From Macrostomum lignano (taxonomy: Eukaryota), in the NCBI GenBank assembly GCA_002269645.1, contig NIVC01001520.1, positions 186,001 to 250,000 of the forward strand: a stretch of 64,000 bases of DNA. Direction: 5' to 3'. Below, piece by piece: positions 1-64,000 of this stretch (positions are counted from its first letter, which is position 1; each line of letters starts with the position of its first letter). The position numbers and the translations under genes are program-made. The notes below the pieces were generated by a model. The model did not search any database. It was not told the origin of the DNA and saw only the letters and a program-made list of their open reading frames with translations.

Positions 1-2900
1 CTCAACAGCCAGCCGGTTCACCTGACGGCACCGGTTGCGGATCGCTGATTGGACTAGGCGTTCGACCGAAGCGGATGTCGGCATAGCGTTGCTGTCGGAG
101 GCCGCCGAGTCGCCGCAGTTTCCAGAAACAGCAGGCGGTGGAAGCAACTGGACGCTGCGCCACAGGAGAGGCGCCTCCATGCGGAGCTGGTCAGCATCCG
201 TGTGCGGCAGGGCGAGCGGGTAGCTGGGCGGATTTGAGGCGAGGATTGCACTTTTTATGCCTAATCGTAATGCTACTTGTCTAGAGACCGATTCAGAGGT
301 CAAATCTAGAGACCGATTCAGAGGTCAAATCTAGAGACCGATTCAGAGGTCAAATCTAGAGACCGATTCAGAGGTCAAATCTAGAGACCGATTCAGAGGT
401 CAAATCTAGAGACCGATTCTGAGGTCAAATCTAGAGACCGATTCTGAGGTCAAATCTAGAGACCGATTCTGAGGTCAAATCTAGAGACCGATTCTAAGGT
501 CAAGTATAGTTGAATAATAATACACTACACCTGCCCTAATACCCCAACCGACAGCTCAGCCGCAGCTATCGCGCGGCGCATCTGAAGGCTGCGTACGGCT
601 GTTCAGTCCAAGGACTGGGGGTTCGCCACACACCCTCAATTACCCCAGATAATGCTGGCACCCATTTTACAGCTGGGTGAACTGAAGCAATGCAGAGTTA
701 AGTTTCTTGCTCTTTCAGTCGTGAGTCCGACGCTTTAACCACTAGGCTACAACCCCTAGCGGCTAATGAGCAAGGCAATACAGATTGGTTGAGGTTAGTC
801 AAGAGGTAATCGTTATCGCCATCCAGCAACTCACCGATATTCGACCGGCGCCTCAACGGAAAACGACTGCTGACCATCGCGAACGTCAGCAAGCAGCCGG
901 TGCAGCGGGGCCGCCTCGCCAAGCTGAGTCAAGCTTCGCCAAATTTTAGGCAGATGCCGCCTCTCGCTGACAGCCTTTAACAGGTGGGCGGACATCGCTG
1001 CCGAGGTCAGGTCGGGCAGCAGCGGGCGCAGCAACTGCGGCACGGCCCGATCGACAATCGGCAGCGGAGCCAGCCAGTAGGCCGACTCAGGCGGCGGGTC
1101 GGCGGGCAGCGGCGGCAGGAAGGGCAGGCCGGGCGCTGGTCGGCCGCACAGCAGGCGGTCCAGCTGTTCCAACAGCGGCTGAAGGCACAGACGGAAGGCC
1201 CGCCGAGAAAAGGCGGCGTAGATTGGCGATTCGGTCAAGTCGGCTCGGGCAGCCTGGCGCTCCAGGCAGTCGAGCAGTCGAACTCCGGCTGCCGGATCTT
1301 TGACTGCCGCGTCAGCGTCCGACCAGGCCACTCTGTTGACCAACGCGGCAGCCCCGGCGATAGCGCGTTGCCATGGCAACATGGCCGAGCGCAGGCGCAT
1401 CAGACTTGACTCGGTCTCTAAGCGGAGTAAACCGTTTTGAAATGGCGCCAACAGGTCCGCATGCAGCCGGCCGGCCAGCGCCGACACCGACGGAGACAAA
1501 TCAGCGCCGTTGCTACGCAACAGGCGTTCGGCTAGCAACCGCAGCCTAGCAACGGAGGTGCCCAGATTGGCGAAATCGGCTAGCAGCCGGTCAAAAGCGC
1601 CGTCGGTCAGATGAGGCATGCACCCACGGCCGGAGACCGTAACTGAAGGCGTATTGGCAGTGGAGTCCCAGGTGTACAGCATGGAGTCCCTGGACCCGGA
1701 CAGCATCCAGATTGTCTCCCGGACAGCCTGGTATTGAGTCACTTCAACTCGAGCAGCTCCGGAGATGGCGCCGCCGGCTGGCGTTGATCGAAGAAGCAAC
1801 TGCTGCCAGTCCAGACGGAGCTGGCCCCAGCGTTCCGCCTGGTGCTCGTTGCCATAGCAATCACCAACGACACCGTTACCTGGGTCTTTCCAGTACTCCG
1901 GCTGCAGGTGTGAGCGCAGATAAGCCTGGTGCCGCTCGGCTTGCATCAGCAATGCCTGCTGTTGCTGCTGTTGTTGCTGCTGCTGCTGCTGCTCCGACGA
2001 CTGTTGTTGAGGCTGTTGTGGAGGTCGCGTATTCGAGTCCCGACTTGGGCCCGCCTGAGGCTGACGTTGAGTTTGAGCATTTCGGGCTGGTCCGGAATCG
2101 GAAATCCTGCAATTGTTTGTTTGAACAGACATAAGATCATATTTTATGATCATAGATCATAAGCCCTAATAAACCCTACTAAGAGGTTTAGTAGGGTTTA
2201 AGAGGGCGATTCTGTATGGGGCTGGGAGGGCGACTCTGAATAGAGCTGCGAGGGCGACTCTGAACAGAGCTGGGAGGGCGACTCTGAACAGAGCTCGGAG
2301 GGAACAAAAAGAGCGATTGTAAACAGTAACAAAAGCAAGTTTCCAGCACTTACGAGTTCGCATCACTATCTTCATCATCACTGCCAGACTCCGAGTCCGT
2401 CTCGCCGCCGTAGTCGGACTTGACCTCGATGCCGTCAGTCAGCAGGGCGTGCCAGTCTATAGCCGCTTCGTCGGCTGCCCGTTTTTTATCTTTCTCGGCG
2501 TCGCGCCGCTTGTCCTCGGCCTCGTCATCGGACGGGAGATCAGCGGCGGCGCCGCCGGCCCAGCAGGCCACGGGCTGTTCGAGGAGGCCAGCAGGAATGC
2601 CAGCAGATTGTGCCGCAGCTCGCTGTCCGGCAGCAGCTGATTAAGCCGCCCAGACCGGTGCTCCAATAGTCGAGCCTCTCGGTGCATCGCGTGGACTCGC
2701 AGCTTATCGGCTAAGCCAGTCAGCTGCTGCCTGACGCCCGGCCAATCAACGCCTGCGAACCGATGATTGCGCAACGTGTGCAGACAGCGGGCCAGCGATT
2801 GGCGCCGGGTGTCTGACGCTTTGACGCCGGCGCTGGAGAATATAGCATCGGCTAGCTGTTCCAGTAGGCTGGCCTGCTCGTCTGTGACTCGGTGCGACAT
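1..2900 (-). CDS. TUBGCP5: Gamma-tubulin complex component 5 (5' part; continues beyond window start)
   Basis: Exons 2900-2354, 2106-835, 250-<1 with phase-consistent GT/AG sites. Motifs match GCP5: HRFAGVDW, HNLLAFLLASSNSP, IDWHALLTDG, HLQPEYW, VEVTQYQAVRETIWMLSG. A 1-nt frameshift at the G3 run (plus 2559-2561) is repaired by one extra G and is probably a sequencing error. Confidence 0.85.
281..504. repeat. 25-bp minisatellite (~9 copies) in TUBGCP5 intron
   Basis: Unit CTAGAGACCGATTCAGAGGTCAAAT. Confidence 0.95.
563..757 (-). mobile_element. tRNA-derived SINE copy (internally deleted)
   Basis: Shares GCTGTTCAGTCCAAGG, GCTGGCACCCATTTTACA, CTGAAGCAATGCAGAGTTAAG and CGTGAGTCCGACGCT...GGCTACAA with the copy at 38535-38783; lacks the B-box segment. 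Confidence 0.7.
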
Positions 2901-3762
2901 GGCGCGCCGTGCAGGATTATGAAAAATGATAGATTCCAGCTCAAGGTTTGCGTCTTTTCTCAACTCGCTGCTCTCTAATCTCCTCCCTTCTCTTCTTTCG
3001 TCTCCTCTTCTACTTTATTCCCTCGCTTCTTTCAACCGCAACCAACTCTGCTTAACTTTCAACAGTATGACCCGCTCGACTAGCGATTCTATCAATAAAA
3101 AAATTAAAGAAGGAACAAAACAGAAAAGTTGAATTTTGCGAAAAAAATAGTATATGAATTAATTGATAGATTGAAAAATAGAAATCGATAATATGAGTAT
3201 AATAACTATTGACTAACAAAAACAGGAAGGAATTTCCTTTATAAAACTCAGCTTGATATAAAATTTATTGGCAATGAGATTTGTGGCAACAACCTGAGAA
3301 CGCATTGCTGCTCCTAGCCGAGTGCGGTACACGTGAATTTTTATTCTCATATTGCGAAAGGCTTTATAAGGAATATTAAATAGTTTAAATGTTTTAGATA
3401 AATATACTGAGATAGAGAGATATTGGCAAAATTGGTAAATTGTAAAAAATGCATGCGGATGAAATAATACCGGTAGGTATACTCGTGTGAAAAATATTGT
3501 TCCATTTTAAAAGTTTAATTTATCAAGTGACAAACTTCAAAAATATTTTCATTTACTGATAATTTGAAACGAATCCTTGAAAGATTTGATTGAAAGATGG
3601 GCTCTGAAAACTCTATCCAGTATTATTGGCAGAAATTTTTACGCATAGAGAATGTTAATAATCCTGTATTGGTTATATTTGTTACTATTTTGACAGGAAA
3701 GGGTTTTATGTCGTAAATTAGAAGGTAGATAGGTTTACTTCAATCAAAATTTAGCCTAGATT

Positions 3763-4399
3763 GGGGCAGGAAGCGAGTGTACATTGAGGGGTTAGAGGGG
3801 GCAGGAAGCGAGTGTACATTGAGGGGTTAGAGGGGGCAGGGAGTGAGTGTACATTGAGGGGTTAGAGGGGGCAGGAAGCGAGTGTACATTGAGGGGTTAG
3901 AGGGGGCAGGGAGTGAGTGTACATTGAGGGGTTAGAGGGGGCAGGAAGTAAGTGTACATTGAGGGGTTAGAGGGGGCAGGAAGCGAGTGTACATTGAGGG
4001 GTTAGAGGGGGCAGGGAGTAAGTGTACATAGAGGGGTTAGTGGGGGCAGGGAGTAAGTGTACATAGAGGGGTTAGTGGGGGCAGGAAGTAAGTGTACATT
4101 GAGGGGTTAGAGGGGGCAGGAAGCGAGTGTACATTGAGGGGTTAGAGGGGGCAGGGACTTAGTGTACATAGAGGGGTTAGTGGGCAGGGAGTGAATGTAC
4201 ATAGAGGGGTTAGTGGGCAGGGAGTGAATGTACATAGAGGGGTTAGTGGGCAGGGAGTGAGTGTACATAGAGGGGTTAGTGGGCAGGGAGTGAGTGTACA
4301 TAGAGGGGTTAGTGGGCAGGGAGTGAATGTACATAGAGGGGTTAGTGGGCAGGGACTTAATGTACATAGAGGGGTTAGTGGGCAGGGAGTGAGTGTACA
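3763..4399. repeat. 36/33-bp G-rich minisatellite between PAH and TUBGCP5
   Basis: Unit GGCAGGAAGCGAGTGTACATTGAGGGGTTAGAGGGG grading into a 33-bp variant. Confidence 0.95.
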
Positions 4400-4547
4400 C
4401 TTATGTGGTTTTTAGGGAAGGAAGCGAACGTAAAGGTCATTACTAAAAAAGAAACGAAGTTTACATTGTTCCAAACACTTAGACTATTGTATAACTCTTA
4501 TTTCCGTGAACAAATTCAGTAGCAGTTTCGCTTTTTAGAAAAAAGTT

Positions 4548-7500
4548 TCAAGCGCAAGCATGAACATCTTGCAGCTTCTCCATGGCCTCGGAGACCAGGC
4601 TCAGCTCCGCAATGGAGTCGCGGACAACCTTGCGAATCTGCTTGTCAGTGTCAAGCACTTCCACACTCTGTGTGTAGGGATTGTAGCGCACGGTGAACGG
4701 ACGGCCGGAGCACCTGCAGATTGGCACAGGGGATAGGCGCGTATACAGACACACTGACACACTTACAGATAGGTTAACAGCCGCACAGGCAAACAGATAG
4801 ATAGACAGACAGACAGACAGGTGAACAGATAAGCACGTTTCAAAGTCTCACTTAGAATAAGCGGCAATCTTTCTCTTGGCCTCTTCAAAAGACTTGGCCA
4901 CAAAGTACACGGGCTGGTACTCTGTGATTGGGTACTGCTGCACGGCGGTCTCCGGTGGCTCAAAGCTGCGCACAGTCGGCTTGTCACTCAGGCAGTACTG
5001 CAGCTCGCCGAATGAGCTCAATAACCCGGCGCCGTAGGCCTTCAAACTGCCGTCCTGCATGCATAGGCCGAATTCTACGGTGAACCAGTAGCAGGTAGCC
5101 AGCTTCATTATGAACTCGTCGCTGGCGCCGAGGCTGGCCAGGCCGATCTCCTGGGAGAACTGGGCAAAGTCCGGATCGGCGAATAGCGGCGCGTGGCCCA
5201 GCAACTCGTGGCAGACGTCCGGCTCGGGCGTGTACAGCGGGACACTGTGGTGCCTGCCGAGTTGAAGGGAAACGTGTTACTCGTAGTATAAACCCTGACA
5301 GCTCTTAGCAACATTTGACACTTTGAGTAGAAAACCAGACAGACCCTACTCGTGCCAACGTTGTCTGACAAATCCTGACAGTCTCAGGATGAAGGACGAT
5401 AAAACCTCACCATTCTCAAACAAAACATGAAATCGTCAAAACCACAACCCGACAACCTCATACTCGTACAAAACCTGACGAGACACCCTCTGACAGAATC
5501 TGACAACATCAGAGAAACACCTGACATTCTCGAGCAGAACCTGAAAAGCAAAAACCTGACATCCTCTGATAGAATCTACCATTTTCTGACAGAACCTGAA
5601 TCCGTTGAAAAGCTGACAGAGAATCTGACATCCTCTGACAGAATCTGACAGACAACCTGACATGATCCGAAAGAACCTGATATCCTCCAAAAAACCTGAA
5701 AACCTCATACTTCTCCTAGCAAACTATGACATCCTCCGTCATAAATCTGACAGCTCCCAACAAAGATGCGACAATCTCTTTAACAAAACATGATAATCTT
5801 AAACAACCTCAAGGGAAATCCATACAATTATAATTACAACTTTGAAGAATTGCATTAAGCGGCTTTGATAAGTATGTATCAGTGCGCCCAACTTTTACTA
5901 ACAGTAGTAAATTAAAAATAATCATTCTTATAGTAAATTACCTAATGTACTGAGTAGAATGGAACACCCGGAAAGCGAGACCGGCCAAGAAGTCTCTCGA
6001 GCTGAGCAGGCCGGCCACAGGGCGGAGCCGGAAGCCGGTGCAGTCCTGCAGAAAGTCGGACACATCCTGCAGCTGGGGAATATTATCCTCTCTGTAGCCG
6101 CAATTGTCCATCAGCAAAGGAAACACGTGATTAAACTCGCGACAGGCGTGAGTCGGGTAGAGTGTCACCAGCTCGCGGAATACGGTGCGCCAGGTGTTAA
6201 TCTGGTAATTGATGCGCGCTTAGCTTAAATAAGCATTACAAAAATCTGAGCAATCAGTGAGCTACTGCAGACATTCTCACCCACCTGACCAATCAGTGAG
6301 CTACTGCAAACATTCTCACTCACCTGACCAATCAGTGAGCTACTGCAGATCATTCTCACTCACCTGACCAATCAGTGAGCTACTGCAGACCATTCTCATA
6401 CACCTGACTAATCAGTGAGCTACTGCAGACCATTCTCATACACCTGACTAATCAGTGAGCTACTGCAGACCATTCTCATTCACCTGACTAATCAGTGAGC
6501 TACTGCAGACATTCTCACACACCTGACCAATCAGCGAGCTACTGCAAATCATTCTCACCCACCTGACCAATCAGTGAGCTACTGCAAACCATTCTCAACC
6601 ACCTGACCAATCAGCGAGCTACTGCAGACCATTCTCATACACCTGACTAATCAGTGAGCTACTGCAGACCATTCTCATTCACCTGACTAATCAGTGAGCT
6701 ACTGCAGACATTCTCACACACCTGACCAATCAGCGAGCTACTGCAAATCATTCTCACCCACCTGACCAATCAGTGAGCTACTGCAAACCATTCTCAACCA
6801 CCTGACCAATCAGCGAGCTACTGCAGACCATTCTCATACACCTGACTAATCAGTGAGCTACTGCAGACCATTCTCATTCACCTGACTAATCAGTGAGCTA
6901 CTGCAGACATTCTCACACACCTGACCAATCAGCGAGCTACTGCAAATCATTCTCACCCACCTGACCAATCAGTGAGCTACTGCAAACCATTCTCAACCAC
7001 CTGACTAATCAGTGAGCTACTGCAGACCATTCTCACCCACCTGATAAAGCTAAGGTGAGATACAAAACCATCCTATTTACCCAACCAGTGAGTCATATAA
7101 GTTGGAGTTAAACCCCAGGCTTTACACCACTATTGAGTACCTCTTGCTCGCTGTACTCCACCCGGGGAATTGTGTCCCCATGCCGATAATTGAAAGCGAT
7201 ATCGGCAAAGTACTGCCGACGGTCCCTGTACACTTTGTCGGTGAAGCCGGGATGATCGGAGTCCAATTCGTTGCCATAGCTGAGTATCTGGTTAGCAAAC
7301 CGGTCCAAGTCTTTAATCTTGCGCGGAAACCAGGGAATTGAGTCGTCCGGAGCGTCGGTCTGGCTGCCAGGACTCAGCACCTGATTATATTGGGTAATTA
7401 GGATGAGGATTAAGAAGCAAATCAAGACAGAAATTTAACGTTTTTAGTTCAAATTCGCGCTAAAAGCTTATACACACGTGCGCAACACTGCCCCACGTAG

Positions 7501-9467
7501 TACTAATTACATAACGAGGCATTTAGTCTTAAAAATACAGTTACAGTTTTTCCTGCCGTTTAACCAAAATCACGTCAATCTTGCTTAGGTTTCTTTCATA
7601 GGTAAGTCGCATCTTTGGTCAAAAAGTAAATCAGAGGGGTTGCGCATGTATGATCCACTACAAGACTGCGGAGATACACAACTCCCTGAGCTGCTACCAT
7701 ATAACGGCAGGGTAAACTGGAGCTCAGTTAAATTAACCGCTCGTTTACGGTGGCTGTCTTTGTATGCTGACCCAAGCCGCTTATCAAGATTTGACTACAT
7801 TGATTAGATTGAGGTATGACTTGACTACTCGTAGACAAAAGATGTGACCAACGGTCAGCTAAGCCTTTCTATTTGGCCCTCGGGACTTTACAATAGCAAT
7901 CTGGCCCCCGCTAATGGTTTAGATGTCTTTTCAGCTCACTTCTCCCCCTCTCCCTCCCTTTTCCTTCTCTCTGTCCATCTCACTCTTTGTCTCGTTTTTC
8001 CGTCTCTTCTCTCCCCCTCTACCCTATCTCTCTCTCCCTTTCTCTCGCCCGTTAACGAGTGAGTCTGTGAGTCTGTGAGTTACTCACAGATACTAGAAAA
8101 CTAGATGGGCCACTCAGCACATTTGCGTGTAAGCTACTTTCAGTTCAGTAGTAAGTTAAACAGAAGCATTTTTATGTATTTTTAAAGTCAAGGCTCTTTT
8201 ATTGTATTTTTAAAGTCAAGGCTCTTTTATTGGTATTTTATTGTATTTTTAAAGTCAAGGCTCTTTTATTGGCATTTTAATGTATTTTTAAAGTCAAGGC
8301 TCTTTTATTGGCATTTTAATGTATTTTTAAAGTCAAGGCTCTTTTATTGGCATTTTAATGTATTTTTAAAGTCAAGGCTCTTTTATTGGCATTTTAATGT
8401 ATTTTTAAAGTCAAGGCTCTTTTATTGGCATTTTAATGTATTTTTAAAGTCAAGGCTCTTTTATTGGTATTTTATTGTATTTTTAAAGTCAAGGCTCTTT
8501 TATTGGCATTTTAATGTATTTTTAAAGTCAAGGCTCTTTTATTGGCATTTTAATGTATTTTTAAAGTTAAGGCTCTTTTATTGGCATTTTAATGTATTTT
8601 TAAAGCCAAGGCTCTTTTATTGGCATTTTAATGTATTTTTAAAGTCAAGGCTCTTTTATTGGCATTTTAATGTATTTTTAAAGTCAAGGCTCTTTTATTG
8701 GCATTTTAATGTATTTTTAAAGTCAAGGCTCTTTTATTGGCATTTTAATGTATTTTTAAAGTCAAGGTTCTTTTATTGGCATTTTAATGTATTTTTAAAG
8801 TCAAGGTTCTTTTATTGGCATTTTAATGTATTTTTAAAGTCAAGGTTCTTTTATTGGCTCTTAGCCCCTCCAACCGCGCCTTTCCTCACTACCCCCCGCA
8901 ACGCCCCAATTTTTAATGCCTTTCTCGGAATTACAGCCTAAAGCTGCCATGTACATTTCAGTGGTTACTCGTAATGTACATTATTGCTCAACCAATTAGC
9001 AAGTTGTTTACGCCTGCAAGCTTGGGCTTCTAAACTTATCAAAGTGATTTCAGCTGCCTTTATTTTGGCCTCCTGTAGCGAAAGATTAGTGTCGTACTCA
9101 CCTGTACATAGGTGGAGATGGCCTCCAGATCGGGCAGCAAGTCTTTCACATCGGAGGCGCTGCTGTCGCACTCGACAATAAAATCGTGACTATTAGCCAC
9201 TCGCTTAGACGGCCGACTCTCGATGTGCTCCAGATTGACTTGGTGCTTTTTAAAGATTTCCAGAGCGGCACTGAGAGCGCCAACTCGTTCGGGCATGCTG
9301 AATACAATTGACACGCGTTTCAGAGTTTCCAGGCCGCTGACATAATAGCCCTGCGTGCCGGCTCTCCTGCCCTTGCCAAAGCCATCGTTGCCTTCTCCGT
9401 TAGCGGCTGGCGCCTTTTTACCGCTAGAATTATTATTATTACTACCGCTGGTCACGTGAGCGTCCAT
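4548..9467 (-). CDS. PAH: Phenylalanine-4-hydroxylase (~477 aa, 5 exons)
   Basis: Exons 9467-9102 (ACT domain, [11 protein letters not shown]), 7380-7141 ([22 protein letters not shown]), 6201-5942 ([28 protein letters not shown]), 5253-4852 ([34 protein letters not shown]), 4713-4548 ([12 protein letters not shown]). All phases join; residues are PAH-like rather than TH- or TPH-like. Confidence 0.95.
5290..5760. repeat. Degenerate CTGACA-rich tandem repeat in PAH intron 3
   Basis: Recurring AACCTGACA / TCTGACAGAATCTGACA; boundaries approximate. Confidence 0.6.
6252..7045. repeat. 39-40-bp minisatellite (~20 copies) in PAH intron 2
   Basis: Unit AATCAGTGAGCTACTGCAGACCATTCTCATACACCTGACT. Confidence 0.95.
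8170..8858. repeat. 39-bp AT-rich minisatellite in PAH intron 1
   Basis: Unit TATTTTTAAAGTCAAGGCTCTTTTATTGGCATTTTAATG. Confidence 0.95.
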
Positions 9468-9876
9468 AATGCTACTATAAAAGTAGTTGGTGCTGATTTG
9501 TTAGCATGAATATTAATGGTTAAAATAGGTGCATATACTACGTTTTCAAAGAAATGGATGCTTGAATATTTTTTGTTTAAATGGGGTTCTTACTAGCTAG
9601 ATGCAAACTGTGTTGAGGAAGTGTTACTAAAACTTACTCTAATTACCCTTACTCCCCCAGCTACCCGACACTGCATAAGACCTACACCTTCAAAGTATAT
9701 AGATATTTAGAAAAAAAGAAACAGCAAACGACTTTACAGAGAAAAAACAAGCAAAATATATTACTACTGATAACAGTACTAAATGTCCAATTTTACACTA
9801 AATTGCGCAACAAATCCAGTAAACCATGGAAGCAATCGCATGATGGAACAATGCTAAACATCTGTCTACTAGACGA

Positions 9877-11644
9877 TTAGATAAACTTGTACACTAGGTC
9901 GACCTCGCTGTCCACCGTTTGAACTTCCAGTCGTACAACGCAGCGCATGAGTAGTGACAGCATCTCCTCAGCGTAGCCAATCAGAAATGCGTAGCGCATG
10001 CACACAATTCTAGGATTTGTGTCCATCCTGTCTCGCTGCTTTAGTAGCAGAGCAACTCGAATTGTATTGCCCTGCAAAGGATAAGGGAATACCACTGTCA
10101 TAACTGGAAACTTATGCTGATGCTGAAATTGCAGTTCCTTTGTTTATAAAATCTACCCTTTGCTCGATGTCCTTGTTTTTTTACCGGTTATCCATGCTCA
10201 CCTATCACCACCTCTAGCACCAGTTCGCTAATCACCACCTGAAATCTCTGTTAGCCAATCATCCCACCTGTGTGATCCATGTTAGCCAATCACCACCTGT
10301 GTGATCCCTGTTCGCTAATCACACATGTGATCCCTGTTAGCCAATCACCACCTGCTATCACTGTTTGCTAATCACACATGTGATCCCTGTTAGCCAATCA
10401 CCACCTGTGATCCCTGTTAGCCAATCACACATGTGATCCCTGTTAGCCAATCACACATGTGATCCCTGTTAGCCAATAACCACCTGTGATCCCTGTTAGC
10501 CAATCACTACCTGCTATCCCTGTTTGCTAATCACACCTGTGATCCCTGTTAGCCAATCACCATGTGTTATCCGTGGTCGCTAATAATCACCACCTGCTAT
10601 CCCTGTTCGCTAATCACACCTGTGATCCCTGTTAGCCAATCACCATGTGTTATCCGTGGTCGCTAATAATCACCACCTGCTATCCCTGTTCGCTAATCAC
10701 ACCTGTGATCCCTGTTAGCCAATCACCACCTGTGATCCCTGTTAGTCAATCACCACGTGTTATCCCTGTTCGCTAATAATCACCACCTGCTATCCCTGTT
10801 CGCTAATCACACCTGTGATCCCTGTTAGCCAATCACCACCTGTGATCCCTGTTAGCCAATCACCATGTGTTATCCGTGGTCGCTAATAATCACCACCTGC
10901 TATCCCTGTTCGCTAATCACACCTGTGATCCCTGTTAGCCAATCACCATGTGTTATCCGTGGTCGCTAATAATCACCACCTGCTATCCCTGTTCGCTAAT
11001 CACACCTGTGATCCCTGTTAGCCAATCACCATGTGTTATCCGTGGTCGCTAATAATCACCACCTGCTATCCCTGTTCGCTAATCACACCTGTGATCCCTG
11101 TTAGCCAATCACCACCTGTGATCCCTGTTAGTCAATCACCACGTGTTATCCCTGTTCGCTAATAATCACCACCTGTTATCCCTGTTCGCTAATAATCACC
11201 GCCTGTTATCCCTGTGCGCTAATAATCACCAGTCATCCCCATGCAGTCCTGAATAGACGTGCCAATTACCTGTCGCTTAATAACGATGCACTCGGAGGCC
11301 AGCATCTCGGGAAAGGTGCCCCGCAGCAGAATGCGAATTAATTGATCCTGATAATTAGTAGTGCCAGCGTCAAAGCTCTGACTTTCGCCAAGCAAGCCGG
11401 CCGTATTCCAGCTCTGCCAGGCCTTCTGCGCCCCAATCTGCTCGGGATATTTGGCCTGCTCGTAGGTGATCGGCCTGGACCGATCGCGCGTACCTTTTAG
11501 CACGGCAGCCCGACGATTCTTCGGCGGTATTCGCCGATAAGGTTTTGGTAGCTCGCCGAATTCCCATAATCGATTGGCGCTGGTGTGCAAGGCCGATAGC
11601 TGCTGCGCCCGTTGCAGCAAGGGCGGCCGAAACGAGGAGAGTAA
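9877..11644 (-). CDS. MRPS24: Mitochondrial ribosomal protein S24 (uS3m); no genomic ATG in the first visible exon
   Basis: Exons 11644-11270 and 10071-9877, joined in phase 0. Motifs KNRRAA, RPITYEQA, KAWQSWNT, RGTFP, YAFLIGYAEEMLS, VRLEVQTV and LVYKFI* match MRPS24. Confidence 0.9.
10200..11230. repeat. Compound 25-31-bp minisatellite filling the MRPS24 intron
   Basis: Alternating GTTAGCCAATCACCACCTGTGATCCCT and GTTCGCTAATCACACCTGTGATCCCT units with higher-order order. Confidence 0.95.
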
Positions 11645-12644
11645 CTGAAAAAACGGTATAATTTAATAAAAAATAACAAGCGTATTCCTATAGACTACTG
11701 CTAATTATGTAATACTAGTAGACAATTTGCAAATAGCTAGAAAATTCAACGATAGAAAAAATGAAAAAAACGAAAACCTAATATAAAAAAACAATAATTT
11801 AGACAATTTAGACTTTTATTAAAAATTTACAGATAAATTTAGGCAATAAAATATATATACGTTACAGTGCCAAACCACACTACTGGCCAATAATCAATCT
11901 GGTTATCGGTAACATGACAGGGCGCAAAGCGGAATTTTATTTAGTCACTAGGAGGACGCTCGAAGTCTGAGAAAGCAATGTCTTCCGGGAAAAGAACATT
12001 CTTCGACAAGTATTTAAAATACGCAACGAATATAAGTACACTTGTAGTATGAAACGAGTCGAATTAAAATGACACGAATCATAAAGACTCGCATTGCACT
12101 CTGCAATAGAGATCAAATTCAATATCAGACACGGCAGGTGGAGAAAACAAATGAAAGCGACGAAATACATACTTTTGTAACCTCTAAACAACGAGCGAAT
12201 CTGTTAACACCATATGGTCCAAGCTGATTGGCCGTACAGGCATGGGGAAGGGTTTACTGACTTCTGATTGGTCGGAAGACAAATAAAACGTACTTAATGA
12301 CCCCTTAGCGATAGATTAAAAACACGATGAAAATCGGCGAACAACAGGCAAACAGACTTGCATGTGCAATGCAACAGCACAATTGTAACACAAAGACTAT
12401 GAAAGAACGAAAGTTGATTTCCAATTTAAACATATGCAAGTCACGTCATTCAAAAAGCAGCCATTAACAGACCAAGTCGATCAAGCTCAGTTGAAAGAAT
12501 CATAAAAGAGCATATTCCACTCATAGCGAAGCCTTCGCTGGGAGCAATACAAAAAGCTATATATATACATGATAAGAAGAAAAACAACTGGGGATTTCAT
12601 CCCCATTTTGGGAAAATTGACAAATTCAGAATTAAAAATTAGTT

Positions 12645-15018
12645 TCAGACACGATCCGGCACTACCAACAGGATTCTGTTGATCAGGTACAGGGAAGGCT
12701 TCATCAGTGGCAGCGGAATAGGCGCTCTGAAATTATAAAGTAGTTATGATAACAGATGTTAAAAATATTTCGCTACTTATGCTACTATTAGTAAGCGAAA
12801 GTTGTTCTTCTGACTTTTACGGTCACGTGACATAAAAAAACTTATTTAAAATGCAATATAAAAGTGCCAAAACCTGAGTGCGTGTCCGCTCACCTGTACA
12901 GTCGATAATATTGCGCGCACAATGCGCTCACAATGCAGATCGGATAGCAGATTGACAGGAAACAGATCGACAGGCCGTACCAGGGCGACAGCCATGTGAT
13001 AAGAGCCATAGGCAGACCGAATGCAAGAAAATATGGCCAGTGATGCTCGATGTACATGGCGCGACTTTGGAATACCATGCCTGTCGGGCAGCATACAAGT
13101 GAAATGGATAGGCTTTCCGCAAACTTTCAGTTTCTATCTCCCATTTGATGCCATTTTTGACATCCCCTGTCTCCTATCTGATGCCATTTTTGACATCCCC
13201 AATCTTCCATTTGATGCCATTTTTGACATCCTCTATCTCCAATCTGATGCCATTTTTGACATCTCCTATCTCTTATCTGATGCCATTTTTGACATCTCCT
13301 ATCTCTGATCTGATGCCATTTTTGACATCCCCTATCTCTGATCTGATGCCATTCTGATGCCATTTTTGACATCCTCTATCTCTGATCTGATGCCATTTTT
13401 GACATCCTCTATCTCTGATCTGATGCCATTCTGATGCCATTTTTGACATCCCCTATCTCTGATCTGATGCCATTTTTGACATCCCCTATCTCTGATCTGA
13501 TGCCATTCTGATGCCATTTTTGACATCCCAATCTTGGGATCTCTGGGCTTTGAACTCACCCCTGCTAGACCAGCGATAGTCAAACACGTACAGAGAGTAG
13601 AGCAGGCACATGTGGCACAGGTAAAGCAGCTCGGACACAAGCGGCACGGGGATTTGCCTGGCCAATTTAGCCTGACACAGAAACAGCAGTTCAACTAATA
13701 GGCCGTAGGCTTGATCAGCCAAAACCTTGCCAATCCGTTTGCCGTCTCCGGTGCGCTGCTCTCGCTTAGCAACAATATAAACCAGCTGGCCGACATCTTT
13801 AAATGAGAAATAATTCACTACTTCCAATACGACCACTACTGGCAGAATCCACAGCGCATTAAATAGCCAGGTAATTATTGGCACAAGGTAGTCGCTAACC
13901 CAGGGACCTTGAAACCGGTCGGCCGTCCACAGTAGCACCGGCAGCACCATCAGGTTAAATACCAGCACACTGCACTGTCATTTATATGTTGAACATAAAA
14001 ATGAAATTTTGTCAAGAGTTAATGCTTGTGATTGACCGGAAGTGGGCGGGGCACAGAACTATAACAGTTTAAACAAATCGACAAATACAAATAAGTGGCC
14101 AGGTTAGAAAACTTACGCCAAGAACTACTGCGTTCCAAAACCACGTGCGCTTGATTGTGCCGATAAGGGACAGTTTACTGGAATACAATTTACAGCGGGG
14201 TTGCTATTGAACCGACCGGAGCGTGTCACAGGTTATGCAGCACTAGGGTGCGCAGAAATGTAGAAAAAAATGCGCTAAAATGCTGAATTTGAAATGTTAA
14301 ACGATTCTGGTCTTGCCTTCAAGGCAAACGAAAGCTTCCATAGACAACTGAAGGACAAACCGCTAAATGACTCGCGAAACAGGTCATTGTATTTCTTGAG
14401 CAGTCATTATCCACACTCCCATGAACTCTTGAGCATCTGTCGTTACCTGCACTCTCGTGAACCCTTGAGCATTGGTCATTACCCGCACTCCCATGAACTC
14501 TTGAGCATTGGTCATTATCATTACTCGCACTCCCATGAACTCGTGAACATTGGTCATTACCCGCACTCTCACGAACTCTTGAGCATTGGTCATTACCCGC
14601 ACTCCCATGAACTCTTGAGCATTGGTCATTACCCGCACTCCCATGAACTCTTGAGCATTGGTCATTACCCGCACTCCCATGAACTCGTGAGCATTGGTCA
14701 TTACCCGCACTCCCACGAACTCTTTGAGTATTTGTCATTGCCTGCAACCATCTACTGATGATTGGCACAAGTATAAAAAATAAAACACCCTACTAATTAA
14801 CTAAACATATTAACTTACTCCTTTGTCTCCTTGGCCTGTATGTAGGATCTCTGCGATCTAGGATCCATCTGGCTTGCTCTGTAAGCCTCTATGCGGGCAT
14901 TGAGCGAGCGAAGCTGCACCAAGCCAGTAAAACAGTCGCGCAGGCCAGCAGCAAATCCATACAAATAATGAAGAGATGACAACTCTGCTGCTGTACTGGG
15001 ACTACTGGAGCTTTGCAT
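12645..15018 (-). CDS. EI24: EI24 autophagy-associated transmembrane protein (5 exons)
   Basis: Exons 15018-14819, 14177-14117, 13974-13560, 13080-12894, 12726-12645; phases join. Motifs GFAAGLRDCFTG, LFNALWILP, KVLADQAY, LLYSLYVFDYRW, IEHHWPYFLAFGLP. Confidence 0.9.
13135..13530. repeat. 33-bp minisatellite in EI24 intron 3
   Basis: Unit CTGATGCCATTTTTGACATCCCCTATCTCTGAT. Confidence 0.95.
14400..14730. repeat. 36-bp minisatellite in EI24 intron 1
   Basis: Unit CATTACCCGCACTCCCATGAACTCTTGAGCATTGGT. Confidence 0.95.
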
Positions 15019-15479
15019 TGCAGTAAAATTTCCCTATGTACAGTTAAACTTTTCAGTCAGACTGTATAGGTGCTGGTCAGGCACAATATTATTCCACAGT
15101 ATAGATTGAAGCACTTTAGCATGTGCCTAGATTATTTATCTGAAACTGAATGTTTTCAGCTTAGTATAAATAAAGGCTGAATATGAATCAAAATATACTA
15201 CATGTCGATTTTATTAATGCAAAAAAGTTAAAATAAGCCAAATACTTGTTTTAATGCCTTCATATAAACAAAATCTAATGTGTTACATTTAAATATAAAT
15301 GATAATATTTTAACACTAGCTACTTAAAATAAATGGGACTTAGAAGACTTAAAAGATCATACAGCCCTTGAGTATTGAGTTTATGGATACATAAGGATAA
15401 AGGAATAGATATGAATGAATATAAATATTTTCAAAGCTTTTGTCAAAACTGTTAAGACTCCATAGTCACAGAAAATTCT

Positions 15480-15690
15480 AGCATAGAAAATGGTCTAGCA
15501 CTGCATTATCTAGCACAGTGCAGCATAGAAAATGGTCTAGCACTGCATTATCTAGCACAGTGCAGAATAGAAAATGGTCTAGCACTGCATTATCTAGCAC
15601 AGTGCAGCATAGAAAATGGTCTAGCACTGCATTATCTAGCACAGTGCAGCATAGAAAGTGGTCCAACTCTATACTACCCAGTGCAGATAG
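15480..15690. repeat. 42-bp minisatellite upstream of EI24
   Basis: Unit GCATAGAAAATGGTCTAGCACTGCATTATCTAGCACAGTGCA, ~4.5 copies. Confidence 0.9.
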
Positions 15691-16499
15691 CACAGTGAAG
15701 CATATACAAATTTGTAAGAAATAAAGCATATCTTGCACAATACCAAGAAGAAAAATGAATTATGCAAATCTTTATAAAATGCATTTTTCTGTAAAAAAAT
15801 TGTTTTTAGATTTATGCTGTGGCTTTTGGCCTAGCCACAAGGGGAAGGCAGCTATCCCCCCTTTCCTAGCCCCCCTCTCCTTTCCCTTAAATCCACCCTT
15901 GTAAGTTAGGCCTAAACTACCTTTTTGATTATGATAAGATTTAAGTCCCTAGGTTTAGAGATTTTTATGCTATATAAACATTGTTTGAGCTAAAATTAAG
16001 GCATAGGGCTAGGCCTAGGTCATAGATACTAGAACAACAAGATGTCACTCATGAAAAAATTGTGAAAAATTTAGTGTCTACTTTTTTGTAATAGACACAT
16101 TTGGGACATGCCCCCAAATTTTTAGCGCATGCTAAAATAAAAAAATATTTTCTTTCCTCACTGCCTGGCCGTGGTTGGCATCTTTGTCTTGTGTGGAATG
16201 TGTGTATATACAAAGTATAGCATATGAGCATAAGAATCATAAACAAGATTTAGATCCCCTCTCAGTAGGAAGAGTGAAATCATTGATCCGCAGAAGACAA
16301 ACTAGTGTGTACATAGGTCCCCTAATAAGAGAGAAAGGCTGATGCCAGGCTTCCCTTCTTACCATATGTAATCTTTTTAATTTTCCAGGAATTGATATCC
16401 ATGCCATTTTTCTATCACCCTGTGAGCTTAAAGTCTGTATATATCATTATAGATGTACCATATTGCCTTAAAAACCTGCAAAATTCTCTCAAAAGAACC

Positions 16500-18160
16500 A
16501 CATGGCTTTTGACAATAATAAGCTTGCAAAATGGCTACATGTAGAAGAATGTAACAAAGCAGATAGCAACCATTCTTTTTGATTGGCAAATCAATTGAGT
16601 GACACACATATTACCTTGCCACTTGGCTAGAAGATGCATGTCTCAATTGCAGCTCAAGTACTTAGCCATTTGATATCTACTAGTATTCAAACACTTGTGC
16701 ACCATTGGGAAATGGAGCTCAGCACATTGCATATAGCTGAGTTTTTACAGCGAGTGAATAGCATGTTCAATATGCTGAACTCCATGCACATGTTTGACAA
16801 AGGCTTCATGAAACCAATCTCTAATGAGTCCCTTTCTGCCCAAATAAATGAGCTGTGCAAGGCTAAAGACTTTCTAGAGAGCTTGGGGGTTTTCCCCAGG
16901 AATGGCAAAGCAGAAAAGTCCTTGAAGATGAAATTACAAGAGGCCTAGTGCTTTTCAGCTGCAGCGATATGCAAGCTATCAACTGCACTGATCAATGATA
17001 AAGGCTTTGACTTCATCTGTACTCGCAGGCTGACTCAAGATAATGTAGAAGTGAGTGAGCATATAAATCAATATGAGTAATAATGGGTATTAATTACATT
17101 GGAATATAATCACTTGCATTGTATCACATATCAATGCATTCCAAAATCTCTTTAGCATCATCAGAGGCTGAAATGTTTTTAATGAGAAGCCCAAACTCAT
17201 AGCATTTATTGGAGCATTGAGATCTATGCAGTGGCATAGCCAGGGGGGGGGGGGGGGCTGGGGGGCCATCCCATTCCATCCCCTTCCAATCACCTAGGTG
17301 AGGTGAGGGTAGGGTTGGGTGTAGCGGGTACCAAAAACCATGAAGCAATTGAGTGTCTGTAGCACTAAAATGAGTGCCTGCAGTACTAAAGTGAGTGCCT
17401 GCAGTGCCAAAATGAGTTCCTATAGCACTAGAAGTGGCAATGACATAAGGCATAGCCAGCCAGGCCAACCCACCCCCCCCCCAATTGAAATTCCTGGCTA
17501 TGCCACTGGATCCATGGCAGCAAGCAGACTCAATTGCCCTGATTCTGCAGCGTGGAATTGTGAAGATGACAGATGCACCACTGCTGTTACAATTGGTCTT
17601 GAGTCTGCTTCTGTTGAGTCTGCTTCAGCAAATGTCAGCTGAGTATCTCAAACTGGCTCTTAAAAAACCAGGGTCCAATTGAAGGCATTGCAGCCTGCAT
17701 ATAATATAGATATGATTCTCACTGTAGCCACCAAGTATATAGGCAGCTTTGTGCTCAAGAGCAGCTATGTCCTTAACTATTGTGCATGCAAAGAGCTGCT
17801 GACTGGCACTGGCCTTTACGTGTGCATTTGATTTTGAAGAACAAGCTACACTTACATACAATTAGTGGATTGATGCAACCATCAGTTGCAGCCTTTAAAA
17901 CATTTTCCAAAGTGGAAGCTTTCTTTGTGGTGCAAGTTAAGACCTACATTTTATATCTAAAAGTAGCTGCGCTGATTGTTGAGAAGCTTTTTTCTAATGA
18001 AATCCACTTTCCAACATGCAGTTCACACTCCAATAAAGCACATTGCAGTATCTTCACAGCATTTGTTTGCTTATAGTTGTACCACTGGTGTTGCAAAAAG
18101 ATACAGAGACTGTGAATTGCTGCCATCAAGTGATGTCCAACTCAAAAAGCAAAAAATCAA
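16500..18160 (+). mobile_element. Decayed P-element/THAP9-like transposase
   Basis: Translated pieces LSDTHITLP..KMHVSIAAQVLSH, AEFLQRVNSMFNMLNS, FICTRRLTQDNVE|NLFSIIRG, KYIGSFVLK..CACKELL and GLMQPS follow P-transposase motif order. Contains stops and an inserted MITE; boundaries approximate. Confidence 0.75.
17229..17508. mobile_element. 280-bp MITE (hAT-like) inserted in the P-element relic
   Basis: TIR CAGTGGCATAGCCAGG / CCTGGCTATGCCACTG; 8-bp TSD GATCTATG / GATCCATG (one mismatch). Confidence 0.85.
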
Positions 18161-19682
18161 CTAATTTTTGTTTTAAGATTTCCATTAAGTATTCAGGCAA
18201 TTAAGCATTTTTTGCTTACTTGAAAATGTTGAGCCCTTTAATTTGTTACTTTGTATTGCAGAAGTAATTAAAAAAACTCTTACTTAATCTTTTTAGTTTT
18301 GAAATTTGTGTATATAGGCCTAAGGCCTAATATAGTATAGTATAGCCTGTATAGGTGCAGTCCTATTAGGCCTTACCAATTTTTTCTTTTAAGCCTCATT
18401 TTTATGCCTTAAAGTTAAAATGAGAAAATAACTTTGATTAAGTCATAGGCTATAACAAATCCATTGTTCCATTTGCTAATATGCAATATGTTCCAATATT
18501 AAAAATGATCAGAAGTTAAAAATTAGGCCTATTGACCAGATTCACTACCACCACAAGCTAAATGTGTTGGAAACCCTGTACTCTGTACATCAAACAGTTA
18601 AAGCCTACCCTAAATGTACAACTGACAGGAAAGGTGGCTAGTACTATTCTTTGAACTTTTGACTATTCTCTATGGCTAGACCTACCTACTTAAACCTGTT
18701 TCAAAACTCTTGGCCCATACTTTCATTTTATTACCTTCCAATTACAAAATACTGTCACCCGACAATGCTGCAAATTGCACATGTGAATAAAAATAAAATA
18801 TTTTCGTCATAATATTCGTCATAATACTTTCGTCAACAATATCAATTGAAAAAAATGCACATGTTTGCAATCATCTTCTTCGTTCTTTTTTTTTGCGTTC
18901 CTTATTTAAGCGAAATAGCATTCCTAAAATTTACTTTGAGATAGCCAATCGCTACGACAACATCTTCATGATTCAGTTGTCAAAAACTCTGATTCAATTA
19001 AGCCGATGACAAAGTGAGCGAAATAAGTGACTTTTGAAAGTTAAGTCCTGAATGATGAATATCCACTTTTAACCTTTAAAACTAGTCAGTAATTCTATCG
19101 ATAGTCTGAATTCAATTCTTATTCAAATGATTATTTTTCTTTATATTGAGTTTTATATTCAGCTGGACTGCCTTTGACTCATTTTTACTAAATTCAGTAT
19201 ATTTTCTGTTTTAATTCAGAAAATAAATTTCAAAGTTTCTGTTTTCTATGAAGTATGCTCTAGTGCCTGCCGATAAAAGAAAGTTTTTAGCCTTGTAAAT
19301 CGTTCACACTATTTACCAACATGAATTTGAGTACAGTGCAGGTTTTACTTTTTTAGCTTGATTTAGTAATGCCACTAAAGACAAAGTAAATCAATATTGA
19401 ACTCACAGCATATTGTGTTTTTGACAGAAGCCAAGGGGGCCATGAGCCAAAAAAGGGCCATACTTTTTGGCCTGTAACTATTCAAGGTATATTTTTAATG
19501 TTAGAATTTATTTGCTTGGTATAGCTTGCCCCCCCCCTCAAAAAGTTTCTAGATCCACCCCTGATTTTTTATATGTTGCTTAGTTCTTATGTTTTATTAT
19601 TGTACTTGCTCCACTGGTTTTTAACCAAGCTTATTATTCTTTCTATAGATACTACATTTATATTATATTAATATATTATATA

Positions 19683-19950
19683 CTCAGCAACATCGAAAAG
19701 TCGCCATCACAGAATATTCTGTCTGTAGTTGCCATTTTTGAGAGTTCAGGTAAGTCTCAATCTTTGCAAGTGATGCAACTTAGCTACGCCCCGGCAGACT
19801 TGAGTTGAGGAATGAAGTGGGGGGAGCGGTGTGTGAGGGATGGACAGATTAAAGCTACCCCGATAAACTTTTTTGTATGTTTTAATTCAGAATAGTCCAA
19901 GAGAAATTGCCTACTGGGGCAAAGAGTGGCAACTTTTCAATGTTGCTGAG
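19683..19950. mobile_element. Tc1/mariner-type MITE
   Basis: ~25-bp TIR CTCAGCAACATCGAAAAGTCGCCA / TGGCAACTTTTCAATGTTGCTGAG, flanked by TA on both sides. Confidence 0.7.
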
Positions 19951-20169
19951 TATATAGTTCTACTGTAGCTACAGATATGGCTATGGGAAGTTATGGATAG
20001 GATATATAGGTTTTTTGGCAAAGCATATGGATATAGATTATGGTTACAGGAACACATAATTCCTATATCTAGTTCCCATATCTAGTAATACTACTCAATC
20101 AAGAATTGAAAGACTATCAAAGTTATTAATTTGATAAAGTTAAGATAGGCCTAGTAGAAATAAATGAAG

Positions 20170-20780
20170 GTTGCTAGTTTCAAAGTGAGGGGAACTCATA
20201 AGTCCTGGAAGTTAGGCCTAGGACTCAAGCATCAATAGATTGTCAATGCCATGTTGTGGTTAGGTGGTAAGAGCTAAAGTCAAGATAATTTTTTTTATTT
20301 TCAAAGGGGAGCTCTTAAGTCCCTACTTCCTGCATGGATTTAGGGACTTAGCAATAGGGTTTTAATACTACATACATGTTGTGGTAATTAAATGGTAGGG
20401 GGCTAATGTTAAGATTAGAGCCTAGAATGTTTTCACTTTCAAGGGGAGCTCCTAAATTCCTAGGGTTGGGGACTAGGATAGGGTTGGGATGTTGGAGACT
20501 GAATTTAAGATAAATAGCCTAAAATAGGCCCTATTTTCATTTTCAATGTAAGAGAAGCTCTTAAGTCATTACAATTAAGGACTCAAGCAAAAAAGACAGA
20601 AATGTTTTTACACTATATGCACATTGAGGTTGGATTAAAATAGGGGAAGTTAAAGTTAGGCCCCCCTACGATATGTTTTCACTTTCAATACAAAGGGAGC
20701 TCTCAAGTCCCTAGGGTTAGGGACTCAAACAACATTTTGACACTATATGCACATTATGGTTGGAATGGTAGGGGTTTAAG
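20170..20780. repeat. Old, degenerate ~125-bp tandem repeat (~5 copies)
   Basis: Recurring TTTCAA..GGGGAGCTCTTAAGTCCCTA..AGGGACTCAAGCA block. Confidence 0.55.
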
Positions 20781-20931
20781 TTAAGATAAATGAAGACAAT
20801 GGGGAAGCCACTTAGCATCTGCCACTATCAAAGAAGGTAGATTGCAAAGGAGGCTTCTTGGAAGCCAACTGATAAGTAGGCTATCGCCATTGTAAATTTT
20901 GGTAAGAATTAGAGATTTTGTTACTTTAGTT

Positions 20932-21412
20932 CAGGGGTCGGCAAACTTTTTACCTCAAGGGCCAGATAAATAATCTAAACCATTGATGCGGGCCAGATGA
21001 GAGTAGAAAGGAGTGGGAATGGGGGAGCAAGAAGAATAAAGAGGAGATAACAGATGACAGAATAGAGGAAAGGTGAAAGTCGATGGGAGGAGAGGAGGGA
21101 GAGAGGAGAGCAGTTCACTAAGAGGAGAGAGAGGAGAGTAGAAAGAAGAGGAGAGAGAATAGAGGAGAGAAGAGGAGAGAGGAGAGAAGAGGAGATGAGA
21201 AGAGAGAAGAGAGAAAAGGAGATGAGAAGAGAGAGAAGAGAAAATGAGATGAAAGGAGAGAGGAAAGAAGAGAAAAAAGAAAAAAGAGATAAGAAAACTG
21301 AGAAGCGAAATAAACCTTGGATCGCTATCATGAAGTTTCAAAAGACCTGAGGGCCGGATAGAGAGGCTTTGCGGGCCGCATGTGGCCCATGGGCCGAGTA
21401 TGCCAAACTCTG
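20932..21412 (+). mobile_element. hAT (Charlie/Buster-like) MITE with GA-rich interior
   Basis: Starts CAGGGGTCGGCAAAC, degenerate right TIR, perfect 8-bp TSD CTTTAGTT. Confidence 0.85.
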
Positions 21413-21923
21413 CTTTAGTTACTTAAACAATATAAAAAAGATAAAGGGGAGAGAAAGGAGAGAGAAAAGAGGGAGAAAATAATAAGAAGGGAACAGAAAA
21501 GAGAGGAGAGGGGAGAGAAAAGAGATAAGATGGCAGAGAAAAGAGAAGAAAATAGACAAGATGGAAAAAGGGATAAAATAGAAGACATTTGCCCTTGGCC
21601 TCACCTATGTGGTCCCTGCAGACAAACAGTTTTAGAAAAAGGCTTTTTGTCTACCTAGCAAACAAACTGTCAATGGACAAATGAACTAGAAACCAAATAG
21701 TTGTAGTACAATAGTATGTTCTATTGACATCACCAATACCAAATTGTAATGGTACTTGTTGTTCTACCTTCTAAATGATCTCAACTCATAGCTATTACCA
21801 ATATTGTTATAGTGTTCAATTCTACTTTTTTAGCAATGTATTAGCATAACTAGTATAGTTTTAGTAGTATCTTAATATAATTCTATAGTGTCTTAGTATA
21901 TTTCTATAGGCCTAAGCAGTATA

Positions 21924-24290
21924 TTCCTGGCATAAAATGGTTAGCATGGTTGTGACACTCAAGGACACTTGCACTTTCACAGCCTTCCAGAAATGACACT
22001 AAATGACACTTATCTCTACTGTCGCTGGCATGACACTGACATGCGACACTGCCATATAACATTGGCCTAGACTGTTGCTGGCATGCTAAAATGTGACACT
22101 GCCTCACAACACTCATCCAACACTCATCTGACAGTCATTTGGCTCCTCCCTCACCTGTAACTTAGATGTATATATTTCTGGCATTAAGTATACCGACTGT
22201 TGTTTACTTGAAAATAAACTGAAATTCGCTGCCAATCATGCAAAACAGTTAGTATCAGACTGTCAGTGGTTGACTTTCTTCATCTCAAAGGCCCTGCACA
22301 AAGCCCTGCACAAAGCCTCAATTTTCAAGGGCCCATACTCCACTAAGGGAGAATTGGAAGTTGCCTTCAAGTGCTGAAGGCTACAGCCGCTGGTATCAAA
22401 CATCAACTTGGCTAGTGGGTGCACTTGTTGCCCTGCTCTGCAGCAAGACCTTTTGAGTTTGTGCACCAAAATGGAAAAAAACATGTGGCTACGTGACAAA
22501 GAGCATTGCACTGAACATAGTCTGACTGCAAGCAGAGATCTTGTGGTTGCAAGAACAAGTTGAGAAGTTGCATTTGTCAGCAGCTGCCAACAGACAAAGC
22601 GCAGAACAGATACTATACAAATATAAATAGAGCGTCGAGATGCTTGAGACTGAGTGCTCCATCCTAGATGAGGCATTCACTGATGCCTCACTGGCTATGA
22701 TTTGAGATATAAATGTTGTTAAGGATAGCAAAAAGTCATAGCTACAATCTCCATCACTCAGTCACAGTCCGGAGATGACCGCCAGACTGCATGAGGCTAC
22801 AAAAGCACTGGAGAGTATAGCAGTCTGCAGCATCATCCCAAACAGCAATAGTGCTGGAAATGATATGTCATTGCTACAGAGCAGTGGTCTGTTTGAAGTT
22901 GGCAAGGATGCTTCAACCAAGGCTCAGGCCAGTTATGCTAACCTGAATGCAGATATCAAAATTCCAGCCAGTAGCCTTGCCTTGCCATGGCAAAATGAGC
23001 TTTTTGTGAGCACTTAAAGGTTGCATCTGCCAGTTCTAACAAAGGTGACTCCCAGAAAACAATCAAGCAGGGAAAGAAAGGCTCACAGAAGTCTGATACC
23101 ACAGCATTGGACAGAGGTCTGTTAGTTCTCCTTTGGGCATGTTTCACACCCAAGGAAATGGCCAAAACATCTTACAAAGGAAGAGCCATCAAAGATAGTG
23201 CCAACAGACTGGCTGCCAACAAACATAAAAGAACAGCCATTTAATCTTATCTAGATTCAATGGGGCTGAAAAGTGTCAGTCTGCACATAATCCTGCATCT
23301 ATAGAGTCACACGTCAGAAGCTGTGAGAAAGAAGATGAACATTGGCAATGACAAGGCATGTGACAGCAGCAATAAGGCAGGTGACAGCGGCAATAGGCAG
23401 ATGATGGTGGCAATAAGGCAGGTGATGGCAGCGATAAGGCCGGTGACATCAACAACAAGGCGAGTGATGGTGGCGACAAGAAAGATGACAACAGTGACGA
23501 GGAAGATGATGCCAGCAACAAGGCTGATATGGTAGGTGAAGCCAGTGGCAAGACTGGCATGGGAACTTACTGAAGTTTTCTTAAAATGCACTGACAGTGT
23601 ATCGAGTGACCTGAATATCTTTTTGTGACCCAACATCTTTTTGTGCAATTACTTAGTGAATAAAAAAGAAATACACAATTTGCTTAATAGACAGACTAAG
23701 CAAACTTACTTCTTTGGATACAAAAATTCATTCCCTACTTCTTGATTAGCTTTGCTACACCAGTTTCAGGCAGTGTCAGATGACTGTCAGATGAGTGTCA
23801 GATGACTGTTGGATGAGTGTCAGATGAGTGTCAGGCAGTGTCGGATGAGTGTCAGACGTGTCAGACGAGTGTCTGATGAATGTCAGACAAGTGTTGGGCA
23901 GTGTTGGATGAGTGTTGGATGAGTGTCAGACAAGTGTTGGGCAGTGTCAGATGAGTGTCAGACAAGTATTGAGCAGTGTCAAATGAGTGTCAGACAAGTA
24001 TCAGATGAGTATCAGACAAGTATTGGATGAGTGTCAGATGAGTGTCAGACAAGTGTCAGATGACTAGTGTCGTTAGGCAGTGTTGTTTTAGCCAAACTCA
24101 ACAGTGATAACCACTGTCATATTTTAAGTGTCAGTCACCGTCAGTTCAGTGTCACTTTTTTACTTTTTCACATGGAGTGTCATTTTGCAGTGTTGTTGCA
24201 GACCCCTTTGCACTGTCACAACATTGTCATTTTGGCCCAGTGTCAACAAGTGTCCTATAGTGTCAAAACCATACCATTTTCTGCCGGGAT
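21924..24290. mobile_element. TIR-bounded DNA element with inverted subterminal repeats and decayed internal ORFs
   Basis: ~45-bp imperfect TIRs (TTCCTGGCATAAAATGGT... / ...ACCATTTTCTGCCGGGAT). CAACACTCATCTGACA at ~22100 is the reverse complement of the TGTCAGATGAGTG array at 23770-24070. Confidence 0.6.
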
Positions 24291-25351
24291 TACTAGTATA
24301 GGCCTAGTATATATTATCTCTAGTCCTAGATATTACCAAGATTAGAGAATCATAGCACTAAAGCCTTAGTCTTTAGGTATATTTAAAACAAAAATTAAAT
24401 ATTAATTATTTTTTGCAATTTGAAACAAACATTTTTTCTCACAAATTTACTAGTAAAGCATTTCTAAGAAACTAGAAACTTCATAGTAGTATATAATAAT
24501 ATTTGACCTAAGTCTTAAGAAAGCTTTACTCTAATAAGTTAATTGTTTGTTTCTAAATGGAAAGATATTAAAAATCCAAAAGTTGATACAAATTATAATA
24601 TGTTATATATAGATATTTTTAGTAAACAATAAATCTTAAAGAATTTGTTATTTTTGTTATCTAATAGTGATTGACTTAAGATTAATTTTTTATAGGATTG
24701 TACACTAGATTCAAGTTAGCTAATAGTGCCATATATTGATAGTTACAAACAATGCTATATAACTGTAGTACTCTACTAATTCAACTTTGCTTATTTAATT
24801 TTTAATTTCCAGGCCTAGGCCATATTCTGCAACATGTCAATGACTTTATTTGCCATGAGGTTCTGGGATGAAGGATATGTAGAGGATCCAGTCATGGAAA
24901 GTAATTGTAATTCCATACCAGATCAGGAAGCTATCCAATGTTGTCAAAATACTGACAATATTGATTTGGGTTTCGACGAGATCATTAACCATTAATTGAC
25001 TAATGATTGATAGTTTAACTTTAATGCTACTTTCAGTTTCAGGTATTCATTCTGTGAAAAAATAATGTTGATTTAATTATTGTTACATTTTTCTCTGTAG
25101 CGCCCCTCTGACTATAGACCAAGAGGCATTCTTGTTCAGTTTGCATTTTTTTCTAGTTCTGACAACAATGTGTTGGCTTCTTTATTTATTGTTAGCTGGA
25201 CGCAGTTTCGCGTTTTATATATTCTTTGTTGTGATTTTATGAACGCTCGGAAATTCTCGAGTGTGTCCTGTGTGAAGCATTTTTAATAGAAAACTCATCT
25301 TTGCCAAAAATCGGTTTGTAATATCTGCTTTGCAATTGGATAGGCCTAGCC

Positions 25352-25623
25352 CAGGGGTCGGCAAACTTCGGCCCGCAAAGCCTCTGTATCCGGCCCTCGG
25401 ATCCTTTTAAATTTCACAATAGCAATTCGGCCCGCTCAAGGTTTGTCTCTCTTCTCAGCTCTTCTCTCTAATCTCCTCTCATCTTTTCTCTCCTCTCCTC
25501 TCATCTCCTCTCCTCTCCATTCTCCTATCTCTCTTCCCTCTCCTCTCTCCCCTCCTCTGGCCCGCAATCATGCGCTATGTTCTCTATCCTAGCCCTTGAA
25601 GTAAAAAAGTTTGCTGAGCCTTG
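25352..25623 (-). mobile_element. hAT (Charlie/Buster-like) MITE, same family as 20932-21412, opposite orientation
   Basis: CAGGGGTCGGCAAAC ... GTTTGCTGAGCCTTG; perfect 8-bp TSD GCCTAGCC; CT-rich interior. Confidence 0.85.
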
Positions 25624-26638
25624 GCCTAGCCTTTGTCTGCCCTGGTTTGCAATAAATCAGTTGTTAATTTTCAGTTTATTTTTGTTTCTAATGCTTATGA
25701 GCTATTTGTTTTCGATCCAGTTTTGGATTAGTTGATATTGATATTGATAATATACCTCTATCGAAACATGATCAAACGTTAGCCTTTTGCTAAACTGCTT
25801 GTTTCCGTTTTGAGTTAGTTTACCAGCAATCTTAGCCACTTAGCAGGCCAACAAAATGCCAATCATAAAAAGCTCAATTATAATAGACTATATATTCTTT
25901 TTCTAGCACAGTTACCAAATAATCAGACAAACTTACAAGAGTCGCAGTTTTTTAGTTTGTAGTTTTCGAACAGTTGCCAACTAGCCAGCTAGCAACTATA
26001 TATTTCCAATGAAAACAAAACTCTGTACGGTCAGAATCCATTCATATTTTTCTATCATTTTTTTCTGCCCGAGCCAGTGGGAATGAACTTTATGGTCATT
26101 ACTGAACACCATTAATCAGCATGGGAGTCATCGCGAAAGTTGACCTGAACTTGAATCAACGAAAAAATGCACTCTTCGCTTTTAATAAATGTATTAGCTT
26201 TTAATAAATAATAAATTTATTGTCCTTCGCTTTCCTTTTAATTGCTAATGCTTGATAGCAGCAGAAGCCATAGTCTATGGTCATAACACCAGGATGACAA
26301 TGTATGATTATCGAGAGGTTATCGAGTGATTATCGACACAACTGCCATAGCGTCAAGGCCGAGACGCGGTAAGGCAGTTGTGTGTGAAGCGTTACCTCTT
26401 GATAGTGGAATTGTGTCTATTTTCGTCCAAAAACCAATTCAAAACGGCTAGGACACAACTTCCCAGACGGGAATTGTTCACTAAGCGATTCTAGGGATTC
26501 GTGTAATAGGCATTTTCCACTTGGCGCAAGCCAAATGATGGCCATAGACTAAACGTCTGGAACGAAAAGTTACGCGGAACAGCCTGAAATTATCATAGAC
26601 AAAACGTTAAATAAAGTTGTGGTCTTATAAGCTGGAAC

Positions 26639-27243
26639 CAAAGAGTATTGAGGTCGCCTAGTATAGAGTGCCAATAAAGATGAAAATCTGAAGCCGATTT
26701 TTAGAATCCACCCACCCCTCCGGTCACCAAGCTTTTTAGTCTATGGCGCAAGTTGTGGCTAGTACAAAGCCGATGCTCAGAAATATACATAGAGTGCATG
26801 AGAAAAATACAAGTAGCTAATGTAGCTGGACGAATACCATGTATGCTTAAAACGTCCTCAAGACTTTATTTCTGTATCCATACTGTAACCGTACGTACAT
26901 TGATTGCATTGTGTAAGGAGAAAATAAGTTGAGCAGGATTCTTGCAGCAGAGTCGGAAAGACAAAAACATAAGTGATAAACAGGCAGAGTGAAGGTGCAG
27001 CAGAGGGAAAAGCAAAAAACATAAGTGATAAACAGGCAGAGTGAAAGAAAACAGTACTATGAGCAAATAAGCAGGAAGTAATGTAGCAAACATGTCAAGT
27101 GAGAGAGGAGATGAGTCATAGCCTCTATGTATATTTCTGAGCATCAGCTTTGTACACCATTCTAGCCACAACTTGTGCCATAGACTAAAAAGCTTTAGTA
27201 TTTATTATCTGTGCTCTATACTAGGCGACCTCAATACTCTTTG
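26639..27243. mobile_element. MITE with long TIRs (P-element-like or hAT-like)
   Basis: Starts CAAAGAGTATTGAGGTCGCCTAGTATAGAG and ends with its reverse complement; inverted similarity extends >130 bp; perfect 8-bp TSD GCTGGAAC. Confidence 0.85.
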
Positions 27244-28776
27244 GCTGGAACTCTGCAGCAGAGGACACATGTTCCTGTTTCCTCCGTTTGCCCTAACCTC
27301 TATTCATGCCACTCATACGAATGATAAATTGGTCGAATTTGCCGATTGAAAGCATTTACGGCTTGAATGGAAATGAGGTCAACTTTCTCAGCGACTTGAG
27401 TATGGGTGGACGTGATGAGGCGGATGACAAAGAGTTGATGGAGTTCATCCGATTCATTGAATGCGGTAACGATGATGCTCTGCCACCACTGCCAAGCAAA
27501 GAAGAGGCTTGCCCCGAGGATCCCATGCGGAACAAACCATGCAATTCGGCCGATGTGAGTGTAACGTCTAAAGACATTTCTTATATAAATAAGACATTTC
27601 TTATTATTTTTCTTTTCGTACATGTATACAATCTGTTTATTCAGCTTTGTTGTATTGAATAAAGAATATCCTCGCAAACGCATTGATACAACAACAAAAT
27701 ACGTTGTCAAGATGGCAAAAGTCAGCGTCACAGGGCGCGCTTCATGGCTTGGGCGCGAACAAAGGCCGCGCCACCGGCAGTGTCCGGGGCGCCGGCGTCA
27801 GCCAGCAGACAGTCGACATAACGCCGAGTTCGCGCTTGACCTCGCCGGTAGGGTGCCTGCAGCGTGAGCAGGCATGGGTATATCCAAATACGAGCTATAA
27901 CCCGTTGGGAATATTCAAAGATGGGGGCGGCTTGACTATAGACTATTCGCAGATAAACAATCTGTTGTATTCCTGTTTCGATGCCTGAAAGGCGCGCAAA
28001 AATTTACTTAGTTCACAATTTCCGTCGACGCAGTCGTTTGTGGCCCAAACGAAACTAGGCACAATTGATCAAACAGGTAGTCATGTGCGATCTAATGGAA
28101 AAGTTCATATGGCCTTCATTCTGCATGGTAGACGACTAGCATCGCTAAGTTGATTAGAAAGTAAGCAGAACTGCCAGCAAAATGCTGTCTATGGTCAAAA
28201 GGGAAGTGACCGACTGCGCGAAAATGGCTTCACTTACTTTAGCTTTTGGCGATAGACAAGTATTTTGTTCGCACACCTGCGTACTTCATGGTTACGCCGG
28301 TCATTGCCACGCGTAGCCTGTAAGATGTGCTGCAGCCAAATTCAACAGTCGCCGAAAATCTGCACGAGTTCCCTCTTTCGCCTTCTTGCCAATCGCTTTC
28401 GGAGCGATTCTGACCGAATAAAAATAAGATCGGCTTCACTTTCTCAGCACTTGTTGGAATTCTATAATAGCGCGCGATGTTCTCTGGGTATAGCGTATAC
28501 GTTCGTCTACTTAGTTCTCTATGAGTGCATGAAGTACTCGTACTTAGAAGTAGACAGAGCATGATTCGAACCTGGCAATATATTTTCTACTATTCGTTTA
28601 CACAAAAATATTTAAGTAAACTTATACTACAGTAACTAATTCAGGTTTTCCCAACCGGTTTCATAAGTTGCGAGATATAGTTACTACTCGACATAGCGGT
28701 ACTAATAACAGTAAAAATAAGGAAACTGAATTCTCTACTGAAACCGAGCATTAATTACAGATCATTTTCTCCAACG

Positions 28777-29839
28777 CATAAGCGTAGGAACGTTTTAAAA
28801 AATGGGGGGGCAGGTTCAGTGGCGGATTAGGGGGGGGGGCGCACAGGGTGTACGCCCCCGTCGGGTTAGATTTTTTTATATGGAAAATGCACATTACTAT
28901 GTACCAATTATTTTCAGAATCCGTCTTGTCAGCACTCATTTTATAAAGCGCCACAGGCACTCATTTTTGCGCCGCAGGCACTCATTTTTGCGCCACAGGC
29001 ACTCATTTTAGCGCCGCAGGCACTCATTTTAGCGCCACAGGCACTCATTTTAGCGCCACAGGCACTCATTTTAGCGCCACAGGCACTCATTTTAGCGCCG
29101 CAGGCACTCATTTTAGCGCCGCAGGCCCTTATTTATTTTAGCTTATTTTAGCGCTGCAGGCACTCATTTTAGCGCCGTAGGCACTTATTTTACCGCCGCA
29201 GGCACTCATTTTAGCGCTGCAGGCACTCATTTTAGCGCCGCAGGCACTCATTTTAGCGCCGCAGGCCCTTATTTTAGCGCTGCAGGCACTCATTTTAGCG
29301 CCGCAGGCCCTTATTTATTTTAGCTTATTTTAGCGCTGCAGGCACTCATTTTAGCGCCGCAGGCACTCATTTTTGCGCCGCAGGCACTCATTTTTGCGCC
29401 ACAGGCACTCATTTTAGCGCCACAGGCACTCATTTTAGCGCCGCAGGCACTCATTTTAGCGCCGCAGGCCCTTATTTATTTTAGCTTATTTTAGCGCTGC
29501 AGGCACTCATTTTAGCGCCGCAGGCCCTTATTTATTTTAGCTTATTTTAGCGCTGCAGGCACTCATTTTAGCGCCGTAGGCACTTATTTTACCGCCGCAG
29601 GCACTCATTTTAGCGCCGCAGGCACTCATTTTGGCGCTGCAGGCACTCATTTTGGCGCTGCAGGCGCTATGTTTTGTTGCCCTGCAGCAAAATGCATTCA
29701 TGCAAAGCAGCAAAAAGCAAAAATTAGCAAGAAGTCTACATTTTACATTTAAAATGGGGGGCCAGATACCATTACTGGCCCCCATTTAAAAAGTGGAGGG
29801 GGGCCATGGCCCCACTGTCCCCCCGTTCCTACGCCTATG
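28777..29839. mobile_element. MITE with internal 21-bp minisatellite
   Basis: TIR CATAAGCGTAGGAACG / CGTTCCTACGCCTATG; perfect 8-bp TSD CTCCAACG; array GGCACTCATTTTAGCGCCGCA at ~28955-29665. Confidence 0.9.
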
Positions 29840-30376
29840 CTCCAACGGCTCATCGAATACCTACCGGTCGAGGACACACACATGTCAAATTCTTGTGGAT
29901 CACAGAGCTCGTATGCTCGTGGGCTTGTGTATGCTGGAAAACTGACCAGTGGGTTTTTCGTGCGATTCACAGCAATGAGGGCCAACCCCTCGAAACACAG
30001 AGTGCCCGACGATTCGAAAGTCGGAGCCGCTGTACACCCTGTGTGAGCGAGTGTATGAGTGAGTGTCTATTTAGAGTATGGGCGCGCTTGCATGTGCTGA
30101 GGAGTCAGCGAAAGAATTCAGCGCTGGTTGCGGGACGATGTTACCGAAGGCGTTGCGCCAGGGTGCCCGGGCGCAACCCTCCAGCGACTATTAACTGGAC
30201 AATCAGGACCCGGTCCAAATCGTAACCTGACGATTTTTAATCTACTTTATCACATAATTCATATGCTATAAAAGAGAAAATCAAGCAAACACCACGTTGC
30301 AAGAACCTGCACGGTACCTATACATGTATGTTACTGGAGTTTAATATTGTTGGTGCTAATAAACGGTCGAATTTGC

Positions 30377-31078
30377 TCATTTGAAATTCGGTGGCCGTCT
30401 GCTATAGTACACAGCGCAGCTGGGACTCTTCATAGCCAGCTTATTGCTTCCGTCGGTCAGTTGGCAGCAGGCCAAAAACGGACGGACATCCACCGACCAG
30501 TGGCCGAAGATGTCCGCTCGTCGATCCGATGTTCCGGCGCCAACCGTCGGGTCCGTCAGCAGCTGACCATGATCGTCGTAGCAGCACTGCTGCCTGGCCG
30601 ACGTTCCGTCAGGCAGCTCCAGCGGCCAGCTGCGCACGCAGAAGTCCGCCCCGATGTGGAAGCCGCAGTCTGGGCCGCCGCACAGCCAGGACTTCAGCCA
30701 GCTGGGTGCTGCTAGCCATGAGCCTGCATTCGTCGAACTAGACGCGGCGCCACGGCAGCAAAAGTCGCTCCGCCAGGTTCCATCGTTAACAGCAGCAGTA
30801 GCAGCGGCCGCATCGCTCGGACAAGGATAGCGGATGCGCAGCCGGTGTAGCCAGTCTGGCACAGTTTCCGAGGCGGCTTCGGCGCGGGCCCACTCGGAGC
30901 AACGATCAGTGGCGACGTCTGACTTGGGTGGAACTTTGTTGCAGTCGCTGTCGTCGCGGCTAGTACAGAAATCCTGCTGCTGCTGCTGCTTCTGCTCCTT
31001 GTGGAGGCTGCTAACAGAGGCTACAGACGTGGCTACCATGATGCAGCAAATCAGAATAGCGAGATAGTGCTTTGCCAT
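30377..31078 (-). CDS. Secreted stand-alone AMOP-domain (isthmin-like) protein, 233 aa, single exon
   Basis: Signal peptide MAKHYLAILICCIMVATSVA; AMOP hallmarks CSEW..E, YPCP, FCVRS, RQQCCYDDHGQL, GAGT, HWSVDVRPFLACC, CAVYYSRRP. Confidence 0.8.
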   Translation of the reverse strand: MAKHYLAILICCIMVATSVASVSSLHKEQKQQQQQDFCTSRDDSDCNKVPPKSDVATDRCSEWARAEAASETVPDWLHRLRIRYPCPSDAAAATAAVNDGTWRSDFCCRGAASSSTNAGSWLAAPSWLKSWLCGGPDCGFHIGADFCVRSWPLELPDGTSARQQCCYDDHGQLLTDPTVGAGTSDRRADIFGHWSVDVRPFLACCQLTDGSNKLAMKSPSCAVYYSRRPPNFK

Positions 31079-31337
31079 CGATGCAGACCGCCAGAGTTCT
31101 GCTGCGGAGATTCAGGCGGTTGTACAGCATTTTTTATTGAATTCATCAGAGATTTTTAACCGCCAGCCACTTTCCCATAGACATAGCCGCTGCTGTTCCC
31201 GCTCAGCCCCATACAAGGGAGAATAAGCCAGTTAAAAATCAAGAATCCAGAAAATAGAGAAAATAGAGCCAGACAAAGAAACCCCTGAATTTTACCCGTA
31301 GACGACTGGTAGATTACTCTATAGATTACTATATATA

Positions 31338-31730
31338 TTATTTGGTTGTAACAAGAGTTTCGAGCGTTTTTTTACTCAACTTTGAATTCATTTTTCCAAT
31401 CTCATAACAGTTTCTATTCCAGGATATAATCACGATCCTGATCAATGACCTGTTGCCATCTGGCGATGAGATCGTGAATTCCCTTCTTGATAATTCAAGT
31501 GGCAGCAATTTGAAGTATTGCTCGAGCCAGGCTTTCACCTCCTCGTCTTTTAACGTCACGCCATTTATGTGGTTCTGCATAGAGCGGAACAGGTGCAAGT
31601 GGTAGTCTGATGGCGCAAGATCAGGCGCAAGTATGGAGGGCGGGGCATGACTTCCCAGCCCAGCTCGAGCAGCTTCTGCAGTGTCTTTCCTTATTGAACT
31701 GCGCGAACCAGGCACGGCAGCGTTGCTCAC
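31338..31730 (-). mobile_element. Mariner transposase 3' fragment with TIR
   Basis: LGWEVMP.PP, PDLAPSDYHLHLFRSMQNHINGV (YSPDLAPSDYHLF motif, frameshifted); mariner-like TIR TTATTTGGTTGTAACAAGAGTTTCGAGCGTTTT at 31338. Confidence 0.85.
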
Positions 31731-32149
31731 AGTAAATATGCGCGAATGAGGTGACGTTGATCGTGTTGTTGCGTAGCCATTGTAGCTGAAGGTTTAGCAT
31801 ATCCAAGCGGATATACGCTAGTGCGCACACTCTTACGAGCGTAAATGCCCCCCATAGAACATTGTCGTTCTGCTGATTTACCTAATTGTGTCATTACTGT
31901 GCCAAATGTGCCGAAAAGGACAGCTGAGGACAATTAAAATGTGCTAATTGGCATAACTGGGGTAGTACAGTTGGCAGAATTGCAGATTTTGCTAGGACAA
32001 TCATTTCCCGCCGGGAGTACGAAGTACATTTAAGTCGATGATGGTGCGCCCATCATACTAAATATAAGAGATAGCCAATTTTGATTATATGAATCAGCAA
32101 GAAACTACATAGCTCGTAGATCAAGCGTTGTGCCCGCACCATACGAATG

Positions 32150-33950
32150 TGTACTTTTAAAGTTCAAGACTCATCAAAGCCTAATTCATCTATCCAGCTA
32201 GCTTTATTAGTACATAGCATATGTTAGTTCATACACAAACGCCTTCTTTGCCGTAGGCGCCTTCCGTTGGATCTGATGATGCCGCTGATCGTAGAATCTT
32301 GCAGTTGAATTGCAGACTTGCCGCCCAGTATGTAGGATTTCGGCTGGAGATGGACGCCAACAGGCATTGTCTTCGCGAACAAACCGACATCCTCAGGATT
32401 GTTTGCCACGTACTGGGTGCACAAGCTGCGTCGGGTGATCCGTTGCCCACCCTCGGACACCAGCCGACTAAATGCCTCACCCGACCGGGTCAAAAAAGCC
32501 TTGCCTCCGCAGCAGCACGTGGGACGCGACTACGCTTTTTTATCTTATAACAAAAAAATGTCACGAAACGCGGCGATATCGGAGCACAGTCGATTTGGTA
32601 AGGTCAGGCTGGCGCATTCAATGGTGCCTGTCTTTTTGTGAGGCACCTCCCGGATGGGCAGGCTGAAATGCGACTTTGGCGACGGCAGCGTCACTGCCAC
32701 CAGAGGCGGGAACCCCATCCCAGCGATGCGGCGACGGACGATGGGGTCGTCAAAGTGGAATTGATGAAGGCCAATTCAATCAATACTGCTGCTCCCATCG
32801 TTATTACCGCGCCTGATCGCGTCAGGCCGGAACCCTGTCTGCCCGACCACCAGCGGCATCCAGCAGCATGTCGCAGAAAGCCGGCCTCACAATGCATCCC
32901 TAACGATCGGCGTTCGGCGTCGTGAAGTGTCGCTTCTCGTAGGCTCGCTGGCGGGCAGCCTTGTCCAGCATGTACTCCGCTTAAAAGGCAAATTGGAGGT
33001 CGCCTGGCAGCGGTGCGCGGAGTCACCAGCTGACCACGAAGGGCAGCAATCATGGCCTGACGTTGGCGTTGTCCATCTGTCAAATCGTACAGCGTCGCGA
33101 TCCCGAGACTGCGCATGGCTATTGTTAAGCAGTTCATAGCGCCCTAGGCCGACCAGTCGCCGCCCCGCATGGATCCCGCGCTCTGACTTGCGGTCAATAT
33201 ACTCAATTAGTTTGCTATGCACCCTTGTAGCCAGCGTGGACTGGTTCCATCCCTTTCTGCCACTGCCGCAGCCGTCGCCGCCATTGTCGTCGTCATCGGA
33301 CTCGACGCTACTCGTCTGCTGTTCTGATGCAGCTGGCGCCAGACCCCTCCAGCACAAGCCGAAGGGTGCGGCAATGCTTGTGAAAGCGATGGGCAAGGCA
33401 CAGAATTTTTCTGTGTGTGACTCCAAAGAGCCAACCAGATGATGCTCAGACTCTCTAAGCTCTCTTCAATTGTTTTTGGAAGCTGCTGCGAAGTCGCCGA
33501 CTGCTCCTCCTCCGCTGCTGCAGCTGAACAAGCTGATCCTACTGCTGAGATGCCCGCGGCCAATGGGGCGGGAATGTGACTAGCTTCCATCGTCAGCCCA
33601 TTCAGATTGCGCTGCGTTACCTGTGCGTGGGTGAGTATACGGGCACAGAGAAGCTTTAGCAGGGCTCGTGCATGCCTGCTGGACTGGCTTACATGCACTC
33701 AGTCGGACACTCACCGGTAAAGTGTAAGCAGCGTCCACAGGCATTTGCTGCCCAACCATCTAAATCAGCGGTGGCCTCCAAGTGAGTGTAACTCATTCTG
33801 CATGGCGATGGTCCGCATGTCTGCCGCGGCTCTGATGACCATCGCATCCGGCGGTGTACAGAGCGAGACGCTCTGCCAAAATCTTTACCATCCCAACGAA
33901 AATGTACATGCACATTTTAAGATTAAAATCAATTAAAACTGCCTAAGCTG
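32150..33950 (-). mobile_element. Probable decayed tyrosine-recombinase (Crypton/integrase-like) element
   Basis: Frameshifted pieces in plausible order: VLIELAFINS, EVPHKKTGTIECASLTL, AFLTRSGEAF, RITRRSLCTQYVANNPEDVGLFAKTM, H..PKSY. Recognised by eye only. Confidence 0.45.
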
Positions 33951-35689
33951 GAAATGAAGCTTAATACTCAGTGCTGCCAGTCAGCCAAGGGTATGGAAAA
34001 CTTGAGGTTTCAGCCATAGACATTACTATACTGAAGAGCGTCTGTGACACAAACTCCAACCCATGGCTGATTGATTTAGTCGCACAGGACAGGCTGCGAA
34101 TTTGGGGTTTATACCATAAACTAAAAAGCAAGACTGCACCTGACATATATCCACTAGCGCTCGACCTCGGCCTCTGGCGTGGTGCAGACATTCAAGCGGA
34201 GAGTTTGCACCATTGACAAAAACCACTTTACCGATTGAGTTGGTAGAAAGTGGAGCCACTCGGGGCAAGCAAAAGGAGCCATTGACTCTTCTCGCAACTC
34301 TTTTCAGCTATACTATACTTCTGTGAGTGAGCGCGATTTGATGTTATATACTGTTACATTTGCTATACAACTATAGTGTCAACTATGATCGAAAGTCCAT
34401 TGCATTGCAGCAGTGGAGCTGTGCTACAGATTAATGGAATTGAAGCAGTTGAGAGGCACTTACTTGTCTTGAACTAATTAGTACGAGTAAATGGTGTCAT
34501 GAAGGCTGTAGCTACTCACTCATGCGCAATCAGCATCTCCTACCTAATTTGTGAAATTGAAAACACAAGCATTATCTAATTCTATCGTTTTTGCTATGTT
34601 TAGTAACATGTGCCTTTAAGTTTTAGAAGGCCGAATTTTGAAGGGTAGAAAATATACTTCCGGATTCCGGAAAGTTTGTTGCATAAATAATATACACGCG
34701 TGTATTCTGAGACTGTCTGTCAAGTAGATACAGTATATAATTAGTTGTTGAAATTTTAACATTATATACATGTACGTAGATGCGAGTGCAATGTAAAATA
34801 CGACAATGCTTACTTTTTTAGCGTCTCAAAGGCCAGTCGTATGTTATAAATCCACTGTCAAATCAATATTTTGATAGTTTGAAGTGCTTTCTTCTTACAG
34901 CTTTGGCCTTGAATAGTGTTTTGTTTTACAGAACAAGCTACGACTACGAGTGTATACTTTTTTCTATGCACCAAAACTGTACTCTACATGTCGAAGGCTT
35001 ACCAATAGACTATCTTGTACGCAGTAGCTGGCCCAGTGCTCTACAAAGCACAAGTATAGAGTTGGTCTGTACATTGGCATCTGCTTGCACACTGTCATAG
35101 TGCGATTTTGATAAAAAATGCATTTTGCATGTTACCTGCAAGCTTTCAGGTTGAACGGTAACTTATCTCTGCTGCTTTGTGGCTCGCTAAGTTTAGTTAA
35201 CGTTTAGCTGATCAAAATAGCAGGGCCAGTCTTGACGCAGTTCCCATATCCATTTTTATGCTTTTAAATCTCTCAAAAAGACGTCACGCACGCAGTCTTG
35301 AAATAGAATTCAATTATGCCATTCGAAATTGACGTTCGGGATTAAATTAGTCTCCAGGCATCTCCTATTTTTAATGCAGTTTAAACCTCAGTCGAGGCTG
35401 AGATAAACAAGGGGCTAAAATTGAAATGTTTGATTTCCAAAGATTACTGAGTCTGTCTAGCAGCAGACTGCTAAACTTGTGGCCTCATCTGGCATGAGTT
35501 TAATAGAATGAAAAAATTCAAATCTGTTGAATAATCTGATTTAATCAACTTTATCCAGTCAGAACCGGGAGGCAGAGGCGGCGGATTTGTGTTTATATTC
35601 GGCTGGCGTCCGACTACCGCAAGAGATTCTTCGCGCCGCATTCGGAAACCTGTAGGAAAAAGCATCTCAGCCACCCTTGAAGACAGAAG

Positions 35690-35767
35690 GTGAGTCCTAC
35701 TGTAGCTTCTGCCGCACTGCTTTCTGCATGAAGCCCATTCACACAGTGAAACTCGTCCCTCCCACAG
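35690..35767 (+). other. Putative 78-nt 5'UTR intron of the neuropeptide gene
   Basis: AAG|GTGAGT at 35690 and TCCCTCCCACAG| at 35767, 6 nt before the ATG. Confidence 0.55.
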
Positions 35768-35773
35768 TGAGAC

Positions 35774-36742
35774 ATGACTGCCCAGCTGGTTCGTCTAACT
35801 TGGCTGATTGCAGTGGCGACCATTGCCGCCTGTGCCATTCTCTGCAGGGAAGCATCGGGGACAACAATGCCGGCAGCGTCGCCAAACTTGCATGACTGGG
35901 AGGAGCAGGCAGGCGTTGATACGGAGCTCGACTTTAATAAGCGCGGCTTTATCAACAAGCGCAGCTTTATCAACAAGCGCGGCTTCATCAACAAGCGCGG
36001 CTTCATCAACAAGCGCGGCTTTATTAACAAGCGCGGCTTTATCAACAAGCGCGGCTTCATCAACAAGCGCGGCTTCATCAACAAGCGCGGCTTCATCAAC
36101 AAGCGCGGCTTTATTAACAAGCGCGGCTTTATCAACAAGCGCGGCTTCATCAACAAGCGCGGCTTTATCAACAAGCGCGGCTTTATCAACAAGCGCGGCT
36201 TCATCAACAAGCGCGGCTTCATCAACAAGCGCGGCTTCATCAACAAGCGCGGCTTCATCAACAAGCGCGGCTTTATTAACAAGCGCGGCTTTATTAACAA
36301 GCGCGGCTTCATCAACAAGCGCGGCTTCATCAACAAGCGCGGCTTTATTAACAAGCGCGGCTTTATCAACAAGCGCGGCTTCATCAACAAGCGCGGCTTT
36401 ATTAACAAGCGCGGCTTTATCAACAAGCGCGGCTTCATCAACAAGCGCGGCTTCATCAACAAGCGCGGCTTTATCAACAAGCGCGGCTTCATCAACAAGC
36501 GCGGCTTTATTAACAAGCGCGGCTTTATCAACAAGCGCGGCTTCATCAACAAGCGCGGCTTCATCAACAAGCGCGGCTTCATCAACAAGCGCGGCTTTAT
36601 CAACAAGCGCGACTACTTTAAAAAGCGAGGATTTTTTGATAAGCGGCAGGACGATCTGCTTTTCCCGATGAAGGTGCGAATGTGCGTCGCCTACGGCCTG
36701 TTCTGCGATCGCATCCACGTCTGGCCGTTCCAGCAGGGATAA
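35774..36742 (+). CDS. Achatin-family neuropeptide precursor (36x GFIN, 1x SFIN, 1x GFFD), 322 aa
   Basis: Hydrophobic signal peptide, acidic spacer, then 37 hexapeptide units (G/S)FINKR at 35945-36610, DYFKKR, GFFDKR and a C-terminal 2-Cys peptide. Repeat variation is synonymous except one unit. Confidence 0.9.
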   Translation: MTAQLVRLTWLIAVATIAACAILCREASGTTMPAASPNLHDWEEQAGVDTELDFNKRGFINKRSFINKRGFINKRGFINKRGFINKRGFINKRGFINKRGFINKRGFINKRGFINKRGFINKRGFINKRGFINKRGFINKRGFINKRGFINKRGFINKRGFINKRGFINKRGFINKRGFINKRGFINKRGFINKRGFINKRGFINKRGFINKRGFINKRGFINKRGFINKRGFINKRGFINKRGFINKRGFINKRGFINKRGFINKRGFINKRGFINKRDYFKKRGFFDKRQDDLLFPMKVRMCVAYGLFCDRIHVWPFQQG

Positions 36743-37606
36743 ATAGGCAATCCTGCGTCTGTCCTAGAGATCGAATCCCCCACTTCTATCGCTCTCCGAA
36801 AAATACAGCGACCTTTGTTAAACAAAAACTGTGAACTGAAGGCTGAAGCGTTACCGATGAAATTCTTTCAATTTGAGCTGCTGTTTGACGATATTAACAG
36901 TGAAAAAAGTTATTTATCTACCTAAATCCAGTGACTATTTTACTGACTATAGTTGATGAAGATAATAATTAAGCTGGTGCGATCCTAGAATTCCTGGAAT
37001 TTTCATGTCTACTGACCAGTTTAGTCGGGATGAAGCTGTAAAATCAAACTTGGCTTTCTATAACCAATTCAGAGCTATGAGTGTTGGCAACACCAGCGCT
37101 AGCTGTTGTCTGGGAAATTTGCTATGAAGTAATTAATAAAAGAAGAATAAAGTTAAATATACCTTTCTGATATCGGACACGTTACAGTTTCGTCAATTTT
37201 ATTGTTAAAAAAGTGCACTTTTTCTGCCAACATTTTGTTTATTTGAAAATAGGCGGCTTATTAAAAATATTCCCAAAGATTATGACTCAAATTAGTGTCA
37301 CAGGCATCAGTTTCTCATATTTCTATAGCTAGCAGGGGCGGATAATTATTTGTTTAACTTTTGCAAACGATTTTCAATCCGAAGTTTGCGAATTTCTGAA
37401 AAACAGGGTTTGAGTCATTTTTAAAAAAAGTTTTCCTTACAACCTGGCTATTAGAGTTCGGTTTAGGTAGATATTGCGCTTTGCAACTGAAACTGGGACT
37501 TCAGGCTGCTTTTATAATAATTATGGTTTCGATCGTCTGAAAATTTGTTAATCTCCCAAATTCTCCCAAATAAATTCTCCCAAGAAATCTGAACAAGTCT
37601 TTAATT

Positions 37607-37813
37607 CAGGGGTCGGCAAACCTTTTTAACGTAAGGACCAGAAATAAAATCTAGCACGTGAGACAGGAGAGATGAGGGGAGGGGAGTGAGGAGGAGAGGA
37701 GAAAAAGAAGAGACACAAACCTTAAGCGGGGGGGGCGGATTGCTATTGTGAAGTTTCAGAGGACCCGCGTGTCGAATAGAGAGGCTTCGCGGGCTGGATT
37801 TTGAGGACCCCTG
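37607..37813 (+). mobile_element. hAT (Charlie/Buster-like) MITE, third copy
   Basis: CAGGGGTCGGCAAAC ... TTGAGGACCCCTG; TSD CTTTAATT / CCTTAACT (two mismatches). Confidence 0.75.
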
Positions 37814-38032
37814 CCTTAACTGCAAATGATAAACAAATAATTAAGAGCGACTGCTACCATCGTAGGGTGCGAAGCGACAAAAAACAAACAGTAAAATTGT
37901 TGTGAAAAATTGTGAGAAGCGACGCGGAAGTTACAAAATAACTGGAAAGTATCAAAATGAAAATAGATTTCTGTAAAAAAGATAAGCATCAGTCGGAACT
38001 TTCGAACAAAAAACGCTGGATCAACCTTCACT

Positions 38033-41000
38033 TCAGGCGGCAGAGTCGATGGCCTCACGCAGCTGGCGAGGAGAGCCCGGATCCACTGCCTCGGCACCAA
38101 GCCGGTCCGCGCTCGCTTCTTCCGCTTCTGCCCTGGCTTCGGCCTCGGCCGCCAGCCTGGCTAAGTACTGAGGCGTCTCGTTGCGCTCAGTCTCAAGCAG
38201 ATCGCCGACCTGGGATTACGGGTGACTAATCTGTGTAATCACAGAGAATTTTTTTTTAAATGAACTTGAATCGATCTGTCCTCACCCTGTAGTCATGCGT
38301 TCGTCTGCCTCGAGTTTTCAGCTTTGTTGGCGTGGGCCTGTCTAGCTGATCAATGTATTCCAGCACGCTCAGGTTGTTCTGGTGAATTTAGGCATTGATA
38401 GAAATGCTTTTCAAGTAAATATTCCACAATTTTTCGAGGTTTGTGAAGCATATGCAGCCAACTAACACTGAATGTCGTTGAAGGAAAATTTTATGCGATT
38501 ATTATTCCAATAGGATTTGGATAATAATAAAATCTGCCGCAGCTATTCAGCTATCCTGGGCTGTTCAGTCCAAGGCCTGGGGGGGGGGGGTTCAGTCCAA
38601 GGCCTGGGGGGGGGGGTTCAGTCCAAGGCTGGCACCCATTTTACAACTGAGTGGACTGAAGCAATGCAGAGTTAAGTGTCTTTCTTGCTCAAGGACACAA
38701 ACTGTTCCGAGTTTGGTCGAGAATCTAACCCCCGACCTTCAATTCGTGAGTCCGACGCTCTGACCACCAGGCTACAAGCCCCTAACTGGATAGCACACCT
38801 TCTATGATGGATCTAAATTACTATATTTTGAATCTAAAATTATTTCCCATTCTACTACTTACAGCATCTTTTGCTGACATGTCGACGCTGTTGGAAGTTG
38901 AGATCACAGATAGAGTGGCGCGCTGATCGCGGATGCAGACAGCGTAGTGCACAGGCGTCCTCAGCAGGTTGTCGCCTTTGTAGATCATCTGAGGGAACTG
39001 CTCGCAGATGGCCGCCACCATGTCGTGGTTCTCCATTAGCACGGCCATGTGGAGAAGATTCCTGCCACGCCTGTCAACGCCGAGAGGCACGCGTTTCTCA
39101 TTGGCGAACTTGACGAAGCCCTTGCGATCGTCGTTGATGACGGCCGTATGGATTAGCTCGATTTCCTCGTGGTACTTGGGCTCCTCATCCAGCAGCTCAA
39201 GCAGCTCTTTGTAGTACCGCAGCGTGGCCAACTCTTTTGCGGTCTTGTTTCGCGACGTGCCTCGAATGTCGTTGATGTGATTGTAGCCGTCGATGATCAG
39301 CTGCTCGATGGCGTCGATGTCGCCCACGTAGGACAGATTCAGGACGAAGTCATCGATGATCTGGCCGAGACGGGAGCCTCCAACGACGCCTCCCTTGGTG
39401 CAGTAGTCGCGAGGCGTCCAACCGCGCATGTCCCGAGCGGCCACGTTGGCACCGCGGGAGAGCAGCTGCTCAACCACGCGGCACTTCGCAGCCGGATTAT
39501 CGTCCTTCATCACGGCCGCGTGCAGAATGGTCCGGCCAAGCTCGTCGCGCAGTCGGACGTCCACGTGAGCCGCGATCGCTTCAGTGACGTCGCTAGCGAT
39601 GTCGTCTCTGAATGCCCAGAAGGCGACGGGTCCGCACGGCGCGCACTCCTCGTACTGGACGTCAAGCCGGGCGCCGAACTGCAGCAGGAAACTGGCAATC
39701 TTGGCAGAGCCGTACTCCATCACGCTAGCTATGAGCGGGCGGGGCACGAATTCGGCTCGCCAGTCGTCCGTGAAGCCAGCAAAGTAATAGCTGGAATAGT
39801 GACGACAGGGGCCTTTCAAAGAACTTTACACCACATGTTGTGTTCTTGAGTGTTACAAGAGTAAATCATGCTTTGAGAATTATAAGCGCATAACTTATTG
39901 AGCTTATACCATTATATGAGTAGATGCGACCCCCTTGACTGCCATTGCAAGTAGTAGATGCAACCTACCGGTAGCAGGCGTTGACCTTCTTTTCTCCCGC
40001 GCCCATAGCAATGTGGTGCTTCATTCGATCCAGGTCGCCGGCAATGGACGCGGCCGCGAATTCGCAGCCGTGCAGGCTGTCCTCCAGATGCTGCTGGATG
40101 GCTTCGTCGCCAATGTCGCGCGCCAGTTCGGCCAGGCTGCGCCCGTTCTTGGAGACGTTGACGCGGCACAGGCAGCCAAGCCAGTGGCGCACCCGCTCCA
40201 AGTCGCCGTCTTCAACTGCCACGTGCAGACCCGGCAGCAGGCGTCGGGTGTGTCGGCGCTGGCGTACCAGGTCGCCCCGGGTGGCGTAGGTGTTCTGCAT
40301 GATCACGTGACCGCTGTTGGAGCGCACCGAAGCGTCCACGCCCAGGCAGATAAGATGGTCGAGTAGGATGCGGTCCGGCGGCTGACTGTAGGCTGCCAGA
40401 AGAACCGTCTCGCCTTTGTTGTTGCGAGCGTGAACATCGACACCTTCGAGAGCGGTCTTGTACATCAGGCGGATGAGTAGGCGCTTCAGCTGTAGCTCTT
40501 CCGTTGCCAGGTAGCTAGGAACAATTAGGGAATGGAGCAACAAGCATAGAACTTAGCTGGCTTGAATCGAAAATAGCTAGCTTGTAAAAATATGACTCAC
40601 TGCTGCACCAAGAAGTACAAATAGGTGCCGCCAGTCTCAGGATCCGTGCAGTCAAGATCCACCCGGTGATTGTGCAACTGCTGCCAGGCGTCCTCCAGAC
40701 TGTCGGCCGACATTTCTTCCACCAGGGCCACAAATTTGGCGGATCGAAAGGCATTCTTGCTGCTCTCCAGTTGCTCTGCGTCGGTATGAAGCACAAAGCA
40801 GATAAATTATATTTCTGATGAAGATACTTAACATCAACAGATTCCCTTTTATTTCTGTTGCCTTTGAACTTCAGAACTCACCGAAGTATTCTTCCTCGCC
40901 TATCGCACCGGCCGCTTTGAGCAGCTGATAGACTTTGTCAGCCTCGGCTATGCCAGACAGGGTCTTCACCTCGGCCAGCAGAGGCTTCGGCACCTTCTGC

Positions 41001-43579
41001 GACGTATCCTTAGTGCGCAGATTCGGCTTGTCTGGCGAAGCGGGACGGTTAAAATTTGTTCGAACTTTGCAGTGAGCTGCCATCCCCTTAACAACCCGTA
41101 AATCCTGTAATATTTGTTTTCCTTTGGGAGCGCCTAGAGATTGTAGTGGCTGTTCCTCTTTGAGAACAACTAGACCTGCAGTGGCTGTTCCTCTTTGAGA
41201 ACAGCTAGACCCTACCCTGCAGTGGCTGTTCCTCTTTGAGAACAACTAGACCCCACCCTGCAGTGGCTGTCCCTTTTTTCAGAACTCTGGACTAAAGTAC
41301 TGCTTGAACTCATGAGCTGTATAGCTAATTGAAATAGGGTATTTAAATCATAAACCTGAATGCAACGCCCTGTATCCAGGTTGCTACAACGAGCGCCCCA
41401 TCTCACCGGACTTCAGAGCCAGCATCTGCTTCACCCGCTTGACGTCGCAGGCGAGCGCAGCGCAGACCAGCTCATTAGTGCTGGTGTACTTTTTCAACAG
41501 CTCAACAATCTCGTAGTTTCCCGTCTCGAAAGCCAAATCCATCAGGGTCTTGCGTCGTCGTCGACACTCGGTTCGAACCCAGGACGTCAGGTAGCGAATC
41601 ATTAACTCTTTGTCCTCTCGAGCAACTATTGATTGTTTATTTTACAAGCATGCGAGTGATAGATAGAAGCTGTAATTGATGTCCTAAGTAAAGTAAATTA
41701 CTAGCTTGAAATGCACCTCTGTCCGATATGAAAGTACATGTTTCTACAGATAAAACTACCCGTATAATTTAGGTAGATAAGTTAAAACCGATTTTGAGAC
41801 TAGAAGATCTTTTTGAGAGCATTCAAACAAAATTAAGTCAAATAAAGCTATATTTATAGCATTCAAAAATGCAGAACACAGGTTTTTTCTGTAATTAATG
41901 AGCCTGTAATCCTGAGCCTGAAAATGCGAGAATTCGATCACGTGACAGAAACCCGAAAGGAAAAACTGTGCGCGCTCGCGACCGTGAGTGGTGTGACTGC
42001 CAGATTCGAAAAGCTGCGTGCATGATTAGCATATATAATGAGCAACCTTCCTTTCAGTGGGGCATGCGGTTCGGCGACAGACAGTGTGTGAGCACAGAAA
42101 CAAAAAGACAGAAATGAAAAAAACAAACAATACAATGAAATAGAGTCAAACAAACGTCAGTCGAAGAGTTCAATATAAATTTTCCCGTGATCAGTTTTGC
42201 AAATCAACAATAAATTACACCATTTTTACCTGCATACCAGATGCCGTCGCAGACTTGAATAAAAGTTTTTTAGGATTAATTTCAGTGTTTTGGACTTATA
42301 AAATACATGTTTAAATGTGCTGTTTGAATTTAAAGTCGTTATTCTGCTCCTGATCAATATTAAAATTTGATTTTTATAGGAATTCACTTATTTATTGCGG
42401 AATAATGATGCGGCTCGATCAGCGTCTCTTCCGATGACATCACTCACCTGCGCTCCACAGGCTGCACTTTGCACCTTTCTGACCTCGCACCAGCCAGGCC
42501 TTGTGCTGAGCGTTGTCGTGGATGACCCGCGAGTTCATCTCGTTCGTGATGCCCGGGTCGATGCCTGATTGGTTGGAGGTTTTTCGGATGCACTCTTTCA
42601 GCTTTTGACTTCGCGCGTATTTAATTGACTTTTGAAAACGTTACGAGTAGCTAACGGACTTGTACGGACTGCATTGATGCCGCGTAATGGATTCATACAG
42701 ACTTAAACGTGTACTCAGATGAGTACCACCGATTCCAATATTTACTTTTATATATCCCACAGGCTCTACCAGACTTCACGAGTGTCTAACAGACTCTTAG
42801 ACTTTGCCTATATCTAACAGACTCTTACAGACTTTACCTATATCTAACAGACTCTTACAGACTTTACCTATATCTAACAGACTCTTACAGATTTTACCTA
42901 TATCTAACAGACTCTTACAGACTTTACCTATACCTAACAGACTCTTACAGACTTTACCTATATCTAACAGACTCTTACAGACTTTACCTATATCTAACAG
43001 ACTCTTACAGATTTTACCTATATCTAACAGACTCTTACAGACTTTACCTATACCTAACAGACTCTTACAGACTTTACCTATATATAACAGACTCTTACAG
43101 ACTTTACCTATATATAACAGACTCTTACAGACTTTACCTAAACCTGACATCCTTTTACAGACATGAAAACAGGCATATTAAGCAGTAAAGCAGTCAGAAC
43201 CAATCGTTCAAAGAGATAGATAAGAAAACTGCAATAACTGGCGCGCACCCAGTCGGATCAGGTGTTGCACCAGCCGGTCGCCCAGCGGCCTGAAGCAGGC
43301 GGTGTGCAGCGCCGTGTTGCCCACTCGATTCTGCGCGTTCACGTCGCAGCCACGAAGTGCCAGCTTGTACAGCAGCGGCACCGCCGGCCGGACGTCGCCG
43401 CCGCACCTGCCGGCCAGAGCCTTTAGATTTAGCACCACCAAGTGCAGGTAGCTGTTCTGCTGATCGGTGGATCGACGCCGAACCTCGGTGAGCTCGAGCT
43501 CGTCAAGCAGGCTGAGGGCTCGCGCGTAGTTCGCCCGGCTGGGATTGCAGATGAGGCGGTAGAGCTCTGTGTCCTCCAT
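38033..43579 (-). CDS. Large ankyrin-repeat protein (~911 aa, 9 coding exons)
   Basis: Exons 43579-43249, 42564-42448, 41625-41407, 41031-40882, 40775-40601, 40514-39969, 39790-38863, 38378-38286, 38209-38033; all GT/AG phases join. Ankyrin motifs VNAQNRVGNTALH, VHARNNKGETVL, GRTILHAAV, GRNLLHMAV, RTPVHYAV. Confidence 0.8.
38535..38783 (-). mobile_element. tRNA-derived SINE with CORE-like central domain
   Basis: Minus strand: GGGGCTTGTAGCCTGGTGGTCAGAGCGTCGGACTCACGA...GGTTAGATTC (A and B boxes), then GTGTCCTTGAGCAAG..CACTTAACTCTG..GTAAAATGGG; internal triplication of GTTCAGTCCAAGG. Confidence 0.75.
42786..43145. repeat. 30-bp minisatellite in ankyrin gene intron 1
   Basis: Unit CTAACAGACTCTTACAGACTTTACCTATAT. 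Confidence 0.95.
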
Positions 43580-44131
43580 GGTACACGACAGGCTCGAGAG
43601 CGTCTTGTCTGTGTCGTCTGTCTGCCCGTCTCTCCCTCTCTCTCTCGCCCTGTGTTTTGTGAGCCTTGGAAAGGTGTGGGGAGGCCCTTGGCAACCAAAA
43701 TTGCTTAAAGATTTGCTCAAAAGAAGAGTACGAGATAGCGGGCTGGTGGTGGGGGTGGGCTGGACTGGCTTGTGCTCACGGCGACTGGGAGAGAGGGTTG
43801 AGCTGGGAAGGAGGAGAAGGCTGAGGCACTCCTGATGTTGCACTGAAATTTCTTCCTTGCTTGTGCATCTCTGCTTTGTTAAAAAATGCTCATCTGCCCC
43901 CCTGCCTCCCCTGTCTCTCTGCCTGCTCTGCAGCTTGGCTTTTGAAAATGTGTAGAAATTTCACTATTGCTGCAGGGAGGGTGGCTGAGTACTGTGGGTA
44001 GTGGGGGAGGGGATAGATATAGGCGTCAATATCGTACAGGTGGGCCGGTGGAGTGCGGGGGGGGTCTGCTGCGAGTACCCGACAACCACTGCTATGGTTT
44101 TTATCAGAAATGAAAGGAGGGAGAGAACTGC

Positions 44132-44168
<37 letters not shown>

Positions 44169-44684
44169 TGTTGCAAGGGGCGTGCGAGAGGAAGACAACG
44201 AGCTAACGAGAAATGAACAAAGCGAGACTACAATTATTGTACTACTACGATTCGATTAAAACTACGCTCAATATTGGCGACCAATAAAATTAGCTGAAGA
44301 TATCCGAAGCTTCTACTAAAAGTAGTTGATTTCTTGAGAAACGCAAATTTCAGTTATAATAATTTCTGTTCTCCTCTGTATGTAAAATGTTGAATAATAT
44401 GACTTCGTATTACATAACTTTGCATGGTAATATTTGTTAAAAGTGAACCATTTTTATCTCGAATTCGAACTGGAACTGCGTCGATTCTTGATAATTTTTC
44501 ACCTGCTATCTGGCTGTCAATCACCCCGTGAGGCGTCTGCAGATTTCGAGGTCAAAAGCATTTTCGGGTTCAGTTTTTGTAGCTGAGCTTGTTCTGTTAT
44601 TCACGTTTGGGGAAGACGATAACAGAAGATTGAAAGAATCAGCTGGAGCCCACTGAACCGTGAGACTTCTGAGCTAGACAGAAA

Positions 44685-44998
44685 GCACTGACAGACACTG
44701 ACAGACACTGGCAGACACTGGCAGACACTGACAGACACTGACAGACACTAGCAGACACTGACAGACACTGACAGACACTGACAGACACTGACAGACACTG
44801 GCAGACACTGACAGACACTGACAGACACTGACAGACACTGACAGACACTGATAGACACTGACAGATAATGACAGACACTGACAGACACTGACAGACACTG
44901 ATAGACACTGACAGACACTGATAGACACTGACAGACACTGACAGACACTGTAATCAAATGACAGACGACACTGACAGACAGACACTGACACAATGACA
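44685..44998. repeat. 10-bp tandem repeat
   Basis: (GACACTGACA)n. Confidence 0.95.
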
Positions 44999-44999
44999 A

Positions 45000-46058
45000 A
45001 CTAGATGAGGTTAGATGAGGTTAGATGGGGCTAGATGGGTCTAGATGGGGCTAGATGGGGCTAGATGGGTCTAGATGGGGCTAGATGGGGCTAAATGGGG
45101 ATAGATGGGGCTAGATGGGGTTAGATGGGGCTAGATGAGGCTAGATGGGGCTAGATAGTGATAAATAGGGTTGATGGGACTAGATAGGGATAAATGGGGC
45201 TAGATGGAGATAGATGGGGCTAGATGGTGCTAGATGAGGCTAGATGGGGCTAGATGAGGCTAGATGGTGATAAATGGGGTTGATGGGGCTAGATGGGGTT
45301 AGATGGTGCTAAATGGGGATAAATGGGGCTAGATGGAGATAGATGGGGCTAGATGGTGCTAGATGAGGCTAGATGGGGCTAGATGAGGCTAGATGGTGAT
45401 AAATGGGGTTGATGGGGCTAGATGGGGCTCGATGGTGATAAATGGGGTGGATGGGGCTAAATGGGGCTAGATTGTGATAAATGGGGTTGATGGGGCTAAA
45501 TGGGGTTAGATGGTGCTAAATGGGGATAAATGGGGCTAGATGGAGATAGATGGGGCTAGATGGTGCTAGATGAGGCTAGATGGGGCTAGATGAGGCTAGA
45601 TGGTGATAAATGGGGTTGATGGGGCTAAATGGGGCTAGATGGTGATAAATGGGGTTGATGGGGCTAGATGGGGCTAGATGGTGATAAATGGGGTGGATGG
45701 GGCTAAATGGGGCTAGATTGTGATAAATGGGGTTGATGGGGCTAGATGGTGATAAATGAGGTTGATGGGGCTAGATGGGGCTAGATGGTGATAAATGGGG
45801 TGGATGGGGCTAAATGGGGCTAGATGGTGATAAATGGGGTTGATGGGGCTAGATGGGGCTAGATGGTGATAAATGGGGTTGATGGGGCTAGATGGGGCTA
45901 GATGGTGATAAATGGGGTTGATGGGGCTAGATGGGGCTAGATGGTGATAAATGGGGTTGATGGGGCTAGATGGGGCTAGATGGTGATAAATGGGGTTGAT
46001 GGGGCTAGATGGGGCTAGATGGTGATAAATGGGGTTGATGGGGCTAGATGGGGTTAGA
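45000..46058. repeat. 10-bp G-rich tandem repeat with 39-bp higher-order unit
   Basis: (GATGGGGCTA)n evolving into GATGGGGCTAGATGGGGCTAGATGGTGATAAATGGGGTT. Confidence 0.95.
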
Positions 46059-46983
46059 TGATCGAGGCTGAAAAAATCAATTAAGCAATAAAACAGACAA
46101 TTTATGTAAAATATTAATAGATGATCATTTTCTCTGTGTTTCCAATAAAGACCTATAGAAGTATTTTTCGTGAGAAGCTAATTTGTAAACAGTTTCTTAG
46201 AAACGAAATGTTTCGTCCTTCTGCTACTCCAAGTCGTCCCTTCGTTAATAATTGAGCTCCAATGCAAGAACACTTCTTTCACACTTGTTAACCTAGACGG
46301 CAGCGGCTCCTGATCTCATTACAACATGCTAGGTGGTGCTCAAGGCATCTATTCAGATTGCTCCAGCTATCTAATCTAGAAACCTTATTTGTCCATGAAG
46401 TTGCCGCTAGCGTGTGCAGCTTGTGAGAAATCTGCTTTGCTGCTCAGGACTCTGCCTCTATCGGGCAGAATCAACTCGAGTACATGCGCAGGGCCTGAAA
46501 CAGCAGGAAAGAAGAGGTAAAAAGCGCTCTGATAAATCAAACCGATTTCACAAGAGCCGGAAACTCTGAGAAGCAACAGAGAATAATAGCGCTTCTGTTT
46601 TGATATCGGCACTGAGAAAGAACTCAAGAAGTACAAAGAAAAACTATCAGGAAAATTGCAGTAGGCAAGATTTCCATTGCTTCACACAAGTGCACACAAT
46701 TCTCCAGTGTCACCTTTGGCCTCTAAAGCAGAGTTCTGCCCCCCCCCACCGGGGTGGCGGTCATTCAGGTTACTGAAGTCTTATCGAGTTCCCCACAGCA
46801 GTTTATCAGCACCCCGTGTGAGCTGAGTAGCTGGCCGCTCAGTCCTCACCCACACGCCGTGCCCTCGGTAAAACCCGCAGCGCCACAGGCTGTTTGCACA
46901 AGCTGAGACCCGCCGCCTGCTCTGCTCCCGCTTGCCTTGTCTTCACTTCTGTCAAAGTCAAGTGTTGAGAAGCCCCGAAAGAC

Positions 46984-47370
46984 ATGCGGCTGATCCCGTT
47001 GCTAAGCCTGTCGCTAATCCTTGCAATCGGAGGCGCTTGGGCCAGCTGGCCAGCCAATCACATCAACAGCCTGTCCGACATCCGCTGCCGCCAATGGTGC
47101 ACCTTCCGGTTTCACTCGGGCTCGCGTCGCGTGTTTGTCGGTCCCGACGCCGAGCTGCGGCCGTTTCTTGTCAGCAACTATGTCAAGCGAATGCAGGACA
47201 GGCATCGGGCCGAGCTGACCGCCGAGATGCGCGACAACATGCGCCGGTTCCGCGAGTACTACTCGAGCCAGCGGGCGGGTGGCACGGTCCGCGAGTCCGG
47301 TGACAGCACCCTGGGCTGGTTCAACCTGTACCACGATTACCTGCACTGTCTGCGGGACTGCTTCGACTGA
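46984..47370 (+). CDS. Orphan small secreted protein with twin CX3C motifs, 128 aa
   Basis: Signal peptide MRLIPLLSLSLILAIGGAWA; CRQWC and CLRDC; internal RR/KR sites; GC3-rich codons like other genes here; pyrimidine tract and AG acceptor at ~46957. Confidence 0.75.
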   Translation: MRLIPLLSLSLILAIGGAWASWPANHINSLSDIRCRQWCTFRFHSGSRRVFVGPDAELRPFLVSNYVKRMQDRHRAELTAEMRDNMRRFREYYSSQRAGGTVRESGDSTLGWFNLYHDYLHCLRDCFD

Positions 47371-47439
47371 GCGGTGTGGCTGCGCACCCTATCCTGCTGG
47401 GGACCGGCAGCAAGGCAGAGAAAATCTCAAATGCAACGT

Positions 47440-49058
<1,619 letters not shown>

Positions 49059-51794
49059 GCTTGACTTGTACTGGCGGTTGGCTAAAACAACCAACAGCCA
49101 TGTACTTTTCGCAAAATCCAGTCAGACATTTTTCCCAACTCGCTGCCATTCCCAGAGGCTCAGAGGTCCATGGACAAAGCCAGAGTCACACGCGCATGTA
49201 TTCAAGTACATAGCAGTCTAAAGAATTGCGTGAATTATGAAGAGTCGCCCAGAAAATTCTTTGTTCTTTTACTGCATTGATTGGGGCAGTGTCTGGCCAT
49301 CACAGAGGGAACTGCTGCTTCCCTTAGACTGGCCCCCGCTGTGAACCCCCGCCTTTCAATACTTGTTGCAGTACAATGCTTTTTTGCTTTCCCCCTTAAT
49401 TTGTTTCAAGCTCAGACAATTTTCACTATACCTGCTACCGACTGATTCCTGCAGGGCAAACTGACCTGCTTGACAAGAGTCACAGACAAATGCGAATTAC
49501 GGATGAAAAATCTTTTTTAAGATTAAAAATTTATAGTTTTTTGTGTTTGTTTCTTAAAATTTCCATGAACTTTGGGGGTCCAACCCCCTGTAAATGAGTG
49601 TAAATGCATGACGAGGACTTTTACTAGTTAAATCTGCCTCGGGACGCTTTTATTCAACCCTTCACGTTTCCATTGGCAACAAAAGTTTCTGGATAAAATT
49701 CCTTCTCACACGCTGATCAAACAGTGCTTGCCGTGGAGAAGCCTATCTATCTGCTGGTACGTCGGCTGATCGAAGCCCAGTCAAGCAGGACAGCAATAAG
49801 ACCCTGTCACAGCCCATGCAGTCTGAATCCGGTCGATTGTTTAATCAGTTTGAACCTATATGGAACAGTTGCAGTTGTAATTGCAATTGGCAAACGTGAG
49901 AGTCATTTCTAAGAAAATCGAGTCTAACGTCCTTCTATTTCAGCAGTAGAAAGACGCAATTTTTGCTTTCATATTCCATCTTTATCGAGAATGGAAGTTT
50001 TAAATTTTTGGCACTAAATTAACAATTTCTTACCTGATTGTGGACTTAAAATTTGCAAGTATTTCGATAAAAGCTAAATTTGCAAGTTGACCAATTTAAA
50101 TTTTGAAAATGCATCGATTGAAGATTGGAAACTGTGAGTGATTTTTTCCTGTGTTTATATGCTTCTCATCACGGATTTTTCGTCACTTTTTACATCAGTT
50201 ATGCGATTTGATTGCTCACTTGATGGCAGTGTGAACAAGTCCTCAGTGTTGTTATCTAATGAATGCTGTAATTATGCGGGAATTACTGAGAGGTCAAGGC
50301 TCATGGGGGTTTTCTGAAATGCTGTGACTCATGTGGGTTAAAAGCTACATGTAGTTTATTCAAAAATTTTTACTCCTCTGTTTGTTGCCTCCCCAGCGGG
50401 GGGCAGATTGCTAGTCCACTATACTAAAATGGTTTGTCCGTATCCAGGTAGGTAGGTGGCTATGTAATTGATTTCAGAAAAACGGTTCAACGGATTTTAA
50501 TGAAACTTACTCCTCTCGATCAGAAAATTTCCTGCGAAATGCATTTTTAGCAAGATGGCAAGTTTTTTGCTTTTTTAAAGCACAGAATTTCCAATATCTC
50601 ACCTTCTGGACTAGTGAATTCCAGATGGAGCAAGCGTGTGGTTTTTTCAATATTGATGCATATGGTTGTCAAGATATTATTGTCTTTGTTTGTCAAGAAG
50701 GCGCTTGCCAGACAATCGTTATCACGCACTGGAACCGCTGATTATTTATCCATAGTTCAAAATTTCTATGGTAATTTACGTTAAGGCAATGACATTCAAG
50801 CAATGACCAGTCATTGTTTGAAATTAAAAATAAAGCAATTTACCGGGATATCATTCTAGAAAACGAACCAGTCTATGAGCTTAAAATAAAATAGTCTATG
50901 GTTGTAAGTAGGAGGCTTCGCCCCCACACCCCCATTCCCCCTTCCCACTCCTGATGGGGAGGGGGAATTTGATCCTGATGAACAAATTGACCAATGAAGT
51001 TAGCTGTAAGTGAGAAAACATGGTAATGGCCAACCCCCTATTGCGTTCTAAGTTCTTTAGCGTAATTTTTCTAGACGCTGTTTTGTCTATGGTGAAACAT
51101 GGCTCTGTATTTAAACTGTACATAGAGAACTTGGATCATCCATCTCGGTCAAAAGACATGATTGCTTTATTTGAAATACCGAAGTCGCTGCAATCTAATT
51201 ATGACAAGCAGGCGGGGCTTTTTTCTTCTTCAGCAGCCCCCGAGAGGAAAATGGCATCTTGCTAGTTATAAGCAGCTTTGAGCCGGGCAGGACAAGGGCA
51301 GAATGGCAATTTCTCTCTTCTCTCTCCTCTCTCTAGTCCAGAGGAAACAATGGCTTAGAATAAAATTCAGCCCCATGCAGTCCAGTTGCCGGGCTGCGAG
51401 GAGGGGAGGATGGCGCCACGACTAGGTGCGGAAAAGCTCTCTGAAGAGCGGATAGGAGCGGGAAACGGGAGCCACTAGAAGAATATTGGGGGGGGGGGGG
51501 ACGCACTGACACGCTGCCCATGTGCCGGCCGTCTCCGTTGTCTCCCAGGCGATTCCAGGCTCCTCTCTATGCTATATAGGAGGCACATTTGCCAAGTAGT
51601 TGAAGGCTATGAAAATCCAACTCACCCTTTGCTCCTCACGAATTTGAGTCCGCGCTGATTGGTCAGGGTGATAAGTGGAGCAGATCGTATAGCCCACCCG
51701 TTTTTGTCCCAAGCCCTAGCTATATCTCCAGGGCAATTGGGGATTCGGACTGGAAGGTCATCCAGGTCAGAGTGAGCTACCGGATATTCTGCAG

Positions 51795-54116
51795 AGCTGC
51801 TTTGCCATACGAACTTCAAACTGGCTGAGCCGCCTGCTCAGCAGCAGCCGCAGCGGCCGCCAACATGCGAGGAGCTCCTAGAAGCCGTGGGCCGTCGCCG
51901 CGCCTACCAGGCCGGCTTTCTCTGCCTGATGGCGCTGGCGGCGGCCCTGCCGGCTATGCAGACCCTGTCAGTCAACTTCACTTTACTGCGCAGGCCGTTC
52001 GTGTGCGCGTCAGCGGCTGCTGATGACCCGGATATCCGGAATAGCTCCGGTGCAGCAATGGCTTACAACTTCACTGCTGGAGTCATGGACGCCTGCACAG
52101 CAAACTGGACTAGCACAAGTTGCCAACGGTTGGTCTTTAGCGATCGTCAGATGACAGAAACGGCGCTAGAAACATTTCAGCTCGTGTGCGACCGAGACTA
52201 CCTAGCAACGGTTGTCAAGGTGATGTTTATGCTCGGCTTTCTGGCCGGCAGCACCTGCTACGGCCTGCTGTCGGACCGGTGCGGCCGCCGGGGCGCCTTC
52301 GCCGCGGCCTGCGCGAACCTCGCCGTCGCAGGCTCGGTGGGCGCAGTCTCCAAGGACGTCATCACCTACGCCGCCCTCCGCTGCCTGGCCGGCTTCGCCT
52401 CGGCCGGCCTGCTCAGCGTCAGCTACACCTGGCACGCCGAGACTCTGCACAATGGCGACCGGTTTCTGCTCAGCCTGCTGATGAAGAATGGCTGGAGTCT
52501 GGGCCTTCTCGCCCTGGCCGGGGCGGCCATGTGGACTCGCGACTGGCGAACCACGGAGCTTCTGGCGTCGGCACCTGCGCTGCTGCTGCTGCCCCCGCGT
52601 GGCTGTTCGCCGCCGAGTCGCCGCGCTGGCTGCTGATGCGCGGTCGGGCAGCAGCCGCCGAGGCGGCACTGCGCCGGATCGCCCGCGTCAACCGGTCGGC
52701 CGGCCGGCTGCAGCGCCTGTTGGAACAGCGCCCGGTACAGCGGCAAGAGGAGCAACAGGTGGAACAGTCCGAGCAGCCGCTCGCAGCCAGGTTGGGGAGC
52801 GGGGTCTGAAGCGTTAAATAAGTTTTATTATTGCTCCCCATAAGTTTCTTATCTACTCTACTGTACTGTGCACTACTCTATTCTACTCTAACCTAATCTA
52901 CTCTACGCTACTCTACTCAAATTTTTCTTTAGACGAATCTACTCTACTCTACTCTACTATTATACTCTACTCTACTCAAGTTTACCTTTCTCGTCTCTTT
53001 TCTGGTCTTTCAGCCTCGTCCATTCTATCCACTCCTCAAGAGTCAAATCAATTCATAATTGCGTCTTATTGTATAATGATAGGCTCTTTTTATGACAACA
53101 AAAGTTATTGCAATCTGGCTTTTCCAATTTTCAGAAGCCTGACAGCCCCAGACGAACCGAATCAGCCTGCAGAACAGAGCGAACAGACTGCGCCGGAGCA
53201 AAAGTCTCCAGCTAACGCCACGGCGGCGCTGCCGCTGCTCAGCCTGCTGCGCCGACCGCCGCTGCGCCAGCTGGCCCTGACGGTCTGGTGCACCTTCGCC
53301 GTGGTCAGCGCCGGCTACTACGGCCTGGCGCTCGGCTGGTCCGACCTGCTCGTCCAGCGCAGTGGTGGCGGAGGCGAAACCGGCGCTTTCGCTGGTGCGG
53401 CGATGGCCGCCGGAGCCGAGGTGGTCGCCCGTCTGACCGGCATGGCAGCGGGCGGCTGCTGCGGCCGGGTATCACTGCTTCTGGCCGCCAACGGAGTCGG
53501 CGCTGTGGCGCTGCTTGCGCTAGCGGCCGGCGCGCCCGGGTTCGCCGGTCGGCTGGCCGCGGCGCTGTTCGGCCGGTTCGGCCTCCTGCTGGCCTTTGAG
53601 GCGGCCTGGCTGCACGCCAGCGAAGCTTTCCCGACGCCGGCCAGGAACTCCTGCGTCGGCGTCGCTTCGACCTCCGCCAGAGTCGGCGGCGTAGTCGCCG
53701 CTCAGCTGGGCCTCCTGGCCGGAGTCTGGCGGCCGCTGCCGCCGCTGCTGTGTGGCCTCCTGGCCACGGCCGGCTGCTGCCTGGCGCTGTTCCTGCCGGA
53801 GACGCGGCAGAGCCGGCCGCCGGACAGCCTGGAGGAGGCCGAGCAGCTGTGCGCAGGCAGCCGAATTGTCGATCGACTTTACGCCGCCGGAGCAGCCGGC
53901 GCTGACGCTTGTCGTCGGCTTTGTCGAAGTCGAAGTCAGCCGCGTCAACCGGCTGGCGAGGCAGTCGTCAAGGAGGGTGTGGCGGCGGATGCGACAGCGC
54001 AGTTGACGGGCGGCGCCGGTTCCAAGGCTGCGGGCACGGGCGCCGGCTTCAAGGTCCCGAAGCTTCGCCTGAACTCCGGCTCAGATCTTGGCGGCGCTGG
54101 CGGAACAGCTAACGGC

Positions 54117-54161
<45 letters not shown>

Positions 54162-54293
54162 TCAAACGACGACTCGAGCCGACGCGTCTCCGACTTCGGG
54201 GAGGATTTCAGCGACCTGTCGGATTCGTCCTCAGTGTCCCATCTGGCGACGCGCGGCTCCAGCGATCCCCTAGAGATTGAGATCGAGCCGTAG
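51795..54293 (+). CDS. SLC22/organic cation transporter-like MFS protein
   Basis: Exons 51795-52790 and 53135-54293 (phase 2). Motifs EELLEAVG..YQ, FQLVCDR, LSDRCGRR, ESPRWL, EAFPTPARNS, FLPET. A 1-nt frameshift at C5 52592-52596 is repaired by one extra C. The start may be a micro-exon at 51410-51425 (speculative). Confidence 0.85.
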
Positions 54294-54339
54294 ACTTAGT
54301 TTTGGGTCGTTATTTGAAAAGATGCTTGGACTAGTCATC

Positions 54340-54830
54340 AGGGAAGTGATGGAGTGTGTTGGTGAGTGATTGAGTGTGTTGGTGAGTGATTGAGTGTGTT
54401 GGTGAGTGATTGAGTGCGTTGGTGAGTGATTGAGTGTGTTGGTGAGTGATTGAGTGCGTTGGTGTGTTGATTGAGTGTGTTGTTGAGTGATTGAGTGTGT
54501 TGGTGAGTGATTGAGTGCGTTGGTGAGTGATTGAGTGTGTTGGTGAGTGATTGAGTGTGTTGGGAAGTGATGGAGTGTGTTGGTGAGTGATTGAGTGCGT
54601 TGGTGAGTGAAGGAGTGCGTTGGTGAGTGAAGGAGTGCGTTGGTGAGTGATTGAGTGCGTTGGTGAGTGATTGAGTGCGTTGGTGTGTTGATTGAGTGTG
54701 TTGGTGAATGATTGAGTGTGTTGGTGAGTGATTGAGTGTGTTGGTGAATGATTGAGTGCGTTGGTGAGTGATTGAGTGTGTTGGTGAGTGATTGAGTGTG
54801 TTGGGAAGTGATGGAGTGTGTTGGAGAGTG
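54340..54830. repeat. 20-bp minisatellite just after the SLC22 stop
   Basis: Unit GTGAGTGATTGAGTGTGTTG. Confidence 0.95.
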
Positions 54831-55129
54831 ATTTTTAAAAAGTTTAATCCAAAACTTTTTTGCGATTTAGCTGCCACAAAATTAGCTGATCTTCAATCGT
54901 CGTAACGAATTGACTCGAAAATTCACCGTGTGTAGCTCGTAGTTAGTTTTTTAACGGTTTAAGGTTTGTTTTTTATCTTTTTCTAAGTTCCAATCTTTAT
55001 AATCTGTAAATTTCTGCTTGTCTTAATCAGTTTTCATACGTTTAAGAAAATTGTGTCTTATGGTACTCGAAAAAACAAATTGCACTCTGAGAAACAGCTG
55101 ATGATACTGAAAAGCATTGCCTGGTTTGT

Positions 55130-55460
55130 TTTCACCGCGGTTCACCGGTTTACTAGTTTAACGGTTCACTGGTTTACTGGTTCACTGGTTTACTGGTTCA
55201 CTGGTTTACTGGTTCACTGGTTTACTTGTTCACTGGTTTACTGGTTCACTGGTTCAGTAGTTTACCAGTTCTCCGGTTTACAAGTTCACCGGTTCACCGG
55301 TTGATTGGTTCATTGGTTCTCTAGTTCACTGGTTTACTAGTTCACCGGTTTACTGATTCACCGGTTTACTGGTTCACTGGCACACTGAGAGTTCACTAGT
55401 TCACTGGTTCACTTGTTCACTGAATCCATGCATGGTTCACTGCATGGATTCACCGGCTCA
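55130..55460. repeat. 8/16-bp degenerate repeat
   Basis: GGTTCACT / GGTTTACT alternation. Confidence 0.85.
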
Positions 55461-56004
55461 CTGACTCGCTGGATTCTTTTTTCAGGTGAGGCTGAATCAA
55501 ATGCACAATCACAGCGGTTGCTAGCAGGGACTAACCTTGTTTTAATTAGTGAGAGCGGTACCCGTAAACATGCTAAGTCAAATGGCATTTTATTGTTTCA
55601 TCAAGTAGACGCCGCGATTGAGTCCCGTATTTTCCAAACAATTTGCAATCTTAGCTTTGAGCCGTTTTCTCCTTTTAAAATCAACGAGGTATGAAATGAA
55701 GATGGATCGAGGACAAAAGTGCATGAACTGGATGTACTTTTTAATTCGAAGTCAACAGCCATCCGGCTGTAGGCTGTTGCTCTAAAATCATTTTTATTCA
55801 GCTTTGATCTCTCAACGGATTGGAGTCTAATAGAGAGAGAAAGCAAAATTCAATTAGGCGCTGGCTAGAAAATCTTGTACTGGTCGGGCAGCGGGGAAAA
55901 TACTCTGCAGTGGAGTCCATAAAATGACAAAACATCCATTATGCATCCCAGCTAGGTAAAAAATATATATACTGATAAAAATTTATACAGAGGCGCCCTA
56001 GTGA

Positions 56005-56390
56005 CCTGGTGCGGAGTTGTCTTAGGGGTAAAGACTCACTGGGCCAACACCCACCATCCCATCTGGTGCGGACCAGTCTTAGGGGTAGAGAGACATTGCA
56101 GCCACTCACTGGGCCAACACCCACCACCCCATCTGGTGCGGACCTGTCTTAGGGGTAGAGAGACATTGCAGCCACTCACTGGGCCAACACCCACCACCCC
56201 ATCTAGTGCGGACCTGTCTTAGGGGTAGAGAGACATTGCAGCCACTCACTGGGCCAACACCCACCACCCCATCTGGTGCGGACCTGTCTTAGGGGTAGAG
56301 GGACATTGCAGCCACTCACTGGGCCAACACCCACCACCCCATCTGGTGCGGACCTGTCTTGGGTAGAGGAACATTGCAGCCACTCACTGC
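56005..56390. repeat. 70-bp minisatellite (~5.5 copies)
   Basis: Unit CTTAGGGGTAGAGAGACATTGCAGCCACTCACTGGGCCAACACCCACCACCCCATCTGGTGCGGACCTGT. Confidence 0.95.
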
Positions 56391-56857
56391 AGCCGACGCT
56401 AGGAGAATGTTATTTAGTTGGAATCCAGCTTCTCTATGACAAACTTACAGTGCAGTACAGTAAGTACAGTACAAAACTGGACTGGAAAAAATTGCAGCAG
56501 GCCACAGAGTCAGTTTACATAAATAGTCAAGTACAATACGAAAATAAATACAATGCGAATATAAGTACAATACAAGGTCTACTTGTATCAAATGCTACAA
56601 TATTTTCACTAGAGTAGGCTGTTCAATCTAAACTAGAATAAGTAGTGTGGTGAGGCGGGAATACGAGTATACATGCGTTAGTATCAGATTACTTTCTCGT
56701 AGCAGAAAGCAGCCGTGAAAACAGTTTTTACGCTGTCGTATACATGCACAGTAGAGTAGCTTAAAAGCAAACAATGTTTGAAAAATATAATAAAAAGCAA
56801 TTTATAACAATAAAATAGTATTATGAGCATTTCTGCATCAATTCAGCGTTTAGATCA

Positions 56858-59240
56858 CCTGTAACTAGATCATCTGTCACTGGATCACCTGTCACTAGAT
56901 CACCTGTCACTGGATCACCTGTCACTAGATCACTTGTCACTATATCACTTGTCACTGGATCACCTGTCACTGGATCACCTGTCACTAGATCACCTGTCAC
57001 TAGATCACTTGTCACTAGATCACCTGTCACTGGATCACCTGTCACTGGATCGAACCTGTCACTGGATCACCTGTCACTGGATCAAACCTGTCACTGGATC
57101 ACCTGTCACTGGATCACCTGTCACTGGACCACCTTTCACTGGATCACCTGTCACTGGATCACCTGTCACTGGATCACCTGTCACTGGATCAAACATGTCA
57201 CTGGATCACCTGTCACTGGATCACCTGTCACTGGATCACCTGTCACTGGATCATCTGTCACTGGATCAAACATGTCACTGGATCACCTGTCACTGGATCA
57301 AACCTGTCACTGGATCAAACCTGTCACTAGATCACCTGTCACTAGATCACCTGTCACTGGATCACCTGTCACTGGATCACCTGTCACTGGATCACCTGTC
57401 ACTGGATCAAACATGTCACTGGATCACCTGTCACTGGATCAAACCTGTCACTGGATCAAACCTGTCACTAGATCACCTGTCACTGGATCACCTGTCACTG
57501 GATCATCTGTCACTGGATCACCTGTCATTGGATCACCTTTCACTGGATCACCTGTCACTGGATCACCTGTCACTGGATCAAACATGTGTAGTAGGGGGGT
57601 TTAGTTCAAGCAGTTTTGCTAAGGGCGTTTGCCAAGGTTTCCGATTCGTCGAGTCAATTATTTAGTTTTCCGAAATCAAGATTAAGCAGTTTTGCTTTTA
57701 CGCTGCTATTAGTAGTTCACCCTCGGGGAAATATCTGAAGTTGTGGGAATTCGAGTCTTAGCGGGTTCCTCTATTAGTAAAAGGCTGTTTAGCCTCGGGA
57801 AAGCATCCGTTCAGGACCGTCCATCAGGACAATATATATAGAGACAAAGATCTCAAATCTAAAATAGAAAATAAGGGAGTCTCCCTTTCAAAAAATTAAA
57901 TACAGAAGCTTAAAAGAAATCAAGGGTAAGTTAAGGATAAAATTCTAAGGGGTAAAATAGGGAGGCTAAGAAGGAGTCTACCACTTAGTCAAACGGAGTC
58001 TACCGAGAATAGGATTATAAATCAGGTATCATAAGAAAAGACTAAAGGAATCTACCATTGGTCTAAATAAGAAATCGGAGTCTACCGAAGTGCAAAACAT
58101 AGGGATTAATTGTGTACATTTCTTTGCATATTTGGTTTAATAATATTTCTTTTGTTGTCTGATCTAAATAATCTTATATGAAATTGACTCTTGTCTGACT
58201 TATTTTAATTTAATTTAAATTATAAGGAGCATTAGTCTGGTGGCAGCGACCTACCAAATAAGATTACGTAATAACAGATTAATAGAGCGAAGTATCCTAG
58301 ACCATAGGAACTACTTAGCCAACCTGAAAGTAAATAGAAAAATCTTCCAACTTAGGCCAAGCCCGGAGTCTCCCGAGCTCAGATTAATCAAATTAAAAGA
58401 AACCAGTAAACCAGTAGCCTAAACCGCAGGTACCACGCTTGTCCACATGTCACTGGATCACCTGTCACTGGATCAAACCTGTCACTGGATCAAACCTGTT
58501 ACTGGATCACCTGTCACTGGATCAAACCTGTCACTGGATCAAACCTGTCACTGGATCATCTGTCACTGGATCAAACCTGTCACTGGATCACCTGTCACTA
58601 GATCACCTGTCACTGGATCACCTGTCACTGGATCGAACCTGTCACTGGATCACCTGTCACTGGATCAAACCTGTCACTGGATCAAACCTGTTACTGGATC
58701 ACCTGTCACTGGATCAAACCTGTCACTGGATCAAACCTGTCACTGGATCATCTGTCACTGGATCAAACCTGTCACTGGATCACCTGTCACTAGATCACCT
58801 GTCACTGGATCACCTGTCACTGGATCGAACCTGTCACTGGATCACCTGTCACTGGATCAAACCTGTCACTGGATCACCTGTCACTAGATCAAACCTGTCA
58901 CTGGATCAAACATGTCACTGGATCATCTGTCACTGGATCAAACCTGTCACTAGATCACCTGTCACTGGATCACCTGTCACTGGATCAAACCTGTCACTAG
59001 ATCACCTGTCACTGAATCAAACCTGTCACTGGATCACCTGTCACTAGATCGCCTGTCACTAGATCACCTGTCACTGGATCAAACCTGTCACTGGATCACC
59101 TGTCACTGGATCACCTGTCACTGGATCACCTGTCACTGGATCACCTGTCACTGGATCACCTGTCACTGGATCACCTGTCACTGGATCAAACCTCTCAGTA
59201 GATCACCTGTCACCCGATCACCTGTATTTCCTGTCACTGG
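56858..59240. repeat. 15/17-bp minisatellite split in two by an insertion
   Basis: GGATCACCTGTCACT and GGATCAAACCTGTCACT units at 56858-57586 and 58446-59240. Confidence 0.95.
57587..58445. mobile_element. Solo LTR (Gypsy-like), 859 bp
   Basis: Begins TG(TAGT), ends (TGTC)CA; 4-bp TSD CATG at 57583-57586 and 58446-58449; interrupts a GGATCAAACATGTCACT repeat variant. Confidence 0.75.
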
Positions 59241-59387
59241 AAACTAGACTACCTATCACTTGTTCATCGGGAGATCAGATCGCAATTATTATTAGCCGCC
59301 GTTCTCACAAATTAAAATGAAAATTCCAACAGCTGGACTTCTAAACCAGTTCTACAGTGCACCGCCAACCCCTATCCGACAGCTGAT

Positions 59388-62300
59388 CTACAGCTGGGTG
59401 TGCAGCCGGTGCTGCTGAGGCTGCCGACCTTCAGCATCTGGCCTGGCCAGTCGGCCGACATTGGCGGCCGCCATCATCTGGCCAGTGGCGGCGCTGAGCT
59501 CCTCGCGAAGCAGCTGCCGAACCTCCTGGGCGAGCTCCCGTTTGAGTCGCTGGTGTTCGCTTTGGCTGAAACTGTAGCCGGGAAACGGCAGCGGCTCCTC
59601 GGCCTGTTGCTGACGCTGCGGTTGCTCAGGCGTTGTCGGCGACTCGTCAGTCTCCTCCGGAGTCTCAATCGGCGCGTGCGACAGTCCGCCGCTAGCGCCG
59701 CCGCTGCTGCCGTCGGATTCGTCAACTTCGTCGATGACTGCCTGCCCGCCTCCAACGGTGGTGCCACTTTTGGCGCCGCCGTGTCGCCGCCCTTTGATGC
59801 CGTATCCGCGGGACAGAGTGCGGATGAGGTCTCGCTTCATCGTGTCCAGGTGTCCGGTGGATCGCTGCACCTCGCGACGTCGATCGTCGCGCAATTCGAA
59901 TCTGGTTTGAAAAAAAGGATGAAAAATCTTTAATACTACTTACTATCAGTGGCCGAGGACAACTTAAGTAGAAGAATGGGACGCTTGTTTCTGAGAAAAT
60001 ATTTGTTTTACGAACCCAAATCAGAGCTATACACTGCAGTATTAAATGAGTTTTTTATGGACATGCGCACACTGAAAACATAATAATATATAATTAAAGA
60101 AATATATAAAATATATAAAATATATTTACAAAAAATAGAAAGGCAGTAATTTTTTTTGGAAACTCATAATTTAAATAAAAAATGCCTTACAAAAAGTCAA
60201 GTCAGCATTAAAACAGAAAAGTCGTTAAAGTTTATCTGCTTCCAATAAGAAGCCATCGCTATTTTTCTTAGAAAAGGCCGAAACTTCCCTATCTCCGTAC
60301 AGCGTGTTTTTCGCTTCGAGTAAAATTTTAAGTATTTTCTAGGAAACAAACTATTCCGCCATTTTTCAATAATTCCATATTGGATACGCATAATTGGATT
60401 TAATTGACTGGAAAAGTTATTATTATTGTTCTTTTTCTTTTATTGCTGCTGTTCTTTTGATGTTGTTGCTTTATAATTACTGTTGAATTATTGTTATTGT
60501 TGTTAGTTGTTTTTGTTATTTTTTGCCATTCGATGCTTTTGTTATTTCTGTTCTCATTGCTCTTATTGTATTTAAATTTAGTTTAAACTTAACGAGGAAT
60601 TTGTAAAAAGAATAAAAAAATAGCTTTTGCGACCGCTCACCTTAAACTAGAAATGTCCTGCTTGATCTCCAGCAAATCGTCCTCGTTGACCCCATCCTGT
60701 CGCATGGCCTTCTTAGTCTGGTGAATATAGCGGCTCACCAGACGCTTCATCACGTCCTGCTCAAAGAGAAAATGTTTCATATGATGGATGAATTTTCGAG
60801 CGGCGAGATGAAAGCTCATCCAGTTTAGCAACTGTTGAATAACTTCAATAGCTGTGCTTGCAAGTGCTGCAGGAATGCAAAGCTCAATATTATTTAATGT
60901 ATGCAGCCATAGAATCAGTGTGCACACGATTTATTGTAAAATAACACTAATAGTAAGAATAGATAGGTATAGCAACAGACGTGCTCAACAGACTCCGAAT
61001 AAGCATTAAAGACATGGGTAGAAAAAAGCCACTTTTTATTGATCGATGCACTTATAATTCTCACAATTTATAAGCTAGCTATGGGACTTAAAGGTGCTGA
61101 GAAATAGTATAATAGCTGGTATATGGTCATTTAGTCGGGAATAGACAGGTCGGGTATAATCGGGTATGTACTCGTATTATAGGCAGTCAGAATAGCAAAA
61201 TATTCGCTTTAGAAAGAAGATTAGAAACTAGTGAAGTGTGCAGGTGCAAATAAGTAGTATAATACACATCTGGCTGTTATTAATAAAATCAAACGAATTG
61301 GTCCAGTTTTGCTTTTGCTTTGCATTTTTCCGCTAGCAACATCTGCTGCAGAGTTCTAGTTTTGCTTCGCACCCTGAGAACAGAGTGCGCCGCTCTGACT
61401 GACAGGAAAGCAATTTTGCCTGATTTCTGCTTTGCCAAAGGAATGACAAACGACTGGGAATTCTTCCAGGGTGTGGAAGCAATAAGCTGCTCAGGGAGAA
61501 AAGATGAATTTTTGTTTTTCGCTCTGTTTGCGATTCGGACTTGCAGCAAAGAGCAATGGAGAGTTCGTTCGAAAATTTATTGGCCACGGGCAATTGCTGC
61601 AGAATTCTGCACGGTTGGCTTAATCAGAATCCATACTCCATCAATGCATTCAAATCAGTCATTTGTAGGATAGATTAGCAATCCCATTCTAATCTGTTAT
61701 CCATGGGGTAGATTAGCAATCCCATTCTAATCTGTTATCCATGGGATAGATTAGCAATCCCATTCTAATCCGTTATCCATGGGATAGATTAGCAATCCCA
61801 TTCTAATCCGTTATCCATGAGATAGATTAGCAATCCCATTCTAATCTGTTATCCATGGGATAGATTAGCAATCCCATTCTAATCTGTTATCCATGGGATA
61901 GATTAGCAATCCCATTCTAACCTGTTATCATGGGATAGATTAGCAATCCCATTCTAATCTGTTATCCATGGGATAGATTAGCAATCCCATTCTAATCCGT
62001 TATCCATGGGATAGATTAGCAATCCCATTCTAATCTGTTATCCATGGGATAGATTAGCAACCCCATTCTAATCCGTAATCATGAGATTGATTAGCAATCC
62101 CATTCTAATCTGTTATCCATGGGATAGATTAGCAATCCCATTCTAACCTGTTATCATGGGATAGATTAGCAACCCCATTCTAATCTGTTATCCATGGGAT
62201 AGATTAGCAATCCCATTCTAATCCGTTATCCATGGGATAGATTAGCAATCCCATTCTAATCCGTTATCCATGGGATAGATTAGCAATCCCATTCTAATCC

Positions 62301-63200
62301 GTTATCCATGGGGTAGATTAGCAATCCCATTCTAGTTCGTTATCCATGGGATAGATTAGCAATCCCATTTTAATCCGTTATCCATGGGATAGATTAGCAA
62401 TCCCATTCTAATCCGTTATCCATGGGGTAGATTAGCAATCCCATTCTAATCCGTTATCCATGGGATAGATTAGCAATCCTATTCTAATCCGCTATCCATG
62501 GGATAGATTAGCAATCCCATTCTAACCCGCTATCCATGGGATAGATTAGCAATCCCATTCTAACCCGCTTTCCATGGGATAGATTAGCAATCCCATTCTA
62601 ATCCGTTATCATGAGATAGATTAGCAATCCCATTCTAATCCGTTATCCATGGGATAGATTAGCAATCCCATTATAATCCGTTATCCATGGGATAGATTAG
62701 CAATCCATTGGAATCACCAGATCAGAAAAGACAGTCGTGCAGGGCGGCATAAGCAGACTAAACATCGCCAGGCAAAGATCCTTTCAAAGGACTCTTAGAT
62801 GTCTGGCCTTACCAAATAAGTGAGCTGCTGCTGCTGGTGCTGCAGCCGATCGTTGGAGCCGTCTAAACAGGCGGCATCGCCAACAAAAGCAGGATTTTTC
62901 TGGAAAACAGAATCAATTCGGAGAAATATTCCCCAAAAAACGAGGCAATTGGAACATTTTCCAGCCGCAGTGGGCATCGGATCGTCATATTGAAGTGGTT
63001 TGCGTGGGGGAAGCGCGTTTGCCTGAGCAAGAAATCAGGGAAAAGAGAGCTTATGGATAATTCCGCTGCGGCTACATCCCCTCCAAAACGGAAGGGAAAC
63101 CTCAAGCAGATTGGCCCAACCTCCATCTTCATGATGGCGCCTTTATTTCTGCGGCCTTCCATCAACTCTTTCCTACTGAAGACTTTGAGCAAGACTTGCG
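59388..63200 (-). CDS. TRPC-family channel, 3' exons only (gene continues beyond window end)
   Basis: Exons 63200-63121, 62899-62813 (KNPAFV...LTYL), 60756-60641 (DVMKRLVSRYIHQTKK..GVNEDDLLEIKQDISSLR), 59901-59388 (FELRDDRRRE...). Phases join; the KQDISSLRFE coiled-coil motif is TRPC-diagnostic. Confidence 0.85.
61668..62705. repeat. 38-bp minisatellite (~27 copies) in TRPC intron
   Basis: Unit GATAGATTAGCAATCCCATTCTAATCCGTTATCCATGG. Confidence 0.95.
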
Positions 63201-63521
63201 CTGTCCAAATCAAATAAAGAGAATGAGGAGAGAGTGAGTGAGAGCGAGAGGAGAGCAATCAAAAACCACTGCGCTCTAAAGCAAAAAATTCTCCTTTTCG
63301 CCTGATGTTTGTTGATGGACTCAGGCTCAGAGCGGTGTGTGTGCGGAGGATTAACGGGATGAAATCAGTTTTACGTATATAATAGCTATACTTATTGTAG
63401 CCCACATGCGTTCAGTGGGGCAGAGGAAGCATGACTTTTAAAAGTTCGGTAAAAAGACCTCGTGATTTAGGTTTTTACGCTTCCCTGTCTCGGAATTTGG
63501 CGCAACTTTCGATCTTTTGAC

Positions 63522-64000
63522 ACAATGACTCTGGATTCTTTGCACAATGACTCTCTGAATTCCCTACAGAATGACTCTCTGAATTCCCTGCACAATGACG
63601 CTCTGAATTCCCTGCACAATGACTCTCTGAATTCCCTGCACAATGACGCTCTGAATTCCCTACAGAATGACTCTCTGAATTCCCTACAGAATGACGCTCT
63701 GGATTCCGTACAGAATGACTCTCTGAATTCCCTACAGAATGACTCTCTGAATTCCCTGCACAATGACGCTCTGAATTCCCTGCACAATGACTCTCTGAAT
63801 TCCCTGCACAATGACGCTCTGAATTCCCTACAGAATGACTCTCTGAATTCCCTACAGAATGACGCTCTGGATTCCCTACAGAATGACTCTCTGAATTCCC
63901 TACAGAATGACTCTCTGAATTCCCTACAGAATGACTCTCTGGATTCCCTACACAATGACTCTCTGAATTCCCTACAGAATGACTCTCTGAATTCCCTACA
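63522..64000. repeat. 24-bp minisatellite in TRPC intron, runs off the window
   Basis: Unit GAATGACTCTCTGAATTCCCTACA. Confidence 0.95.

What the first reader, a model, noticed from the sequence alone, without database searches (positions are those of the whole stretch)
11600..11670. MRPS24 has no genomic start codon; its acceptor is in frame for the spliced-leader AUG
Seen: the reading frame is closed by an in-frame TAA at 11665-11663 with no ATG below it. A strong acceptor TTTTTTCAG| lies at 11645, and the exon starts in phase 0 with TTA CTC TCC TCG TTT CGG. Adding one Met gives MLLSSFRPPLLQRAQQLSALHTSA, a typical Arg/Ser/Leu-rich, acid-free mitochondrial presequence. Established: flatworm spliced leaders end in a conserved AUG that can act as the initiator Met. 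Inference: translation and mitochondrial targeting of this essential gene depend on SL trans-splicing. I found no convincing upstream ATG-plus-phase-0-donor exon but cannot exclude one.
Basis: partly seen in the sequence, partly recalled or inferred. Interest (0 to 1): 0.75.

Follow-up and report, generated by a model that had tools for sequence, protein, structure and literature searches.

The report
MRPS24 borrows the spliced-leader start codon
In the flatworm Macrostomum lignano the gene for mitochondrial ribosomal protein S24 has no start codon of its own and almost certainly takes it from the AUG at the end of the trans-spliced leader, a mechanism known in flatworms since 2006, so this is a correct but ordinary example.

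Summary
The window is Macrostomum lignano (Mlig_3_7, contig NIVC01001520.1). MRPS24/uS3m lies on the minus strand in two exons, 11644-11270 and 10071-9877. An in-frame TAA (11665-11663) closes the frame. The acceptor TTTTTTCAG| ends at 11645 and exon 1 starts in phase 0. The only in-frame ATG is codon 115, inside the conserved domain.

The published M. lignano spliced leader ends in ATG followed by a GTAAG donor, and the acceptor fits the published trans-acceptor motif [T/C]TNCAG. GenBank's protein (BOX15_Mlig010485g2, "partial", 189 aa) starts at the first base after the AG. That annotation pipeline cuts gene models at peaks of mapped SL reads, so this is indirect RNA evidence.

The roughly 1 kb up to the EI24 stop holds no GT[AG]AG donor and no credible ATG-plus-phase-0-donor exon. 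With the SL Met, the N-terminus is already as long as in 57 homologues, and it aligns with the cleaved mammalian transit peptide.

I could not see SL-junction reads directly. The mechanism is already known (Cheng et al. 2006, with examples from Schistosoma and Echinococcus). This is a new instance of a known kind and of low interest.

The parts
11645..11653 (-). 3' splice acceptor TTTTTTCAG|, the proposed SL trans-splice site. The AG is at 11646-11645.
   Evidence: Read. It matches the published M. lignano trans-acceptor motif [T/C]TNCAG (PMC8629364). It is one of only two such sites in the 1.1 kb scanned.
11663..11665 (-). In-frame TAA that closes the MRPS24 reading frame 7 codons upstream of the exon.
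   Evidence: Translation reads ...LVIFY*IIPFFQ|LLSSF...
11270..11644 (-). MRPS24 exon 1, 125 codons in phase 0 at both ends, with no usable ATG. It encodes the presequence-like N-terminus and the first half of the MRP-S24 domain.
   Evidence: GenBank's partial CDS (PAA61952.1 / PAA66932.1) starts at 11644.
10072..11269 (-). Intron 1 (GTAATT...TTTGCAG), almost entirely filled by a tandem repeat with periods of about 83, 110 and 193 nt.
9877..10071 (-). MRPS24 exon 2, 64 codons plus the TAA stop at 9879-9877.
11654..12644 (-). Intergenic stretch between the EI24 stop and the acceptor, a candidate intercistronic region or outron. It contains no GT[AG]AG donor. AATAAA hexamers lie at 11941-11936 and 11820-11815.
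   Evidence: The two genome copies differ here by only one SNP and one 2-bp indel.
12645..12726 (-). Last exon of the upstream same-strand gene EI24 (PF07264), with its TGA stop at 12647-12645.

Best explanation
MRPS24 (uS3m) of Macrostomum lignano is made from an mRNA whose 5' end is created by spliced-leader trans-splicing at the acceptor TTTTTTCAG| (AG at 11646-11645). The 35-nt SL ends in AUG. Joined to exon 1 in phase 0, that AUG is the first AUG of the mRNA and the only one that opens the full reading frame. The product is M+LLSSFRPPLLQRAQQLSALHTSA..., 190 aa in all.

The first 42 or so residues correspond to the mitochondrial transit peptide that is removed in mammalian uS3m. The SL therefore supplies the initiator of a cleavable targeting sequence.

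The gene sits about 1 kb downstream of the stop codon of EI24, on the same strand. Candidate EI24 poly(A) signals lie 170-300 nt before the acceptor. MRPS24 is therefore probably a downstream cistron of an operon-like unit that trans-splicing resolves.

What is shown: the gene structure, the absence of a usable genomic AUG, the frame compatibility with the published SL, and a public gene model that starts at the acceptor. What is inferred: that SL reads map to this site, that ribosomes initiate at the SL AUG, mitochondrial import, and operon membership.
For: 1. A stop lies 7 codons upstream, the acceptor is in phase 0, the only in-frame ATG is codon 115, and the first genomic ATG in the exon is out of frame.

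2. The organism and its SL: the protein is 100% identical to M. lignano BOX15_Mlig010485g2. The SL ends in ATG and is followed by a GTAAG donor. The trans-acceptor motif is [T/C]TNCAG. About 30-39% of M. lignano genes are SL trans-spliced (PMC8629364; PMC5730564).

3. The GenBank CDS is 5'-partial, and its first codon is the first codon after the AG in both genome copies. The six codons upstream are all sense codons, so a transcript model reaching further 5' would have given a longer partial ORF. The model must therefore begin within 0-2 nt of the splice site. The pipeline that made it (TBONE) cuts transcriptional units at peaks of mapped SL-containing reads.

4. There is no alternative 5' exon. 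In the 999 nt up to the EI24 stop there are 30 combinations of an ATG with a phase-0 GT. The best donor scores 4.5, against 7.0 and 8.0 for the real donors next door. No GT[AG]AG occurs at all, although about 65% of M. lignano donors carry that motif.

5. Nothing is missing at the N-terminus. With the SL Met, 60 residues precede the conserved (L/I)TYE motif. The median is 52 (interquartile range 49-70) in 57 Met-initiated homologues. Mature 132-aa mammalian chains in the PDB begin at the position aligned with M. lignano residue 42-43.

6. The mechanism has precedent. The flatworm SL AUG works as an initiator. It is in frame in 28% of S. mansoni trans-spliced transcripts and required by more than 40 cDNAs (Cheng et al. 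2006, as summarised in PMC9851317). The same was found in Echinococcus, including for nuclear-encoded mitochondrial proteins (PMC3510090). [quoted passage not shown]
Against: - No read or cDNA joining the SL to TTACTCTCC was seen. The evidence for trans-splicing at this site is the shape of the public annotation, not the reads themselves.
- No supplement or paper mentions Mlig010485 or this gene.
- The two genome copies are nearly identical, so there is no comparative test of the acceptor.
- The crude amphipathicity of the N-terminus is not above shuffled controls.
- Parasitic flatworms often share acceptors between cis- and trans-splicing (PMC12582326), so a minor cis-spliced isoform from a distant exon cannot be excluded.
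- Three relatives have a genomic ATG: Mesocestoides corti and two unidentified Logan contigs. The arrangement is therefore not conserved.
Confidence: 0.85

Rival explanations
1. An unannotated cis-spliced 5' exon with a genomic ATG and a phase-0 donor, lying in the intergenic kilobase or further upstream, supplies the start codon. In that case the acceptor at 11645 is an ordinary intron acceptor.
For: Flatworm acceptors can serve both cis- and trans-splicing (PMC12582326). There are 30 combinations of an ATG with a phase-0 GT in the 999 nt upstream. The annotation could have missed a short first exon.
Against: The best candidate donor scores 4.5, against 7.0-8.0 for the neighbouring real donors, and no GT[AG]AG is present in the whole interval. 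The better-scoring candidates further upstream lie inside EI24 exons, in frames EI24 does not use, or inside tandem repeats. In my four-exon reconstruction the EI24 donors are in phases 2, 1 and 2, so none joins in frame. The N-terminus is already at or above typical length without extra residues. The public gene model ends at the acceptor.
Confidence: 0.07
2. Translation starts at a genomic codon inside exon 1. This would be either a near-cognate codon (TTG or CTG at codons 10-11, TTG at codon 20) or the internal ATG at codon 115, and it would not depend on the SL AUG.
For: In-frame TTG and CTG codons exist early in the exon. Non-AUG initiation is documented in other SL-using taxa (PMC9851317).
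Against: On a trans-spliced mRNA the SL AUG comes first and is in frame. On an unspliced RNA the first AUG in the exon is out of frame, at 11567. Starting at codon 115 would delete more than half of the Pfam domain, which spans residues 46-190.
Confidence: 0.04
3. The locus is a non-functional copy or an assembly artefact that has lost its true 5' end.
For: The DV1 line carries a duplicated chromosome and the assembly is repeat-rich (PMC8629364).
Against: Two separate contigs give the same sequence. The ORF is intact with a strong Pfam hit, and the splice sites are canonical. No other M. lignano MRPS24 was found in the protein search.
Confidence: 0.02

Closest known systems
SL-AUG-initiated mRNAs of Schistosoma (Cheng, Cohen, Ndegwa & Davis 2006, J Biol Chem 281:733)
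   Same: The SL ends in AUG. The acceptor places that AUG in frame with the main ORF. No genomic AUG can give the full, orthologue-length N-terminus. [quoted passage not shown]
   Different: The species and SL sequence differ: here it is a free-living macrostomid with a 35-nt SL. For this gene there is no cDNA or translation assay, whereas the schistosome cases have both. I could not read the primary paper.
Echinococcus granulosus SL-bearing transcripts that need the SL AUG (PMC3510090)
   Same: [quoted passage not shown] The list marks nuclear-encoded mitochondrial proteins as in frame with the SL AUG (a putative NADH-ubiquinone oxidoreductase subunit and COX6B).
   Different: Those cases rest on full-length SL-cDNA clones. 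MRPS24 is not among the examples I saw. The tapeworm relative Mesocestoides corti has genomic ATGs for MRPS24.
Downstream genes of M. lignano operons (Ustyantsev & Berezikov 2021, PMC8629364)
   Same: The upstream gene is on the same strand. The distance from the upstream gene's likely 3' end to the acceptor is well under the 1 kb threshold. The acceptor fits [T/C]TNCAG.
   Different: Operon membership was not shown here. I did not see the transcriptional-unit track, and the suffix 'g2' in the locus tag may number copies rather than positions in a unit.
slORFs in nematodes, trypanosomes and Oikopleura (slORFfinder, PMC9851317)
   Same: In both, a start codon inside the SL opens a reading frame on the recipient mRNA.
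   Different: Those are mostly non-canonical NUG starts and often create new or alternative ORFs. Here a canonical AUG starts the main conserved ORF.

Membership tests
Flatworm mRNAs initiated at the SL 3'-terminal AUG | The organism's spliced leader ends in AUG immediately before the SL donor site. | tested here: met
   The M. lignano SL is CGGTCTCTTACTGCGAAGACTCAATTTATTGCATG, followed by GTAAG (PMC8629364). No SL RNA gene lies in the window itself.
Flatworm mRNAs initiated at the SL 3'-terminal AUG | The mRNA is SL trans-spliced at the acceptor in question. | tested here: inconclusive
   The evidence is indirect. GenBank's 5'-partial CDS starts at the first base after the AG in both copies. 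The annotation pipeline cuts models at SL-read peaks, and the acceptor fits the trans motif. No reads or cDNA were available.
Flatworm mRNAs initiated at the SL 3'-terminal AUG | The SL AUG is in frame with the main ORF, with no stop in between. | tested here: met
   SL plus exon 1 translates as MLLSSFRPPLLQRAQQLSALHTSANRLWEF....
Flatworm mRNAs initiated at the SL 3'-terminal AUG | No genomic in-frame AUG can give the orthologue-length N-terminus, so the SL AUG is required. | tested here: met
   A TAA lies 7 codons upstream, and the first in-frame ATG is codon 115. No credible upstream exon was found. N-terminal length is 60 residues against a median of 52 in 57 homologues.
Flatworm mRNAs initiated at the SL 3'-terminal AUG | Ribosomes initiate at the SL AUG in vivo. 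| not testable with these tools
   This needs ribosome profiling or a reporter assay.
MRPS24 / uS3m (Pfam PF14955) | Significant match to the family profile over its full length, and to solved mitoribosome chains. | tested here: met
   PF14955 at E=1.3e-38, covering profile positions 3-135 of 135. 3j9m_AC uS3m at E=9e-20. 162 homologues in the representative library.
Cleavable mitochondrial presequence | An N-terminal stretch that is positively charged, free of acidic residues, amphipathic and removed on import. | tested here: inconclusive
   The first 28 residues have no D or E and a net charge of +3. Residues 1-42 align with the segment absent from the mature 132-aa mammalian chains. The helical hydrophobic moment is not above shuffled controls. 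TargetP and MitoFates were not available.
M. lignano operon, downstream cistron | Same-strand neighbours less than 1 kb apart (repeat-adjusted), with the downstream gene SL trans-spliced. | tested here: inconclusive
   The EI24 stop lies 1 kb upstream on the same strand, and AATAAA hexamers lie 170-300 nt before the acceptor. Trans-splicing itself is inferred, and the poly(A) site was not mapped.

The most novel reading that the evidence does not exclude
MRPS24 in the M. lignano lineage has lost its own start codon, whereas three relatives still have a genomic ATG (two of them a few bases after an acceptor). Synthesis of this mitoribosomal protein would then be obligatorily gated by SL trans-splicing. 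If conserved genes of this kind are numerous, they would make trans-splicing irreversible in evolution, and they would tie mitochondrial translation capacity to trans-splicing efficiency. That link could matter in neoblasts, where 85% of the specific genes are trans-spliced (PMC8629364).
Probability: 0.12. Interest if true: 0.45.

Novelty: new member of a known kind. Interest (0 to 1): 0.2.

Why it matters
- **For annotation.** Hundreds of M. lignano proteins are deposited as "partial" because the pipeline trims the SL. For genes like this one the true protein is the deposited sequence plus one Met, and it is complete.
- **For biology.** This is a clean, single-gene example in a transgenesis-capable flatworm, in which an indispensable organellar protein cannot be made without trans-splicing. 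That makes it a convenient reporter for testing SL-AUG initiation in vivo.
- **What it does not change.** Initiation at the flatworm SL AUG has been established since 2006, with dozens of cases.

Tried and rejected
- **Direct RNA evidence.** The 90% cluster of the protein holds only the NCBI entry, so no transcript-derived protein from M. lignano is in the collection. No supplement or paper mentions Mlig010485 or MRPS24 in this species.
- **Comparison of genome copies.** The second copy (L002) is virtually identical, so it gives no information.
- **Operon proof through EI24's locus tag.** A protein search with the EI24 exon returned nothing. My splice reconstruction gives 292 aa, not the annotated 314 aa, so an exact look-up was impossible. 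I therefore did not rely on the 'g2' suffix, which may number copies within a 95% cluster.
- **Cis fusion from EI24 donors.** Rejected, because the donor phases are 2, 1 and 2. This holds only under my reconstruction.
- **Amphipathic-helix statistic for the presequence.** Not significant.
- **Survey of other genes in the window for the same feature.** Two long ORFs were not on record as genes, so I abandoned the survey.
- **Other scans.** Rfam and tRNA scans of the window found nothing, and there is no SL RNA gene in the window.
- **Cheng et al. 2006.** The paper could not be read. It is cited through papers that summarise it.
- **Source organisms of two Logan contigs.** DRR639838 and SRR26958231 could not be identified.

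Full report
**What is there.** The window is Macrostomum lignano, assembly Mlig_3_7 (GCA_002269645.1), contig NIVC01001520.1, read in reverse. Locus L001 matches it base for base, and L001 position 10001 is window position 11644.

On the minus strand lies a two-exon gene. Exon 1 is 11644-11270 (375 nt, 125 codons) and ends at CAG|GTAATT. Intron 1 is 11269-10072 and is filled by a tandem repeat. Exon 2 is 10071-9877, preceded by TCCTTTGCAG| and ending in TAA. The 189-codon product matches Pfam PF14955 (MRP-S24) at E=1.3e-38 over profile positions 3-135 of 135. It also matches human uS3m in mitoribosome structures (3j9m chain AC, E=9e-20).

- The frame is closed by TAA at 11665-11663.
- The six codons between the stop and the exon are ATT ATA CCG TTT TTT CAG.
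- The AG of TTTTTTCAG is at 11646-11645, and the exon opens with TTA CTC TCC TCG TTT CGG.
- Exon 1 contains only two ATGs. One is out of frame at 11567. The other is in frame at codon 115, which would leave 76 residues and remove more than half of the domain.
- An unspliced RNA therefore cannot give MRPS24 from any AUG.

**The spliced leader.** M. lignano has one described SL, CGGTCTCTTACTGCGAAGACTCAATTTATTGCATG. In the 109-nt SL RNA gene it is followed by the donor GTAAG. The motif enriched at trans-splice acceptors is [T/C]TNCAG. Between 30% and 39% of genes are trans-spliced (PMC8629364; PMC5730564).

The site TTTCAG| at 11645 fits that motif. It is one of only two such sites in the 1.1 kb from the EI24 stop into exon 1. 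Joining the SL to 11644 puts its terminal ATG in frame and gives MLLSSFRPPLLQRAQQLSALHTSANRLWEF.... No SL RNA gene lies in the window.

**Indirect RNA evidence.** The GenBank protein for this locus is 'hypothetical protein BOX15_Mlig010485g2, partial', 189 aa. It is identical to exon 1 plus exon 2 without a Met, and it is present on two contigs (PAA61952.1, PAA66932.1). Its CDS begins at the first base after the AG in both copies.

The six codons upstream are sense codons. A transcript model reaching further 5' would therefore have produced a longer 5'-partial ORF, so the model must start within 0-2 nt of the splice site.

The authors' pipeline (TBONE) trims the SL from SL-containing reads, maps them, and cuts transcriptional units at the resulting peaks. 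ORFs are then called with TransDecoder (PMC5730564). A model that starts exactly at an acceptor is what an SL-read peak would produce. This is an inference from the annotation, not a view of the reads.

**Search for a rival 5' exon.** I looked for an upstream exon in several ways.

- Between the EI24 stop (TGA 12647-12645) and the acceptor there are 17 ATGs and 74 GTs. They give 30 combinations of an ATG with a phase-0 GT and no stop in between.
- The best donor among them scores 4.5 on a simple consensus scale. The MRPS24 intron donor scores 7.0 and the last EI24 donor scores 8.0.
- No GT[AG]AG occurs in the whole interval, although that motif is present at about 65% of M. lignano donors.
- Higher-scoring candidates further upstream lie in EI24 exons, in frames EI24 does not use, or inside tandem repeats.
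- In my reconstruction of EI24 the donors are in phases 2, 1 and 2, so none joins the phase-0 acceptor in frame. That reconstruction gives 292 aa rather than the annotated 314 aa, so this point is provisional.

**Is an N-terminal piece missing?** A full HMMER scan of 1.84 billion representative proteins found 162 homologues. I aligned the Met-initiated homologues of 150-235 aa. In the 57 of them that keep the motif, the number of residues before the conserved (L/I)TYE motif has a median of 52 and an interquartile range of 49-70. M. lignano with the SL Met has 60.

The 'LHTSA' motif that precedes the mature part in many homologues is at residues 20-24. PDB entries that give the mature 132-aa mammalian chain (6nu2_AC, 5aj4_AC) begin at the position aligned with M. 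lignano residue 42-43. Everything upstream of that position therefore corresponds to the cleaved transit peptide.

In composition, the first 28 residues have no Asp or Glu and a net charge of +3. The helical hydrophobic moment is no better than in shuffled sequences. 'Typical presequence' is therefore plausible but not demonstrated.

**Relatives.**

- The closest named relative is Mesocestoides corti, at 48% identity. Its gene has two in-frame genomic ATGs.
- An unidentified Logan contig (DRR639838) has ATG CTT CTT TCG CGT TTT CCT (MLLSRFP...) four bases after a polypyrimidine-CACAG acceptor.
- Another unidentified Logan contig (SRR26958231) has its ATG 13 bases after TCTACAG.

The start of the protein sits at the same place in these relatives, but the ATG is genomic. 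Among the sequences seen, the absence of an ATG is particular to M. lignano. The resemblance between MLLSRF and (M)LLSSF is suggestive, but such openings are common in presequences.

**Context.** EI24 (PF07264) lies upstream on the same strand. AATAAA hexamers at 11941-11936 and 11820-11815 lie 170-300 nt before the acceptor. Downstream on the same strand lies an aromatic amino-acid hydroxylase (ACT plus Biopterin_H domains). Its annotated CDS is also 5'-partial and begins next to an AATCAG| site about 385 nt after the MRPS24 stop.

By the published criterion (same strand, under 1 kb, downstream gene trans-spliced) this looks like a three-gene operon. That remains inferred.

**Comparison with what is known.**

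- All reported flatworm SLs end in AUG (PMC12582326).
- Cheng et al. 2006 showed that the SL AUG serves as initiator. It is in frame in 28% of S. mansoni trans-spliced transcripts and required by more than 40 cDNAs (as summarised in PMC9851317).
- In Echinococcus, 143 of 187 SL-bearing clusters were full length using the SL ATG. The use of the SL AUG was conserved for 10 of 15 orthologues of S. japonicum SL-AUG genes that came from SL libraries. Mitochondrial proteins are among the in-frame cases (PMC3510090).

The present case is therefore a new member of a known kind. No paper names this gene.

**Verdict.** Interest is low, at 0.2. The finding is correct and tidy, useful for annotation and as a possible in vivo reporter, but a specialist would expect it.

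Noticed in passing
window 9465-9495, minus strand: The downstream hydroxylase gene (ACT plus Biopterin_H domains) is also annotated 5'-partial, beginning next to AATCAG| (AG at 9494-9493). If the SL is added there, its AUG is out of frame with the genomic start (ATG 9467-9465). It would open a 6-codon upstream ORF (MHQLLL, then a stop) that ends a few bases before the real ATG. In this gene the SL AUG would hinder translation rather than help it.
   Followed up: partly
window 10183-11230; 8197-8858; 13134-13529; 14403-14746; 15480-15663: Introns of all three neighbouring genes are largely made of long tandem arrays. The periods are about 83/110/193 nt in the MRPS24 intron, 39 nt x 17 copies at 98% identity in the hydroxylase gene, 33/77 nt and 36 nt in EI24, and 42 nt upstream of EI24. 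The length differences between the two genome copies appear to lie mainly in such repeat-rich parts.
   Followed up: partly
L002 (NIVC01001985.1) against window 1-21644: A second contig carries the same EI24-MRPS24-hydroxylase block. In the 1.2 kb aligned it differs by only one SNP and one 2-bp indel. This agrees with the duplicated large chromosome of the DV1 line described in PMC8629364.
   Followed up: partly
window 12645-15018, minus strand (EI24): The annotated EI24 product is 314 aa. The best canonical four-exon reconstruction from the sequence gives 292 aa, and I found no 66-nt extra exon with canonical sites. The annotated model may use a non-obvious exon or a repeat-derived segment. 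A protein search with its largest exon returned nothing, although the gene is on record.
   Followed up: partly
L003 548-1087 (Logan DRR639838): The gene caller extended this MRPS24 relative upstream through a CT-rich polypyrimidine tract (MPLSLSLSLSFVLFLPLHSS...) from a GTG. The real start is most likely the ATG at 608, four bases after an acceptor-like CACAG. The ORF has no intron at the position where M. lignano has one.
   Followed up: no
window 15019-21644: No gene is called in the 6.6 kb upstream of EI24 in the public annotation. I did not examine the stretch beyond the tandem repeat at 15480-15663.
   Followed up: no
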